64,000 bases of DNA from contig QQVM01000021.1 of the NCBI GenBank assembly GCA_003389385.1, positions 7,299 to 71,298 of the forward strand, written 5' to 3'. The DNA is from Bacteroidota bacterium (GTDB lineage: Bacteria; Bacteroidota; Bacteroidia; AKYH767-A; 2013-40CM-41-45). The notes beneath the pieces were generated by a model that did no database searches, was not told the DNA's origin, and was given only the letters and a program-made list of their open reading frames with translations. The position numbers and the translations under genes were made by a program. Of this stretch, positions 1-64,000 are shown piece after piece (within the stretch, counting starts at the first letter, position 1; every line of letters starts with the position of its first letter).

Positions 1-35
1 CTGAAAAATCTTTTTAAAATTATTTTTCAGGAAAA

Positions 36-66
36 TTGGCAATTCAAAAGTCCTTTTCTAAATTTG
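36..66 (+). promoter_or_regulatory. Bacteroidota sigma-A promoter of the tRNA-tuf operon
   Basis: TTG at 36-38, 20-nt spacer, TAAATTTG at 59-66 matching the -33/-7 (TAnnTTTG) consensus. Confidence 0.8.
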
Positions 67-114
67 CACTCCCTTTTTTAAGGGTAGTGCGTTCGTTGAA
101 AATCGAACAAATTC

Positions 115-188
115 GCCGATGTAGCTCAGTTGGCCAGAGCTACTGATTTGTAATCAGTGGGTCGGGGGTTCGAATCCCTCCATCGGCT
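115..188 (+). tRNA. tRNA-Thr(TGT)
   Basis: Cloverleaf with GCCGATG/CATCGGC acceptor stem, anticodon arm ACTGA-TTTGTAA-TCAGT, GGTTCGAATCC T-arm; CCA not encoded. Confidence 0.97.
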
Positions 189-230
189 CTTGTTCTTTAA
201 AATTTATGCAGTTATTCAATTAACCGAGAA

Positions 231-311
231 GGGGAGATACCAGAGTGGCCAAATGGGACGGACTGTAAATCCGTTGCGCAAGCTTCGAAGGTTCGAATCC
301 TTCTCTCCCCA
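231..311 (+). tRNA. tRNA-Tyr(GTA)
   Basis: GGGGAGA/TCTCCCC acceptor stem, anticodon arm ACGGA-CTGTAAA-TCCGT, long variable arm, GGTTCGAATCC. Confidence 0.97.
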
Positions 312-394
312 CTCATTCTTTGATGGGATGCGTTTCCATTTACCTGCAATGCACATTCAAACTTTGCAGGAAAATGAAACCGGAATGACAACAA

Positions 395-470
395 GCGGAA
401 GTAGCTCATTTGGTAGAGCATCAGCCTTCCAAGCTGAGGGTGGCGGGTTCGAGCCCCGTCTTCCGCTCCA
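395..470 (+). tRNA. tRNA-Gly(TCC)
   Basis: GCGGAAG/CTTCCGC acceptor stem, anticodon arm TCAGC-CTTCCAA-GCTGA, CCA encoded. Confidence 0.97.
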
Positions 471-480
471 GTAATTTCCG

Positions 481-553
481 GCCAATGTAGCTCAGTTGGT
501 AGAGCACATCCATGGTAAGGATGAGGTCACCAGTTCGATCCTGGTCATTGGCT
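481..553 (+). tRNA. tRNA-Thr(GGT)
   Basis: GCCAATG/CATTGGC acceptor stem, anticodon arm CATCC-ATGGTAA-GGATG; canonical Thr-Tyr-Gly-Thr-tuf order. Confidence 0.96.
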
Positions 554-661
554 CTATTATTATTACTGCTGAATAGTACAGATGCGCTTCCAGCTACCAC
601 TATTCGGTTCTTGATCATAAACAATTTCAGTTAAACTCTAATCACTTAAATATCCATTGCC

Positions 662-1849
662 ATGGCAAAAGAAAAATTCGACCGTTCCAAACCACACGTA
701 AATATCGGAACAATCGGTCACGTAGATCACGGTAAAACCACTCTTACTGCTGCAATCACCACGGTGCTTGCGGAAAAAGGTTTTGCTGAATTGCGTTCAT
801 TTGATTCTATCGACAACGCTCCAGAAGAAAAAGAGCGTGGTATTACCATTAACACTGCTCACGTAGAATATCAGACTGATAACCGTCACTACGCTCACGT
901 TGACTGTCCTGGTCACGCTGACTACGTAAAAAACATGGTTACTGGTGCCGCTCAAATGGACGGTGCTATCCTGGTTGTTGCTGCTACTGACGGTCCAATG
1001 CCTCAGACTCGTGAGCACATCCTCCTTGCTCGTCAGGTAGGTGTTCCGAAAATCGTTGTGTTCATGAACAAAGTGGACATGGTTGACGATCCTGAACTCC
1101 TTGACCTTGTTGAAATGGAAATCCGTGAGCTTCTCAGCTTCTACGAATTTGACGGCGACAATACTCCTATCATACGTGGTTCTGCTCTTGGTGGTCTGAA
1201 TAAGGATGCTAAATGGGTTGAAACAATCATGCAGCTAATGAATGCTGTAGATACTTACATTCCAATTCCTCCTCGTGAAGTTGACAAGCCATTCCTTATG
1301 CCGGTTGAAGATGTATTCTCAATCACAGGTCGTGGTACAGTTGCTACAGGGCGTATCGAGCGCGGTGTAATCAACTCCGGAGAAGAAGTCGAAATCATCG
1401 GAATGCAAGAGAAATCACTGAAGTCTACTGTTACCGGTGTGGAAATGTTCCGTAAAATCCTTGACAGAGGTGAGGCTGGTGATAACGTTGGTCTGCTCCT
1501 CCGTGGTATCGAGAAAACCGATATCCGCCGCGGAATGGTTGTGGCTAAGCCTGGTTCAATCACTCCTCACACTGAGTTCAAAGCTGAAATCTATGTACTG
1601 AAGAAAGAAGAAGGCGGTCGCCACACTCCTTTCCACAATAAATATCGTCCGCAGTTCTACCTGCGTACTACCGACGTTACCGGTGAGATTACACTTCCAG
1701 AAGGACGTGAAATGGTAATGCCTGGTGATAACGTAACTATCACTGTTACCCTCATCCAGCCTGTTGCAATGGATAAAGGTCTCCGCTTCGCTATCCGTGA
1801 AGGTGGTCGTACAGTGGGTGCGGGCCAGGTTACTGATATCATCAAGTAA
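662..1849 (+). CDS. tuf: Elongation factor Tu
   Basis: [21 protein letters not shown] and NKVD motifs; 395 aa. Confidence 0.99.
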
Positions 1850-1869
1850 TCAGGTATAAAATTCAGGTG

Positions 1870-1902
1870 ACAGCAGGCGGTGGAAACACAGTCTGCTGTT
1901 TC
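1870..1902 (+). terminator. Stem-loop after tuf (weak terminator or processing hairpin)
   Basis: ACAGCAGGC-G-GTG-GAAA-CAC-A-GTCTGCTGT with a GNRA loop and only a short T tract. Confidence 0.5.
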
Positions 1903-1950
1903 CTGTCATTATCCGGCGGATTTCTTAATGTCTTCCACGGACCTGAGTAC

Positions 1951-2023
1951 ACGGGTGTAGCTCAATTGGTAGAGTAGCGGTCTCCAAAACCGTTGGCTGG
2001 GAGTTCGAGTCTCTCCACCCGTG
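1951..2023 (+). tRNA. tRNA-Trp(CCA)
   Basis: ACGGGTG/CACCCGT acceptor stem, anticodon loop CTCCAAA; usual position before secE. Confidence 0.96.
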
Positions 2024-2084
2024 CTGATCAAACCGAGGGGAAGAAATTTGAACTGAACCAGGTGATTAATTAAAAAAATCAGAT

Positions 2085-2279
2085 ATGAGCAAAATAGCTG
2101 CATACTTTAAGGAAAGTTACAACGAACTTGTACATAAGGTATCCTGGCCTTCATGGGAGGAGCTCCAAAGTAGCGTGGTTGTGGTCATGGTGGCTACACT
2201 CATTATCACTCTCATTATTTTCGCGATGGACTTCTCATTCCAGTCTTTCATGAACCTGTTCTATAAAATGATTGGATAA
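2085..2279 (+). CDS. secE: Preprotein translocase subunit SecE
   Basis: ELVHKVSWPS motif plus one TM helix; synteny. Confidence 0.95.
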   Translation: MSKIAAYFKESYNELVHKVSWPSWEELQSSVVVVMVATLIITLIIFAMDFSFQSFMNLFYKMIG

Positions 2280-2291
2280 TCGGAGGGAAAG

Positions 2292-2855
2292 ATGACTGAA
2301 GCAACAAATCCTAAGGAGCTGGTGAAAAAATGGTATGTAGTGCGTGCAATCAGCGGTAAGGAGAAAAAAGTGAAACAATACATTGAGCATGAGATCAATC
2401 GTCTCAAACTGAATGATTACGTTTCTCAGATTTTAATTCCGACTGAAAAGTTTTACCAGATCCGTAACGGGAAAAAGGTAAGCAAGGAAAGAAACATCCT
2501 TCCAGGTTATGTGCTTATCGAAGCAACTCTGACCGGTGAAATTCCTCACATCATTGAGAATGTTACCGGAGTGATTTCTTTCCTGGGAGCCAAAGGTGAA
2601 CCCCCTGCTCCATTACGCCCTGCTGAGGTCAGCCGAATTCTTGGAAAAATGGATGAACTGGCAGACAGTGAAACCGTGATGAGTGTGCCTTATGTGGTGG
2701 GAGAAACCGTGAAGGTGATAGATGGTCCGTTCAACAGTTTCAGCGGCGTGATTGAAGAGATTAATGAAGAGAAGAAAAAACTCAAGGTAATGGTGAAAAT
2801 CTTCGGAAGGAAGACACCGCTTGAGCTAAATTATATGCAAGTCGAAAAAGAATAA
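2292..2855 (+). CDS. nusG: Transcription termination/antitermination factor NusG
   Basis: KWYVV, PGYVLI NGN domain and KOW domain (VIDGPF...IFGRKTP). Confidence 0.97.
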   Translation: MTEATNPKELVKKWYVVRAISGKEKKVKQYIEHEINRLKLNDYVSQILIPTEKFYQIRNGKKVSKERNILPGYVLIEATLTGEIPHIIENVTGVISFLGAKGEPPAPLRPAEVSRILGKMDELADSETVMSVPYVVGETVKVIDGPFNSFSGVIEEINEEKKKLKVMVKIFGRKTPLELNYMQVEKE

Positions 2856-2960
2856 TCAATATAGAGACACGCATTCACGGATGCAGAGACGATACAGGCT
2901 TCCACTGTTTTCACCTCAAATTCACGCTGATACGCTCAAGTCTCAATAATTTTACAAGCC

Positions 2961-3398
2961 ATGGCAAAAGAAATAAGTACATACATAAAACTTCAGGTAA
3001 AGGGCGGAGCCGCTAACCCTGCGCCTCCAATTGGTCCTGCATTGGGTGCAAAGGGAGTTAACATCATGGAGTTCTGCAAACAGTTCAATGCAAGAACCCA
3101 GGATCAGGCTGGCAAAGTTTTGCCGGTAATTATCACGGTTTATACTGATAAGTCTTTCGACTTCATCATTAAGACTCCTCCTGCCGCAGTTCAGTTGCTT
3201 GAACTCGCGAAAATCAAGAGTGGATCTAAAGAACCAAACCGAAACAAAGTTGGATCAGTAAGCTGGGATCAGGTGCGTCAGATTGCAGAAATCAAAATGC
3301 CTGACCTGAACTGCTTCACCATCGAATCAGCAATGAGTATGGTTGCTGGTACTGCCCGCAGTATGGGTATTAATGTAGAAGGAGAGAAACCTTTCTAA
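2961..3398 (+). CDS. rplK: 50S ribosomal protein L11
   Basis: [29 protein letters not shown]. Confidence 0.99.
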
Positions 3399-3448
3399 TC
3401 GAATTCGCTTCCCTTTCACAGGGCACTTGAATTCTGAACAACATATTT

Positions 3449-3490
3449 ATTCACAGGAGGAGGGGGAGATCCCATCAAACCCGTTTGAAC
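3449..3490 (+). promoter_or_regulatory. Putative L1 autoregulatory mRNA leader before rplA
   Basis: GG-AGGAG-GGGG-AGAT-CCC-ATCAAA-CCC layout resembles L1-binding sites (GGAG internal loop with a capping hairpin). Confidence 0.5.
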
Positions 3491-3507
3491 TTCAAAACTT
3501 AATTGCA

Positions 3508-4200
3508 ATGCCAAAAATCAGTAAAAAGAGAAAACAAGCTCTGGCAAAAGTTGATCAGAGTAAGTCTTACAACCTGGCTGACGCTGCTAAAATCGTTAAG
3601 GACATTACCACTGCAAAGTTCGATGCTTCAGTTGATCTGAGTATCCGCCTTGGTGTAGATCCCCGTAAAGCTAATCAGATGGTTCGTGGTGTGGTGACTC
3701 TGCCGCACGGTACAGGTAAGACTAAGAAAGTACTTGTACTCTGTACTCCAGACAAAGAAGCTGAAGCGAAAGAAGCAGGAGCGGATTTTGTCGGATTGGA
3801 TGATTATATCCAGAAGATCGAGCAGGGATGGACAGACATTGATGTAGTTATCACCATGCCAAGCGTAATGGGTAAAGTTGGTAAACTCGGTAAGGTTCTC
3901 GGACCTCGTAACCTGATGCCTAATCCAAAGACTGGTACGGTGACCACAGACATTGCGAAAGCTGTAACAGAAGTAAAGGCAGGTAAAATCGATTTCAAAG
4001 TCGATAAGCAGGGCAGTATTCATGCATCTGTAGGCAAGGTTTCTTTTGACTCCAAGCAAATCGCTGAGAACGCAAATGAACTTCTTCACACAATCATCAA
4101 GCTGAAGCCATCGGCAGCAAAAGGCACTTACATGAAGAGTGTGTACATGAGTAGCACCATGAGCCCTTCAGTGCAGATTGATACAAAATCATTGTCATAA
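3508..4200 (+). CDS. rplA: 50S ribosomal protein L1
   Basis: [25 protein letters not shown]; start moved to ATG 3508 (MPKISKKR). Confidence 0.98.
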
Positions 4201-4241
4201 ACCGGGATCTCGTCCGGACAAACTATAAAACGTAACCTGAT

Positions 4242-4769
4242 ATGAAAAAAGAAGAAAAGGACGTGATCATTGGCGAGATCACTGAACTATTGGAAAAATA
4301 TCCTACAGTATATATCACAGACACTTCAGCGCTTACCGTGGAGAAAACAAACAAACTCCGCAGCCTGTGCTTCAAGAAGGGTGTGAAAATGCTTGTTGCC
4401 AAAAACACACTCATTCGCAAGGCAATGGAGAAGCAGAGCGATGAGTCTTACAAAGAGCTTTTCTCCACACTCAAAGGTACAAGTGCCTTGATGTTCTCAG
4501 AAACAGGGAATGTTCCTGCAAGGCTTATCAAGGAATTCCGCAAAGGTGGTAGTGAAAAACCTCTACTGAAGAGTGCCTGGGTTGAAACCGCTGTATTTCT
4601 CGGAGAAAACCAGCTTGATATGCTCACCGCTCTGAAGTCTAAGAACGAACTCATCGGCGACATCATCGGATTGCTCCAGTCTCCTGCTAAGAATGTTGTT
4701 TCTGCTCTCCAGAGCAGCGGTGGCAAACTCGCGGGTATCGTGAAGACTCTCTCCGAGCGTCCAGCGTAG
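4242..4769 (+). CDS. rplJ: 50S ribosomal protein L10
   Basis: VAKNTL motif; synteny. Confidence 0.97.
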   Translation: MKKEEKDVIIGEITELLEKYPTVYITDTSALTVEKTNKLRSLCFKKGVKMLVAKNTLIRKAMEKQSDESYKELFSTLKGTSALMFSETGNVPARLIKEFRKGGSEKPLLKSAWVETAVFLGENQLDMLTALKSKNELIGDIIGLLQSPAKNVVSALQSSGGKLAGIVKTLSERPA

Positions 4770-4845
4770 TTCAGTAAAAAAAGAATGCTTCCAACCAATT
4801 ATATTAATTCAAACTGAAATCATTAACAATTAAAACCAAATAAAA

Positions 4846-5226
4846 ATGGCAGATCTCAAGACATTTGCCGAGCAGCTTGTAAACCTCTCGGTAAAAGAAG
4901 TAAATGAACTCGCGAAAATCCTGAAAGATGACTATGGCATCGAGCCAGCTGCTGCAGCTGTTGCAGTTGCTGCTCCAGCTGGTGGTAGTGGCGATGGCGC
5001 TGCTGCTGCTGAGAAGACATCTTTCGATGTTATCCTGAAGTCGCCAGGTGGCGCGAAACTGAATATCGTGAAACTGGTGAAGGAAATGACCGGTCTTGGT
5101 CTTAAAGAAGCAAAAGACCTGGTAGACGGTGCTCCAAAGCCAGTGAAAGAAGGAGTTTCCAAAGAGGAAGCTAACTCTATCAAAACACAACTGGAAGAAG
5201 CGGGCGCAGAAGTTGAAGTTAAGTAA
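4846..5226 (+). CDS. rplL: 50S ribosomal protein L7/L12
   Basis: Ala-rich hinge, [21 protein letters not shown]. Confidence 0.99.
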
Positions 5227-5252
5227 GCTACTGGCTTCTGTTTGCGCTCCTT

Positions 5253-5300
5253 TATAGACCTTTCCGGGCCTACGGTCCGGGAGGGTCTATATCCTTTTTT
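5253..5300 (+). terminator. rplL-rpoB attenuator/terminator hairpin
   Basis: TATAGACCTTTCCGGGCC-TAC-GGTCCGGGAGGGTCTATA long stem followed by TCCTTTTTT. Confidence 0.75.
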
Positions 5301-5366
5301 AACTCTGAAATGTACCCCTGCATTAAAAGTTAAAAAATATCAATTCAATAACTAAACCCCAGCAAC

Positions 5367-8300
5367 GTGTCAATAGCCATAAACCCCAGCAAGAGAATTA
5401 ACTTCTCAACAAGTAAACATACAATTGAATATCCTGACTTCCTGGATATCCAGCTTAAGTCATTCAAAGACTTTTTCCAGCTTGAAACAACTTCAGACAA
5501 TCGTCAACAGGAAGGCCTGTTCAAAGTTTTCAGTGAAAATTTTCCGATTTCTGATTCAAGGAACAATTTCGTTCTGGAATTCCTTGACTATTTTATTGAT
5601 CCTCCTCGCTACTCAATCGAAGAGTGCATAGAGAGAGGTCTGACTTACAGCGTTCCGCTGAAAGCCAAACTAAAACTGTATTGTACCGATCCTGAACACG
5701 AAGATTTCGAAACAATTGTGCAGGATGTGTACCTGGGTACGATCCCTTATATGACTCCTAAAGGCACATTTGTCATAAACGGTGCTGAAAGAGTGGTTGT
5801 GTCCCAGCTTCACCGTTCACCGGGCGTGTTCTTCGGACAAAGCCGTCACGCGAACGGAACTAAACTTTATTCAGCCAGGGTAATTCCTTTTAAAGGATCC
5901 TGGATTGAATTCGCAACTGACATCAACAGTGTCATGTATGCTTACATCGACAGGAAGAAAAAATTCCCTGTAACTACATTGTTGCGTGCAATAGGTTATC
6001 AGACAGATAAGGAAATCCTTGAAATCTTCGGACTTGCTGACGAATTCAAAGTGACTAAGTCTGGAATCAAAAATATCCTCGGAAGAAAACTTGCAGCTCG
6101 TGTGCTTAAGTCATGGGTAGAGGATTTCGTGGATGAGGACACAGGTGAAGTTGTTTCCATCGAGCGTAATGAAGTAATTATAGAAAGGGAAACCATCGTA
6201 GAAGAAGATCACCTCGATCTTATCATCGAATCAGGCGTGAAATCTATCATCCTGCACAAGGAAGATATGAACACCAATGATTACGCAATCATTTACAATA
6301 CTCTTCAAAAAGATACATCCAACTCCGAAAAGGAAGCGGTAGAACATATTTACAGGCAGCTCAGAAATGCCGAGCCACCGGATGAGGAAACAGCAAGGGG
6401 AATCATTGACAAGTTGTTCTTCTCTGATAAGCGTTATGACCTTGGGGATGTCGGACGCTATAGAATCAATAAAAAACTCGGCCTCGAGATTGAAGATGAT
6501 ATCCGTGTACTAACTAAGCAGGATATTATCGAAATCATTCGCCAGCTCATTCAGCTGGTGAATTCAAAAGCTGAAGTGGATGATATCGATCACCTTTCTA
6601 ACAGACGTGTCCGTACCGTAGGTGAACAGCTGTATTCTCAGTTCGGAGTTGGACTTGCACGTATGGCAAGAACCATCAGAGAAAGAATGAACGTGAGGGA
6701 TAATGAAGTGTTCACTCCGACTGATCTGATCAACGCGAAGACTCTGTCTTCAGTGATCAACTCTTTCTTCGGAACAAACCAGCTTTCTCAGTTCATGGAT
6801 CAGACAAATCCTCTTGCTGAGATTACTCACAAGCGCCGTCTGTCTGCACTCGGACCAGGAGGTCTTTCACGTGAAAGAGCAGGATTCGAAGTTCGTGACG
6901 TACATTATACTCACTACGGACGACTTTGCACAATTGAAACTCCTGAAGGCCCGAACATCGGTCTGATTTCTTCGCTTTGTGTATATGCGAAAATTAATAA
7001 CCTTGGTTTCATAGAAACTCCATACCGCACTGTTACAAACGGAATGGTAGATGTGAATGAGCAGGTGATTTACCTGACTGCTGAAGAAGAAGACAACAGG
7101 GTTATCGCTCAGGCGAATGCGAACGTAAATGAAAAAGGAGAGTTTCTTGATAACAGGGTGAAAGCTCGCTATGAAGGAGACTTCCCGGTAGTTGAACCTG
7201 AGAAAATCAATCTGATTGATGTTGGTCCTAACCAGATCGCTTCAATTGCGGCATCTCTCATTCCATTCCTTGAGCACGATGACGCGAACCGTGCTCTCAT
7301 GGGATCAAACATGCAGCGCCAGGCCGTGCCTCTGCTCAGGCCTGAAGCTCCTATCGTAGGGACAGGTCTTGAAGGACTTGTTGCACGTGACTCACGCGTG
7401 TTGATCAATGCGGAAGGTGATGGCGTAGTCGAATATGTAGACTCGAAAGAAATCGTGATCCGCTATAACCGCAAGGAGAATGAAAAGCTCGTAAGTTTCG
7501 AGGACGATGTTAAATCGTACTCTCTGACAAAATTCCAGAAGACTAACCAAAGCACTTGCATCAACCTGAAACCAATTGTGGTGAAAGGTCAGAAAGTAAA
7601 AAAAGGTCAGGTGCTTTCTGAAGGATATGCTACGCAAAACGGAGAACTTGCTCTTGGAAGAAACCTGAAAGTGGCATTCATGCCATGGAAAGGTTACAAC
7701 TTCGAGGATGCTATTGTAATTTCTGAAAGAGTTATCCGCGAAGATATCTTCACATCTATTCACGTGGATGAGTACAGCCTCGAAGTAAGGGATACCAAGA
7801 GAGGTATGGAAGAACTTACCGCTGATATTCCTAATGTAAGTGAAGAAGCTACCCGCGAACTCGATGAGAACGGAATTATCCGCATCGGAGCAGAAGTGGT
7901 GGAAGGTGATATCCTCATCGGAAAAATCACTCCTAAAGGTGAGACAGATCCTTCGCCTGAAGAAAAACTTCTTCGTGCAATCTTCGGTGACAAAGCGGGA
8001 GATGTAAAGGATGCATCATTGAAAGTTCCACCTTCTGTAAAAGGTGTTGTAATCGACAAGAGACTTTTCAGCCGTGTAATCAATAAGGACAAGACTCAGA
8101 AGAACGATGAAAAAGTTCAGCTTGAGAAACTCGACAAAGAATACAACCAGGCTGTTCCTGAATTGAAACAGAAACTCATCGACAAACTTTTTGTATTGGT
8201 GAGCGGCAAGACTTCTCAGGGCGTGACTGACATCTTCAAGGAAGTAATCATTCCTAAAGGTGCAAAATTCACTCAGAAGATGCTTTCTGAAATCAACTAT

Positions 8301-9182
8301 GAAACTGTTAATCCTGAAAAGTGGACAACAGACAAAGAGAAGAATGATCAGATTAAGCAGTTGCTTCACAACTACAACATCAAATTCAATGATGTTACAG
8401 GTCTGTATAAGCGTAAAAAGTTTGCTCTCCAGGTCGGAGACGAACTTCCTGCTGGTATCGTTCAACTTGCCAAAGTATATATCGCCAAGAAGCGTAAGCT
8501 TAAAGTGGGTGATAAGATGGCAGGACGCCACGGTAACAAGGGTATCGTAGCCAAGATTGTTCGTGATGAAGACATGCCATTCCTGGAAGACGGAACGCCG
8601 GTTGACATCGTACTCAATCCACTTGGCGTACCTTCCCGAATGAACCTTGGTCAGATTTATGAAACGATTCTTGCATGGGCGGGTGAAAAGCTTGGAATGA
8701 AATTCTCAACTCCTATTTTCGACGGCGCTACTCTTGAACAGATCGATGAGTATGTCTCTAAAGCCGGACTGCCTAAGTTCGGATCCAGTTATCTCTATGA
8801 CGGAGGAACAGGTCAGCGTTTTGACCAGCCGGCTACTGTGGGTATCATCTACATGATGAAACTCGGTCACATGGTGGATGACAAGATGCACGCAAGGTCT
8901 ATCGGACCATATTCACTCATCACTCAGCAACCACTCGGCGGTAAGGCCCAGTTCGGTGGACAAAGGTTCGGAGAAATGGAAGTTTGGGCTCTCGAAGCAT
9001 TCGGAGCCGCCAATATTCTGCAGGAAATTCTGACTGTGAAATCTGACGATGTAATCGGAAGAGCTAAGACTTATGAGGCAATTGTAAAGGGTGATAACCT
9101 GCCTACACCGGGAATTCCGGAGTCTTTCAATGTATTGTTGCATGAACTCAGAGGCCTTGGTCTCAAGGTTACTCTCGACTAA
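5367..9182 (+). CDS. rpoB: RNA polymerase beta subunit
   Basis: [30 protein letters not shown]; GTG start. Confidence 0.99.
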
Positions 9183-9240
9183 TCATCTTTCAGTGCATTG
9201 ATTCATTAATTCAGAATTCCCAAACAAAAAACTAAAGAAG

Positions 9241-12200
9241 ATGGCAACCAGAAAAGAAATAAAAATCAAATCAAACTTCAGCAAGATCATCATCAGTCTT
9301 GCCTCCCCGGAACACATCCTGGAGCAGTCAAGCGGAGAGGTGCTGAAGCCTGAAACTATAAACTACCGAACTTACAAACCGGAGCGCGATGGTTTGTTCT
9401 GTGAACGAATCTTCGGACCGGTGAAAGACTGGGAATGCCACTGTGGCAAATACAAAAGGATACGCTACAAGGGTATCGTTTGTGACCGCTGCGGTGTTGA
9501 GGTGACAGAAAAGAAAGTACGTCGTGAACGCATGGGACACATTTCATTAACTGTTCCGGTAGCTCACATCTGGTATTTCCGTTCACTTCCTAATAAGATT
9601 GGATATCTTCTCGGACTTCCTACGAAGAAGCTCGACATGATTATCTACTACGAAAGATATGTAGTTATCCAGGCAGGTATAAAGGAAGCTGACGGAGTCG
9701 GATACCTTGACTTCCTCACGGAAGAAGAGTATCTCCAAATCCTCGAAACTCTTCCGAAAGATAACCAGCATCTGGACGATACTGATCCTAACAAATTCAT
9801 TGCAAGGATGGGTGCTGAGGCTCTTTATGATCTTCTTGCACGCCTGAACCTCGATGAGTTGTCCTACAACCTTCGTCACCAGGCAAGCAACGAAACTTCT
9901 CAGCAGAGAAAGAATGAGGCTCTCAAGAGACTGAATGTAGTGGAAGCATTCCGCAGCGCAAACGAACATATCGAAAATCGTCCTGAATGGATGATTGTAA
10001 AAGTTGTTCCTGTAATTCCACCGGAGCTCAGACCACTCGTTCCTTTGGATGGCGGACGATTCGCAACATCTGACCTTAACGACCTTTACAGAAGGGTTAT
10101 TATCCGTAATAACCGATTGAAGAGACTCCTCGAAATCAAAGCGCCGGATGTCATCCTGCGCAATGAAAAGAGGATGCTTCAGGAAGCTGTAGACTCTCTC
10201 TTCGACAATTCAAGAAAAGTGAATGCGGTGAAAACTGAGTCCAACAGGGCTCTTAAGTCGCTTTCTGATTCATTGAAAGGAAAACAGGGAAGGTTCCGTC
10301 AGAATCTCCTTGGAAAGAGGGTTGACTATTCCGCTCGTTCTGTGATTGTGGTAGGTCCGGATTTGAAACTGCACGAATGTGGTCTTCCAAAAGACATGGC
10401 CGCTGAACTATTCAAGCCATTTATCATCCGTAAGATGATCGAAAGGGGAGTGGTTAAAACTGTGAAGTCTGCAAAGAAAATTGTAGACAGAAAAGATCCA
10501 CTGGTTTGGGATATATTGGAAAATGTACTTAAAGGACATCCTGTTCTTCTTAACAGGGCCCCAACCCTCCACAGATTGGGTATTCAGGCTTTCCAGCCTA
10601 AACTTATCGAAGGCAAAGCTATCCAGCTCCATCCGCTTGTGTGTACAGCATTCAACGCCGACTTCGACGGTGACCAGATGGCCGTACACGTGCCACTGGG
10701 TAATGCTGCGATACTTGAAGCACAAATGCTCATGCTTGCTTCTCATAACATCCTGAATCCTGCGAACGGAGCGCCAATTACGGTTCCTTCTCAGGACATG
10801 GTACTCGGTCTGTATTACATCACAAAAGAAAGAAAGTCCGATAGCACCAGGCAGGTGAAGGGTGAAGGCATGAAGTTCTATTCACCTGAAGAGGTAATAA
10901 TCTCACACAACGAAGGCAGAGTAGACCTGCACGCTTCCATTTCTGTTCGTATTCCTGTATTCAACGGAGAAGAAAAAAGCTACCAGCTTATCAATACAAC
11001 AGTCGGTAGAGTGTTGTTCAATCAGGTTGTTCCTCAGGAAGCCGGATATATCAACCAACTTCTTACAAAGAAAGCTCTGAGGGATATCATCGGCGAAATT
11101 CTCAAGAAGTGCGGTATCGCCAAGACTGCAAAATTCCTTGACGATATCAAGGATCTTGGTTTCGGTATGGCATTCAAAGGCGGACTGTCCTTCAATCTGG
11201 AAGATGTAAAGATTCCGGAAGTGAAAAAGGATCTGATCTCTAAAGCGAATACAGAAGTTGATGAGGTGATGAACAATTACAACATGGGATTCATCACATT
11301 CAACGAACGATACAACCAGATCATCGATATCTGGACACGAACAGTGTCAAGAATCACTGAAACTCTGATGAAGCAGCTCTCAAGCGACAGACAGGGATTC
11401 AATTCGATCTATATGATGCTTGACTCCGGAGCAAGGGGTTCAAAAGAACAGATCAGGCAGCTCGGCGGACTCAGAGGTCTGATGGCTAAGCCGCAAAAGA
11501 GCGGTTCAACCGGCGGAGAGATCATCGAGAATCCTATCCTTTCCAACTTTAAGGAAGGTCTTTCAATCCTTGAATACTTCATCTCCACTCACGGTGCACG
11601 TAAAGGTCTTGCGGATACAGCCCTTAAAACAGCTGACGCAGGTTATCTCACAAGACGTCTCGTGGATGTGGCACAGGATGTGATCATCACTGATGAAGAT
11701 TGCGGTACTCTAAGAGGGCTCGCTGAAACTGCACTAAAGAATAATGAGGAAGTTGTTGAGTCACTATACGACAGAATTCTCGGACGTGTGTCACTGCACG
11801 ATATATATCATCCGCTCACAGGCGAACTGATGATCAATTCCGGTCAGGAAATCATTGAAAAAGTTGCAGCCGCGATTGAAGAGTCTCCGATTGAAACAGT
11901 CGAGATCCGTTCAGTGCTAACCTGCGAAAGCGAAAGAGGTGTTTGTGCCAAGTGTTACGGAAGAAATCTGGCCACTGGACGTATGGTTCAGAAGGGCGAA
12001 GCAGTCGGAGTTATTGCTGCACAGTCAATCGGTGAACCAGGTACTCAGCTTACACTTCGTACATTCCACACCGGAGGTGCGGCTCAGAAAGGTGCAACAG
12101 AAAGCGAACTCAAGGCTAAGCACAGCGGAAGACTTGAATTCGAAGAAGTCAAAACTGTTACCCGAAAAGATGCAGCAAAGACTCAGGAAGTTGTAATTGG

Positions 12201-13533
12201 ACGTTCCGGCGAATTCAGAATCGTGGATGTAAACACTGGAACTATATTAACTACCTCAAATATCCCATATGGAGCAAAGCTTTCAGCTAAGCATGGTGAT
12301 ATGGTGGAGAAAGGAGCAGTGATTTGCGAATGGGATCCATTCAACGCAGTTATTATCTCCGAAGTAACCGGAAAAATTGAATTCGATCACATTGAGGAAG
12401 GAATCACTTTCCGCGAGGAATCGGATGAGCAAACCGGATACAAAGAGAAAGTAATTATCGATACCAGAGATAAGACTAAGAATCCTGCAATTAAAATCAT
12501 TGACGAGAAGAAAGAGGTTGTAAAAGGCTACAACATTCCGGTTGGTGCTCATATCATGGTAAACAAGGGACAAAAGATTGTCGCAGGTGAAGTGCTTGTT
12601 AAGATTCCTCGCTCTACAGGAAAATCAGGTGACATCACGGGTGGTCTCCCAAGAGTTACCGAATTGTTTGAAGCAAGAAATCCTTCAAACCCGGCTGTTG
12701 TTTCTGAAATCGACGGTATCGTTTCTTACGGTGGCATCAAGCGTGGTAACCGCGAGGTTATTATCACAAGCAGAGACGGTGAAGTGAAAAAATATCTTGT
12801 TTCACTTTCCAAGCACATTCTGGTTCAGGATAATGATTTCGTGAAGGCAGGTCATCCGCTTTCTGACGGAGCCATCACCCCAAGTGACATCCTCGCGATC
12901 AAAGGTCCTTCTATGGTACAGGAATATCTCGTGAATGAAATTCAGGAGGTGTACCGTTTGCAGGGTGTTAAGATCAATGACAAGCATTTTGAAGTGATTG
13001 TTCGCCAAATGATGCGCAAGGTTGTGATCGATGATCCAGGTGATACAAAATTCCTCGAAAGGGAGTTTGTTGACAGGGTAGACTTCATGAAGGAAAATGA
13101 CGCAATCATGGATAAAGTAGTGGTACTCGATCCTGGAGATTGTGCGGAATTAAAGTCAGGACAGATCATCACTCTGAGAAGACTACGTGAAGAAAATTCT
13201 TTGCTCAAGCGTAAGGATATGAAAGCTATTGAAGCACGTGATGCGATTGCAGCCACTTCTTCCCCTGTTCTTCAGGGTATCACTCAGGCTTCTCTCCATA
13301 CTAAGAGCTGGATTTCTGCTGCTTCCTTCCAGGAAACAACAAAAGTCCTCAACGAAGCTGCAGTCAACGGAAAAATCGATGACCTGCTAGGATTGAAAGA
13401 AAATGTAATCGTTGGTCACCTGATTCCTGCCGGAACCGGCCTCAGAGAATATGAAAAACTGATCGTGGGTTCACGTGAGGAATATGATCTTTTGATGGCT
13501 TCTAAACAGGAAGAAGAGCTGAGTGCCAGATAA
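9241..13533 (+). CDS. rpoC: RNA polymerase beta' subunit
   Basis: [10 protein letters not shown] catalytic motif, N-terminal Zn finger. Confidence 0.99.
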
Positions 13534-13552
13534 TAAACCACAATAAATCATG

Positions 13553-13586
13553 AAAAGCCGGTGTTTCAAAATACCGGCTTTTTTTT
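13553..13586 (+). terminator. Intrinsic terminator after rpoC
   Basis: AAAAGCCGGTGT-TTCAAA-ATACCGGC followed by a T run. Confidence 0.85.
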
Positions 13587-13636
13587 CCCTTAATTTTATA
13601 CGACCTTTGTATAAACAAAACTGAAAACAAACAATC

Positions 13637-13945
13637 ATGGATCAGAATCAAAACAACCAGCTTAATATAGAACTGACAGAAGAAGTTGCTGACGGAATTT
13701 ATTCCAACCTGGCAATCATCACGCATAGTAACTCTGAATTCGTAATTGACTTTGTAAAAGTGATGCCCGGAGTTCCCAAGGCCAAAGTTAAAGCCAGAAT
13801 CCTTCTGACCCCTCAACATGCTAAAAGACTTCTTGGAGCCCTGTCTGATAACATTGCCAAATACGAAAGTGTGCATGGAACTATCAAACAGACAGAAGGT
13901 GTAGGCATGCCCATGAATTTTGGAGGCCCTGCAGCGCAGGCATAA
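13637..13945 (+). CDS. DUF3467 family protein
   Basis: GIYSNLAIITHS.SEFVIDF and ILLTPQHAKRL motifs; commonly follows rpoC in Bacteroidota. Confidence 0.85.
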   Translation: MDQNQNNQLNIELTEEVADGIYSNLAIITHSNSEFVIDFVKVMPGVPKAKVKARILLTPQHAKRLLGALSDNIAKYESVHGTIKQTEGVGMPMNFGGPAAQA

Positions 13946-13966
13946 TTAATGCCAACATTATAATAC

Positions 13967-13994
13967 AGAGCCGGGAATTCTCCGGCTTTTTTTT
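13967..13994 (+). terminator. Intrinsic terminator between convergent genes
   Basis: AGAGCCGGGA-AT-TCTCCGGC followed by a T run. Confidence 0.75.
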
Positions 13995-16282
13995 TAATCG
14001 AGTGCGCTTTTATTGAATATGAAATATCCAAAATGGAAAAGTACTGAAAAAGGATTTGGCCTGTCATCATAGTAATTCACGGAAAAGCTGACCGGTCCTA
14101 ATGGACTGTGAAATACTGCATTCGCTGTTGCAATGTAATATCTGCGGCTTAAGACACTCCCGTATTCAGTTTTACCATCGTCTGTTCTGAGGAGTTCCTG
14201 GTATGGCATGAAGACAAAACCTTCTATTCTAAGGTCCAGATTGGATCGGAGCATGAGTACATTCTTCAAGCCAAACCCGGCAAACTGATGTGCCCTGAAG
14301 TTTTCCAAGAAGAGAGTCTGGCTTTCGGTCAATGGTTCAAATGCAGGAGCGTTCAAAGTACTGGAAATATAGTTGACAAAGAAAGGCATATTGGATGTCG
14401 TGGCTTCTAAATAAAATCCCAACTTCAGCTTACCTCTCCGTTTGTAATAATTATCATAGAGCATTCTGGCTACATACCAGGTATGCTTATCATTTATTAT
14501 ACTGCGGTCTATCGAAGTTGAACCTGGAATGCTTCGCTCCCTTGCGTCCGCCAGTCGGATACTCATTTGAAAGCGAGTGCCCTGATTGGCATATTGTTTC
14601 CTGTTCAAGGTGTTTCGTTCAAAATTTAATTCACCCGTGACGCCTTTGAATACACTTTTATCTGCTGTGTCTTTTTGTAAAAAGTTTGAAGTTTGATAGT
14701 AATTATCAGTAATCTGAAAATAAGATGCAGAACTGATAAATCGGCCTTTGTTCCTGACAGGTATCCCAGCGTTAAATCCGTAATTGTAATCTGACTTGAC
14801 TATGAATGCCGGTTTTTGATCCGAGAAGAAGGCATTGCTGCTCTTGAAAAAATCGTACTGATTGAGAGTTACATCTGATTCAATGTAGTAAGGGATCCTG
14901 GCAGGTGTATGCATCCTGAGTCTGACCTGTCCTGAAGTGTACAGTTTGCCGAAATAGAAATTGCTGTAAAGTGAATAAGCTCTTTTTCTCCAAATGTTGT
15001 ACTGTAAACCTATGAATGCTTCACTAACCGGACGTGAAGACAGGTTTCCTCCAAACTGCACGATAAGATCCTTTACTCTTTCAATATTAAGTGTGAGATC
15101 AAAATATCCACTTGAATCATTGAACTCAAGAACAGGGTAAATTGCCTTTACATTGGGATCTGCTACAAGTTGGAAGTAGGAAGATTTGAGCCTTGAAAGC
15201 GGCACTGGATTCTTGGATGGCTTAACCACATTCCTTACATACCCTGCTTGCCTTTCATTGATTCCCCGAATATGCAGACGGTCGATTTTCACATCTTCCC
15301 TCATTGCTCTGAACTTTTCCCTCCGTTCAGCAAGTAATTCAGGATCTGCTTTTCGATGAACATAGAATTTTAACCTGTCCATTTCAGACATTGCTGCATC
15401 ATAACCGCTTTGAATGATTTCTTTGAGTTTGCTGAAGTCGAATACCCCGAATTGATCAGTGTTAATGTCAATCAGAACACTCGTCTCACAGATTACAGAA
15501 AAAGTGGTAGGAGTGGTCATCAATGCTCTGAGATGTGAAAAAATGTTGTCTTCCGAAACTTCAGGTATTGTCCCGGCCGCATTTACTCCGATAATCATGT
15601 CCGGCTGGAACTCACTTAGTGCAATGTCAGCAGGAAAGTTATTGTACATACCTCCGTCATAAAGCAATTTTCCGTCTACCAATAATGGTTTGAAATAAAA
15701 AGGATAAGCAGAGGAAGCTCTCACTGCCTCAGCCAAATTTCCTCTTTTAAAAATTACACTTGACTTTTCCTCTACATTGGAAGCTACACAGCGAAAAGGC
15801 ACAAACAATGAATCAAATTCATATCCGGTTTTTGCATTTACTGCAGCCGATAGTTCCATCAAAGCAAAGTCGAATGGAACTGAATTCACAAGATGGGTAG
15901 GGAGCCTGGTTTGAATAAGAGAATCAAGAGAAAACTTCAGATTTATCCAGGAGGAATTGTCTTCATATTTTCTGAAATAGTAAGTGAAATTCTCATCAAT
16001 CACACCGGTAGCCCAGTTGCTGAAATCCTCTGTTTGGGAGATGCTGTCAATATCCTCTGCCGAAAATCCCAGGCTGTATAAAAAACCGACAATTGCGCCG
16101 GCAGATGTTCCTGTAATGTAATCAATAGGGATTTTTTCTTCTTCAAGTGCCTTTATCACCCCAATATGAGCCATGCCACGGGCACCACCTCCGCTAAGCA
16201 CCAGGCCTATTTTCTGCGACTGTGCAAATTCAGATTGCATCAGAAGCATAATAAAAAGCATTATTTTGATGAATGGCCTCAC
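13994..16282 (-). CDS. Patatin-like phospholipase with C-terminal beta-barrel (PlpD-like)
   Basis: Signal peptide, GGGARG, GTSAG nucleophile, DGG motif; C-terminal region rich in amphipathic strands. Confidence 0.85.
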   Translation of the reverse strand: MRPFIKIMLFIMLLMQSEFAQSQKIGLVLSGGGARGMAHIGVIKALEEEKIPIDYITGTSAGAIVGFLYSLGFSAEDIDSISQTEDFSNWATGVIDENFTYYFRKYEDNSSWINLKFSLDSLIQTRLPTHLVNSVPFDFALMELSAAVNAKTGYEFDSLFVPFRCVASNVEEKSSVIFKRGNLAEAVRASSAYPFYFKPLLVDGKLLYDGGMYNNFPADIALSEFQPDMIIGVNAAGTIPEVSEDNIFSHLRALMTTPTTFSVICETSVLIDINTDQFGVFDFSKLKEIIQSGYDAAMSEMDRLKFYVHRKADPELLAERREKFRAMREDVKIDRLHIRGINERQAGYVRNVVKPSKNPVPLSRLKSSYFQLVADPNVKAIYPVLEFNDSSGYFDLTLNIERVKDLIVQFGGNLSSRPVSEAFIGLQYNIWRKRAYSLYSNFYFGKLYTSGQVRLRMHTPARIPYYIESDVTLNQYDFFKSSNAFFSDQKPAFIVKSDYNYGFNAGIPVRNKGRFISSASYFQITDNYYQTSNFLQKDTADKSVFKGVTGELNFERNTLNRKQYANQGTRFQMSIRLADARERSIPGSTSIDRSIINDKHTWYVARMLYDNYYKRRGKLKLGFYLEATTSNMPFFVNYISSTLNAPAFEPLTESQTLFLENFRAHQFAGFGLKNVLMLRSNLDLRIEGFVFMPYQELLRTDDGKTEYGSVLSRRYYIATANAVFHSPLGPVSFSVNYYDDRPNPFSVLFHFGYFIFNKSALD

Positions 16283-16291
16283 AATAAATAT

Positions 16292-17119
16292 TCAATTGCT
16301 CTTTGGCGTAAATTTAAGAAGCTCGTTTGATTCACTGATGATATTCTGAAAATACTTACAGGAAACTTTCATCCTTGAACCATACCATGAAAACATCTCT
16401 CCATCCGCGAGAATTGTTGCTTTAGTCGGAAATCGCTTACGGAATTCAGTCAGGTGTTTTTCTCCGAACGGAAACGGTTCGCTTGAAAGAATAATCAGGT
16501 CTGCATTTATATCGTTTAAATATTTTTCACTCAGTTCCGGATAACGGTCTGGCAAATCAATAGCATTCTCCCATCCGCATCTGTTTATCATGTCGCTGAT
16601 GAATGTATCACGTCCTGCTGCCATGAGAGGTTTGTTCCAAATCAGATAGCATATCCTGAGTTTAGGGTAATTCCTTTGATGAATGAAATTAAAGAGTTCA
16701 TTGAAACCTGTTCTGATATCTTCAATTATCTTCTCACTTTCATTGTGACGACCGGTCATTTGTCCAAGGGCTGCAATCATTTTTAATGATTCATCAAAAG
16801 TTTTTACATCACTGATCCAGGTAGGATAATCCACCATGAGATTTCGGATGTCTGATTCACTGTTTTCTTCTTTGTTGGCTATGATCAAATCCGGTTTGAT
16901 GTTTCTGATAATCTCAGGATTGATTTTTTTCGTTCCCCCCACAATGGTTTTAGTTTTTAGCCACTCTTCCGGATGCACACAAAATTTTGTTATTCCCTTA
17001 ACTTCTGAATCAAGTCCTAGGGAATATAAGAGTTCCGTCTGTGAAGGTACAAGCGACACAATTCTTGATGCAGAATCCCGCAAATGAATTTCTCTTCCTG
17101 TTTGATCTTTGATCAGCAT
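16292..17119 (-). CDS. Helical-backbone metal receptor (BtuF/Fe-siderophore-binding fold)
   Basis: RIVSLVPSQTELL, VGGTK, PDLIIANKEEN, LSSEPFPF, DGEMFSWYG. Confidence 0.8.
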   Translation of the reverse strand: MLIKDQTGREIHLRDSASRIVSLVPSQTELLYSLGLDSEVKGITKFCVHPEEWLKTKTIVGGTKKINPEIIRNIKPDLIIANKEENSESDIRNLMVDYPTWISDVKTFDESLKMIAALGQMTGRHNESEKIIEDIRTGFNELFNFIHQRNYPKLRICYLIWNKPLMAAGRDTFISDMINRCGWENAIDLPDRYPELSEKYLNDINADLIILSSEPFPFGEKHLTEFRKRFPTKATILADGEMFSWYGSRMKVSCKYFQNIISESNELLKFTPKSN

Positions 17120-17188
17120 ATTGAAAAATAAAAGCCTTCTATCGAAATAAAAGGCCTTTTAAATTAATTTTCTGATTTGATTTTCATT

Positions 17189-18178
17189 TTACATGTAACC
17201 CATTTTTTTCATCCATTCATCGTTGAAAATCTTCGCAAGATAGCGTGAGCCGTGATCATGGAAAATCACCACCACCAGATCACTCTCGCTCAACTGGTCT
17301 TTCATTTGAAGTAAACCTGCTATGGCCGAGCCGGCGGAATTTCCAACCCAGATTCCCTCTTTGGATACAATTTCCCTTGTCATCACTGCTCCGTCTTTAT
17401 CGCTCACTTTTTCAAAATGATCAATCAGGTCAAAGTCGTAATTTTTGGGAATAAAATCTTCTCCAATTCCTTCAGTCACGTATGAGTAAATCTCTTCCTG
17501 GTCGAGTTCTCCGGTTTCATGATATTTTTTCAGAGCAGAACCGTAGGTATCTATTCCCCAAACTTTAATATCAGGATTTTTCTCCTTGAGAAATTTTGCC
17601 ACGCCGCATATGGTGCCTCCTGTTCCAGCGCCTACCACTAAATGCGTGATTTTTCCTTCAGTCTGATCCCAAATTTCCGGAGCAGTGGATTCATAATGTG
17701 CTTGACGATTGCTCAGATTATCGTATTGATTGGGATAAAAACTGTTTGCAATTTCCTTGTTAAGTCTTGCTGCAACTGAATAGTAAGATTTCGGATCCTC
17801 TGGTGCCACATTGGTCGGACAAACTATCACATCGGCTCCAAATGCTTTCAAAGCATCAACCTTTTCCTTGCTTTGCTTGTCAGTTGTAGTAAATATGCAT
17901 TTGTATCCTTTCACAATTGCTGCGATTGCCAGCCCCATTCCCGTATTTCCGGAAGTACCTTCAATGATAGTTCCTCCAGGTTTGAGCTTGCCTGCTCTCT
18001 CAGCATCTTCAATCATCTTAACAGCCATCCTGTCTTTGATTGAATTGCCAGGATTGAAAGTTTCCACCTTAGCATATACTTTGGCTTTTACTCCTTCCAC
18101 AACCTTGTTGAGACGTATAAGCGGCGTATTTCCAATCGACTCCAATACGTTTTCACATACATTCTTCTTGTTTGCCAT
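17189..18178 (-). CDS. PLP-dependent cysteine synthase / cystathionine beta-synthase family protein
   Basis: IGNTPL, NPGNSIKDR (PLP Lys), TSGNTG, GTGGT, EGIG. Confidence 0.9.
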   Translation of the reverse strand: MANKKNVCENVLESIGNTPLIRLNKVVEGVKAKVYAKVETFNPGNSIKDRMAVKMIEDAERAGKLKPGGTIIEGTSGNTGMGLAIAAIVKGYKCIFTTTDKQSKEKVDALKAFGADVIVCPTNVAPEDPKSYYSVAARLNKEIANSFYPNQYDNLSNRQAHYESTAPEIWDQTEGKITHLVVGAGTGGTICGVAKFLKEKNPDIKVWGIDTYGSALKKYHETGELDQEEIYSYVTEGIGEDFIPKNYDFDLIDHFEKVSDKDGAVMTREIVSKEGIWVGNSAGSAIAGLLQMKDQLSESDLVVVIFHDHGSRYLAKIFNDEWMKKMGYM

Positions 18179-18285
18179 TTGATTTTATTTTTGTAACATG
18201 CTGATAATTAGTGGAATAGCTGGAGAGCGTGCAATGGTTTTCGTGGGCGCAATTTAAACATTTCAAACAATAAGTTGCCTTGAAT

Positions 18286-19509
18286 TTATGAAAAACGAAT
18301 CGCTTTCAAAGGACTGATTCTGGTGATAATGGCAGTCGGAAGAATCATCATTAATCCGCATATGAAAATTGTGCCTGCATTCAGCAATAGAATGTCTGTG
18401 ATTTGAATATTCACCGGAACATAAGAAATGTAATATGATTGCTGATCGAGTGTGATGATATTGAAATGTTTTTGAATCAGTGTTAATCCGATTCCAAGAA
18501 TGTTTCCCCATAATAATCCCTTGCCAGTCAATACCAAAGCAATGCTCAGGAAAACTCTCCTAACTCCTGAGTTGTTTGCTCCTAAAGCTTTTAATGTTCC
18601 GATCATGGAAACTCTTTCAAGAATAATAATGAGCAATGCTGATATCATGTTAATGCCGGCAACTAATAGCATCAGTGTGATTATAATGACCGCATTGATA
18701 TTCTGAAGATTCAACCAGTCGAATATTTGAGGGTAAATTTCGCGTATGGATTTTGTGTTCAGGCTTGCGTCTGAACGAGTGTAAATTTCATTGCTGATTT
18801 TATCGAGCTCATCAAGATCACGAATTAATATTTCTATACCTCCGATTTCATCGTCTTCCCAGTCATTCAGTTTTCTGATATGGTTGATGTCGCTGATGAG
18901 AAACAGGTTGTCAAATTCTTCCAGTCCCGTTTCGTATATTCCGTCTACTTTAAACTTCCGAACTCTTGGAGGTTGCTGAATAAAATACATTAAGACGGAG
19001 TCGCCGGAACTGATACGGAGTTTTTTTGCAAGTCTGGATGAAATCACAATTTCGTTGCTTCTCACAGAATCATTGTACTGAGGTGTTTTGCCAGATATTA
19101 ATTTTGATTGAAAAAATTTCCAGTTAAAATCAGTGCCAACACCTTTAGCTACCACACCGCTTATTTCCTCCTCCTTTTTTAGAATGCCGGCCTTGGTAGC
19201 AAATACCTGAACATGTTCAACCCCTGGATGGCTCCTTAATTCGTTAATAAATTTTTCATCCCTGGCAAAAGGCAGTGTTTCAAAAGAATTATTTTCGATG
19301 TAATTACTTATCTGAATATGTGCGCCAAATCCGACAATCTTGTCCCTGATTTCCTGCTTGAAGCCTGTAACGATTGTAACTGCAAGGATCATCACGGCAA
19401 AGCCAAGGGATACGCCGGCAATGGCAAGGCGTACAATTGGCTTGGTAGCGACTGATCTGTTTTCAACAGATGATACTATTCGCCTTGCTATGAACCACTC
19501 GTATCTCAA
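18286..19509 (-). CDS. LolC/LolE (FtsX-like) lipoprotein-releasing ABC permease
   Basis: TM1 plus large periplasmic loop plus three TMs, IGTLKALGA, PLKAIRF end; TTG start. Confidence 0.85.
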   Translation of the reverse strand: MRYEWFIARRIVSSVENRSVATKPIVRLAIAGVSLGFAVMILAVTIVTGFKQEIRDKIVGFGAHIQISNYIENNSFETLPFARDEKFINELRSHPGVEHVQVFATKAGILKKEEEISGVVAKGVGTDFNWKFFQSKLISGKTPQYNDSVRSNEIVISSRLAKKLRISSGDSVLMYFIQQPPRVRKFKVDGIYETGLEEFDNLFLISDINHIRKLNDWEDDEIGGIEILIRDLDELDKISNEIYTRSDASLNTKSIREIYPQIFDWLNLQNINAVIIITLMLLVAGINMISALLIIILERVSMIGTLKALGANNSGVRRVFLSIALVLTGKGLLWGNILGIGLTLIQKHFNIITLDQQSYYISYVPVNIQITDILLLNAGTIFICGLMMILPTAIITRISPLKAIRFS

Positions 19510-19528
19510 TTCAAATTAGATTAAAAAT

Positions 19529-20788
19529 ATGACCCTAAAGATATTCCTTTCGGCATTAATACCGAAAGCAGGCCAGGAAAAGCTTTCAGTCCTGCTTGTG
19601 CTTATTTCATCAGTGATCACTCTCTCCTGTCACAGTCAGCAAAATGAAAACCTGCGGCTGCAAATTAAAACTCAATTGGAAATTCGCACAGGAGCAGAAA
19701 GGACAGACAAATATCTCCCTCTTTTGAAAGGGAAGAATGTTGCTATAGTGGCTAACCAAACCAGTGTAATAGGAGAGAAGCATCTTGTAGATACCTTGCA
19801 ATTGCTGGGTGTTAAAATCACCTGTGTCTTTGCGCCGGAACACGGATTTCGAGGCGAGAAAGGAGCTGGAGAGAAAATAAAAAGTGGAATTGACGAAAAG
19901 ACAGGATTGAAAATTGTTTCACTTTACGGAAAAAATCTTATGCCATCGGAAAAGGATTTGGAAGACACAGATATTGTGATTTTTGATATTCAGGATGTCG
20001 GTGCAAGATTTTACACCTACATATCCACTTTGGAGTACGTAATGGAAGCATGTGCATCTTTTAATAAAGACCTGATTATCCTGGACAGGCCTAATCCGAA
20101 CGGACATTATGTGGATGGACCTGTGCTTGAGAAGCCATTCAAATCCTTTGTGGGGATGAATTATATTCCGGTTGTACACGGTATGACTGTGGGAGAATAT
20201 GCGCTTATGTTGAATGGAGAAAAAATGTTGAAAGATTCACTTTTCTGCCGATTGAAAATTATCGAAGTTGAAAATTATTCTCATTCCGATTTGTATCAGT
20301 TGCCAATACCTCCCTCTCCGAATCTTCCGAACATGAATGCTGTGTATCTCTATCCGACTCTGTGTTTCTTCGAGGGAACAAAAGTCAGTCTGGGTAGGGG
20401 AACGCCTCATCCTTTTCAAGTAATAGGCTGGCCGGGAATGCCAGATGGCAGCATTTCTATGACTCCGGTTAATATTCCGGGAGTGGTGACATCGCCACCT
20501 TACAAAGATACTTTGTGTGAATTCATTGATATGCGAAAGAAAATCAGCAGTGTAGATTCTCTTCCGCGAGCACTGAAATTGGAGTGGATCAAAGACCGTT
20601 ATCGGCTATATCCGGAAAAAGAAAAATTCTTTAATAATTTCTTTAATAAACTCGCAGGCAATTCTTCACTTCAAAAGCAAATCAGGGAAAATGTTCCAGA
20701 CAATGTAATCAGGAAGTCATGGGAACCTGATCTGGGAAATTTCAAAATGATAAGAAAGAAGTATCTGCTTTATCCCGATTTTGAATAA
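19529..20788 (+). CDS. Exo-beta-N-acetylmuramidase NamZ family (DUF1343)
   Basis: ANQTS, FAPEHGFRG, FDIQDVGARFYTY, LDRPNP, PSPNLP. Confidence 0.9.
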   Translation: MTLKIFLSALIPKAGQEKLSVLLVLISSVITLSCHSQQNENLRLQIKTQLEIRTGAERTDKYLPLLKGKNVAIVANQTSVIGEKHLVDTLQLLGVKITCVFAPEHGFRGEKGAGEKIKSGIDEKTGLKIVSLYGKNLMPSEKDLEDTDIVIFDIQDVGARFYTYISTLEYVMEACASFNKDLIILDRPNPNGHYVDGPVLEKPFKSFVGMNYIPVVHGMTVGEYALMLNGEKMLKDSLFCRLKIIEVENYSHSDLYQLPIPPSPNLPNMNAVYLYPTLCFFEGTKVSLGRGTPHPFQVIGWPGMPDGSISMTPVNIPGVVTSPPYKDTLCEFIDMRKKISSVDSLPRALKLEWIKDRYRLYPEKEKFFNNFFNKLAGNSSLQKQIRENVPDNVIRKSWEPDLGNFKMIRKKYLLYPDFE

Positions 20789-20805
20789 AAGCAGAATACA
20801 TTAAC

Positions 20806-22047
20806 TCAACTTTGTTTTTCAGATCTTATAGCGGATGTTTCCATTGCTGATTCTTTCTTCCCGGGGTATTGCAGTAAGGCAAGTTCAAGACATTGCATCG
20901 CTTTACTGAGGGAATCCATATTCAATACGTAAGCAATGCGAACTTCATCAAGTCCGAGTTCGGGCTTGGAGTAAAATCCTGTTGCGGGAGCAAGCATGAC
21001 AGTTTCATTTTCATGACTGAAGGATTCCAGCAGCCATTGGCAAAATTTGTCTGAATTGTCAATTGGCAGTCTGGCAATGCAATAGAATGCACCGCTTGGC
21101 TTTGGGCAGAATACGCCGTCCATCTTGTTCAAAGATTCGACAACAAAATTCCTTCGCCTGACATATTCTTCTTTTACGTTTACAAAATACTCGTCAGGAG
21201 TATCAATGCCTGCTTCACCGGCAACCTGGCCAAAGGTGGGCGGCGAAAGCCTGGCTTGAGCAAACTTCAGGGCTACCGCCATGAGATCTTTATTGCGTGA
21301 AATGATGGCACCGATTCTTGCTCCGCATGCACTGTAACGTTTACTGATGGAATCTAGCATAACCACATTTTGCTCTATTCCTTCAAGATGCATCACAGAA
21401 TGATACTCCTTGTTATCATAGCAGAATTCCCTGTACACTTCATCAGAAAAAAGCCATAAGTCATGCTTTAAAACCAATTTTCTCAGTTGCTCTAATTCAT
21501 CTCGTGTATAGAGGTATCCGGTAGGATTACTGGGATTGCAAATCATGATTGCTTTAGTCGCCGGAGTGATCAGTTTCTCGAATTCGTTTACAGGCGGTAA
21601 GGCAAAACCTTCTTCTATTGTTGAGCGTATAGGAACGACCTTTACATTAGCCTGGGTAGAAAAGCCATTGTAATTAGCATAGAATGGTTCAGGAATAATG
21701 ATTTCATCTCCCGGATCAAGGCAGCTCATCATGGCAATTTCAATTGCTTCTGATCCGCCGGTTGTGACAATTATTTCTGAAAAGTCCAAACTGATCTTAT
21801 ACTTATTATAATATTTCGTCAGCTTCTTTCTGTATGTTTCAATTCCGGCGGAATGGCTGTATTCAACAACTTTATCAGGATAGTTGTGAATCGCATCAAG
21901 CATCACCTGAGGAGTTTCAATATCTGGTTGTCCTATGTTCAGATGATAAATGTGAACACCTCTCTTTTTGGCGCTTTCCGCAAAAGGAACGAGTTTCCTG
22001 ATCGGTGATGGCGGCATTTGCTTTCCTTTGACTGATGTTTTGGGCAT
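20806..22047 (-). CDS. Class I/II PLP-dependent aminotransferase (aspartate aminotransferase-like)
   Basis: LNIGQPD, CNPSNPTG, SDEVY, DSISKRYSACGARIG. Confidence 0.9.
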   Translation of the reverse strand: MPKTSVKGKQMPPSPIRKLVPFAESAKKRGVHIYHLNIGQPDIETPQVMLDAIHNYPDKVVEYSHSAGIETYRKKLTKYYNKYKISLDFSEIIVTTGGSEAIEIAMMSCLDPGDEIIIPEPFYANYNGFSTQANVKVVPIRSTIEEGFALPPVNEFEKLITPATKAIMICNPSNPTGYLYTRDELEQLRKLVLKHDLWLFSDEVYREFCYDNKEYHSVMHLEGIEQNVVMLDSISKRYSACGARIGAIISRNKDLMAVALKFAQARLSPPTFGQVAGEAGIDTPDEYFVNVKEEYVRRRNFVVESLNKMDGVFCPKPSGAFYCIARLPIDNSDKFCQWLLESFSHENETVMLAPATGFYSKPELGLDEVRIAYVLNMDSLSKAMQCLELALLQYPGKKESAMETSAIRSEKQS

Positions 22048-22073
22048 ATTGAGGTTTTTTCAGTAATAGGGAT

Positions 22074-22101
22074 AAAAAAAAGCTCCCCTTGACGAGAGCT
22101 T
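22074..22101 (-). terminator. Probable terminator after the DUF1573 cluster
   Basis: AAGCTC...GAGCTT stem with an A8 tract on + (U tract on -). Confidence 0.55.
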
Positions 22102-22128
22102 AAAAATACAAAATAAACCTTAAAACCT

Positions 22129-22539
22129 TTACTGTCTTTGATTGTCCTGAGATGTAGTCGTTTCTATGTTTCCTTTCAGTCTCAATACTTTCGGACCACT
22201 TTTTGCGTTTGATATAATTGTAACTGTTTTATCCTGCATACCCAATTTTCCGGTTGAATTGAATTCAACATTCACGCTTCCCTTGCCTCCCTTAGGAATG
22301 GGCTCTTTTGACCAGCTGGGCACAGTGCAACCACATGTTCCTTTTGCGTCTGAAATTATAAGCGGTTCTTTCCCTGAATTGACGAATGTGAATGAGTATT
22401 CAATTTTTTCTCCCTGCTTTATGGTTCCGAAATTGAACTCTTCAATGTCAAAACGAATATCAGCAGAATTCTTGTTATCCTGCGCATTGACAATTACAGA
22501 AAACAAAATGAAAAAAATATAGGTGATAGCCTGTTTCAC
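22129..22539 (-). CDS. DUF1573 domain secreted protein (copy 3)
   Basis: Signal peptide; FNFGTI...F.N.G.EPL.I...CGCT.P; GTG start. Confidence 0.85.
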   Translation of the reverse strand: MKQAITYIFFILFSVIVNAQDNKNSADIRFDIEEFNFGTIKQGEKIEYSFTFVNSGKEPLIISDAKGTCGCTVPSWSKEPIPKGGKGSVNVEFNSTGKLGMQDKTVTIISNAKSGPKVLRLKGNIETTTSQDNQRQ

Positions 22540-22557
22540 TTTATCTGAACCAATCAG

Positions 22558-23013
22558 TTATTTCAATTGAGTTTTACTGCTTTCAGACGGATCAGACGGC
22601 TTGTTGATTGTGCCTTTCATATGAAGCACCATCGGGTTCTGCTTCGCGTTTGAAGTGATGGTTACAGTCTTGTCTTGCAAACCCATTTTACCCGATGAGT
22701 TGAAAGTCACTTTAATCACTCCTGTTTGGCCTTTCATAATCGGTTCTTTCGGAAACAAAGGAACCGTGCATCCGCAAGTGCCTTCTGCTTTCGTTATGAT
22801 CAATGGCTCATTACCGGTATTAGTGAATTTAAACTCATGAGTAGTTGATTCACCCTGAATGATGGTGCCGAAATTGTGTTCTTCATTGTCGAATTTAAAT
22901 TCGGCCTGATTTTTATTTTCATTGATTACTTCGCCAAGCACTTTTCTTTCCTGAGCCTTGACTACTGTGGCGCTGATTAACAGAAAGGCGAAGAGCAGTT
23001 TAAATAGTTTCAT
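22558..23013 (-). CDS. DUF1573 domain secreted protein (copy 2)
   Basis: Signal peptide; HNFGTI...FTNTGNEPLII...CGCTVP. Confidence 0.88.
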   Translation of the reverse strand: MKLFKLLFAFLLISATVVKAQERKVLGEVINENKNQAEFKFDNEEHNFGTIIQGESTTHEFKFTNTGNEPLIITKAEGTCGCTVPLFPKEPIMKGQTGVIKVTFNSSGKMGLQDKTVTITSNAKQNPMVLHMKGTINKPSDPSESSKTQLK

Positions 23014-23032
23014 ATTTCTTAGGTGAATTTGA

Positions 23033-23512
23033 TTACTTTGAATTTTCCAGAGGAGAGCCAGAGCTGTTTTTCAAAGGCATAGCCTGCTCGGTTTTTTCTT
23101 CTGTCGCTTCCACAGTTCCTTTAATGGTCAGGATTTTTGTTTCTGTTTTAGCATTGGAATTGATGGTGATGGTTTTTGTAAAAGCACCAACTCTCTTGGT
23201 GTCATAATGAACCTTTATTATACCTGTCTGGTTTTTCATGATTGGCTCTTTTGGATAATCAGGAACCGTGCATCCGCAACTTGCCTTTGCAGCAGAAATA
23301 ATCAGAGGCTCATTCCCGGTATTCTTGAATTTAAAAACAGAATTACCATCTGCGCCCTGTTTAATTGTGCCATAATCATACACATCACTTTCAAAGGTGA
23401 TTTCAGGTGCATTCGGATTGTCGGCAACTGGTTTGCTGTCCTGGGCTAGAAGACTGCTCAGCCCTGTAAAGGCAACAATCAGTGTCAGTGTTAGGATTTT
23501 GGAGATTTTCAT
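23033..23512 (-). CDS. DUF1573 domain secreted protein (copy 1)
   Basis: Signal peptide; YDYGTI...FKNTGNEPLII...SCGCTVP. Confidence 0.88.
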   Translation of the reverse strand: MKISKILTLTLIVAFTGLSSLLAQDSKPVADNPNAPEITFESDVYDYGTIKQGADGNSVFKFKNTGNEPLIISAAKASCGCTVPDYPKEPIMKNQTGIIKVHYDTKRVGAFTKTITINSNAKTETKILTIKGTVEATEEKTEQAMPLKNSSGSPLENSK

Positions 23513-23573
23513 ATTATTTTATTGGTTTTTGGGTCAATTTAATGTTTTTTAGGATTTATTGAAATTTGTACTA

Positions 23574-23581
23574 CAAAAGTA
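23574..23581 (-). promoter_or_regulatory. -7 promoter box of the DUF1573 cluster
   Basis: TACTTTTG on the - strand, about 60 nt upstream of ATG 23512. Confidence 0.6.
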
Positions 23582-23777
23582 ATAAAAAGCTATGAAGTCA
23601 TTATGAATATGACTTTCATGCTTTTATTAAATGCAAAGTATGGACATTGCAGGTGAAGATTCAATTAATTGTTGTAAGTGTACAGGGAAACATACATAAA
23701 ATGCAAACCGGATAACGAAAAGAATTCCGTCTGCAGTTTTCTTAATAGTTCTATACACTCATAAAGTTTACACTAAC

Positions 23778-25340
23778 TCAGGATCTGCTGCTCATCACAG
23801 CAAACGGGATGAGCATTTCTTCCAAAGAAATACCTCCATGCTGGAAAGTGTTTTTGTAGTACGTCACGTAATAATTGTAATTGTTCGGATATGCGAAGAA
23901 CTTATCCTGTTTTGCAAATACAAAAGTCTGACTCAGGTTTTGCCGGGGAAGGAAAGCATCGACAGGATTTTTTATTTCAAAAACTTCCCTCTTGTCATAA
24001 TTCATGTTTTTGCCCTGCTTATAACGCAAATTCGTATTAAGCGTGCGGTCTCCAACTATTTTACTCGGCTCCTTCACCCTGATGGTACCATGGTCTGTAG
24101 TGATGATAATACGGCAATTTTTCTCGGCCATTCTTCGAATTGCCTCAAGAAGAGGAGAATGTTCAAACCATGATAATGTGATTGAACGATAGGCTGCTTC
24201 ATCTTCGGCTAGTTCCCGTATCATTTCCATTTCTGTGCGAGCATGAGATAGCATGTCAACAAAATTATAGACAATCACATTGAACTTGTTTTGCATGAGA
24301 CGTGGAACATTTTCTACAAGCTCTTTTCCGTCGTTGTGATTAGTGATCTTTGTATAAGAAAACTTGTAATCCTTCCTGTGTCTTTGCAATGTGTCAGCCA
24401 GAAATGTTTCTTCATGCTGATTTTTTCCTCCCTCTTCTTCGTCATTCATCCAAAGTTTCGGAAATCTTGATTCTATTTCTGATGGCAAGAGCCCGGCGAA
24501 AATAGCATTGCGCGCATACTGAGTGGCAGTTGGCAGGATGCTCAGATAAAGATCCTCCTCATTCAGTCTGAAAAGCTCGTTAAGAACAGGTTCTATTATC
24601 TTCCACTGATCATATCTCAGGTTGTCAATGAGAATCATAAAAACCGGATCAGAAGCTGAATCCACAGCAGGCAGGATTTTTCGCTTCATGAGTTGATTCG
24701 AAAGTACAGGCGTATCTGCTTTGTCAGAATCTTTAAGCCATTTCAGGTAGTTGTTCTCAATGAATTTTGAAAAGAGAAGATTGGCCTCGCTCTTCTGACT
24801 TGTCAGAATTTCATACATGCTTTCATCTTCTGACTTTTCCAATTCCAGTTCCCAGAAAACAAGACGCTTGTACACATTACGCCATTCCTCCCAGCTTAGC
24901 TTGTCGCTTAATGTCATACCCAGGTTCCTAAACTCCTGTTGGTATGCCGAAGTGGTCTTTTCACTTATAAGCCTTTTGTTTTCAAGATTCTTCTTTAAGG
25001 ATAATAGGATCTGATTTGGGTTTACGGGCTTGATTAGGTAATCGGCAATCTTGTTGCCTATCGCATCTTCCATTATGGACTCTTCCTCGCTCTTAGTAAT
25101 CATGATTACAGGTATGGAAGGTTTCAGGTTCTTTAGCCTGCTCAACGTTTCCAGACCTGAAAGTCCCGGCATGTTCTCATCAAGAAAGACAATGTCAAAA
25201 TCCTGCTCTTTTATCTTATCCAGAACATCATTGCCATTCGTGACAGTAGTCACAGAATATCCTTTTTCCTGCAGGAAAAGCAAATGTGGTTTGAGCAAGT
25301 CAATTTCATCATCGGCCCAAAGTATGTTGGCATTATCCAT
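23778..25340 (-). CDS. porX: Response regulator PorX (receiver plus PglZ phosphodiesterase domain)
   Basis: ILWADDEID, FLDENMPG receiver; IDNLRYDQW, LPTATQYARN, TTDHG, FQHGGIS PglZ motifs; start moved to 25340. Confidence 0.92.
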   Translation of the reverse strand: MDNANILWADDEIDLLKPHLLFLQEKGYSVTTVTNGNDVLDKIKEQDFDIVFLDENMPGLSGLETLSRLKNLKPSIPVIMITKSEEESIMEDAIGNKIADYLIKPVNPNQILLSLKKNLENKRLISEKTTSAYQQEFRNLGMTLSDKLSWEEWRNVYKRLVFWELELEKSEDESMYEILTSQKSEANLLFSKFIENNYLKWLKDSDKADTPVLSNQLMKRKILPAVDSASDPVFMILIDNLRYDQWKIIEPVLNELFRLNEEDLYLSILPTATQYARNAIFAGLLPSEIESRFPKLWMNDEEEGGKNQHEETFLADTLQRHRKDYKFSYTKITNHNDGKELVENVPRLMQNKFNVIVYNFVDMLSHARTEMEMIRELAEDEAAYRSITLSWFEHSPLLEAIRRMAEKNCRIIITTDHGTIRVKEPSKIVGDRTLNTNLRYKQGKNMNYDKREVFEIKNPVDAFLPRQNLSQTFVFAKQDKFFAYPNNYNYYVTYYKNTFQHGGISLEEMLIPFAVMSSRS

Positions 25341-25523
25341 AAGGTCTGTGTCCTGTGTTTTTTTTGTATTTCCTTCAAAGGTAGCAAAGTTGTTTCGAAT
25401 CATTTTAGAATAATTTTCTGTTTGAATACCTCAACGAGATCATATCTTAAATATTTAATGATTGCTCTCAGATTTCATTCAATCAAACTAATGCAGATAT
25501 TTGCCGGAGAAATAAACTATATA

Positions 25524-26744
25524 ATGTTGATGCGTCAGAAAATAGTTAATGATCCAATTTACGGATTCATAACAATTCCATACGAGCTGGTCTTTCAGTT
25601 GATTGAGCATCCTTACTTTCAGCGGCTGAGAAGAATCAGACAGCTTGGCATGACTCACCTGGTTTATCCCGGTGCGCATCATACTCGCTTTCATCATGCA
25701 TTGGGAGCGATGCACCTGATGGGGGAAGCGATTAAAACCCTTCGTTCCAAGGGACACCAAGTGAGCGACGAAGAAGCTGAAGCTGTGACGGTGGCAATTC
25801 TTTTGCATGATATCGGACATGGTCCCTTTTCTCATGCTCTGGAAGACAGCATAGTTCAGGGTATCAGACATGAGGATGTAGGTTTACTCTTTATGGAAAA
25901 GCTCAACAAAGAAATGAATGGGCGTCTCAATCTGGCTATCATGATTTTTCAGAATCGTTACCACAAAAAATTTCTGCATCAGCTGGTGAGTAGTCAGTTA
26001 GACATGGACAGAATGGACTATCTCAGCAGAGACAGTTTCTTCACGGGAGTGTCTGAAGGAGTGATAAGTCATGACAGGATTATCAAGATGCTTGAAGTTC
26101 ACGATGATCAACTGGCGGTGGAAGAGAAAGGGATTTATTCTATTGAAAAATTCATCGTTGCCCGCCGACTGATGTACTGGCAGGTTTATCTGCACAAAAC
26201 TGTAGTCAGCGCCGAATGTCTGCTTATTAATATTCTTAAGAGGGCGAAAGAAGTGATAAAGAGTGATTCAGCGCTGTTCGCGACACCTGCACTGAACTTC
26301 TTTCTAAACAGGCGTGTGGACATTAACGAATTAAGATGTGATCCGAGTTTATTGGATCGTTTTGCCGAGCTCGACGATAGTGACATCACAACATCGGTGA
26401 AGATCTGGGCTGCTGGAAAGGATGAAGTTCTCTCTGATTTATGCAGACGTATGATTAACCGCAGGCTTTTCAGAATCATCTTACAAAATACTCCTTTCAT
26501 GGAAGAACAGATAGAAGCTTACCGGAATGAATTAAAACGAAAATTCGGATATGACGAAGCGCAATTGGACTACTTTTTCCTGAAAGGTAAAATCGTCAAC
26601 AATGCATACAATACCGGTTCAGATAAAATTAGCATTCTGCTTAAAAGCGGTAAAGTATGCGACATCACTGAAGCGGCAGACACACTTAACATCAAATCGC
26701 TAAGCGTTCCGGTTGAGAAGTATTATCTTGCTTTTCCGAAATGA
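25524..26744 (+). CDS. HD-domain phosphohydrolase (dNTP triphosphohydrolase/SAMHD1-like)
   Basis: DPIYG, QRLRRIRQLG, HTRFHH, LLHDIGHGPFSH, DMDRMDYL.RD; start moved to 25524. Confidence 0.9.
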   Translation: MLMRQKIVNDPIYGFITIPYELVFQLIEHPYFQRLRRIRQLGMTHLVYPGAHHTRFHHALGAMHLMGEAIKTLRSKGHQVSDEEAEAVTVAILLHDIGHGPFSHALEDSIVQGIRHEDVGLLFMEKLNKEMNGRLNLAIMIFQNRYHKKFLHQLVSSQLDMDRMDYLSRDSFFTGVSEGVISHDRIIKMLEVHDDQLAVEEKGIYSIEKFIVARRLMYWQVYLHKTVVSAECLLINILKRAKEVIKSDSALFATPALNFFLNRRVDINELRCDPSLLDRFAELDDSDITTSVKIWAAGKDEVLSDLCRRMINRRLFRIILQNTPFMEEQIEAYRNELKRKFGYDEAQLDYFFLKGKIVNNAYNTGSDKISILLKSGKVCDITEAADTLNIKSLSVPVEKYYLAFPK

Positions 26745-26885
26745 ATTGAACCTGATTCGGGTCGGCATCTCTTCATCTTTTCCTCAGAATATTAAAACCA
26801 TATAATCATTTCACTTATAGTTGAAATTTTTATCTGCGATTTCAGTCAATATTCCTGAATTCTATGCGTTTGTGTGTCTCAAACC

Positions 26886-26917
26886 TTGACTGGAGTGGAT
26901 AAAAAAGGTTAAATTCG
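26886..26917 (+). promoter_or_regulatory. Putative promoter of lpxD
   Basis: TTG at 26886-26888, 21-nt spacer, TAAATTCG (TAnnTTYG variant). Confidence 0.5.
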
Positions 26918-26934
26918 TGCCACATTTTGAACAG

Positions 26935-27978
26935 ATGGAATTTACAGCAAAGCAAATCGGAGATCTCCTTGAAGGGACTGTGGAAGGAGACCCATCCGTA
27001 AAGGTCAATAGGCTAAGTAAAATCGAAGAAGGACGACTGGGTGACCTGACTTTCCTTGCTAATCCTAAGTATGAATCTTTTATTTACAGCACCAAAGCTT
27101 CTCTGGTGATAGTTGGCAAAGATTTCGTGCCTGAGAAGCCCGTAGAACCTACGATGATTCGGGTGAGCAATGCTTATGAGTCATTTGTCAGACTACTCGA
27201 AATTTATAATACTATTCAAAAGGATAAAAAGGGCATAGAACAGCCTAGCTATATTGCACCTGATTCTAAATTGGGAAATGACTGCTATGTGGGGGCATTT
27301 GCTTACATAGGCCAGAATGCTAAGATTGGGAACAATGTAAAAATCTATCCGCAGGTTTATATCGGTGACAATGTTGTGGTAGGAAATAATACCACACTTT
27401 ATGCTGGTGCACGAATTTACAGTGACTGCATGATCGGATCAGACTGTACAATTCACACAGGTGTCGTAATTGGTGCAGATGGATTTGGTTTTACTCCTAA
27501 CAGGGAGAATGAATACCAAAAGGTAGCACAAATAGGAAATGTAATAGTGGAAGATCATGTGGAAATAGGCGCTAACAGTACGATAGACAGGGCCACATTA
27601 GGGTCGACCATCATTCGTAAAGGAGTAAAGCTTGATAATCTTATTCAAATAGCCCATAATGTTGAAATCGGTGAAAATACGGTGATTGCCGCTCAGACTG
27701 GAATAGCAGGATCCACCAAAATCGGTAGAGACTGCATGATAGGCGGACAAGTTGGCATAGTAGGTCACATCACTATAGCAGATAAGGTTAAAATTGCTGC
27801 CCAGTCAGGAATCGGATCAAGCATCATACAAGAAGGCGAAATTGTTCAGGGATCACCTGCATTCAATATCGGAGATTATAAACGGACATATGTGGTGTTC
27901 AGAAAACTTCCACAGCTCGAAAAGAGAATTAAAGAACTCGAGCAGTTGATCGCAGAACTGAAGCAAATTACCCCCTGA
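26935..27978 (+). CDS. lpxD: UDP-3-O-acylglucosamine N-acyltransferase
   Basis: Hexapeptide repeats, [23 protein letters not shown]; ATG 26935. Confidence 0.96.
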
Positions 27979-28030
27979 TTCACTTTATCGATTACCCACG
28001 CCTCAGGCTTTTCTTTTTCCCAATATTTTC

Positions 28031-28038
28031 TACTTTTG
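28031..28038 (+). promoter_or_regulatory. Internal -7 promoter box before lpxC-fabZ
   Basis: TACTTTTG exact match 45 nt upstream of ATG 28083. Confidence 0.5.
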
Positions 28039-28082
28039 GGAATCCGGAACTGAATAAGTCTTTCGGTTGAAAATTGTTTTAA

Positions 28083-29567
28083 ATGCCTGAAAATCAGACT
28101 TCTGAAATCGCTTCGGCAGCGAAATCACAATCCCCGGCTGCTGTTTCTGAATCCTCACCTGCTAACGGAATGGTTAGACAAACTACGGTGAAGCATGAAA
28201 TCACCATATCCGGGGTAGGCCTGCATACTGGTGTGTCAGTAAATCTCACCTTTAAACCGGCTCCAGAAAATACAGGCTACAGGTTTCGAAGAATTGATAT
28301 GCCTGGCCAGCCAATTGTAGAGGCAGATGTGGACAATGTAAGCGACACAGACAGAGGCACTACAATTTCGAAAAACGGAGCGAAGGTGTCTACCATTGAA
28401 CATGTGCTGGCTGCACTCGCAGGAATGGAGATTGACAATGTGCTGATGGATATTGATGGTCCGGAAGTTCCGATTATGGATGGAAGTTCTAGGCCTTTCA
28501 TTGAAGTGCTGGAAAAAGCCGGCATACAGGAACAGGATGAGGAAAGACATTATTATTATCTGAGCGAGAATATTACGTACGAAGATCCATCCAGAAAAAC
28601 TGAAATGCTTGCAGTTCCAAGTGACGATTTCAGAATTACTGTGATGGTGGACTACAATTCGGATTTACTCGGAACCCAGCATGCGACTTTGTATAACATA
28701 GGGGAGTTCAAAAATGAAATCAGTGACTGCCGCACTTTTTGCTTTTTACATGAACTTGAAATGCTGCTTCAGCATAATCTTATCAAAGGGGGAGATGTGA
28801 ACAATGCGATAGTTGTGGTTGATAAGCCAGTGCCGCCGGAAAAGCTCGATTATCTGGCAAAAATTTTCCGCAAGGATAAAATTATTGCAGAACGCGGTTT
28901 TCTTAACAATGTGAAACTAAGGTTTCAGAACGAACCCGCACGACATAAACTTCTGGACATTGTTGGCGACCTTGCTCTGGTAGGTGCTCCGTTAAAAGGA
29001 CACATCCTTGCTGCAAGACCTGGCCATGTGGCTAACGTGGAATTTGCCAGGAAGATTAAAGAGCTTATGAAGCGGGATAAGTTCAGGGAAAAAGTTCCTT
29101 CCTATGATCCGAATCAAAAGCCTCTGATGGATGTCAACGGCATCATGAAATACTTACCGCACCGCTCTCCGTTTTTGTTTGTAGACAAAATTGTTGAGTT
29201 AAGTGATAGGCATGTAGTCGGAGTGAAATCGGTAACGATGAATGAGTGGTATTTTCCAGGACATTTTCCTGGTGCACCCGTGATGCCCGGAGTAATTCAG
29301 ATAGAAGCCATGGCACAGGTTGGAGGAATTTTAGTTCTGAATACTGTACCTGATCCGGAAAACTACCTGACATACTTTATGAAGATTGATAACACAAAAT
29401 TCAGGGACATGGTGGTGCCAGGAGACACTATCATTTTTACTCTTGAACTGATCAGCCCGATAAGGAGAGGAATCTGCCACATGCGAGGCAAAGCATTTGT
29501 TGGAGACAAGGTTGTCATGGAGTCTGAAATGATGGCTCAGATTGTAAAGAAGGATAAGAAAAAATAA
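28083..29567 (+). CDS. lpxC: Bifunctional LpxC deacetylase / FabZ dehydratase
   Basis: GVGLHTG, TIEHVLAA, HKLLDIVGDL (LpxC); LPHRSPFL, FPGHFPGAPVMPGV (FabZ). Confidence 0.96.
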   Translation: MPENQTSEIASAAKSQSPAAVSESSPANGMVRQTTVKHEITISGVGLHTGVSVNLTFKPAPENTGYRFRRIDMPGQPIVEADVDNVSDTDRGTTISKNGAKVSTIEHVLAALAGMEIDNVLMDIDGPEVPIMDGSSRPFIEVLEKAGIQEQDEERHYYYLSENITYEDPSRKTEMLAVPSDDFRITVMVDYNSDLLGTQHATLYNIGEFKNEISDCRTFCFLHELEMLLQHNLIKGGDVNNAIVVVDKPVPPEKLDYLAKIFRKDKIIAERGFLNNVKLRFQNEPARHKLLDIVGDLALVGAPLKGHILAARPGHVANVEFARKIKELMKRDKFREKVPSYDPNQKPLMDVNGIMKYLPHRSPFLFVDKIVELSDRHVVGVKSVTMNEWYFPGHFPGAPVMPGVIQIEAMAQVGGILVLNTVPDPENYLTYFMKIDNTKFRDMVVPGDTIIFTLELISPIRRGICHMRGKAFVGDKVVMESEMMAQIVKKDKKK

Positions 29568-29582
29568 ATTCCAGAGTCACTT

Positions 29583-30371
29583 ATGTACTCAAACCTTATC
29601 AGTATTCATCCTGATGCCCAAATAGGTAAAAATGTTACCATTGAACCTTTCAGCACCATACATCATGATGTGGTGATTGGAGAGGGTTCATGGATAGGGA
29701 GCAACGTCACAATATTTCCAGGAGCGAGAATAGGAAACAACTGCAAAATTTTTCCCGGTGCTGTCATTTCTGCCATTCCTCAGGATCTCAAGTTTGCTGG
29801 TGAAGTGACAACCGCAGAGGTTGGTAATAATACAACCATCCGAGAGTGCGTAACCATCAATCGTGGCACATCTGCTTTAGGAAAGACAGTAGTAGGTGAG
29901 AACAACCTTCTAATGGCATATGTGCACATAGCTCACGACTGCATAGTAGGAAATAACTGTATACTTGCTAATGGAGCCACTCTTGCCGGTCATATCATCA
30001 TAAATGATTTTGCAATTATCGGTGGCTTGTCTGCCATTCATCAGTTTGTTCACATTGGTGCACATGTTATGATTTCCGGCGGATCGCTGGTTCGCAAAGA
30101 TGTGCCACCCTTTGTCAAAGCCGCACACGAACCATTGTCGTACGTAGGAATTAATACTGTAGGCCTGCGACGCCGCGGTTTTTCAAATGAAAAAATAGCT
30201 GAGATTCAGGAGATATACAGAACCATTTTTGTGAAGGGCTACAATAACAGCCATGCAATTGAAATTGTGGAAAAAGAAATTTCTCAAAGCAATGAAAGGG
30301 ATGAAATCCTGTCGTTTATAAAAAATTCTTCCCGGGGCATCATGAAAGGATTCGCTGCCTCAGAAGATTAA
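29583..30371 (+). CDS. lpxA: UDP-N-acetylglucosamine O-acyltransferase
   Basis: PQDLKF, IRECVTINRGT, YVHIAHDC, LAGH, IHQF. Confidence 0.96.
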   Translation: MYSNLISIHPDAQIGKNVTIEPFSTIHHDVVIGEGSWIGSNVTIFPGARIGNNCKIFPGAVISAIPQDLKFAGEVTTAEVGNNTTIRECVTINRGTSALGKTVVGENNLLMAYVHIAHDCIVGNNCILANGATLAGHIIINDFAIIGGLSAIHQFVHIGAHVMISGGSLVRKDVPPFVKAAHEPLSYVGINTVGLRRRGFSNEKIAEIQEIYRTIFVKGYNNSHAIEIVEKEISQSNERDEILSFIKNSSRGIMKGFAASED

Positions 30372-30381
30372 TTTCAGTTTC

Positions 30382-31002
30382 TTGGAAATCTCAATTCACA
30401 ATGCCGCTAAAAGATATCTGCATGACTGGATTTTCAGGAATCTCAGTCTGCACGTTGGGCATGGCGAACGCATTGTGGTTTTGGGTCCGAACGGATCCGG
30501 AAAATCAACATTGCTGCAGGTTATTTCAGGACAGTTGACTCTTACCGAAGGAGAAATTCAGTATACATGCAGCAGTGGTAAGATTGCTGTTGATTCGGTT
30601 TTCAGAAAGCTGTCTTATTCAGCTCCTTATCTGGAACTGATTGAGGAATTCAGTCTGATTGAATGCATTGAATTTCATTGCAAGTTTAAAGTCATGGTGA
30701 ACGGGTTCAGTCCGGAAGATGTATTAAAGATTTCCGGATTGGAAAAGAGCCGTGATAAGGTTCTCAGAAATTTCTCATCCGGAATGAAGCAGCGCCTCAA
30801 ACTCACGCTCGCAATACTCTCAGATGTGGAACTTTTGCTTCTGGATGAGCCTTGCTCAAATCTTGACAGCGATGCCATAGCATGGTACCATGGCATGATA
30901 AATAAGTTTGCCTCGAACAGGAATATTGTAGTATGCAGCAATAATCTGGAGTATGAATACAGTTATTGTTCAAGGAGTCTAAACATCCTACAATGGAAAT
31001 GA
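30382..31002 (+). CDS. ABC transporter ATP-binding protein (stand-alone)
   Basis: GPNGSGKS, FSSGMKQR, LLLDEP; TTG start. Confidence 0.85.
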   Translation: MEISIHNAAKRYLHDWIFRNLSLHVGHGERIVVLGPNGSGKSTLLQVISGQLTLTEGEIQYTCSSGKIAVDSVFRKLSYSAPYLELIEEFSLIECIEFHCKFKVMVNGFSPEDVLKISGLEKSRDKVLRNFSSGMKQRLKLTLAILSDVELLLLDEPCSNLDSDAIAWYHGMINKFASNRNIVVCSNNLEYEYSYCSRSLNILQWK

Positions 31003-31451
31003 TATTAGATGCAGAAATTACGAATATGCTTACACAAGAAACACAGGCAGCTAAGCCTGAAGACATGCATTCAGTCGCAGATCAGCTTTTGGAATTTGCC
31101 GGTCAATTAAAAATTTTTGCTTTCAAGGGAGAGATGGGGGCAGGCAAGACCACTCTGATTAAAGCGATTTGCAGTAAACTGGGAGTAAGTCAGGGTATGA
31201 GCAGTCCAACTTTTTCAATTGTAAACGAATATCATTCAAACAAGGGGGAGAGTTTGTTTCATTTTGACTTTTATCGCCTGAAAACTGAGCAGGAAGCGGT
31301 TGACATTGGTGTTGAAGAATATTTTGCAAGTGGCAGCTACTGCTTCATTGAATGGCCGGAAAATATATTAAATTTATTGCCAGATAACAGGGTTGATATC
31401 ATCATCAGTATATCTGAAGATAAACGATTGATTACTTTTTCACATGACTGA
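30999..31451 (+). CDS. tsaE: tRNA threonylcarbamoyladenosine biosynthesis ATPase TsaE
   Basis: GEMGAGKTT, SSPTFSIVNEY, HFDFYRL, IEWPE; ATGA overlap with the upstream stop, start uncertain. Confidence 0.93.
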   Translation: MILDAEITNMLTQETQAAKPEDMHSVADQLLEFAGQLKIFAFKGEMGAGKTTLIKAICSKLGVSQGMSSPTFSIVNEYHSNKGESLFHFDFYRLKTEQEAVDIGVEEYFASGSYCFIEWPENILNLLPDNRVDIIISISEDKRLITFSHD

Positions 31452-32673
31452 ACAAATGCACAAAGGCATTTCGGCATTGGCAGCATCTGCAGTTTTGCAG
31501 CCTATGGAAGCAATGCTTGAAGTCAAAAAGCAAAAAAGACAGCTAGTAATTGGCATCCCCAAGGAAACTTCTTTTCAGGAGAACAGAATTCCACTTATCC
31601 CAGAATCAATTGCTTTGTTGGCTGCCAATGGGCATGAAATCATTGTAGAGGCTGGCGCTGGAGCAGCTTCTAATTTTCAGGATTCAGATTACAGTGAGGC
31701 TGGAGGAAGGATTGTTTACAGTCCTGAAGAGGTTTATAAATCAGAAATTGTAATCAAAGTCGCACCTCCCTCAATTGCAGAGCTGGATCTGATCCAACCA
31801 AAGCAGAATCTCATGTCCATATTGCAAATGAACATGCAGAATCCAGAATACATTCGGATGCTTTCAAAAAAGAAAGTGACCGCCATTGGCTATGAATTTA
31901 TTCATGAACGTACCGGAGTGTATCCGATCATTCAGGCCATGAGCGAAATAGTGGGCAGCACATGCATTTTAATTGCCGCAGAATACCTCAGCAATGCATT
32001 CAACGGAAAGGGTGAATTGCTTGGAGGTGTGTCCGGAATACCTCCGACCGAGGTGGTGATTATCGGTGCTGGTACCGTTGGCGAATACGCTACTCGTGTG
32101 GCAATTGGTCTTGGAGCGAATGTCAAAGTGTTTGATAATTCTATTTACCGCTTGAGACGTCTTCAGAACAGATTAGGCAGAAGAATTTATACCTCCACAA
32201 TTGTTCCGAGCATACTTCTGAAAGAACTGAAGAATGCTGACGTGGCAATAGGTGCCCTTAGAAGCGACGAAGGCAGAACTCCGGTTGTTGTAACGGAGGA
32301 AATGGTCAGCGAAATGAGAGTGGGGTCCGTGATTGTTGACGTGAGCATAGATCAGGGTGGTTGCTTTGAAACTTCCGAAATCACCAACCATTCTCAACCT
32401 GTATTTCGAAAGTACGGAGTGGTTCACTATTGTGTTCCGAATATCGCATCCAGAGTGAGCAGAACAGCCAGCACAGCTTTGAGCAATATATTCACGCCCA
32501 TTCTGCTTGAAGCAGGTGAAGCGGGAGGATTCGATGAAATGCTTTGGAAAAACAAAGCAGTTTGCAACGGAGTTTATATGTTTCGCGGAGCAATAACAAA
32601 CCGTTATATAGCTGATTTTTGCAAACTTCCATTTAAGGATTTGGAACTGCTTATAGCGGCCACAAAAATCTGA
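31444..32673 (+). CDS. ald: Alanine dehydrogenase family protein
   Basis: IGIPKE, ENRIP, GAGTVG Rossmann motif, VDVSIDQGGCFETS, HYCVPN. Confidence 0.85.
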   Translation: MTEQMHKGISALAASAVLQPMEAMLEVKKQKRQLVIGIPKETSFQENRIPLIPESIALLAANGHEIIVEAGAGAASNFQDSDYSEAGGRIVYSPEEVYKSEIVIKVAPPSIAELDLIQPKQNLMSILQMNMQNPEYIRMLSKKKVTAIGYEFIHERTGVYPIIQAMSEIVGSTCILIAAEYLSNAFNGKGELLGGVSGIPPTEVVIIGAGTVGEYATRVAIGLGANVKVFDNSIYRLRRLQNRLGRRIYTSTIVPSILLKELKNADVAIGALRSDEGRTPVVVTEEMVSEMRVGSVIVDVSIDQGGCFETSEITNHSQPVFRKYGVVHYCVPNIASRVSRTASTALSNIFTPILLEAGEAGGFDEMLWKNKAVCNGVYMFRGAITNRYIADFCKLPFKDLELLIAATKI

Positions 32674-32693
32674 ATCAGTTTTTTTAAAATAAT

Positions 32694-33884
32694 TCAGGTA
32701 TTGCTTCTTTCAGCTTGCCTTCTATTTATTTCTTGTGTTATCAGTGTAAGTTCCCTGCTGGTTTGGCCGGAGATCGAAGTGTTTTCCTGCGCACGCCTTA
32801 TCAAATAGGGAAGTACTGAAGCAACAGGACCATAAGGAACATACTTACTTACATTATATCCCGCTGCAGCCAGATTAAAACTTATATGATCACTCATGCC
32901 CAGCAGTTGTGAGAACCAGATATTCGGATGATTATTAGGTAAGTCCTGTTCCTTCATTTGCTCTGTGAGCCTGAGGCAACTCGCCTCATTGTGAGTTCCT
33001 GCACAAATAGAAATTATATCAAGGTTTTGCATGCAAAGTTCAAGAGCTGAATTATAGTCACGGTCGGTGGAAGGCTTATCCTTTTGAATCGGAGAGGGGT
33101 AGCCCATTTTTAATGCTCTCTCACGTTCTTTTTCCATATAAGCACCTCTGACCAGTTTGAATCCTGCTTTGTATGATTTGTTTCTGGCATGAGCTATTGC
33201 AGATTTCAGATATGCAAGCCTGTCATGACGGTATAGCTGAATGGTATTGTAAATGATAACTTTTTCCCTGTTATACTTTGCCATCATTTCGACAGCCAGT
33301 TCATCAATAATGTCCTGAATCCAGGAATCCTCTGCATCAATGAAAATTGGTACATTGTTCTTGTATCCGGCTTCACATATGCGTTTCACTCGTTCACTGA
33401 AACGGTTAAATTCGCCTTGTTCATCTTCAGTCAGTCTTTGCTTGCTGTTACTTTTTTCAAGAATATACATTCTTCCGAAACCGCTCGGCTTAAAAACTGA
33501 AAAGGGAATTGATGAGTCACCTTTGGCGCGCTCCACAGTTGCAAGAGTTTGTGCAAGCGCATTATCAAAGTCCTTTTCTGATTCTCTGCCTTCTACAGAA
33601 TAGTCCAGAATAGTTCCTATGCCAAAGGAACTTAGCGTTTGAATTGTATTCTGGCAATCATCAATTGATTCTCCTCCGCAAAAATGTCGGAATACTGTTT
33701 GCCTTATCAGGCCTTTTATAGGCAGTCTTAACTTCAGTGCAAGATTGACAATGGGCGGACTGATTTTTACAAGCCAGTTGTATGAGATCATTCTGAAAAG
33801 CCAATAAGCTCTTTTGAGATCAGAATCTGACTTGGATGAAAAGGCAGTTTTTGTATCGTCGAATGAGAGAAAAGAATTCTTCAT
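32694..33884 (-). CDS. Proline dehydrogenase (monofunctional)
   Basis: HFCGGE, IDAED, KLVRGAYMEKE, GTHN, QLLGMSD, KYVPYG, YLIRRAQEN; start moved to 33884. Confidence 0.92.
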   Translation of the reverse strand: MKNSFLSFDDTKTAFSSKSDSDLKRAYWLFRMISYNWLVKISPPIVNLALKLRLPIKGLIRQTVFRHFCGGESIDDCQNTIQTLSSFGIGTILDYSVEGRESEKDFDNALAQTLATVERAKGDSSIPFSVFKPSGFGRMYILEKSNSKQRLTEDEQGEFNRFSERVKRICEAGYKNNVPIFIDAEDSWIQDIIDELAVEMMAKYNREKVIIYNTIQLYRHDRLAYLKSAIAHARNKSYKAGFKLVRGAYMEKERERALKMGYPSPIQKDKPSTDRDYNSALELCMQNLDIISICAGTHNEASCLRLTEQMKEQDLPNNHPNIWFSQLLGMSDHISFNLAAAGYNVSKYVPYGPVASVLPYLIRRAQENTSISGQTSRELTLITQEINRRQAERSNT

Positions 33885-34023
33885 ATTCCGGCATACAAAC
33901 CTAAAGCATTCCTGCGAACCTTCAAAAATCATTTGTCAGTATCAAGAATGAATAAACTTAATTCCTCTGCAATTGTATAGGATACAAATCGATACTTCTT
34001 TGTAAATTTACCTCCATAGGCCT

Positions 34024-35148
34024 ATGCAAAAGAAAGTTTTAGGATATGAATTGTTGAAGGATTGGGGTTTCGGAAAATCTCACCCGTTTATAATTGCAGG
34101 TCCGTGCGGAGTGGAAAGCGAGGAGCAAATCCATGCTGTAGCCAAGTCTTTGAACAACAGCGTGGTGCATCTTTTCAGGGCTGGAATCTGGAAACCCAGA
34201 ACACGGCCTGACTCTTTTCAAGGTATCGGAACTGTGGGTCTTCAATGGCTCAAAGATGCAGGGAATGAAAATAATTTGCCTGTGGCTGTCGAAGTTGCAG
34301 GCAGTAAACATGTTGAGGAGGCATTAAAGACAGGAATAGATGTGCTTTGGATTGGTGCCAGAACCACTGTAAATCCCTTTCTGGTACAGGAAATTGCAGA
34401 TTCTTTACGTAACGTGGACATACCAGTATTTGTAAAGAATCCTGTTTCGCCGGATTTAGAACTTTGGATTGGCGCACTTGAGAGACTCGATCGCGCAGGT
34501 CTGCATAGAATAGGTGCTTTGCACAGAGGCTTTTCGACATATGATTCTTCCCCGTATCGAAATATCCCGAATTGGCAGATCCCAATTGAGCTGAAAAGAA
34601 GATTTCCTGGATTGCCTCTTCTATCAGACCCAAGTCATATTTGTGGCAACAGAAAACTCATTCCTTCGGTCTCACAAACAGCTCTAGATTTGGATTTTGA
34701 CGGGCTTATGATCGAAGTTCACCATGATCCGGATAATGCCTTGAGCGACAAGGAACAGCAATTGAACCCGGAATTGTTCATGGAAATTCTTTCCGGACTT
34801 GTGATCAGGAAACCATCGGCAGAGGATGTGATTTTTCTGAATCTTCTGGAAGAACTCAGAGACAGGATTGACAGAATCGACGAGAAAATTCTGATGATGA
34901 TCGCAGACAGGATGAAAGTAGCGAGAGAAATAGGGATGTACAAGAAGGAGAATAACATGACGATCCTGCAGGTTGAAAGATGGAACGAAATTCTAAGAAC
35001 CAGACTCAGAAGTGGTTTGAGAAAGGATCTGACACGGGAATTCGTCACCAAAATGTATGAGCTTATTCATGAAGAGTCAATATTGCATCAGACAAACGTC
35101 ATGAATACAGGTAATATGTATGAGACAAAATCAAGTAAGGATTCTTAA
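34024..35148 (+). CDS. Bifunctional DAHP synthase / chorismate mutase
   Basis: IAGPC, RAGIWKPRTRP, WIGART, DPSH; C-terminal LRDRIDRID...R chorismate mutase domain. Confidence 0.92.
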   Translation: MQKKVLGYELLKDWGFGKSHPFIIAGPCGVESEEQIHAVAKSLNNSVVHLFRAGIWKPRTRPDSFQGIGTVGLQWLKDAGNENNLPVAVEVAGSKHVEEALKTGIDVLWIGARTTVNPFLVQEIADSLRNVDIPVFVKNPVSPDLELWIGALERLDRAGLHRIGALHRGFSTYDSSPYRNIPNWQIPIELKRRFPGLPLLSDPSHICGNRKLIPSVSQTALDLDFDGLMIEVHHDPDNALSDKEQQLNPELFMEILSGLVIRKPSAEDVIFLNLLEELRDRIDRIDEKILMMIADRMKVAREIGMYKKENNMTILQVERWNEILRTRLRSGLRKDLTREFVTKMYELIHEESILHQTNVMNTGNMYETKSSKDS

Positions 35149-36242
35149 TGTCAGAGATATCAAAATTAGACGCATATAATATTTATACCGGAGACGATTC
35201 GTTAAAGCATCTGGATCGTCTGGTTGAGGAGAAGTATAAAAATTCAAAACTATTCATACTTGTTGATGAAAATACACGTGTATTTTGCCTGTCTGAACTC
35301 ATTCGCTTATCTGAAAATCTGAATGACTCAGTGATTCTTGAATTTAGCCCGGGTGACAGCAATAAATCCCTCAGATCATGCAGCGATTTATGGAAACGTC
35401 TCAGTGATAACCATGCAGACAGAAACAGTCTTCTGATAAATCTCGGTGGAGGAGTGGTAACTGATTTGGGTGGATTTGTCGCTTCTGTTTTCATGAGGGG
35501 AATCGATTACCTGAATATACCAACTTCTCTACTCGGAATGGTGGATTCTGCACTCGGAGGAAAAACCGGGATCAACTATTACGGTTATAAGAATATGATT
35601 GGAACTTTTTCCAATCCCGTTGCTGTGTTCATCAATCCTGTTTTTCTTAAGACACTTCCTGAAAGGGAGCTTAAGTCAGGTTTTGCGGAAATTATCAAAC
35701 ACGCACTTATCCAGAATAAAAGTTTTTGGTCCGATCTCCATGAGGTAAAGGACCTGTCTCAGACTGATTTCAATAAATTGATCAGTAAGTCAGTAAAAAT
35801 AAAATCACATTTTGTTGAAGAGGATTTTCTGGACAGAGGTAGCCGGAGAGCTTTGAACTTCGGTCATACTGTCGGTCATGCTCTGGAATCTTATTCGATT
35901 CTCAACCACGAAGAGCCTGTCAGGCATGGTGAAGCCGTGGCCATCGGAATGCTTGCAGAATCATATATTTCCACTTTTCATTCGGGCCTCCCTTCTGAGC
36001 AATTTTCAGAAATACAGAAGATGATCATAAGTCATTTTAAATACCTGCAATTAGAAGCAAGTGTGGATAAAGTGATGTCAATCATCAGCGCAGATAAGAA
36101 AAATGAAAACTCGTCTCACAATTTTTCACTGCTCACCGAAATTGGTGCAGTCGTCATCAATCAGCAGCCTCCTGAGAACCTGATTTTGGAATCTGTCGAC
36201 TTTGCGCTTAGCTTATTCCGTCAGGCTCATTCGATAAAATGA
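35148..36242 (+). CDS. aroB: 3-dehydroquinate synthase
   Basis: LGGGVVTDLGGF, PTSLLGMVDSALGGKTG, LNFGHT, HGEAVA. Confidence 0.95.
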   Translation: MSEISKLDAYNIYTGDDSLKHLDRLVEEKYKNSKLFILVDENTRVFCLSELIRLSENLNDSVILEFSPGDSNKSLRSCSDLWKRLSDNHADRNSLLINLGGGVVTDLGGFVASVFMRGIDYLNIPTSLLGMVDSALGGKTGINYYGYKNMIGTFSNPVAVFINPVFLKTLPERELKSGFAEIIKHALIQNKSFWSDLHEVKDLSQTDFNKLISKSVKIKSHFVEEDFLDRGSRRALNFGHTVGHALESYSILNHEEPVRHGEAVAIGMLAESYISTFHSGLPSEQFSEIQKMIISHFKYLQLEASVDKVMSIISADKKNENSSHNFSLLTEIGAVVINQQPPENLILESVDFALSLFRQAHSIK

Positions 36243-37477
36243 AAGTTAGAATCATTCCGCCAGTCAGAACATGCTCTGCAAAGTTGAAGCTAGCCTCATC
36301 AAAAAGCATTTCGAACAGAATTTTGATAATGCATGCCTTAGCGAATAGCTCTTCATCTATAATCAATCTCTCAAATTCCTCTGATACTTTCATATTGCAA
36401 GAAAATTTGCGGATTAATACAAATAGGGTGATTGACTGCCAGGATGCCGGAACAGTTTTCAGATTTCTCACAGCATATTATTCGGTTCATGAAGGTGAAT
36501 ACATTTTAAAGGGAACTGAAAGGATGAACCAAAGACCAATTGGTCCACTGGTAGAAGCGCTTCGCTCAATGGGCGCTGCGATTGAGTATATACAGACTGA
36601 AGGTTTTCCTCCCATCAGGATAAAAGGAGGTTCACTCAGTTGTAAAGAGGTTTCGGTGGATGCTTCTGTGAGTTCACAATTCGTTTCAGCTTTGATGATG
36701 ATCGGCCCAATGTTTCCAGAGGGTTTGATAATAAACTTGAAGAGTGATCAGGCATCTGCATCGTATGTCCAAATGACGTCAGCTTTGATGCAAAGAAATG
36801 GTGCAACTGTGAAAATTGAGGGGTCTAAAATATTTATCAATAAGGGCAGCTACAAAATGAAAAATCTGACGGTGGAGCAGGACTGGAGTTCTGCATCTTT
36901 TGTTTATGAACTAGTTGCCTTATCACCAGGTTCAGAACTAATTATTAAAGGACTTTCTGAAGATAGCATTCAGGGTGATGCTGTTTTAAAAAATTGGATG
37001 AAGTCATTTGGGGTGAGTACAGGTTTTACTGATCACCATGCAAGTATTCGTAGCTCCTCTTTAGTAGAATTGACAGAAACTCTGAGATTCGATTGCAAAT
37101 CAAATCCAGATCTGGTGCCTGCGCTTGTATGCACAGCTGCCGGAATGAAATTGAAAATTGAATTGTCCGGAGTTAGAAATTTGCGAATCAAGGAAAGTGA
37201 CCGCATTCAGGCATTGAAGACTGAATTGATGAAATTCAGTGTGAAAGTAGAATATAATGAAGATGAGGATGTGCTGTTTGTGGATGGTAAAGGATTAAAG
37301 CCTCCTGTATCAGAGCTAGATTCATGGAATGACCATAGGATTGCGATGGCGCTTGCTCCGCTTTCAATTGTATGCGGAAGCATTTCCATTAATAATCCTT
37401 TAGTTACTGCGAAGTCTTATCCAGAATTCTGGTCTGATATGGAAAGCTGCGGATTCAATCTGGAGTTTAAAAATTAG
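36239..37477 (+). CDS. aroA: 3-phosphoshikimate 1-carboxyvinyltransferase (EPSP synthase)
   Basis: SKSISNR, AGTVFRF, SSQFVSAL, KESDRI, DHRIAMA, KSYPEFW. Confidence 0.93.
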   Translation: MKVRIIPPVRTCSAKLKLASSKSISNRILIMHALANSSSSIINLSNSSDTFILQENLRINTNRVIDCQDAGTVFRFLTAYYSVHEGEYILKGTERMNQRPIGPLVEALRSMGAAIEYIQTEGFPPIRIKGGSLSCKEVSVDASVSSQFVSALMMIGPMFPEGLIINLKSDQASASYVQMTSALMQRNGATVKIEGSKIFINKGSYKMKNLTVEQDWSSASFVYELVALSPGSELIIKGLSEDSIQGDAVLKNWMKSFGVSTGFTDHHASIRSSSLVELTETLRFDCKSNPDLVPALVCTAAGMKLKIELSGVRNLRIKESDRIQALKTELMKFSVKVEYNEDEDVLFVDGKGLKPPVSELDSWNDHRIAMALAPLSIVCGSISINNPLVTAKSYPEFWSDMESCGFNLEFKN

Positions 37478-39507
37478 AATTGTAACCTGAGCTGGAATTT
37501 AATTTCTTTTTTATTGATGATATTGGGTTCTATCTGGTATCCATTAGTGTCAATCATTTTGTTGTTAACGGAATACTTAGTCCAGAAATCAAGTGATCTG
37601 TTGATTTTATATCTGAACAGAATATAAATTTTACTGCCAAATCCATAATGTGCCGGAATGCTGTAATTATACAACACATCATTCTCGTAGGTGTAAATTC
37701 TGCTGTCATAATCGTCGGTGCCGTAAATCAGATATCGAATTGCAGCTGAAGTTTTGGAATTCATAGGATGATAAAAAAGATCGATAAAGGATAACATCCC
37801 TGATGATTTATCTGATGGTTGCACTGTTCGCTCTTTCCATTCTGTACGAAAGCCCATTTCCCAGGTTTTATTCAACTCATATCTGATATTCCATCTTATC
37901 GAATTTTCTTTTGTTGCCAGCAGATAAGGCATATTAGGATCAAATGAATTCATATCCGATTCTCGAATTCTTTTTTTAAATCGCAGATAGGATTCAAAAT
38001 GTCTTCGGGGTTTCCAAGTTATCTGAAAAAGCAGGTCATTTCCTCCGGAAGGCCTGCTGGTTTGATATTTGAGCCAGTGGTGTCTGAAGTTATCCCAGGA
38101 CAAACTGAATTTCAGTATTCTTACCGGACTGAATTCAATCGCGGAATAAAATCCTTCTTCATTTTTTGTTTTGCCATATTCCGAGAAACCTGCTGAGGCT
38201 ATTGTCTGGTAGTTTGAATTATAATTCCTGTAAATAAAGGAATATGCAGTTTGCTTGTTAAGAGTGATGATGGAGCCGTATAGGGCAGCAATTCCTCCGG
38301 GATTGGACATAGACAATTCAGAGAACATATTGATGTTTTTAAAAAGGAAGCTTGCATGCAGACTTGTAAGAATTAATTGCTTTCCATTAAAGTTGTGCAA
38401 AGCATATTGTTCTATTCCTTTCTTTACATTCAAATTGTATTCATTGAATTGCATCATGCAACCATATGATAGCAGGCCTTTTTTTCTTTCTGCAGATATA
38501 CCTGCAGATATTATTTTGGCATTATTGCGAAGAAGTTCTTCCTTATCATTTCTGTGATATCCGTCATAGACAAAGGATTTGATCAGTCTTTCACCGTTTT
38601 CATTTGTAAGCCTTGCATCAATCTGATTTGAACTGATATGAACAGTGAAGTCAGTCTGATATAATCTGACTGTACCGGCAAGCCCTCGGTAAAAATTATT
38701 TTCATCCACTGAACTATAAGGAATGATTTTTCTTGCATTCTTACGAATCATCAAAACTTCTGAACTCTTGCCGTAACTCATTCCTGACCAGGTGGCAAGA
38801 CCTTGACCAAATTGCAAAGAGTAGTCTCCAATTATTATTTCATGGATCATTCCTTTTCCTCTCACTGAGAGAAAGAATGAAGAAAAATCAGATAACCTGC
38901 CTTTTTCGAAATTCAGAACTTTTTCTCCGGGATCTTTTTCCATAGTGAAGCCAATCTTGACACGGTTTCCTGAAGTAAACCTGTATCTGCAATATAGCTT
39001 TGCCATAGAACCTGAATAATTGCCTGCAACATCGGAATCTGTATTATTGAGATCTGGAATGAATCTTGCAATAAAGGAATGTGATCCGTTTCTGATAATT
39101 GACTTGTAATCCGGTTTTTCGAAGTATTCATCTCCTCCAAAGCGGATGAATGATTTGAGTTTCCTGATCTCATCAGGATTGAATCCGTCCACCACTTGCA
39201 ACTCTTCAATACAAAGAAAATAACTGTATCTGTTTCTGTGGCGGATAATTCCGGCTGACTGTCTGGAAGAGAAGAGTCCGCTTGATAAAATTTCTTCAGA
39301 AGAAACTTTGTTAAGATCCATTGGATATTTTCTGTAATGCTCAATCAGTTCCAAGGGATATGTGTCTTCATCTGTTGTTTCTGAGTTTTCATTCATGTTT
39401 TCCAATGACTCCTCGAATCCTGAGTTTATTTTCGGATTAATTTCTGACTGCCCATGTAGTTGACTGAGTTGCCCTGTCAATAGGATTATAAGTGCAATCA
39501 GTCTCAT
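37474..39507 (-). CDS. Helix-hairpin-helix (ComEA-like) domain outer-membrane protein
   Basis: Signal peptide, PMDLN...EELQVVDGF HhH-like segment, EKDPGE, GDYSLQFGQGL, YTYENDVLY, C-terminal beta-signal QLRLQF; start at 39507 or 39531. Confidence 0.75.
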   Translation of the reverse strand: MRLIALIILLTGQLSQLHGQSEINPKINSGFEESLENMNENSETTDEDTYPLELIEHYRKYPMDLNKVSSEEILSSGLFSSRQSAGIIRHRNRYSYFLCIEELQVVDGFNPDEIRKLKSFIRFGGDEYFEKPDYKSIIRNGSHSFIARFIPDLNNTDSDVAGNYSGSMAKLYCRYRFTSGNRVKIGFTMEKDPGEKVLNFEKGRLSDFSSFFLSVRGKGMIHEIIIGDYSLQFGQGLATWSGMSYGKSSEVLMIRKNARKIIPYSSVDENNFYRGLAGTVRLYQTDFTVHISSNQIDARLTNENGERLIKSFVYDGYHRNDKEELLRNNAKIISAGISAERKKGLLSYGCMMQFNEYNLNVKKGIEQYALHNFNGKQLILTSLHASFLFKNINMFSELSMSNPGGIAALYGSIITLNKQTAYSFIYRNYNSNYQTIASAGFSEYGKTKNEEGFYSAIEFSPVRILKFSLSWDNFRHHWLKYQTSRPSGGNDLLFQITWKPRRHFESYLRFKKRIRESDMNSFDPNMPYLLATKENSIRWNIRYELNKTWEMGFRTEWKERTVQPSDKSSGMLSFIDLFYHPMNSKTSAAIRYLIYGTDDYDSRIYTYENDVLYNYSIPAHYGFGSKIYILFRYKINRSLDFWTKYSVNNKMIDTNGYQIEPNIINKKEIKFQLRLQF

Positions 39508-39514
39508 GTCCAAT

Positions 39515-40321
39515 TTATATTTGAAATGCAATTGAAAGCATGGTTCTATGGCCTGTGTTTCCGTGAAATTCTGATCCTATGTCAAGGACGATTTTTTTCC
39601 AGCTCAATGATGCTCCAAATGAACCTGTAAATGGCAGACTTGAAATTCCTGACCTTAAAGTGAATTGATTTTGATATCTGTATTCTATTCCTCCGTGAAA
39701 ACTGAATTCCTTTCCATAATATTTGTTAGTTTGAAAATACAGATGAACGTTATCAGAGCTTTCATAACTTAAAGCGCATATAATGATTTTATCGATTGGC
39801 AATCGCATTGCATTGTTCCATTTTTGTCCTCCAGGATTGGAGATGAGGAAAGCAACGCTAAGCTTGTCCAGTGGCTTTGAGTAAAGTCCTGCTTTGCCGT
39901 ACCATGCGCTGTGTCTTTCAGAAGATTCTGCTCCATAGTTCCATCGCTCATTAACCATGGATATCCCGGCATAAAACTTTTCAGCCAATTTGTTTGAGTA
40001 AGAAAATTCCATTCCGCCAAAATGAAATCGGCCCGTACCTGCACGGTATATATGCATCCCTGCGGCGCTTTTCCCTTTGCGTGTCATGGCTATGAATCTA
40101 TATTTGCCATAGTCATCGGCTAAAAAATGGCCCTCGCTTGAAATACCTGCGGCAATTCGAAGGTGCCCCGGACAAATTGATGGATTAAAAGCCCGGCTCC
40201 AAAGTTCATCGGAAACTATGCTTACTTGCCCCTTGCCGGTCAGAGAAGCAGGTACTACTCCGAATGTAAGTCGGTAGCATGCTAAGAATAAAATTAAAAT
40301 GAAGTTGCTTGTTTTCATCAA
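39515..40321 (-). CDS. Hypothetical outer-membrane beta-barrel protein
   Basis: Signal peptide, FNPS motif, GIEY...LRSG, alternating aromatic strands, C-terminal LSIAFQI. Confidence 0.6.
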   Translation of the reverse strand: MMKTSNFILILFLACYRLTFGVVPASLTGKGQVSIVSDELWSRAFNPSICPGHLRIAAGISSEGHFLADDYGKYRFIAMTRKGKSAAGMHIYRAGTGRFHFGGMEFSYSNKLAEKFYAGISMVNERWNYGAESSERHSAWYGKAGLYSKPLDKLSVAFLISNPGGQKWNNAMRLPIDKIIICALSYESSDNVHLYFQTNKYYGKEFSFHGGIEYRYQNQFTLRSGISSLPFTGSFGASLSWKKIVLDIGSEFHGNTGHRTMLSIAFQI

Positions 40322-40378
40322 GAGCTGACAAATCTAATTGCCATCCTCCGGATGAATAACCCTCTTTATGATGGGTAA

Positions 40379-40885
40379 TTAAATCGGATCAGGTTTGCCC
40401 ATTTCCTCGTTGCTTTTATTCACTTTATGTTTCAATGCTTCTTTAAAAGTTTCAACGCGCTTTAAAACTGCAGCATCTGCACTTCCAATAATTTGTGCAG
40501 CTAATATTCCTGCATTTTGGGCTGCATTCAAAGCCACTGTGGCAACAGGCACACCATTAGGCATTTGTAATATTGATAAAACCGAATCCCATCCGTCTAT
40601 TGAGTTGGATGACTTGATTGGAACTCCAATGACAGGAAGCGGAGTAAGAGATGCCACCATTCCGGGCAGGTGAGCAGCTCCACCCGCGCCGGCAATGATT
40701 ACTTTCAAACCGCGCCCTGCAGCTGATTTTGCATATTCAAACATTCTGTCCGGTGTGCGATGTGCAGATACAATCGAAAGTTCAAAAGGAATTTGCATCT
40801 CTGTCAGAATTTTAGCAGCTTCATTCATGACCTGCAGATCCGACTGGCTACCCATGATAATTCCAACCAGAATTTTGTTTGTCAT
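40379..40885 (-). CDS. purE: N5-CAIR mutase
   Basis: [34 protein letters not shown]. Confidence 0.97.
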
Positions 40886-40917
40886 TTATCTTAATTTTTA
40901 TTTTATTTTCACTGTAA

Positions 40918-42069
40918 TCAGGACCTTGTTCTGACTTTGAGAAATCTCCTTACCTGTTCCATTTTTTTCTTGGCTTCTTCAGCAGATGATGCAAGAACAG
41001 TTACGTGGCCCATTTTTCGGTTTGGTCTGCTTTCTTTTTTTCCGTATAGGTGAATGTATACTCCTTCCATTGAAAGAGTCTCGTGTACCCCTTCATAAAC
41101 GGCAGGACCGGCCGTTTGAGGATCACCAAGAATATTCAGCATGAAAGCATGCTGACGCAATGCGCAGGAGCCCAGCGGCAGATCAAGAATTGCCCTGAGG
41201 TGTTGATCATATTGTGATGAATAATTGGCTTCAATGGTATGATGACCGCTGTTATGTGGTCTTGGAGCGATTTCATTTACCAATAGTTCTCCGGAACGAG
41301 TAAGAAACATTTCAACAGCAAGCACACCGGTAATCTTCAGGGCATTTGCCAGATTCACGGCAATGACTGTTGCTTCCTCTTCAATATTTTGTTCTGTTTC
41401 AGCCGGTGAGAATAAATAATCAACCAGGTTAGCATTGGGATCGAAATGCATCTGAACACTTGGAAATGTGCGGGTGTTCCCTCGTGAATCTCTTGCAACA
41501 ATCACCGACAATTCTGATTTGAAATCGATCATTCGCTCAATAACACTGGGTTCATCAAAAGCAGATTGACTATCCGCAGAATTCATGATCCGTTTTACAC
41601 CGCGACCGTCATAACCACCTTTGCGCAGCTTTTGCATGCATGGAAAAAATGAGGTGTTTTCTCTGATTTGATCTGCATTATCTACCAAATGAAATTCCGC
41701 TGTTGGAATTTTGTTGGCCCTGAAAAAAATCTTCTGACTCCCTTTGTCCTGAATCAGTTTTATCACAGCAGGTTCAGGCCTCACTTTTGTGCCTTCTTTT
41801 TCAAGGTCTTCAAGCGCCTGGATATTTACGTGTTCAATTTCAATAGTTAAGACATCCTGCTTTTTACCAAAATTGTATACTGCATCGTAATCCTTGAAGG
41901 ACCCTTGCTCAAAGTGATCGCATAAGTTTCTGCAGGGAGCCAAAGGGTCCGGATCGAGGACGGATGTTTCCAGGTCATAATCTGCAGCCTTTTGAAGCAG
42001 CATTTTGCCCAATTGTCCGCCTCCGAGTATCCCGAGTTTGACTGATTTAAATGCTGTTGTCTGGCTCAT
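40918..42069 (-). CDS. purK: N5-CAIR synthase
   Basis: GGGQLG, GYDGRG, NEIAPRPHNSGH, HLYGK, RKMGH. Confidence 0.96.
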   Translation of the reverse strand: MSQTTAFKSVKLGILGGGQLGKMLLQKAADYDLETSVLDPDPLAPCRNLCDHFEQGSFKDYDAVYNFGKKQDVLTIEIEHVNIQALEDLEKEGTKVRPEPAVIKLIQDKGSQKIFFRANKIPTAEFHLVDNADQIRENTSFFPCMQKLRKGGYDGRGVKRIMNSADSQSAFDEPSVIERMIDFKSELSVIVARDSRGNTRTFPSVQMHFDPNANLVDYLFSPAETEQNIEEEATVIAVNLANALKITGVLAVEMFLTRSGELLVNEIAPRPHNSGHHTIEANYSSQYDQHLRAILDLPLGSCALRQHAFMLNILGDPQTAGPAVYEGVHETLSMEGVYIHLYGKKESRPNRKMGHVTVLASSAEEAKKKMEQVRRFLKVRTRS

Positions 42070-42141
42070 CCTGCGGTCAAATTTAGGATAAAGTTAATCA
42101 GATAAAAAGACAGAAAAATTGGGATGGCTTCACATTAATCT

Positions 42142-42149
42142 TAATTTTG
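42142..42149 (+). promoter_or_regulatory. -7 promoter box of hpt-adk-obgE
   Basis: TAATTTTG 21 nt upstream of ATG 42171. Confidence 0.6.
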
Positions 42150-42170
42150 CCATTCCTTCCCAAATCGTTC

Positions 42171-42707
42171 ATGCAAAAGGTCCAAATCAGAGTCAAGACA
42201 TTCGTAATCAATATCCCTGAACAAGCGATTCAAAACAGGATTGCGGAGATAGCAAAGCAAATCGACAAAGAATACAATGGCCTCGATCCCGTATTTCTTT
42301 GTGTGCTTAATGGCGCATTCTTATTTGCGGCAGATCTTTTTAAAAATATCAGCACTAATTGTGAAATTGCATTCATTCGGGTTTCTTCATATTCGGGAAC
42401 ATCTTCCACAGGACATATAAAAAATCTGGTGGGAGTGACAGAAAATATCAAAGACCGAAATGTGGTAATATTGGAAGATATTGTAGATACCGGAGATACG
42501 GCGATTTATCTGGTGGAGGAATTGAAAAAGCATAATCCTTCTTCTGTTAAATTCGCAAGTTTGCTCTTGAAACCTAAAGCGCTCCGACATGAATTCCGTC
42601 CTGATTACATCGGGTTTGAAGTTCCGAATGATTTTCTTGTCGGGTACGGACTGGACTATGATGGATATGGCAGGAATCTGAAGGACATATATAAATTGTC
42701 AGAATAG
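42171..42707 (+). CDS. hpt: Hypoxanthine phosphoribosyltransferase
   Basis: VLNGA, SSYSGT, LEDIVDTG PRPP loop, VGYGLDY; start moved to 42171. Confidence 0.95.
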   Translation: MQKVQIRVKTFVINIPEQAIQNRIAEIAKQIDKEYNGLDPVFLCVLNGAFLFAADLFKNISTNCEIAFIRVSSYSGTSSTGHIKNLVGVTENIKDRNVVILEDIVDTGDTAIYLVEELKKHNPSSVKFASLLLKPKALRHEFRPDYIGFEVPNDFLVGYGLDYDGYGRNLKDIYKLSE

Positions 42708-42756
42708 ATTGAATTAAATTTTACATGGAGAGAATCAATCCAAAAAACACCTTCAC

Positions 42757-43335
42757 ATGCTGAACATCGTTCTATTTGGGCCTCCGGGAGCAGGCAAAGG
42801 CACACAAAGTGAAAACCTGATTAAAAAGTATAACCTTGTTCATTTATCGACAGGGGATATTCTCCGGTCTGAGGTTGCAGAAAAAACAGCGCTCGGACTA
42901 GAAGCCAAGAAGTTAATGGATCAGGGCTTGCTGGTTCCGGATGAAGTTGTGATTGGCATGATCGAATCGAAAGTGGATTCCAATAAAAATGCTAACGGAT
43001 TTATCTTTGACGGCTTTCCCAGAACAACTGCTCAGGCTGAAGCGCTTGATCAGTTGCTGGCCAGAAAGAACACATCCATCACCAGGATGCTGGCATTGGA
43101 AGTGAACAATGATGAACTCACAAAACGATTACTGCTTCGCGGTAAGGATTCGGGCAGGGCAGATGACCGAAATGAAGAGATAATTCGCAAAAGAATTGAA
43201 GAATACAATTCTAAAACCGCTCCGCTAAAAGCTTATTACAGTTCTCAAAATAAATTTACAGGGATCAACGGCATTGGCAGTATTGAAGAGATCTTTGAAC
43301 GACTTAGCGATGCGATTGAGAAAATCACCGCCTGA
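42757..43335 (+). CDS. adk: Adenylate kinase (short-LID type)
   Basis: GPPGAGKGTQ, HLSTGD, DGFPRT, GRADD. Confidence 0.96.
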   Translation: MLNIVLFGPPGAGKGTQSENLIKKYNLVHLSTGDILRSEVAEKTALGLEAKKLMDQGLLVPDEVVIGMIESKVDSNKNANGFIFDGFPRTTAQAEALDQLLARKNTSITRMLALEVNNDELTKRLLLRGKDSGRADDRNEEIIRKRIEEYNSKTAPLKAYYSSQNKFTGINGIGSIEEIFERLSDAIEKITA

Positions 43336-43403
43336 GTATAAAGAACTGAATATTTAAAGTCATCAGCCAGTTGTCCTGAATTCAACACAATCTTTGACCT
43401 TTT

Positions 43404-44393
43404 ATGTCATCCAACTTTGTCGATTATGTCAAGATCTGTTGCCGTAGCGGTGCTGGCGGCGCAGGTTCTGTTCATTTTCACCGCGACCGCTTTACTGCCA
43501 AAGGCGGTCCTGACGGAGGTGATGGCGGAAGAGGAGGGCATATTATTTTGAAAGGTAACAGGCAGCTATGGACTTTGCTTCATCTGAAGTATCGCAAGCA
43601 TGTTATCGCTGAGCCCGGAAAAAATGGTTCAAGTGCCTTAAAAACTGGTGCTGACGGCAAGGATGAAATTCTTGAAGTTCCTATCGGTACTGTAGCTAAG
43701 GATCCTGAAACCGAAGAAGTGCTTTTTGAAATTACGGAAGATGGACAAGAAATTATTTTAACACCTGGTGGAAGAGGAGGGAAAGGAAATAACTTCTTCA
43801 AAACCTCTACTCTGCAAACTCCGCGCTTTGCACAACCCGGAGAGCCAGGACTGGAAGAGTGGAGAGTGCTTGAATTGAAAATTCTCGCTGATGTCGGGTT
43901 GGTAGGCTTTCCCAATGCAGGTAAATCCACATTGTTGTCCGTAGTCAGTGCAGCTAAACCTGAAATCGCAGACTATCCATTTACCACACTCGTGCCTAAT
44001 TTGGGAATAGTAGCATACAGGGATGGCAAGTCTTTTGTCATGGCTGATATTCCCGGAATCATTGAAGGTGCGCACACAGGAAGAGGTCTCGGACTTCGGT
44101 TTCTGAGACACATCGAAAGAAACTCGATTCTTCTTTTCATGATTCCATGCGACAGTAAAAGCATTAAGGAAGAATACAGGATATTACTTAATGAACTTGA
44201 ACAATACAATCCTGAACTCCTTCACAAATCCAGAATTCTCGCAATCACAAAGTGTGACATGATAGACAAAGAACTGATTGAGGAAATGAAAGCTGAACTT
44301 CCTGAAGACATTAAATCAATTTTTATCTCAGCTGTTTCCATGTTCGGAATAACTTATTTAAAAGATTTGATCTGGACGGAATTAAACAAGTAG
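43404..44393 (+). CDS. obgE: GTPase ObgE/CgtA
   Basis: [33 protein letters not shown]. Confidence 0.97.
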
Positions 44394-44397
44394 AACC

Positions 44398-45003
44398 ATG
44401 CTGAGTCAGCTTGAAGAACTTGATGTGACTTTGTTCCTTTTTTTCAATGGAATGCATAATGAGTTTTTTGATTTTTTATTCTACTGGATTAGCAACAAAT
44501 GGATTTGGATTCCGCTTTATGCCGTGCTGGCATATTATCTGTATAAAAAGGAAAAGAAACATTTCTTTTACCTGTTGATGCTTGTTGCAGTCATGATCAC
44601 ACTTAGCGATCAGATAAGTTCTTCATTGATTAAAAATTCTGTAATGCGTCTGCGGCCTACTCATGATCCCATGCTTACAGGAGAAGTTCATTTCGTGAAT
44701 AATTACAAAGGCGGTAAATATGGTTTTGTATCTTCACATGCCGCAAATGCTTTTGCCATTGCAGTATTTATTTACAGACTTCTGAAGCGGCGCAAGACAG
44801 GATGGAAAAGTTTTATGCTAATTTGGGCTCTGATTGTTTCATATAGCAGAATATATCTGGGTGTGCATTATCCGGCAGACATTATCGGTGGAGCAATGGT
44901 CGGCGCAATTTTAGGATATGCTACAGCCAAAACATACAGGCATTTGCAAATTCATGTGATTCCTTCCAGAAAAAATACAAACAGATCTAATGAAAAAGTA
45001 TAA
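44398..45003 (+). CDS. PAP2 family membrane phosphatase
   Basis: K.....RLRP, SSHA, SRIYLGVHYP.D motifs; multiple TMs. Confidence 0.9.
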   Translation: MLSQLEELDVTLFLFFNGMHNEFFDFLFYWISNKWIWIPLYAVLAYYLYKKEKKHFFYLLMLVAVMITLSDQISSSLIKNSVMRLRPTHDPMLTGEVHFVNNYKGGKYGFVSSHAANAFAIAVFIYRLLKRRKTGWKSFMLIWALIVSYSRIYLGVHYPADIIGGAMVGAILGYATAKTYRHLQIHVIPSRKNTNRSNEKV

Positions 45004-46666
45004 AATGATTTTTGTGTTCAGATATTCAATAATTATTGCCGCGTTTCTTATTCAATCTGTCGCCAGTGCTCAGAAGCTGGACCGCATGAAACAAATGAAT
45101 GAAGATAAACCTACACTCATAGTTGCAATTATTGTGGATCAGATGAAACAGGAGTTTCTTTTCAGATTTTCCGATCGTTATGGACAGGATGGATTTCGCC
45201 GGCTTGTGAATGAAGGATTCGTCTTTCGCAATGCGCATTTCAATTACACTCCAACTTATACAGGTCCGGGTCATGCTTCGATATTCACCGGAACTTATCC
45301 ATCAGTTCATGGAATAATTGGCAATGAATGGTACGACCGTAACACAGGCAATTCAGTCTATTGTGTAGGTGATGATCAAACAAAACCGGTAGGAACTACA
45401 TCCATATCCGGAAAAATGTCTCCAAGGAATATGCTTGCAAGCACATTCACAGATCAGATGCGACTTGGTTCAAACTTTCGTTCCAAAGTGATTGGAATAT
45501 CTCTCAAAGACCGTGGTGCAGTATTGCCCGCCGGTCACACTGCGAATGCAGCTTACTGGCATGATCCTCATCTTAACAATTGGGTAAGCAGCACTTATTA
45601 CATGAAAGAATTGCCTCAGTGGGTGAAGGATTTTAATGCAAGAAAAATTTCTGATTCTCTTATCTCCCAACCTTGGAATACTCTGTATCCCATAGAAACA
45701 TATAATATGAGTTCACCGGATGACAGTCCGTACGAAGGATTGTTTAAAGGTCAAACAAGACCTGTCTTCCCTCATGATTTACCTGAATACAAGGCCCTGG
45801 AATCTGAGCTTATCAGAAAGACTCCTTTTGGAGATACTTATACCCGCATGTTCGCTCAGGCAGCTGTTTCAGGAGAAGGACTTGGGAAAAGGAAGGATAC
45901 AGACTGTTTGATTGTAAGTTTTTCTACTCCTGATTACGTTGGACATATGTACGGTACTACTGCTGTGGAACTGGAAGATGTTTACTTGCGTTTTGACAGA
46001 GAGTTGGGAGCATTCCTTAACTTTCTGGATAAGGAAGTGGGAAAAGGAAAATACACACTTTTTCTTACCTCTGATCATGGAGCCGCTCATAATGTCAGCT
46101 TTCTCCAGGATAATAAGATTCCCACTGGAAATATCAGAGGGTCATATATCTCCGATTCACTTCGTGCCTTTATTAAAAGATATTACAACGACGAAGAATT
46201 ATTGTTAACAGCTTCAGGAAAGAATATATTTCTAAACAGAAAAAAAATTGAAAGCAAAAAGATTCCTCTAAATGATATTCAAAATTCCTGCAGAAATTTT
46301 CTATTGACTCTCGATGGAGTCAATTCAGTTTATATTTCAACTGAACTATACGGGCCAACTTATTCTACGGGATTTTCAAATCTGTACAAGAATGGTCATC
46401 ATGCGAAAAGAGGAGCAGACATTGTAATTCAGTACGATCCTGCTTATCTCTCATGGCACAGCAAGACAGGCACTTCACATGGTTCGCCCTATGCCTATGA
46501 TACACACGTGCCTCTGATATTTTACGGAAAAAATATTCCTTCAGGGACAAGTGTTGAGTTTGCAGATATAATTAATATTGCTTCAACAATTTCCACTATG
46601 CTCAACATTGAGTTTCCGAACGGAAACCTGGGCAAGCCACTAGACGTTTTGTTCAGACAAGACTGA
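44990..46666 (+). CDS. pafA: Alkaline phosphatase PafA-like
   Basis: VDQM, TYTGPGH (Thr nucleophile), SLKDRG, DYVGH, TSDHG, HGSPY.YD. Confidence 0.88.
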   Translation: MKKYKMIFVFRYSIIIAAFLIQSVASAQKLDRMKQMNEDKPTLIVAIIVDQMKQEFLFRFSDRYGQDGFRRLVNEGFVFRNAHFNYTPTYTGPGHASIFTGTYPSVHGIIGNEWYDRNTGNSVYCVGDDQTKPVGTTSISGKMSPRNMLASTFTDQMRLGSNFRSKVIGISLKDRGAVLPAGHTANAAYWHDPHLNNWVSSTYYMKELPQWVKDFNARKISDSLISQPWNTLYPIETYNMSSPDDSPYEGLFKGQTRPVFPHDLPEYKALESELIRKTPFGDTYTRMFAQAAVSGEGLGKRKDTDCLIVSFSTPDYVGHMYGTTAVELEDVYLRFDRELGAFLNFLDKEVGKGKYTLFLTSDHGAAHNVSFLQDNKIPTGNIRGSYISDSLRAFIKRYYNDEELLLTASGKNIFLNRKKIESKKIPLNDIQNSCRNFLLTLDGVNSVYISTELYGPTYSTGFSNLYKNGHHAKRGADIVIQYDPAYLSWHSKTGTSHGSPYAYDTHVPLIFYGKNIPSGTSVEFADIINIASTISTMLNIEFPNGNLGKPLDVLFRQD

Positions 46667-46668
46667 TC

Positions 46669-47871
46669 ATGCAGAGAAGGCGCTTACTGAGCAGAAGTGT
46701 AATAATCCTGGCATTTATAAGCCTTTTCACTGATATAGCCAGCGAGATGCTTTACCCGGTGATGCCGCTTTTTCTTCAGAGTGCAGGATTTACAGTGATG
46801 TGGATTGGAGTGCTCGAAGGAGTTGCAGAACTCATAATCGGAATTACGATCGGATATTTTGGTAAATGGTCCGACAGACTCGGACGCAGAATGCCCTTTG
46901 TGAAAAGCGGATATGCGATGAGCGCGATAGCCAAACCCATTATGGGATTGTTCACATCCTTGCCCCTGATTTTTATGGCCCGCATTACAGAAAGACTTGG
47001 TAAAGGGGTTCGTTCTTCGGCGAGAGATGCTCTGCTTGCAGATGAATCTTCAGAACAAACACGAGGAAGAGTTTTTGGTTTTCATAGAAGCATGGACACT
47101 CTTGGCGCAGCAATCGGACCTGTCATTGCCCTGATTTATCTTTCTTTCAATCCGGGTGATTACAGAACCATGTTCCTGATTGCATTCATTCCGGGCGTAG
47201 CAGGAGTATTGCTTACATTTTTGATCAGGGAAAGCGCCCGTGATGGTTCTGTCAAAAGTAGACACAAAGGATTTTTCTCTTATCTGAAATATTGGAAGAG
47301 TAGCTCAGAAGGTTATAAATGGATTGTTGCAGGCTTACTATTGTTCGCTTTTTTTAATGGTTCAGATGCATTCTTGTTTCTTATGTGCAAGGAAGCAGGT
47401 GTTAGCGACAGAAACATGATTCTTGCATATGTGCTTTACAATTTTGTATTCGCAGCCTTATCCATGCCGGCAGGCAAAATGGCAGACAGAATTGGAATGA
47501 GAAGGGTAATCATGACCGGACTGCTTTGCTTTGCAGTCGTTTATTCAGGTTTTTCAGGATTGAACAATACCATCCTTGTGTTTGTCCTTTTCAGTCTTTA
47601 CGGAATTTATGGCGCATGCACAGACGGAATCACAAGAGCCTGGATCAGTAAAAATTGTTCAGCAAGCGAAAAAGGAACTGCATTCGGATTCTACAAAAGT
47701 TGGGCAAGTGTAATGAGTCTCTCGGCTAGTTTTCTAACGGGATGGATATGGATGAATTTTTCACCGAAGGCTGCCCTTTTGTTCAGTGCCTTGGGAGCTT
47801 TTACAGCCTTTCTCTATTTTTTATTGATTTTACCTAAAAAAACGACAGATTTCCTGCTCTCCGACTCCTGA
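46669..47871 (+). CDS. MFS transporter
   Basis: About 12 TMs, WSDRLGRR and ADRIGMR loop motifs, RGRVFGFHRSMDT. Confidence 0.9.
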   Translation: MQRRRLLSRSVIILAFISLFTDIASEMLYPVMPLFLQSAGFTVMWIGVLEGVAELIIGITIGYFGKWSDRLGRRMPFVKSGYAMSAIAKPIMGLFTSLPLIFMARITERLGKGVRSSARDALLADESSEQTRGRVFGFHRSMDTLGAAIGPVIALIYLSFNPGDYRTMFLIAFIPGVAGVLLTFLIRESARDGSVKSRHKGFFSYLKYWKSSSEGYKWIVAGLLLFAFFNGSDAFLFLMCKEAGVSDRNMILAYVLYNFVFAALSMPAGKMADRIGMRRVIMTGLLCFAVVYSGFSGLNNTILVFVLFSLYGIYGACTDGITRAWISKNCSASEKGTAFGFYKSWASVMSLSASFLTGWIWMNFSPKAALLFSALGAFTAFLYFLLILPKKTTDFLLSDS

Positions 47872-47947
47872 AAAGAGTTAGCCAAATTGTTAAAAAATAA
47901 GCAGATTTGTTGGCGTAAAATGTTTAGGTAATTTATATTGAAATCCT

Positions 47948-47955
47948 TATTTTTG
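47948..47955 (+). promoter_or_regulatory. -7 promoter box of the large T9SS protein gene
   Basis: TATTTTTG about 75 nt upstream of ATG 48029. Confidence 0.5.
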
Positions 47956-48028
47956 GATGAATTGAAAGATTATGAAAGGTGCATGGCGGGAAAAATGCAT
48001 CAGGGTGTTAATCTAAACTATTCTACGC

Positions 48029-51000
48029 ATGATTAAAGTTACTTACAACTTCGTCAGGTTTTTGATAATCCTGATCATGGCAATTGTTGTGCATAACAAT
48101 GAAGTTCGCGCAAGTCATGCGATGGGTGCGGATCTTACCTATGCATGTGTAGGAGGAAATCCAAATCAATACTTACTTACCTATTCCTTTTATCGAGATT
48201 GCGACGGTATATCTGCTCCATCATCAGTTACGATTTCCTATACTTCTTCCTGTTTTGGCGGAGGCAGTGTCACCCTTAATCCTACGCCATCTTCACCAAC
48301 TCACATCACACCGGTATGTCCGACTGCCCTCACCACTTGCAATGGAGGTACATTCACAGGAATTGAGGAATGGATTTATACCGGAACTGTGACTCTGCCA
48401 GGTCCGTGTGCCGACTGGAGATTTAGTTTTTCGCACTGTTGCAGAAATGGAGCCATTACAACAATAAATGCTCCAACTGCAGATAACATTTATGTATACT
48501 CATTGCTCAATAATACAATGGGTTGTAATAACTCGCCAACTTTTGGAAACAGACCGGTTCCTTTTGCGTGTGTAGGACAAAGGTTCTGTTTCAATCACGG
48601 TGCAAACGATCAGGATGGTGATTCCATCACTTATCAGTTGATCACACCTTTTTCTGGAGCAACAACAACCGTTACCTATACAGCTCCTTATTCAAGCACG
48701 CAGCCTGTGAGATCAAATCCTCCGGTTTCATTCAACCCGATTACAGGGGATATTTGCATGGTTCCTACACAAACAGACGTTACAGTATTTGCAGTATTGG
48801 TATCAGAATATCGGAATGGGGTATTAATTGGACAGGTTGAGAGAGATATTCAGCTAACTATAAACAATTGTAATAACTTTCTTCCATTGCTTACGGGGAT
48901 AAATGGTTTGCCTTCATTCACAATGAGTGCTTGCGCCAATACACCAATTAATTTCTGGTTTAGGTCTATAGACGCTGATGTGCCCAACACTACCAGAATC
49001 ACCTGGGATTTTGCCATTCCGGGAGGAACACTCACTACGACAGGAGGGAATCGCGACACTGCCTATTTCAGTTGGACACCTACTACAGCACAGATCAGTA
49101 ATTCTCCATATTGCTTTACCGCTACTGTCGAGGATGATAACTGCCCGTATCTCGGAGTGAATGTCTATTCCTATTGCATAACAGTCTGTGGATTGGATGC
49201 CAATGCCGGAATCGATCAGGTTGTGAATTGCGGTGCTACCGCAAACTTGAGTGGTTCAGCTACTGGGAACTGCAGTTCCAATTATACTTACACATGGAAT
49301 CCGGGAGGTGTATCCGGACAAAATTTAAATGGAGTAGGAGTTGGAACTTATCAGCTGATAGTCAGCAACAATGTTTGCAGCGACACAGACTATGTGGATG
49401 TTCTTCCCGGTCCCGGTGTACCCGTTGCAAACTTCAACTTCACTACTAATTGTAGCAGTACACAGGTGCCTTTTTCGGATCAGTCTGTTGCCACCGGCGT
49501 AAATATTACACAATGGAGCTGGAATTTTGGAGATAACAATACCTCCAACCAGCAGAACCCAACACATACTTACGCAGCAAATGGAACTTATAATGTGACA
49601 CTTATTGTCACAACCGCAACAGGTTGTCAGGATACAATTATGCAGCAGGTCACAGTCAGTACCAATGTGCCGAATGCAGTTTTCAGTTCACCTGCTGTCT
49701 GTAACGGTACAGCCATGAATTTCTCTGACCTTTCTACAGGCGGACAGATTGTGGCTTGGAGCTGGAACTTTGGCGATCCTGGTAGTGGAGCCAACAACAC
49801 CTCTAATGCTCAGAATCCATCACACACTTTTACCGGAGCAGGAACTTTCCCGGTGAGTCTGCAGGTTACAAATGCGGCAGGTTGTTCAACTACTGTCCAA
49901 CAGAACGTAACTGTAAATGCAAATCCAACTGTCTTTGTGGCTGATGCGCAAATTTGCATCGGCAGTTCAACAAATCTGACTGCCCCGGCAGGATTTTCTA
50001 ACTATAACTGGAATCCTGGTGGAGCTTTGCAGACAATTACGGTTAGCCCTGTCGTAAACTCGTCATATACAATCACTGTTACTGATGCTAATAATTGTCA
50101 AGGAAGTCATACCGTAAATGTGACTGTTAACCCTTTGCCACTTGCTGATGCAGGGCAGGATCAGACGATTTGTGCAGGCACCAATGCAACTTTAACAGCA
50201 AGTGCAGGTGGTGCTACTTACGTGTGGAATCCCGGGAATCTTAACGGACAAAGTGTGTCTGTTAGTCCTGCTAGCACACAGATATATACGCTTACTGTTA
50301 CTAGTGCTGCCGGATGTGTAAACACAGATCAAATTACCATCAATGTAAACCCTATGCCATTAGTTGAGGCCGGGGATGATCTTGCGATATGCAAAGGTGA
50401 GTCTGCAACGTTGACCGCAATTGGAGCTGGTAATATTATTTGGACTCCAGGACCAATTAATGGTGCGTCGATTACTGTTAGTCCATTAGTCACAACCACT
50501 TATACTGTGACCATAAGCGATGGAATAGGCTGCACCGGAACTGATGCGGTTACTTTAATTGTGAATGAAATACCTGTGGCTGACTTCTCAAACTCAGCCC
50601 CGGTTTGTCAGGGTAATATTGTTACGTTTAACGATATATCAACCATTCCTGTTGGTACCATTACGAACTGGCTTTGGGACTTTGGAAATGGCCAATCTTC
50701 CAACCAACGAAATCCACAAAATACATATGTTGCATCTGGGAATTTCAATGTACAGCTCATTGTAACTTCTAACGGAGGTTGTAAGGACACCACAGTTCAG
50801 TTGATTGTGATCAATCCTATTCCTGCTGTGGATGCCGGAGCTGATGCAAATATTTGTCCGGGCTTTAATGCCACTCTTACAGCAGCTCCTGCAAATCAAT
50901 ACTTGTGGACTCCAGGCAACTTTATTACGCAATCAATCACAATTAGCCCGGCTGCTACGACCGATTATACACTTACTGTTACTGATGTGAACGGATGTCA

Positions 51001-52765
51001 GAACACTGATGTCGCCAGAGTTATTGTGAATCCAGTTCCTGTAGCGAATGCAGGTCCTGATCAGAGCATATGTTTCGGAGAAAATACAACTTTATTTGCC
51101 GCCGGTGTTGGCAATTATACCTGGACTCCTGGAAATTCCAATTCTGCAAGCTTTAATGTGAGTCCTGCAGTAACAACCACCTATCAATTGCATGTTGTGA
51201 ACGCATTCGGTTGCGAAGATTTTGATGATGTTACAGTACAGGTTAACCCCATTCCGGTTTCGGCCTTTACTTCAAGCGGACCAGTTTGTCAGGGTAATCC
51301 GGTATCTTTTACAGATGTTTCGACAGTCAGCTCAGGAAGCATAACTTCATGGTCTTGGGATCTTGGTAGCGGAGTGGTGAGCACAATACAAAACCCTTCA
51401 TTACCTTATAATACAGCAGGTATTTTCAATATTCAGCTAATTGTTACTACAGATGCAGGTTGTAAGGATACAATCTTGAACCCGCTTACCATTTGGGCAA
51501 CACCGGTTGCCTCCTTCACAAACACCAATGTCTGCGAGGGAAATCCGATACAGTTTAGTAATACGTCCACAATTTCTGATGGTACCAGCTTGATTTACTC
51601 ATGGAACATGGGTGACAATTCCGGCACTTCCAACTCCGCATCTCCTTCATATCAATATTCTGTTTACGGATCTTATCCGGCAACCTTGTCAGTCAGTTCA
51701 GTAAATGGCTGCTCAGACCAAATAACCCGTATCGTCAATGTCTTTCCTTTGCCAACTGCGGCTCTCACACATACTTTTGCCTGTGAAGACAGTCCTGCTC
51801 AGTTTCAGGATATGTCCACTGTTCCTGCAGGAAATATTAGTTCATGGTATTGGACTTTTGGAGACGGATCTATCGGCACTTTCCAAAATCCTCAACACAC
51901 CTATAACGACCCGGGCTATTATCCGATCACATTACTTGTAAGTACTAATAATGGTTGTCAGGATATGGCAAATTCAGTTATCAGAATTGCTCCACGACCT
52001 GTGTCGGATTTCAGCACTCAAAATGTATGCTTCGGGGAGTTTACTGCACTCACAGATTTGTCTTATCCTGTCACAGGCAGCATTACCCAATACAGTTGGA
52101 GCTTTGGAGACGGAAACACATCCTCTGATCAGGATCCTGTGCATTTTTATAATTCTCCAGGTTGGTATCAGGTTTCTCTTACCGTGACCTCCGATAGTGG
52201 TTGTGTAACCACTCTGACAAGACCGAATGCTGTGCAGATTTACAGGCCTCCTACAGCTTTGTTCTCAAGCAGCGATGCTCAGGCCAGCGATATTTATCCG
52301 CTGATTAATTTCTATAATGAGACAGGTTCGCTTGGTACTTATCAGTGGGATTTCGGTGATGGCACTACAGCGACGGATTACTCGCCAACTCATATGTATC
52401 CTGATGTGGGAACTTATGTAGTCCGCCTTATCACAGTTGATTTGAATGGCTGTGTGGATACTGTTTATCGTACAGTTGAGATTAAGCCTAGCTCAACAAC
52501 CTATATACCCAATGCGTTTACTCCCAATGGAGATAAGAAAAATGACATGTTTAGGGTTTATACACATAATGTCACTCAACTTGAAGCACAAATTTTTGAC
52601 CGTTGGGGACTCAAGGTCTTTGAATGGGATAATCTGGAAGGCGGCTGGGACGGAAGGGTAGAGGGAAATCCTGCTCAAGCTGATGTGTACATTTATCGGG
52701 TTACGACCACTGATGTGAACAGCAAGCGGGAAGTTTACATCGGCCACGTCAGTCTCGTCAGATAA
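48029..52765 (+). CDS. T9SS type-B cargo protein with PKD and Ig-like repeats
   Basis: Signal peptide, Cys-rich N-domain (SHAMGADLTY..., YRDC, CCRN), about 8 PKD repeats (W.W.FGD...NP.H.Y), about 6 AG.D..IC Ig-like repeats, C-terminal YIPNAFTPNGD..ND.F...WDG...Y.Y. Confidence 0.9.
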   Translation: MIKVTYNFVRFLIILIMAIVVHNNEVRASHAMGADLTYACVGGNPNQYLLTYSFYRDCDGISAPSSVTISYTSSCFGGGSVTLNPTPSSPTHITPVCPTALTTCNGGTFTGIEEWIYTGTVTLPGPCADWRFSFSHCCRNGAITTINAPTADNIYVYSLLNNTMGCNNSPTFGNRPVPFACVGQRFCFNHGANDQDGDSITYQLITPFSGATTTVTYTAPYSSTQPVRSNPPVSFNPITGDICMVPTQTDVTVFAVLVSEYRNGVLIGQVERDIQLTINNCNNFLPLLTGINGLPSFTMSACANTPINFWFRSIDADVPNTTRITWDFAIPGGTLTTTGGNRDTAYFSWTPTTAQISNSPYCFTATVEDDNCPYLGVNVYSYCITVCGLDANAGIDQVVNCGATANLSGSATGNCSSNYTYTWNPGGVSGQNLNGVGVGTYQLIVSNNVCSDTDYVDVLPGPGVPVANFNFTTNCSSTQVPFSDQSVATGVNITQWSWNFGDNNTSNQQNPTHTYAANGTYNVTLIVTTATGCQDTIMQQVTVSTNVPNAVFSSPAVCNGTAMNFSDLSTGGQIVAWSWNFGDPGSGANNTSNAQNPSHTFTGAGTFPVSLQVTNAAGCSTTVQQNVTVNANPTVFVADAQICIGSSTNLTAPAGFSNYNWNPGGALQTITVSPVVNSSYTITVTDANNCQGSHTVNVTVNPLPLADAGQDQTICAGTNATLTASAGGATYVWNPGNLNGQSVSVSPASTQIYTLTVTSAAGCVNTDQITINVNPMPLVEAGDDLAICKGESATLTAIGAGNIIWTPGPINGASITVSPLVTTTYTVTISDGIGCTGTDAVTLIVNEIPVADFSNSAPVCQGNIVTFNDISTIPVGTITNWLWDFGNGQSSNQRNPQNTYVASGNFNVQLIVTSNGGCKDTTVQLIVINPIPAVDAGADANICPGFNATLTAAPANQYLWTPGNFITQSITISPAATTDYTLTVTDVNGCQNTDVARVIVNPVPVANAGPDQSICFGENTTLFAAGVGNYTWTPGNSNSASFNVSPAVTTTYQLHVVNAFGCEDFDDVTVQVNPIPVSAFTSSGPVCQGNPVSFTDVSTVSSGSITSWSWDLGSGVVSTIQNPSLPYNTAGIFNIQLIVTTDAGCKDTILNPLTIWATPVASFTNTNVCEGNPIQFSNTSTISDGTSLIYSWNMGDNSGTSNSASPSYQYSVYGSYPATLSVSSVNGCSDQITRIVNVFPLPTAALTHTFACEDSPAQFQDMSTVPAGNISSWYWTFGDGSIGTFQNPQHTYNDPGYYPITLLVSTNNGCQDMANSVIRIAPRPVSDFSTQNVCFGEFTALTDLSYPVTGSITQYSWSFGDGNTSSDQDPVHFYNSPGWYQVSLTVTSDSGCVTTLTRPNAVQIYRPPTALFSSSDAQASDIYPLINFYNETGSLGTYQWDFGDGTTATDYSPTHMYPDVGTYVVRLITVDLNGCVDTVYRTVEIKPSSTTYIPNAFTPNGDKKNDMFRVYTHNVTQLEAQIFDRWGLKVFEWDNLEGGWDGRVEGNPAQADVYIYRVTTTDVNSKREVYIGHVSLVR

Positions 52766-52783
52766 ATCCAAATACGAATTGTT

Positions 52784-52808
52784 AAAGCCGGCGCAAGCCG
52801 GCTTTTTT
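52784..52808 (+). terminator. Intrinsic terminator
   Basis: AAAGCCGGC-GCAA-GCCGGCTTTTTT perfect stem with a GNRA loop. Confidence 0.88.
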
Positions 52809-52871
52809 ATGTTGTTGATAACTGTGCTGATAAGTAGGTCCATCCGGACCTTACTTTTTTTTATGCCCCTC

Positions 52872-52879
52872 TAACTTTG
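52872..52879 (+). promoter_or_regulatory. -7 promoter box of the oxoamine synthase gene
   Basis: TAACTTTG exact consensus match, implying a 5' UTR of about 65 nt. Confidence 0.7.
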
Positions 52880-52898
52880 TGAGAGAATCATTCGTATC

Positions 52899-52945
52899 AG
52901 GGTGACATCACAACGCGGGTAGAACTACCCCCTTAACCGACCCCT
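52899..52945 (+). ncRNA. Candidate structured cis-regulatory 5' leader
   Basis: Outer GGGT/ACCC pairing, inner GGGTA-GAAC-TACCC hairpin, A/C-rich joining strands; ends just before ATG 52949. Confidence 0.4.
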
Positions 52946-52948
52946 TCT

Positions 52949-54220
52949 ATGTCCAGTATTAAAACCAAACATGATCAGGTTTTAGAAATTGTAAACCAGG
53001 TTGCGACAATTGCTGCAAAACTTGGCATTGTTCACAACAACACCGATGATGGCATTCTGGACGGAAGACATATCAGCATTAAAGGGAATAAACTCCTCTA
53101 TTTTGGCAGCTGCGGATATCTCGGACTAGAACATGACGCAAGACTCAAACAAGGAGCGATTGATGCCATTCAAAAATATGGTACGCAGTTTTCTTCTTCA
53201 AGAGCTTATGTTTCATCTTCTTATTATCAGGAATCCGAACATTTATTGAGCACAATGTTTGGGGGAAGGCCATTGCTATTACTTCAGTCACTCACGGTTG
53301 GTCATATGTCCAATATACCAATATTGGTAGGCAGTGACGATGCCGTAATTATGGATTCCCAGGTGCATGATTCAGTTCAGACTGCAGTGCAGTTTCTCAA
53401 AAACAGGGATATTCATGTTGAGTTAGTAAGGCATAACCGAATTGACATGCTCGAGAGTAGAATTAAAGCTCTTAAAAATGATTACCATAAAATCTGGTAT
53501 ATGGCCGACGGGGTATATTCCATGCAGGGTGATTATGCACCAATTAAAGATTTGTTCCGTCTTGCTGACCAGTATGAACAATTGTATCTGTATATTGATG
53601 ATATCCATGGAATGAGCTGGGCAGGACCAAACGGAACAGGGTACGCATTGTCTCAAGGAGATTATCATCCGAAGTTATATCTGACTACCGGTCTTACAAA
53701 AGCATTCGGAACTGCCGGAGGTTTGTTGATTTATCCTGAAGAGTCAAGTTACAATCTTGTCAAGAATACAAGCAAAGCATTCATATTTTCTATTCAGATG
53801 CCTCCGATGGTTCTGGGCGCAAGCATTGCTTCTGCTAAAATTCATCTCAGCGATGAAATTTATACTTTTCAAAAAGAACTTAAAGATAAGGTGTTATTCT
53901 TTAACAGCACTGCGAAAAAATTGGGTCTGCCTCTGATTAATGAAACTGATTCTCCGATTGGTTTCATTGGAGTTGGGAAACCTGATGTGGGTTACAACAT
54001 GGTTCGAAGAATGATGAATCATGGATATTATTTTAACCTGAGCGTCTTCCCGTCTGTTTCTTATAATAATACTGGATTGCGTATTCCTTTAAACAGAATG
54101 CATACTTACCAGGACATTGAAAATCTTCTGAACGAAATTGCAATTCAGTTGCCTATGGCGCTCGAAGATTCTCATTCAAGTATGTCAGACATCATCAAGC
54201 ATTTCAAATTGGTCGCATGA
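52949..54220 (+). CDS. Alpha-oxoamine synthase family PLP enzyme (AONS/KBL/SPT/CqsA fold), substrate unknown
   Basis: FGSCGYLGL, DSQVH, DGVYSMQGD.AP, DDIHG, TKAFG (PLP Lys), C-terminal LRI. Confidence 0.85.
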   Translation: MSSIKTKHDQVLEIVNQVATIAAKLGIVHNNTDDGILDGRHISIKGNKLLYFGSCGYLGLEHDARLKQGAIDAIQKYGTQFSSSRAYVSSSYYQESEHLLSTMFGGRPLLLLQSLTVGHMSNIPILVGSDDAVIMDSQVHDSVQTAVQFLKNRDIHVELVRHNRIDMLESRIKALKNDYHKIWYMADGVYSMQGDYAPIKDLFRLADQYEQLYLYIDDIHGMSWAGPNGTGYALSQGDYHPKLYLTTGLTKAFGTAGGLLIYPEESSYNLVKNTSKAFIFSIQMPPMVLGASIASAKIHLSDEIYTFQKELKDKVLFFNSTAKKLGLPLINETDSPIGFIGVGKPDVGYNMVRRMMNHGYYFNLSVFPSVSYNNTGLRIPLNRMHTYQDIENLLNEIAIQLPMALEDSHSSMSDIIKHFKLVA

Positions 54221-54234
54221 CAAAATGCAGAAAT

Positions 54235-54263
54235 AAAAAAGCTCCTTTAAGGAGCTTTTTTTT
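54235..54263. terminator. Bidirectional terminator
   Basis: AAAAAAGCTCC-TTTAA-GGAGCTTTTTTTT between convergent genes. Confidence 0.88.
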
Positions 54264-54281
54264 ATGGTATTGCTGGTTTAT

Positions 54282-54707
54282 TTAAGGCTGTTCGCAGAGT
54301 TGCCAGAAGTTGTTTAGAATAGCTACGGCCGCAACAAAATTTTCAAATGAGATGGGTTTAATGATATAACCGGCAACGTTATAATTGTATGCTTCGAAAC
54401 GGTCTTTGTCGTCATTTGAAGTTGTCATTACAAAGACGCTGATATTATGCAAATCTTTATCAGATCTGAGTTCCTTCAGAAATTCCAGCCCATTCATTTT
54501 TGGCATATTGATATCCAGAAGAATAATCCTTGGTAAAGGATTGATCTTGGAGACTCCGTTTGTTCCCCGGAGCATGTCAAGAGCTTCAACTCCATTGTGG
54601 GCAATGGAGAGAGGGTTAGAGATATTGCTTTTCTTAAATGCTCTCTGAACATTCATACAATCCACTTCATCATCATCGACGAGCAGAATATTTACCACTT
54701 TTTCCAT
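54282..54707 (-). CDS. Single-domain response regulator (Rcp1-like receiver)
   Basis: LLVDDD, LLDINMPKMNG (phospho-Asp), MTTS, IKP; no output domain. Confidence 0.92.
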   Translation of the reverse strand: MEKVVNILLVDDDEVDCMNVQRAFKKSNISNPLSIAHNGVEALDMLRGTNGVSKINPLPRIILLDINMPKMNGLEFLKELRSDKDLHNISVFVMTTSNDDKDRFEAYNYNVAGYIIKPISFENFVAAVAILNNFWQLCEQP

Positions 54708-54933
54708 CTGGACAATTTTTCCGTTTTATCTGAAATATTACGATTTAGACCCTGCTTTGTTACAACATGATGAGTTATAAATATTGATCAAACCGTGAAC
54801 TGGATTAACAGGTTGGAAATTGTGCAAGTTGTTGGATTTCATTTAGTTTATAAAAACCGATTCGATGTGTTAAAATGAAACAATATTAGTCTTAATCTTA
54901 CACTTGGGTATCTGAATACTAATAACTGCGTAA

Positions 54934-56346
54934 ATGTCAGCAAAATTGAATCAAGATATTCTGATGAAAAGAATAATCAACGCTATGTTCAGGCGGGAAT
55001 TCTATGAGAGCATTCCTTTTGAAGATCTGTTGTCGAGGCAGAGATTTACATTGTTCCGTATTTTTTCTTATACGGCATTTATTGCGAGCCTGGCATCATC
55101 CATACAAGTTTACTCGGCCTTTCAGGCAATGAATGCTATTTCAATTATTATCGCGCTTTTAGCTGTGGTGATTATTGCGAATTTTTTTCTTGCAAATAAA
55201 ACTGAAAGACTTTCTACCCACTATATGATTTCTACAGTGGCAGGATTTTTTGTAGTTCACATTCAGGCATACAATACCGGTGGAGTTATGAATTCAGGTA
55301 CTATGTATATGTGTGTCCTGATTATGACTGCTTTCATGCTTCTCGGAACAACTGCAGGAAAGTGGTTTACAGCAATGGCAATTCTTAATGTTGGTTTTCT
55401 GTTTTACGCTTCAGAATTCACGGGCCTTACTTCTTATTCTCTGTTTCATGACGATCTTAGTCTGATCAGACAGGATGCATTGTCAACTTTTATACTCGCA
55501 CTCTTCCTTGTCGCCGCTCAGAGTAATTATCTCCATAGCGGAAAGAACGTGATTATTGAACGCATTACTGAACAGAAAAACCAGCTTGAGATAAGTAACC
55601 GTAAATTGCAGGAGTATACATTTCACCTTGAGAAAACTAACAAGGAGCTTGATAAATTCGCTTCAATTGTTTCTCATGATCTAAAAGCTCCGCTGAGGGC
55701 CATTGGTAATCTCACTGGTTGGATAGAGGAAGATTCAATGGAGTCTCTTTCTGATGAGAGCAGGGCCCACTTTAATATGATCAAGCAACGTGTGAAGAGA
55801 ATGGATGACTTGATCGAGGCTATTCTGAGCTATTCAAGAGCTGACCAACATGCAGGCGAAGAAACTATGTTTGATACATTGGAGCTGATTGAAAGTACTG
55901 TTGACTTCATCGGAAGACCATCTCATGCCCAAATCAACATCGGACCTGGAATGCCTGTGATGAAAAGCGATAAAACCAGGTTAGGTCAAGTGTTTTCAAA
56001 CCTGATAGGCAATGCCATTAAATATAATAACAAGGAAACTGCTAAAGTATCTGTGACGGTTAAAGACTGTGGAGAAGGATGGGAATTTTCGGTGAGGGAT
56101 AATGGCCCTGGCATAGAAAAACAGTATCATGAAAAGGTCTTTGTTATATTTCAAACACTCAACAGGAGGGATGATGTAGAAAGTACAGGGGTTGGATTGG
56201 CCATAGTAAAGAAGATTATTGAAGACCAGGGTGGTAAGATTTGGGTAGAATCGGATGGTGAAAATGGATCAGATTTTCGCTTTTTCTGGCCAAAAATTAA
56301 AAAAGAAAAGGATTCTATTCTGATCGCTGCGCCAATAGTTGTGTAA
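54934..56346 (+). CDS. Membrane-bound sensor histidine kinase (about 6 TM)
   Basis: Six hydrophobic segments, coiled coil, H-box SHDLKAPLR, N-box NLIGNAIKY, DNGPGI, TGVGLAIVKKI. Confidence 0.93.
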   Translation: MSAKLNQDILMKRIINAMFRREFYESIPFEDLLSRQRFTLFRIFSYTAFIASLASSIQVYSAFQAMNAISIIIALLAVVIIANFFLANKTERLSTHYMISTVAGFFVVHIQAYNTGGVMNSGTMYMCVLIMTAFMLLGTTAGKWFTAMAILNVGFLFYASEFTGLTSYSLFHDDLSLIRQDALSTFILALFLVAAQSNYLHSGKNVIIERITEQKNQLEISNRKLQEYTFHLEKTNKELDKFASIVSHDLKAPLRAIGNLTGWIEEDSMESLSDESRAHFNMIKQRVKRMDDLIEAILSYSRADQHAGEETMFDTLELIESTVDFIGRPSHAQINIGPGMPVMKSDKTRLGQVFSNLIGNAIKYNNKETAKVSVTVKDCGEGWEFSVRDNGPGIEKQYHEKVFVIFQTLNRRDDVESTGVGLAIVKKIIEDQGGKIWVESDGENGSDFRFFWPKIKKEKDSILIAAPIVV

Positions 56347-56415
56347 GGACTGCCTTCATTTCAATAAACTCTTCCATTTTCACGGAGTTATATTGCACTA
56401 TAAAAAAGAATCTCC

Positions 56416-56757
56416 ATGCAAAAAGTAAACTTTAACAATGAAACACAGGCTTCATCATCCATGAAAGTAATCACGGATATTCAAAGCAAAGCACACATCG
56501 AACAGGAAATCGACAGACATGTAAAAAGCATTCAAAAGCTGATTGCCAGGCTTGGTCTTCCTGAGAGACAAAAATATTATGATGGATTGCTTTCTCACAT
56601 TCTTCACGAAGAGATAAAATACGAACCTGTATCCAGCCTCGCACCAGACCGTAGGAATAATGATTACAGCAGGTTGTCAGCAACGGAACTTAAGCTGATC
56701 AGAGAATTATCTGTTCAGATGGAAAGAATGTACAGAACAGTCGGTGATACAGACTGA
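56416..56757 (+). CDS. Hypothetical protein (113 aa, likely soluble and helical)
   Basis: Clean ATG ORF between the kinase and a terminator; no recognised motif. Confidence 0.7.
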   Translation: MQKVNFNNETQASSSMKVITDIQSKAHIEQEIDRHVKSIQKLIARLGLPERQKYYDGLLSHILHEEIKYEPVSSLAPDRRNNDYSRLSATELKLIRELSVQMERMYRTVGDTD

Positions 56758-56776
56758 TTCTGGAACAATGATAATG

Positions 56777-56814
56777 AAACGCGCTTCGGAAGCAATTCTG
56801 CAGCGCGTTTTTTT
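56777..56814 (+). terminator. Intrinsic terminator
   Basis: AAACGCGCT...AGCGCGTTTTTTT. Confidence 0.75.
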
Positions 56815-56817
56815 ATT

Positions 56818-58575
56818 CTATAGCAATCTTAGTACGGGATATCTCCGAAAACCTTTTTCGAAATATTCTGAGTTTTTGTAAATGAAATAAAGTTGTTCAA
56901 ACGCGTTTTCTCTGACCGTTGGATTTGAGTCCCTGAATTCCTCAAACTTATTTTTCAAGGTTTCGTCAGCTTCCAAAAGTTCTGCCGCCAGATCTTCAAA
57001 TACATAATCGGAAAACCATTCTTTTTGCTGCAGTATAGCGTCAAAAAAGCCCCAGTTAAAATAACTGTCCACAGAAATCGGTTCCAGTGTTTCAATGATA
57101 TATCTGATGCCATCCTGATTCACTGGTATAATAAAGTCGCCAGCTTCAATTTTAACCTTTTCTGTTTTCCTGCTTATTTTAGTATTGCTATGAAGATAGC
57201 GCCCTTCATAAGGAGTTGAAACAGTATTGTAGTCTTCAATATAAGATATTTCAGCGACTACCATGCTGTCACTTTTGATCTCTCCAACAGTTATTCCTGC
57301 GCTTCGCATAATAGGAATGATTTTTTTCCAAGCTTGAGGAACAAGGTAGAATCGAGGAGCTGTAATAGTGTCACTCGCTTTGTAATAAGGATAGAATTTT
57401 ATTTTTTTCTCGTAGGGTGAATTGCGGTCATACAATTGCCTGTTTAATCCGGTTATGCTGCTTTTGACAATTTTATATTCAAAACCTTTGAACAGGATTT
57501 CCTCAAATTTATTTTCATCAAGTTTCCAGTTTACAGGAAAGTGTTTTGAGTTTTTATTTTTTTCAATTGCTGTTTTTCTGAGTGCAGTGATCATCGATTT
57601 TTCTTCAGAGCAAATTTTCACCAGAGACTTTATTAGGTCAAGGGTAGCAGCCAGCCTCTGATCATATGGCTTGAGCATATGGGTTTCTGCAATAAATCCA
57701 ATTGTACTGAATAATGCTGCATATCCGCTGCTGTAACGGGGAGTTTCCAGGAATGCAATAAGACCGCTGTCAGGCGGCAAATTCCATCTCTTTGTGTTCA
57801 CATAGTGCATCATTTCTTGGCCTTTTTCTTTCATGTGCTTAAATAGCCTGGGTGAAAGATGATCATGCAGGTAATCACCCAGGATAGGATAAAGCTTGTT
57901 GTGTTGCGTACTTACCAGAGTCATGGTGTATTGATAATCCGCTCCATTGCTTACATGGGTGTCCAGAAGTACGTCTGGATTCCAGTAATGAAAAAAGTTT
58001 TTCCATGAATCTGTATTGAGCGCATCGGACTTGATAAAGTCACGGTTCAGATCGAGATATTGCCCGTTAGCCCGAAAACCATATTCATCCGGACCATTTT
58101 GATTGACTCTGGAGCAACACCCTCTTTGCATCGAACCTTCTACATTATGTATTGGAATAATGCAGATTATGATACTGTCTGGAATGTCAGCTGCTTTTCC
58201 GGAAAGGAGTTCGCGGGCAAATTGCAAACTGGCATTTACTCCGTCCGGTTCTCCCGCATGTATTCCGTTATTGATCAGAAGCACCAGGTTTTTCTGCTCT
58301 CTGGCTTTTACCGGTGAAAAGTGCTTGCTTTTATCAATCACAAAAACATGCAATGGTTTTCCATTGTCGCATTTTCCTCCTTCAAAAAGTCTGGCATATT
58401 CACTGTTTTTATCAAGCTCTGAATATGCTGTGATTATTTCAGCATAAGTAGGATTCATGCTGTGTAAACTTCTTACCTGATTATTTAAAGCCAGAACAAT
58501 TACAGTTATTATAATCAATGCTTTTATGTGAAAATTAGTCTGAGGCTTTTTATCAAGAAATATTGAAAGAGTCAT
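56818..58575 (-). CDS. M14 family zinc carboxypeptidase-like protein
   Basis: GIHAGE (HxxE), DLNRD, DTH zinc motif; exact start uncertain. Confidence 0.82.
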   Translation of the reverse strand: MTLSIFLDKKPQTNFHIKALIIITVIVLALNNQVRSLHSMNPTYAEIITAYSELDKNSEYARLFEGGKCDNGKPLHVFVIDKSKHFSPVKAREQKNLVLLINNGIHAGEPDGVNASLQFARELLSGKAADIPDSIIICIIPIHNVEGSMQRGCCSRVNQNGPDEYGFRANGQYLDLNRDFIKSDALNTDSWKNFFHYWNPDVLLDTHVSNGADYQYTMTLVSTQHNKLYPILGDYLHDHLSPRLFKHMKEKGQEMMHYVNTKRWNLPPDSGLIAFLETPRYSSGYAALFSTIGFIAETHMLKPYDQRLAATLDLIKSLVKICSEEKSMITALRKTAIEKNKNSKHFPVNWKLDENKFEEILFKGFEYKIVKSSITGLNRQLYDRNSPYEKKIKFYPYYKASDTITAPRFYLVPQAWKKIIPIMRSAGITVGEIKSDSMVVAEISYIEDYNTVSTPYEGRYLHSNTKISRKTEKVKIEAGDFIIPVNQDGIRYIIETLEPISVDSYFNWGFFDAILQQKEWFSDYVFEDLAAELLEADETLKNKFEEFRDSNPTVRENAFEQLYFIYKNSEYFEKGFRRYPVLRLL

Positions 58576-58774
58576 TGTTTTTTTCTTAATTCTTTGATTT
58601 GAGCCGGGATATGGCTCTGATTTTATAAATACTTATTATTGCAGTATATATCAGCTTAATTGCCCATTGATTTAACCATCAGAAATGGCTAATTCTTAGA
58701 AGATAAATTTAATTTATTTTTCTTTTTTATCTTCGACATCCCGATTTATAATTCAACTACCCAATCCTTCAAAC

Positions 58775-61573
58775 ATGAAAAGACTTATCCTGATTATCGC
58801 CGTTTTCTTATGGGTGAATCCACTCTTTGCCCAAAATGAGCTTAATGCAAAACTTCCTGTTGATCCGCAGGTCAGAACCGGTACTTTGCCCAATGGGATG
58901 AAATATTATGTCAGAAAGAACAGCAAGCCGGAAAACAGGGCTGAGTTCCGTCTCGCAGTGAATGCAGGTTCCACTTCCGAAAGCGATGACCAGCAAGGCC
59001 TGGCTCACTTTGTAGAGCATATGGCTTTCAACGGTACAAAGAATTTTAAGAAAAGTGAAATTGTCGATTACCTTGAAAGTGTTGGAACAAAATTTGGAGC
59101 GCACCTGAATGCATACACAAGTTTTGATGAGACTGTTTATATGTTGCAATTGCCGACGGACAAGCCGGAGATCGTTGAGAAAGGCCTGCAGATCCTGGAG
59201 GACTGGGCTGTGAATCTGTTGTTTGATTCAGTCGAAGTGGAAAAAGAAAGAGGTGTGGTTGTCGAAGAGTGGCGCCTTGGACAGGGAGCTGATGAAAGAA
59301 TGAGAAGGAAATACTGGCCTATAGTATTTCGCGACTCTCGCTATGCAGTCAGACTTCCTATTGGGAAAAAGGAAATTATTGAAGGCTGCCGCCATGAACG
59401 TTTAGTCACTTTCTATAAGGATTGGTATCGCCCTGATTTGATGGCACTTGTTGCTGTCGGTGATTTTGATCCTGTAAAAATGGAAGAAACCATTATCAGG
59501 CAATTTTCAGATATTCCTGCCGTTAAGAATCCAAAACCAGTAGGGGTTTATAACATTCCTGACAACAATGAAATATTGGTTGCTACTGCGACAGACAAGG
59601 AAGCGGCATATACAGTAGTTCAGGCTTTTTACAAGCAGCCAAGAGAAATTTATAGAACGGTGGAGGACTATCGCAGAAATATTGCGCAAAATCTTTTTAC
59701 TTCCATGTTAAATGCCCGATTGAATGAGCTTCAGCGTGAAGCAGATCCTCCGTTCATGTATTCTTCTGTAGGTTATGGAGATCTTGTCAGGACAACTTTT
59801 GCATTTCAGTCCTTTGCAGTTTGCAGGGAAGACGGAATTGAAAGGGCATTGCAGACTCTTGTTGGTGAAATCGAGCGGGTAAGAAGATTCGGATTTACAG
59901 AATCCGAATTGAAAAGACAGAAAGAGGAAGCCAGAAGTAATATTGAAAAGGCATACAATGAGAGAAATAAAACTGAGAGCAGGAATTTCGCCAGAGAATA
60001 CGTGAGCAATTACCTGTCTGAGGAGCCAATACCAGGAATTGAATTTGAAAGATCTGTTTACCAGAAATACCTCGACGGGATAAGCCTCGCTGAGATTAAT
60101 GCATTTGCCGGAAAATGGATCAGCACCGACGGTAAAAATTGTGTAGTGATAGTCACTGCGCCTGAAAAAGAAAGCACCAAAATGCCAACAGATGAGAGAA
60201 TCAAGGAAATTATGACCAAAGCCGCAACTCTTGATTTGAAAGCTTATGTTGACGCCGTTGTAGATCAGCCTCTCATTACAGCTACACTTCCGGGATCAAA
60301 AGTTGTTAAAAACAACAGGGTGGAAGAATTCAACATCACAGAACTGACGCTCGGCAATGGCGTGAGGATTGTCCTCAAGCCTACAGATTTTAAGAATGAT
60401 GAAATCCTATTTACATCATATAGCTGGGGGGGCTGGTCGCTATACCCTGAAAAAGACCATTGGTCAGCTACATACGCAGACAAGGTTGTAGATGAATCAG
60501 GAGTTGGAGCGTTTAATGCAAATGCCATGGAAAAACTTCTTGCGGGCAAGATAGTGAGCATGACGCCTTTCATCAGCGAACTTCAGCAGGGAATGAATGG
60601 AAGTTGCGCTCCTAAAGATCTCGAAACATTGATGCAACTTATATATACTTATTTCACAGATCCTCGTAAAGATCCAGAGGCTTTTGCATCTGTCATGGAA
60701 AAGCAAAAAGGGGTGCTTAAAAACAGGAACTCAGATCCACAGTCTGTATTCATGGATTCAGTTGTATTTTATATGTCAGGTTCCAATCCGAGATTTCGCC
60801 CGCCAAGTGCCGAGTTGCTTAATAATGTGGATCATGATCGCTTGTTCAGCATATATAAAGAAAGATTTTCAGATGCATCCGGATTCACCTTTGTATTTGT
60901 CGGCAATTTCAATACTGATTCCATCAGGATAATGGCAGAGAAGTACCTTGGTAGTTTGCCATCATCAAATAAAAATGAAAAGTGGCAAAACATTAACGCA
61001 ACATACCCTAAAGGTAAATTTGAAAAAACAATTAGAAAAGGAATCGAACCGAAGGCGGTTGTTGTGATGAGATTTAATCATCCTTTCGAGTTCAACAGGA
61101 ACAACCGAAATGAAGTGAATGCCTTGCTAAAGCTCGTGAACATAAGACTTCGTGAAGTGATGAGAGAAGATAAGAGTGGAGTATACGGCGTGAGTTGTTT
61201 TGCCAGCCCTAAGAATTATCCTTCACAGAATCTTGAACTTACCATATTTTTCGGCTGCTCTCCTGATAATGTGAATTTGCTTGTCGAGTCTGCACTGAAA
61301 GTGATAGATGAAGTGAAAACTCAGGGTTGTGAGGAGAAGAATCTTGTCAAGATTAAAGAAACTGCAATCCGTGAACGTGAGATAAACCTCAAAGAAAATC
61401 AGTTTTGGCTGAATACAATTTCTTCATCATATCAGAACAATGAAAAGATTACAGAGCTGAACGAATACAATACCTGGGTCAATAAACTTACTACTGCGGA
61501 TTTGAAAAACTTTGCCAATAAATACCTGAAATCTGAAAATTACGCGAAGTTTGTTTTGATGCCTGAAAAATAG
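58775..61573 (+). CDS. M16 family zinc protease (PqqL-like)
   Basis: Signal peptide, HFVEHMAFNGT (HxxEH), NAYTSFDETVY, RLPIG, LREVMRE..SGVY. Confidence 0.92.
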   Translation: MKRLILIIAVFLWVNPLFAQNELNAKLPVDPQVRTGTLPNGMKYYVRKNSKPENRAEFRLAVNAGSTSESDDQQGLAHFVEHMAFNGTKNFKKSEIVDYLESVGTKFGAHLNAYTSFDETVYMLQLPTDKPEIVEKGLQILEDWAVNLLFDSVEVEKERGVVVEEWRLGQGADERMRRKYWPIVFRDSRYAVRLPIGKKEIIEGCRHERLVTFYKDWYRPDLMALVAVGDFDPVKMEETIIRQFSDIPAVKNPKPVGVYNIPDNNEILVATATDKEAAYTVVQAFYKQPREIYRTVEDYRRNIAQNLFTSMLNARLNELQREADPPFMYSSVGYGDLVRTTFAFQSFAVCREDGIERALQTLVGEIERVRRFGFTESELKRQKEEARSNIEKAYNERNKTESRNFAREYVSNYLSEEPIPGIEFERSVYQKYLDGISLAEINAFAGKWISTDGKNCVVIVTAPEKESTKMPTDERIKEIMTKAATLDLKAYVDAVVDQPLITATLPGSKVVKNNRVEEFNITELTLGNGVRIVLKPTDFKNDEILFTSYSWGGWSLYPEKDHWSATYADKVVDESGVGAFNANAMEKLLAGKIVSMTPFISELQQGMNGSCAPKDLETLMQLIYTYFTDPRKDPEAFASVMEKQKGVLKNRNSDPQSVFMDSVVFYMSGSNPRFRPPSAELLNNVDHDRLFSIYKERFSDASGFTFVFVGNFNTDSIRIMAEKYLGSLPSSNKNEKWQNINATYPKGKFEKTIRKGIEPKAVVVMRFNHPFEFNRNNRNEVNALLKLVNIRLREVMREDKSGVYGVSCFASPKNYPSQNLELTIFFGCSPDNVNLLVESALKVIDEVKTQGCEEKNLVKIKETAIREREINLKENQFWLNTISSSYQNNEKITELNEYNTWVNKLTTADLKNFANKYLKSENYAKFVLMPEK

Positions 61574-61589
61574 TCTTCAGAAAATATCG

Positions 61590-61621
61590 AAAATGCCCGG
61601 ACTCAGGTCCGGGCATTTTTT
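61590..61621. terminator. Bidirectional terminator with the miaA stop codon in its loop
   Basis: AAAATGCCCGGAC-TCAG-GTCCGGGCATTTT, 13-bp perfect stem. Confidence 0.85.
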
Positions 61622-62517
61622 ATTTGGTACTCTGCATATCGGATCATTTCCTGATGATCATCATACCTGATCCATTTCGAATCTTTGTCTCTGCGCAGCC
61701 AGGTCATTTGTCTTTTCGCATAGTTCCTGCTGTGTTGTTTGATTAGACTGATTGCCTCGTCCAAACTTATCTCCTTGTCAATGAATCTGAAAATTTCATT
61801 GTATCCGACGGTTTTCATTGAATTGAATTCCCGGAATTTCTGAAGTTTTAAAGTTTCTTCAAGTAATCCATTTTTCACCATCATGTCAACTCTTTCATCA
61901 ATTCGACGATACAATTCCTCCCTTTCAATTTCCAGAATTATCTGGATGATTTCAAAATTCCTTTTTGAGATTTTTCTGGTTCTGAAAGTAGAGTAGGGCA
62001 GACCCGAAATCTGGCATACTTCTATTGCCCTGATCAACCTTTGCGGATTTGAAGTGTCTACCTCATGATAAAAATCCGGATCCAGGTCTCGAAGCATTTC
62101 CTGTAATTTCACAATGCCGTATTCGGCATATATGCTGTTTAGTTCTGCCCTGATTTTTTCGTCGGAGCCTGGCAGTTCATCCATTCCATAACATACTGCA
62201 TTGACATATAATCCGCTTCCGCCGGTCATAATTGCAACATCGTACTTGACGAAAAGCTTTTCCAATAGTAACAATACATCCTTCTCAAACTGTCTTGCAT
62301 TATAATTCTGATCCGGTTCAAGATGATCAATAAAGTGGTGTCTGACCTCTTTCATTTCACCTGTATCCGGCTTTGCAGTTGCAATATCAAGCCCTTTATA
62401 AAATTGTCGTGAGTCCGAATTGATTATCTCACATCCGAAGTGTTTTGCCAGGCTAATCGCTGCAGCGGTTTTCCCGCTTGCAGTTGGTCCTTTGATGATT
62501 AATAGCTTTTTCATCAT
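61603..62517 (-). CDS. miaA: tRNA dimethylallyltransferase
   Basis: GPTASGKT, DSRQFY, GGSGLY, RLIRAIEV, YAKRQMTW. Confidence 0.96.
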   Translation of the reverse strand: MMKKLLIIKGPTASGKTAAAISLAKHFGCEIINSDSRQFYKGLDIATAKPDTGEMKEVRHHFIDHLEPDQNYNARQFEKDVLLLLEKLFVKYDVAIMTGGSGLYVNAVCYGMDELPGSDEKIRAELNSIYAEYGIVKLQEMLRDLDPDFYHEVDTSNPQRLIRAIEVCQISGLPYSTFRTRKISKRNFEIIQIILEIEREELYRRIDERVDMMVKNGLLEETLKLQKFREFNSMKTVGYNEIFRFIDKEISLDEAISLIKQHSRNYAKRQMTWLRRDKDSKWIRYDDHQEMIRYAEYQIKNART

Positions 62518-62525
62518 ATGAAATG

Positions 62526-62550
62526 AAAAAACCCTCCGGTCAGAGGGTTT
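62526..62550 (-). terminator. Probable terminator upstream of miaA
   Basis: On the - strand: AAACCCTC-TGACCG-GAGGGTTTTTT. Confidence 0.65.
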
Positions 62551-62573
62551 GAGAAATGTATTAATAGAAACTT

Positions 62574-63227
62574 CTATCTGAAATCTTCGCTTTCATCTCC
62601 AATTTCATCATCCATCATATCACCATCCGCTGTTTCAAATTCTTCGGAGTCGTCAGAGTCACTGTCAACGAAATCCACGGGCTTCTCTTCACCAATTGGA
62701 ATATCTTCATCATCTGTCCCCAAAACTTCCTCTTCTCTTTCCTCTTCTTCATCTTCATCAATGTCTTCGTCCAAATCACTTTCAAAATCTTCCGGAACAG
62801 GAATAGCAGCTGCACTTGCTGATGCGTATTGTTTCGGAGCTTCGTTCACCGCTCGCACACATCTTGGATAGCTGGCTATCATTTCCTCCTGCGGGAGAAT
62901 TTTGATAAGCTCAATGTGAAACATCCATTTATTTTCCTCATCGAATATGTAGAGGAATTTCTGATGAGGATCATATATAAAATCAGACATTCTGAATTTG
63001 CCAAGCTTTATTTCTGATTCCTGCTCATCAGCTTGTACTCCTATTTGTTTGCCCTTTTTCCAGTTGTCATCGCTGATGTAAAAACTCGCTTCCTTGCTCG
63101 CGTCAAATCCAACTGCAAGCTGAATTGCATGATGGAAATCTTCAAAACTTTGTGAAGGTCTGATTTCTATGTCTCTTGAAACATCGTCATAATCCTCAAA
63201 TGTTACACGGAATCTGTAAATCGCCAT
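62574..63227 (-). CDS. pRiA4b ORF3 / IS1096-passenger TnpR-like domain protein with acidic tail
   Basis: YRFRV...RDIEI...FEDFH.AI..A.GFD, KFLYIFD...W.F.IEL; D/E-rich C-terminus. Confidence 0.7.
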   Translation of the reverse strand: MAIYRFRVTFEDYDDVSRDIEIRPSQSFEDFHHAIQLAVGFDASKEASFYISDDNWKKGKQIGVQADEQESEIKLGKFRMSDFIYDPHQKFLYIFDEENKWMFHIELIKILPQEEMIASYPRCVRAVNEAPKQYASASAAAIPVPEDFESDLDEDIDEDEEEEREEEVLGTDDEDIPIGEEKPVDFVDSDSDDSEEFETADGDMMDDEIGDESEDFR

Positions 63228-63297
63228 GATTGTTTGTTCTGAATTATTCTATTGTAAATATAATGTTTTTTAAATAAAAAATCCTGATTGAAGTATT

Positions 63298-64000
63298 CTA
63301 TAGTTTTTCATCCGGAACTTTCAGTTTAAGTCCGAGTTCAGCGCCCTTTTGAAGCATGAATGCATGTGCTTCGTCATAATTGTTATTGATTTCCCCTTCC
63401 ATAATCGCTTCACGAATGGCGTTCTTGATCAGGCCAACCTCCTTGCCTGGTGCGAGTCCGAAGGTCATCATGATCATTTCCCCGGTAACCGGCGGTTGCC
63501 AGTTTCGCACTCTGTCTTTTTCTTCAACTTCAATAAGCTTTTCCTGCACTATCCGGAAATTTTCTTTATACTTTTTTATTTTATATTCATTCTTTGTGGT
63601 GATATCAGCTTTACAAAGAATCATCAGCGATTCGATATCATCACCGGCATCAAACAAAAGTCTCCTGATTGCAGAGTCTGTCACAAAATCTTTTGCCAGT
63701 ACAATTGGCCGCAAATGAAGCTGTACCATTTTTTCTACGAACTTCATCTTTTCATTCATTGGGAGCTTTAGCTGCCGGAAAATTCCTTTCACCATTCTGG
63801 CACCTTTGTCTTCATGCCCGTGAAATGTCCAACCATGCTCTTCGTCGTACTTCTTTGTTGCAGGTTTTGCGATATCATGAAGAATCGCAGACCACCGAAG
63901 CCACAGATCACCTGATTCTTTTGCCACATTGTCAAGCACCTGTAAGGTGTGATAGAAGTTGTCCTTATGGCCCCGTCCGTATTTATATTCTACACCATGC
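63298..64000 (-). CDS. CCA tRNA nucleotidyltransferase, HD-domain C-terminal part (5' end outside the window)
   Basis: [42 protein letters not shown]; reading frame stays open to the window edge. Confidence 0.88.

Follow-up and report, generated by a model that had tools for sequence, protein, structure and literature searches.

An oxoamine synthase gene linked to a two-component system as a conserved module in an uncultured freshwater Bacteroidota lineage

The question raised by this locus is whether an oxoamine synthase (AOS) gene lying among two-component genes forms part of a circuit in which a small molecule is both made and sensed. Pairing of an AOS with a six-helix kinase is known from cqsA-cqsS and lqsA-lqsR-hdeD-lqsS. 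The set described here (AOS, kinase, receiver and small ORF) is carried by an uncultured freshwater lineage of Bacteroidota. Within the window, i.e. the whole stretch of 64,000 nucleotides that was analysed, ORF coordinates confirmed the four genes at the positions given in a sequence-only reading of this DNA, and the locus comprises the following features:

52784..52805, plus strand: terminator-like hairpin detected by scan (9-pair stem with 6 GC pairs, T-run)
52813..52833, plus strand: box TGTTGAWAACnnTGCTnATAA, about 115 nt 5' of the AOS start codon
52949..54220, plus strand: AOS, ORF of 423 aa
54234..54263, no strand assigned: hairpin of A-run, 7-bp stem and T-run, read by eye and not reported by the scanner
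54282..54707, minus strand: receiver, ORF of 141 aa
54897..54932, plus strand: conserved element CTTACAnTTnGGnATCT...GCGTA, from an alignment of 8 orthologous intergenic regions
54934..56346, plus strand: histidine kinase, ORF of 470 aa
56416..56757, plus strand: small ORF, 113 aa
56777..56815, no strand assigned: hairpin with T-run, stem AAACGCGCT/AGCGCGTTT, read by eye

Both of the terminators previously placed at the borders, at 52784 and 56777, were recovered, the first by scan and the second by eye, the latter having been missed by the scanner because its loop exceeds 8 nt. The hairpin at 52784–52805 terminates the upstream PKD/CHU_C gene and forms the left edge of the module, and that at 56777–56815 separates the small ORF from a convergent M14 peptidase gene and forms the right edge. 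The AOS and receiver genes are convergent and not co-transcribed, with the hairpin at 54234–54263 between them likely to be a bidirectional terminator. The location of the receiver on the minus strand is a detail that the sequence-only reading did not give. The receiver and kinase genes diverge from a 226-nt intergenic region, in which the element CTTACAnTTnGGnATCT...GCGTA lies directly 5' of the kinase start codon. The box upstream of the AOS, a candidate promoter or operator, was recognisable in 9 of 10 aligned orthologous upstream regions and was matched once in the window (≤3 mismatches) and once in the entire 3.37-Mb genome (≤1 mismatch). An NCBIfam scan (E≤1e-30) of 39 more window ORFs, each 130 aa or longer, detected no bioA, bioC, bioD or threonine dehydrogenase gene, in agreement with the earlier statement that biotin and tdh genes are absent nearby.

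The AOS consists of an Aminotran_1_2 domain in which the catalytic residues H140 (DSQVH), D217 and H220 (DDIHG), the PLP lysine Lys251 (TKAFG) and R378 were invariant in the family alignments, bearing out the view that the oxoamine-synthase catalytic set is complete; Kbl, the BioF-like and CFAT-like paralogues and true CqsA have these residues as well. The SCGYLGL read in place of the usual SNxYLGL proved to be part of a family-wide signature, SC(G/S)YLGL, with C55 invariant in 9/9 and 19/19 family sequences and Asn at this position in all five canonical AOS sequences aligned. The protein scored below the cut-off of every NCBIfam model for a named AOS, namely BioF (166 vs 426), Kbl (147 vs 460), Spt (146–149 vs 500–640), ALAS (123 vs 339) and CqsA (NF005526), the last giving the lowest score at 71.5 bits against a cut-off of 428 and being a model on which the housekeeping AOS paralogues of the genome outscore the window AOS. 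In the AOS tree the window family formed a separate clade with 100% support on a branch of 1.52 substitutions. Judged by these models and the tree, the clade is new and so far unnamed.

An identity with BioF, Kbl, Spt, ALAS or CqsA is ruled out by the sub-cut-off scores together with the separate clade. Grouping with the first four, an outcome that would have refuted the sequence-only reading, was seen neither with the models nor in the tree, and membership of the CqsA/LqsA/JqsA family is not supported, on the NF005526 score and the tree. The top curated model was NF005697 (PRK07505, a 'hypothetical protein' AOS subfamily), a model carrying no function, which gave 244 bits for the window AOS and was also top for the other family members tested (248–295 bits); its cut-off of 342 bits was reached neither by the window AOS nor by any of six family members from five further genomes. 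Among solved structures the top match (120 bits, residues 22–393) was Alb29, a secondary-metabolism AOS of Streptomyces albogriseolus (PDB 8XHA with related entries), which uses glutamate and whose similarity is at the level of a distant AOS relative only. Alb29 likewise does not have Asn in the SNxYLGL motif (SSYSYLGL), but it is actinobacterial and lies in a biosynthetic cluster, whereas the window AOS lies in a two-component neighbourhood. The 8XHA entry is identified as Alb29 in PMC11906848. Other genes of the genome take care of housekeeping AOS roles: Kbl (625 bits, over its cut-off), a BioF-like protein, and a paralogue whose score against the solved cysteate-C-fatty acyltransferase 28eh is 521 bits.

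The receiver has Response_reg as its sole domain, with no output domain, and its acidic pocket (D12/D13), phospho-acceptor D65, T96 and K117 were all invariant in the alignment. Its nearest solved relatives were RcpB/Rcp1 (81 and 73 bits). The kinase contains HisKA, with H248 in the H-box, and HATPase_c, and no Pfam domain was found in its residues 1–230. Hydropathy and a 17-sequence kinase alignment were consistent with the earlier description of about six TM helices and no large periplasmic domain, the order being approximately six membrane helices (residues ~38–200), a coiled coil, HisKA and HATPase_c. The nearest solved relatives of the transmitter were the bacteriophytochrome transmitter modules 9ys3 and 8uph (98 bits), and no homology of the sensor to CqsS-type sensors was detectable (hhalign 0.3%; BLASTP aligned the HATPase region only). 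The pair is thus of the Cph1/Rcp1 type and not the CqsS type, as had been proposed.

Within the sensor, H109, Y113, G116, G117, G138, D181 and N205 were invariant, and a wholly intramembrane sensor with the polar residues H109, Y113, D181 and N205 in its helices would suit a lipophilic ligand. The family is small, a search of 1.84 billion representatives having yielded 74 clusters at E≤1e-10, and all 93 of 93 close homologues were kinases. Profile comparisons suggest that the sensor is a divergent MASE6-like domain: sub-threshold matches to MASE11, MASE6 and MASE7 were obtained for 5/21, 5/21 and 2/21 members of the sensor alignment, six of the 15 distant profile hits scanned had MASE6 joined to a kinase, GGDEF or Hpt module, and a MASE7-bearing kinase adjoining another AOS subclade was aligned to the window sensor by hhalign (21.9%, E ~1e-3). 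No sensor member reached a Pfam gathering score, and the family has an invariant set of its own (H109, Y113, GG, D181, N205).

To what extent these genes belong together can be judged from their relatives. Among 104 distinct related loci, 50 had AOS, orthologous receiver and orthologous six-helix kinase side by side (48/87 when 3 kb or more of downstream sequence was required), proportions which are biased toward close kin since 80 of the loci surveyed were the best 80 of 589 confirmed relatives. The linkage to this kinase and receiver on which the sequence-only reading depended was thereby found, and it persisted down to 47% AOS identity. Receiver identity was 41–97% across the linked loci, and in the closest family loci it was 84–97% vs 60–72% for the kinase; the receiver was always the gene nearest the AOS, with a gap of 7–355 nt in 49/50 loci. 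At least three flanking contexts were found: PKD/CHU_C at one end with M14/M16 peptidases at the opposite end (the window's own family), the interior of a phenylacetate (paa) catabolic cluster (12 loci), and the remaining loci with neither of these surroundings. The genes constitute a new, conserved AOS and two-component module which moves between contexts as one unit.

The small ORF product is predicted to be a cytoplasmic helical protein of 113 aa, with the motifs HVKSIxxLIxxLxPxERQxYxxGLL and, near the C-terminus, LSxxELxLIxELS...LY. A same-strand ORF of 79–148 aa starts 9–88 nt past the kinase stop codon in 47/50 loci, and the small ORF itself was detectable with tblastn in 29/50. It matched no Pfam or NCBIfam family, and an Atlas search gave no usable match.

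At genome level, the AOS was present in 24/24 genomes of the window's own family. The sensor domain occurred in 32 of 40 relatives, exactly the 32 with an unfused AOS orthologue, the other eight being seven without an AOS orthologue and one (G026) in which the AOS is fused to a GNAT domain; the number of independent events behind this match is small, as entire families hold both genes or neither. A sample of 400 genomes of the phylum contained one exception each way, G127 having the sensor and no AOS family member at E≤1e-90, and G107 an unfused AOS and no sensor at E≤1e-10. One genome (G021) retains the AOS on one contig and the receiver-kinase-small ORF trio on another. Orphan sensor-kinase copies with neither AOS nor receiver alongside were found in G001, G027, G031, G036, G441 and G443, and three genomes of an AOS subclade with a MerR neighbour hold sensor kinases elsewhere.

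Comparison with known systems gives both likenesses and differences. In Vibrio CqsA/CqsS (CAI-1), Legionella LqsA-LqsR-HdeD-LqsS (LAI-1) and the window, an AOS-fold PLP enzyme adjoins a kinase with an approximately six-helix sensor and no periplasmic domain. In Legionella the kinase is non-hybrid and a separate response regulator is encoded among or beside the AOS and kinase genes, as in the window, where the small helical ORF takes the place of hdeD. The true CqsA genes found in this phylum likewise adjoin a membrane kinase, a hybrid of 847–857 or 680 aa (4/4 loci examined). However, solved CqsA structures match the window AOS at 32 bits and the tree puts the window AOS on a branch apart from CqsA, no homology of its kinase sensor to CqsS-type sensors was detectable, the transmitter and receiver are of bacteriophytochrome/Rcp type, and the motif has Cys (SCxYLGL) in place of Asn. 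In bphO-bphP-receiver operons, the haem oxygenase BphO makes biliverdin for the adjacent bacteriophytochrome kinase with its Rcp-type receiver. The class of transmitter module and receiver is the same as in the window, and by analogy an enzyme gene beside a sensor might supply its ligand, but the window has a membrane-domain sensor where those operons have a PAS-GAF-PHY photosensory module, and an AOS where they have haem oxygenase. The module is a Cqs/Lqs analogue and not a member. The earlier interpretation is supported in part: the linkage and the Cph1/Rcp1-type signalling pair stand, the AOS stays outside BioF, Kbl, Spt and ALAS, and 'independent assembly' is the right description because of that pair and the missing CqsS sensor homology; any membership of CqsA/LqsA/JqsA is unsupported.

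The reading preferred here, with a probability of about 0.4, is that of a self-contained and co-inherited four-gene signalling module, Cqs/Lqs-like in its working and built from unrelated parts. The AOS would use PLP to join an amino acid and an acyl-thioester into a small molecule of alpha-aminoketone type, probably lipophilic, and this aminoketone, or its build-up in the membrane, would be sensed by the MASE6-like six-helix domain of the adjacent kinase. The kinase would autophosphorylate at H248, and the phosphoryl group would then pass to the receiver (at D65), which, as it has no DNA-binding domain, would act via protein contacts; the small helical protein may be an accessory factor in this phosphorelay. 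In favour of this reading are the conserved linkage, the movement of the genes as a unit, the genome-level match, parts that all look functional, the intramembrane sensor with its small, kinase-only family, the presence of other genes for housekeeping AOS roles and the Cqs/Lqs precedent. Against it stand a receptor that varies across the AOS family, the orphan sensor kinases, the exceptions G127 and G107, the small number of independent events and the convergent orientation of AOS and receiver. A signal function is plausible from the sequences, and if it is true the lineage may have assembled for itself a chemical signalling circuit that resembles those of Vibrio and Legionella and is unrelated to them.

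It is also possible, if somewhat doubtful, that the coupling is reversed, the kinase sensing a cue from the envelope, the membrane or the environment and the relay controlling the AOS, whether through a regulator encoded elsewhere or by the receiver or small protein touching the enzyme directly, with the AOS product (for example a conditional lipid, a protectant or a secondary metabolite) as output and not input. At non-type-A loci a regulatory gene is the immediate AOS neighbour in 23/27, and genes that are targets of regulation typically show such a change of regulator type beside a constant enzyme. These neighbours include DUF7793 with a cytoplasmic hybrid PAS kinase, other membrane PAS kinases, LytTR, GerE, MerR and AraC; those with LytTR and GerE are response regulators, MerR is encoded divergently, and MASE7/PAS kinases come with receivers. 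The DNA-binding regulators directly adjoining the AOS (L077, L085, L090, L102, L043, L100 and L046) would naturally act upon it, and this variety accords with an enzyme under tight regulation no less than with a signal synthase. The AOS's own conserved upstream box, unique in the genome, and a receiver both nearest to the AOS and unusually conserved relative to the kinase point the same way. However, a receiver without an output domain makes direct transcriptional control impossible, and reversed coupling leaves unexplained why the unfused AOS co-occurs with one membrane sensor family only.

An unlikely reading is that the AOS product is a cofactor or ligand made specially for the sensor, bound to it and required for its working, comparable to biliverdin from BphO; the true stimulus, for example redox, light or membrane state, would then be perceived by way of this lipid-like cofactor. 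The bacteriophytochrome and RcpB/Rcp1 affinities, the one-to-one co-occurrence among the 40 relatives and the invariant His, Tyr, Asp and Asn within the membrane helices would agree with it, but orphan sensor paralogues occur far from any AOS, G127 has the sensor where the AOS family is absent, and AOS products are not known for chromophore-like chemistry. It is very improbable that the window protein is simply a housekeeping AOS (BioF, Kbl, Spt, ALAS or sulfonolipid CFAT) whose place beside the two-component genes is a functionally meaningless result of inherited gene order: its presence throughout the window's own family, as for a core gene, and its full set of catalytic residues are set against named models all far below cut-off, the long separate branch, the genome's own Kbl, BioF-like and CFAT-like proteins and a linkage which withstands relocation among differing contexts.

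In basal subclades of the AOS family (including Pontibacter, Imperialibacter and Chitinophagales), an Acetyltransf_6 domain (FemAB-like GNAT) is fused to the AOS or comes after it, in frames of 808–845 aa; no such partner for the window-type AOS was found anywhere in its genome (E≤1e-5). Together with the varied regulators, these fusions suggest that coupling could run either way, the product being sensed or the enzyme controlled. AOS-GNAT ('BioF2-like') fusions such as Rv0032 of Mycobacterium tuberculosis are comparable in combining the two domains. In Rv0032 the additional domain, described as of unknown function in PMC12910592, is N-terminal, a difference from the fusions of the window family.

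The four genes of the module were found between two terminator-like hairpins, as proposed in the sequence-only reading, with the added point that the receiver is encoded on the opposite strand. The features of the locus are listed below in window coordinates.

48029-52765, left flank: 1578-aa type IX secretion substrate (eight PKD repeats, CHU_C sorting domain)
52784-52805, terminator-like hairpin, left boundary
52813-52833, conserved box TGTTGAWAACnnTGCTnATAA upstream of the AOS gene, between two hairpins
52949-54220, plus strand: alpha-oxoamine synthase (AOS), an Aminotran_1_2 protein of 423 aa
54234-54263, hairpin of A-run, stem and T-run between the convergent AOS and receiver genes
54282-54707, minus strand: receiver-only response regulator, 141 aa
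54897-54932, conserved CTTACAnTTnGGnATCT...GCGTA element directly 5' of the kinase start codon
54934-56346, plus strand: HisKA/HATPase_c kinase, 470 aa, its first ~230 residues without a Pfam domain
56416-56757, plus strand: small ORF, 113 aa, without a family in Pfam or NCBIfam
56777-56815, terminator-like hairpin, right boundary, read by eye

The enzyme and receiver genes are convergent, a 226-nt spacer separates the divergent receiver and kinase genes, the small ORF begins 69 nt after the kinase, and the right flank is an M14 carboxypeptidase gene. The box upstream of the AOS gene was found in nine of ten orthologous loci and has a single occurrence in the 3.37-Mb genome; it is a candidate promoter, operator or leader. 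The element upstream of the kinase is kept in all eight aligned orthologous intergenic regions, and no common motif was found between the two upstream boxes. A search of 52500-57200 against Rfam at E<=1 returned only sub-threshold matches, on the terminator region. The stretch is contained in four sequencing runs, all of DNA and from a single study, which may be where this DNA came from, and no RNA run with it was listed. In four other loci (L027, L053, L056, and L060) the convergent AOS and receiver genes nearly abut, with a gap of 7-13 nt; this leaves no room for a terminator and overlapping transcripts would result, making antisense interplay between enzyme and receiver expression possible in loci of this type.

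By its sequence the window enzyme is a member of the alpha-oxoamine synthase superfamily of PLP fold type I, scoring 52.3 bits on PF00155 against a cut-off of 19.7. The AOS catalytic set that had been read from the sequence is kept: K251, H140, D217, H220, and R378 are invariant across the AOS family in the alignments, and these positions align with those of the own-genome Kbl, BioF-like and CFAT-like (cysteate-C-fatty acyltransferase) paralogues and of true CqsA. From AONS and SPT structures these are presumably the PLP-binding Lys, the ring-stacking His, the Asp at the pyridine nitrogen, the His at O3' and the C-terminal carboxylate-binding Arg, respectively. The SCGYLGL motif proved to be a family signature, Cys55 being invariant in 19 of 19 members, with Asn in all five canonical AOS aligned. 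The best NCBIfam model for the window enzyme was NF005697 (PRK07505, 'hypothetical protein') with 244 bits against a cut-off of 342; six other family members scored 248-295 bits on it, all below 342, and no NCBIfam model was above cut-off for the window enzyme or these six. The window enzyme also fell short of the models for BioF (TIGR00858, 165.9 bits against 426), Kbl (TIGR01822/NF005394, 129-147 bits against 460-493), Spt (NF047599/600/603, 120-149 bits against 500-670) and ALAS (TIGR01821, 123 bits against 339). The nearest solved structures were 8xha and related entries with 120 bits, followed by Spt (~104 bits), Kbl (103), CFAT (28eh, 66) and CqsA (32); at 66 bits no close similarity to a CFAT of the sulfonolipid CapB/SulA type was seen. 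According to PMC11906848, 8XHA is Alb29. A literature search found no publication treating this AOS family.

Four AOS proteins are encoded in the window's genome, namely the window enzyme, a Kbl (TIGR01822, 625 bits), a BioF-like protein and a CFAT-like protein (contig C7, 181256-182329) which scored 521 bits to 28eh and 555 bits to 7u7h. The window itself encodes, at 17192-18178 on the minus strand, a CapA-like candidate for cysteate synthase (NF053679, 467 bits against a cut-off of 600); the score of a cystathionine beta-synthase model comes close to this. With these genes present, the biotin, threonine and sulfonolipid roles are plausibly covered elsewhere, and capnine-type sulfonolipids are probably made by the organism through genes other than the window AOS. 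The absence of biotin genes and threonine dehydrogenase nearby was upheld, as an NCBIfam scan that covered 39 further ORFs of the window (at least 130 aa, E<=1e-30) gave no match to bioA, bioC, bioD, or tdh. It should also be noted that a CqsA-model match over the BioF-like paralogue (C7, 134814-135917) contains one in-frame TGA, and a protein search shows the frame there to be open over 393 aa; the TGA probably results from the match running past the end of the gene.

Membership of the enzyme among the CqsA/LqsA synthases, with which it was compared when a Cqs/Lqs-like signalling module was proposed, was not borne out. The CqsA-type model NF005526 gave 71.5 bits against an equivalog cut-off of 428, and the own-genome Kbl, BioF-like and CFAT-like paralogues scored 190, 177, and 161 bits on it, making the window enzyme the AOS of its own genome that is least like CqsA. 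A FastTree phylogeny was constructed from 111 rows, comprising 101 loci, the window enzyme, the three own-genome paralogues and six CqsA, with seven duplicate loci and three partial AOS matches left out and LqsA and JqsA not among the rows. The 102 AOS-family rows were placed in one clade with 100% support on a branch of 1.52 substitutions, with the six CqsA, Kbl, BioF-like and CFAT-like proteins on its opposite side, and the window enzyme thus lies outside the CqsA clade. As this is a FastTree and not a mixture-model maximum likelihood tree, deep branch placements are provisional, and since long branches meet among the outgroups the claim made here is limited to the separateness of the family.

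AOS orthologues with 46-85% identity were found in 33 of 40 relatives, including each of the 24 genomes from the window's own family, and with the paralogues scoring at most 125 bits there is a clear gap between the two groups. The 31 loci from relatives and 80 from a genome-contig search amounted to 104 distinct loci after seven duplicates had been dropped. Loci were taken as linked when they had an orthologous receiver of at least 40% identity within 2.5 kb and a kinase with the same sensor domain. Both partners were present in 50 of the 104, one of them in five (three of which run out of sequence), a GNAT domain in 20, and neither partner in 29, eleven of these having less than 3 kb downstream. 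These proportions describe near kin and not the whole family, as the 80 contig loci are the top-ranking ones among 589 confirmed relatives; among these 80 and the other loci fetched, no cultured member of the linked (type-A) lineage was seen.

The module stands in different surroundings in different families. In the window's own family it is flanked by the PKD and peptidase genes. Twelve loci, belonging to two other families and to genome G009, have it within a phenylacetate (paa) catabolic cluster between paaH and paaI (L039:3552-13119; L040, L042, L044, L045, L074-L076, L087, L092, L096, and L037). Gene order there is PaaC, PaaD, enoyl-CoA hydratase and 3-hydroxyacyl-CoA dehydrogenase, then small ORF, kinase, receiver and AOS, then PaaI thioesterase, PaaJ thiolase and PaaY. 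The remaining linked loci have neither context. The paa genes of the window's genome lie on other contigs (C19 and C11), where the module is absent, and the 1.5-kb gap between paaI and paaH holds a 511-aa ORF and no module remnant. The paa context may hint at CoA thioesters of this pathway as donors, or may merely mark an ancestral insertion site. In some loci, L042:1541-5063 and L074 (G027:C14:47116-49492), the receiver is followed by two sensor-kinase copies in tandem.

To this physical linkage is added a co-occurrence of sensor and enzyme across genomes. The 225-residue sensor domain was present in 32 of the 40 relatives, which are exactly those with an unfused AOS orthologue (32 of 32, or 31 of 31 when the unpublished genome G038 is set aside); the kin are not independent, whole families carrying both genes or neither, and the one clear double absence within a family is that of G040. 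Of the eight relatives lacking the sensor, seven have no AOS orthologue (two of these genomes being only 58% complete) and the eighth, G026, has a GNAT-fused AOS. Both parts are also kept when apart: in G021 the enzyme and the trio of receiver, kinase and small ORF are on separate contigs, and three genomes from an AOS subclade with MerR neighbours have two sensor-kinase copies each elsewhere in the genome. No receiver or small ORF was found beside the three of these copies, from two genomes, that were examined. Counting against strict coupling are orphan sensor-kinase paralogues in G001, G027, G031, and G036, and a single genome (G127) in the 400-genome phylum sample with the sensor and no member of the AOS family. 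The AOS family was found without the sensor in 11 genomes of this sample, ten of them with frames of 648-862 aa and one (G107) unfused.

Kinase and receiver are, as judged by their conserved residues, a classical two-component system of a HisKA kinase plus a receiver. H248 in SHDLKAPLR, DNGPGI and GVGLAIVKK of the kinase are invariant in 17 sequences, and D12, D13, D65, T96, and K117 of the receiver in 19. Among solved structures the receiver was closest to 2qvg (107 bits), followed by RcpB (1k66, 81 bits), a bacteriophytochrome-receiver fusion (8avv, 77 bits) and Rcp1 (1i3c, 73 bits), and the kinase core was closest to bacteriophytochrome transmitters (9ys3 and 8uph, 98 bits). By similarity this would be a Rcp1/RcpB-type receiver paired with a bacteriophytochrome-type transmitter, in agreement with the earlier description of the pair as Cph1/Rcp1-type. 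No photosensory domain was detected in the kinase by a Pfam scan. The prediction of about six transmembrane helices also held, hydropathy and a 17-sequence alignment agreeing on it and on short connecting loops.

The sensor invariants H109, Y113, G116, G117, G138, D181, and N205 lie within or at the ends of these helices. In the window's family the sensor is joined directly to the DHp domain, and a PAS domain separates the two in other families. The sensor family is small: among 1.84 billion representatives its profile matched 164 clusters at E<=1e-3, 74 at E<=1e-10 and 50 at E<=1e-30, and in a word-indexed search all 93 close homologues were kinases from uncultured Bacteroidota. No Pfam model was above cut-off for the sensor domain, the window sensor giving 14.8 bits for MASE11 and 9.8 bits for MASE6 against gathering cut-offs of ~26-27. 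Individual members gave sub-threshold matches to MASE11, MASE6, and MASE7, six of the 15 distant hits scanned had MASE6 joined to kinase, GGDEF or Hpt modules, and hhalign against the MASE7-bearing kinase of another AOS subclade (L114, L124) gave 21.9% at E ~1e-3 (0.4% against the kinases of L088 and L091). On these weak relations the sensor is tentatively named a divergent MASE6-like domain.

The CqsA systems present in the phylum were also compared. With NF005526, 37 of 401 phylum genomes were above cut-off (592-642 bits), all from one family (f30), and no canonical CqsA was found in the other 56 families sampled; the available sections of PMC8895600 do not treat CqsA in Bacteroidetes. In all four f30 loci examined (L141-L144; genomes G166, G246, G138, and G298) the CqsA gene adjoins a membrane kinase, which is divergently encoded and 847-857 aa long in L141-L143 and 680 aa long in L144. 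Two of the kinases from L141-L143 were scanned against Pfam and contain HATPase_c, two receiver domains and Hpt. Adjacency to true CqsA suggests that the f30 kinases are CqsS orthologues. When such a CqsA-adjacent kinase was compared with the window kinase by BLASTP only HATPase_c aligned, and hhalign of 21 sensor domains against four CqsS-like sensor domains gave a probability of 0.3%. The likeness to CqsS and LqsS is one of ~6-helix sensor architecture, and the window kinase has no sensor domain recognizably homologous to the CqsS-like ones compared. An AOS beside a membrane kinase is a known kind of system, and it is these parts and their combination that are new.

Within the AOS family, the 81-row unfused clade (98% support) contains every locus linked to two-component genes, and 20 rows that are GNAT-fused or GNAT-followed are basal (Pontibacter, Imperialibacter, Cyclobacteriaceae, and Chitinophagales). 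A signalling or regulatory gene was immediately adjacent to the AOS in 23 of the 27 non-type-A loci with enough flank, the other four (L029, L034, L098, and L099) having no regulatory immediate neighbour. The neighbours include a divergent DUF7793 (SpoIIAA-like) gene in 11 loci, in many cases followed by a hybrid PAS kinase or a receiver, membrane PAS kinases with receivers (L088, L091, L112, L114, L124, and L125), LytTR or GerE response regulators (L043, L046, L077, L090, and L100), MerR (L077, L085, and L102) and AraC (L105 and L121). An SDR beside AOS paralogue loci (L034, L035, and L061) was considered as a pathway partner and set aside because the same SDR (81% identity) stands alone elsewhere in the window's genome. 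Basal AOS proteins fused to Acetyltransf_6, a FemAB-like GNAT, are 808-845 aa long (L101:6529-11158, L095:6485-11170, L046:4801-7823, L105, L115, and L120-L123). Among them are proteins of cultured Pontibacter and of an Imperialibacter MAG, with a DUF7793/SpoIIAA-like protein divergent beside the fusions and, in both genera, a hybrid PAS kinase following; these fusion loci are a cultivable counterpart of the module. The Imperialibacter locus L095 (G447:C1:5005293-5013910) has two such fusion genes, oppositely oriented and separated by ~6 kb.

In 47 of the 50 linked loci the kinase stop codon is followed after 9-88 nt by the start of an ORF of 79-148 aa on the same strand, and in one of the three loci missing it there is no sequence left. 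These small ORFs have two helical motifs in common and are detected by tblastn in 29 of the 50; the ESM Atlas gave no usable match. A reading of the small protein as Hpt was rejected, as the His of 'RHVKS' is Tyr, Ser, Gln or Lys in several orthologues.

The evidence for linkage is strong, and what it says of function is drawn from sequence by inference. Our preferred reading, to which we assign a probability of about 0.4, is that the AOS product, or its build-up in the membrane, would be the ligand of the adjacent kinase. It is favored by the one-to-one association of the enzyme with a specific all-membrane sensor family, by the retention of both genes even when unlinked, by the Cqs/Lqs precedent and by a relay which has no output domain for direct control of the enzyme's gene. 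The converse, that the relay controls the enzyme, is a serious possibility to which we give somewhat less weight. It would suit the change of regulators across AOS subclades, the enzyme's own conserved and genome-unique upstream box, and the tight, highly conserved adjacency of enzyme and receiver. That regulatory genes recur beside the AOS across the family points to a product used in signalling or in a tightly conditional response. The variety of partners across subclades does not reveal the direction of information flow.

By analogy with BphO-BphP, the AOS might instead supply a cofactor of the sensor, which we consider improbable. That it is a housekeeping enzyme with fortuitous neighbours seems very improbable indeed. 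Were the product to act as the kinase ligand, the module could be the first dedicated pair of small-molecule signal synthase and receptor, quorum-sensing-like or autocrine, in the class Bacteroidia, and would have arisen independently of Cqs/Lqs, with an unrelated clade of AOS joined to a membrane sensor of MASE type, a receiver of Rcp type and a small helical protein that is new; this wider claim we regard as doubtful. If true, a MASE6-like domain would for the first time have a ligand assigned, namely the AOS product, and signal synthesis would be the role of the entire AOS family throughout the phylum, GNAT-fused forms next to DUF7793 and PAS kinases in cultured Pontibacter included.

Cell-to-cell and autocrine chemical signalling is poorly understood in the Bacteroidota. 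Three protein families without a curated model above threshold (the AOS clade, the membrane sensor domain and the small helical protein) stay together with the receiver in different families of an uncultured order that is often met in metagenomes from freshwater and engineered water. The module thus offers a testable candidate both for a new chemistry of signalling and for what would be the first ligand known for a sensor of MASE type, and the GNAT-fused relatives in cultured Pontibacter make the AOS family experimentally accessible. Should the relay control the enzyme instead, the module would still show cleanly a PLP enzyme under the control of a response regulator that consists of a receiver only. 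Elsewhere in the window, a PorX-type type IX secretion response regulator is encoded at 23781-25403 on the minus strand (847 bits against a cut-off of 300).
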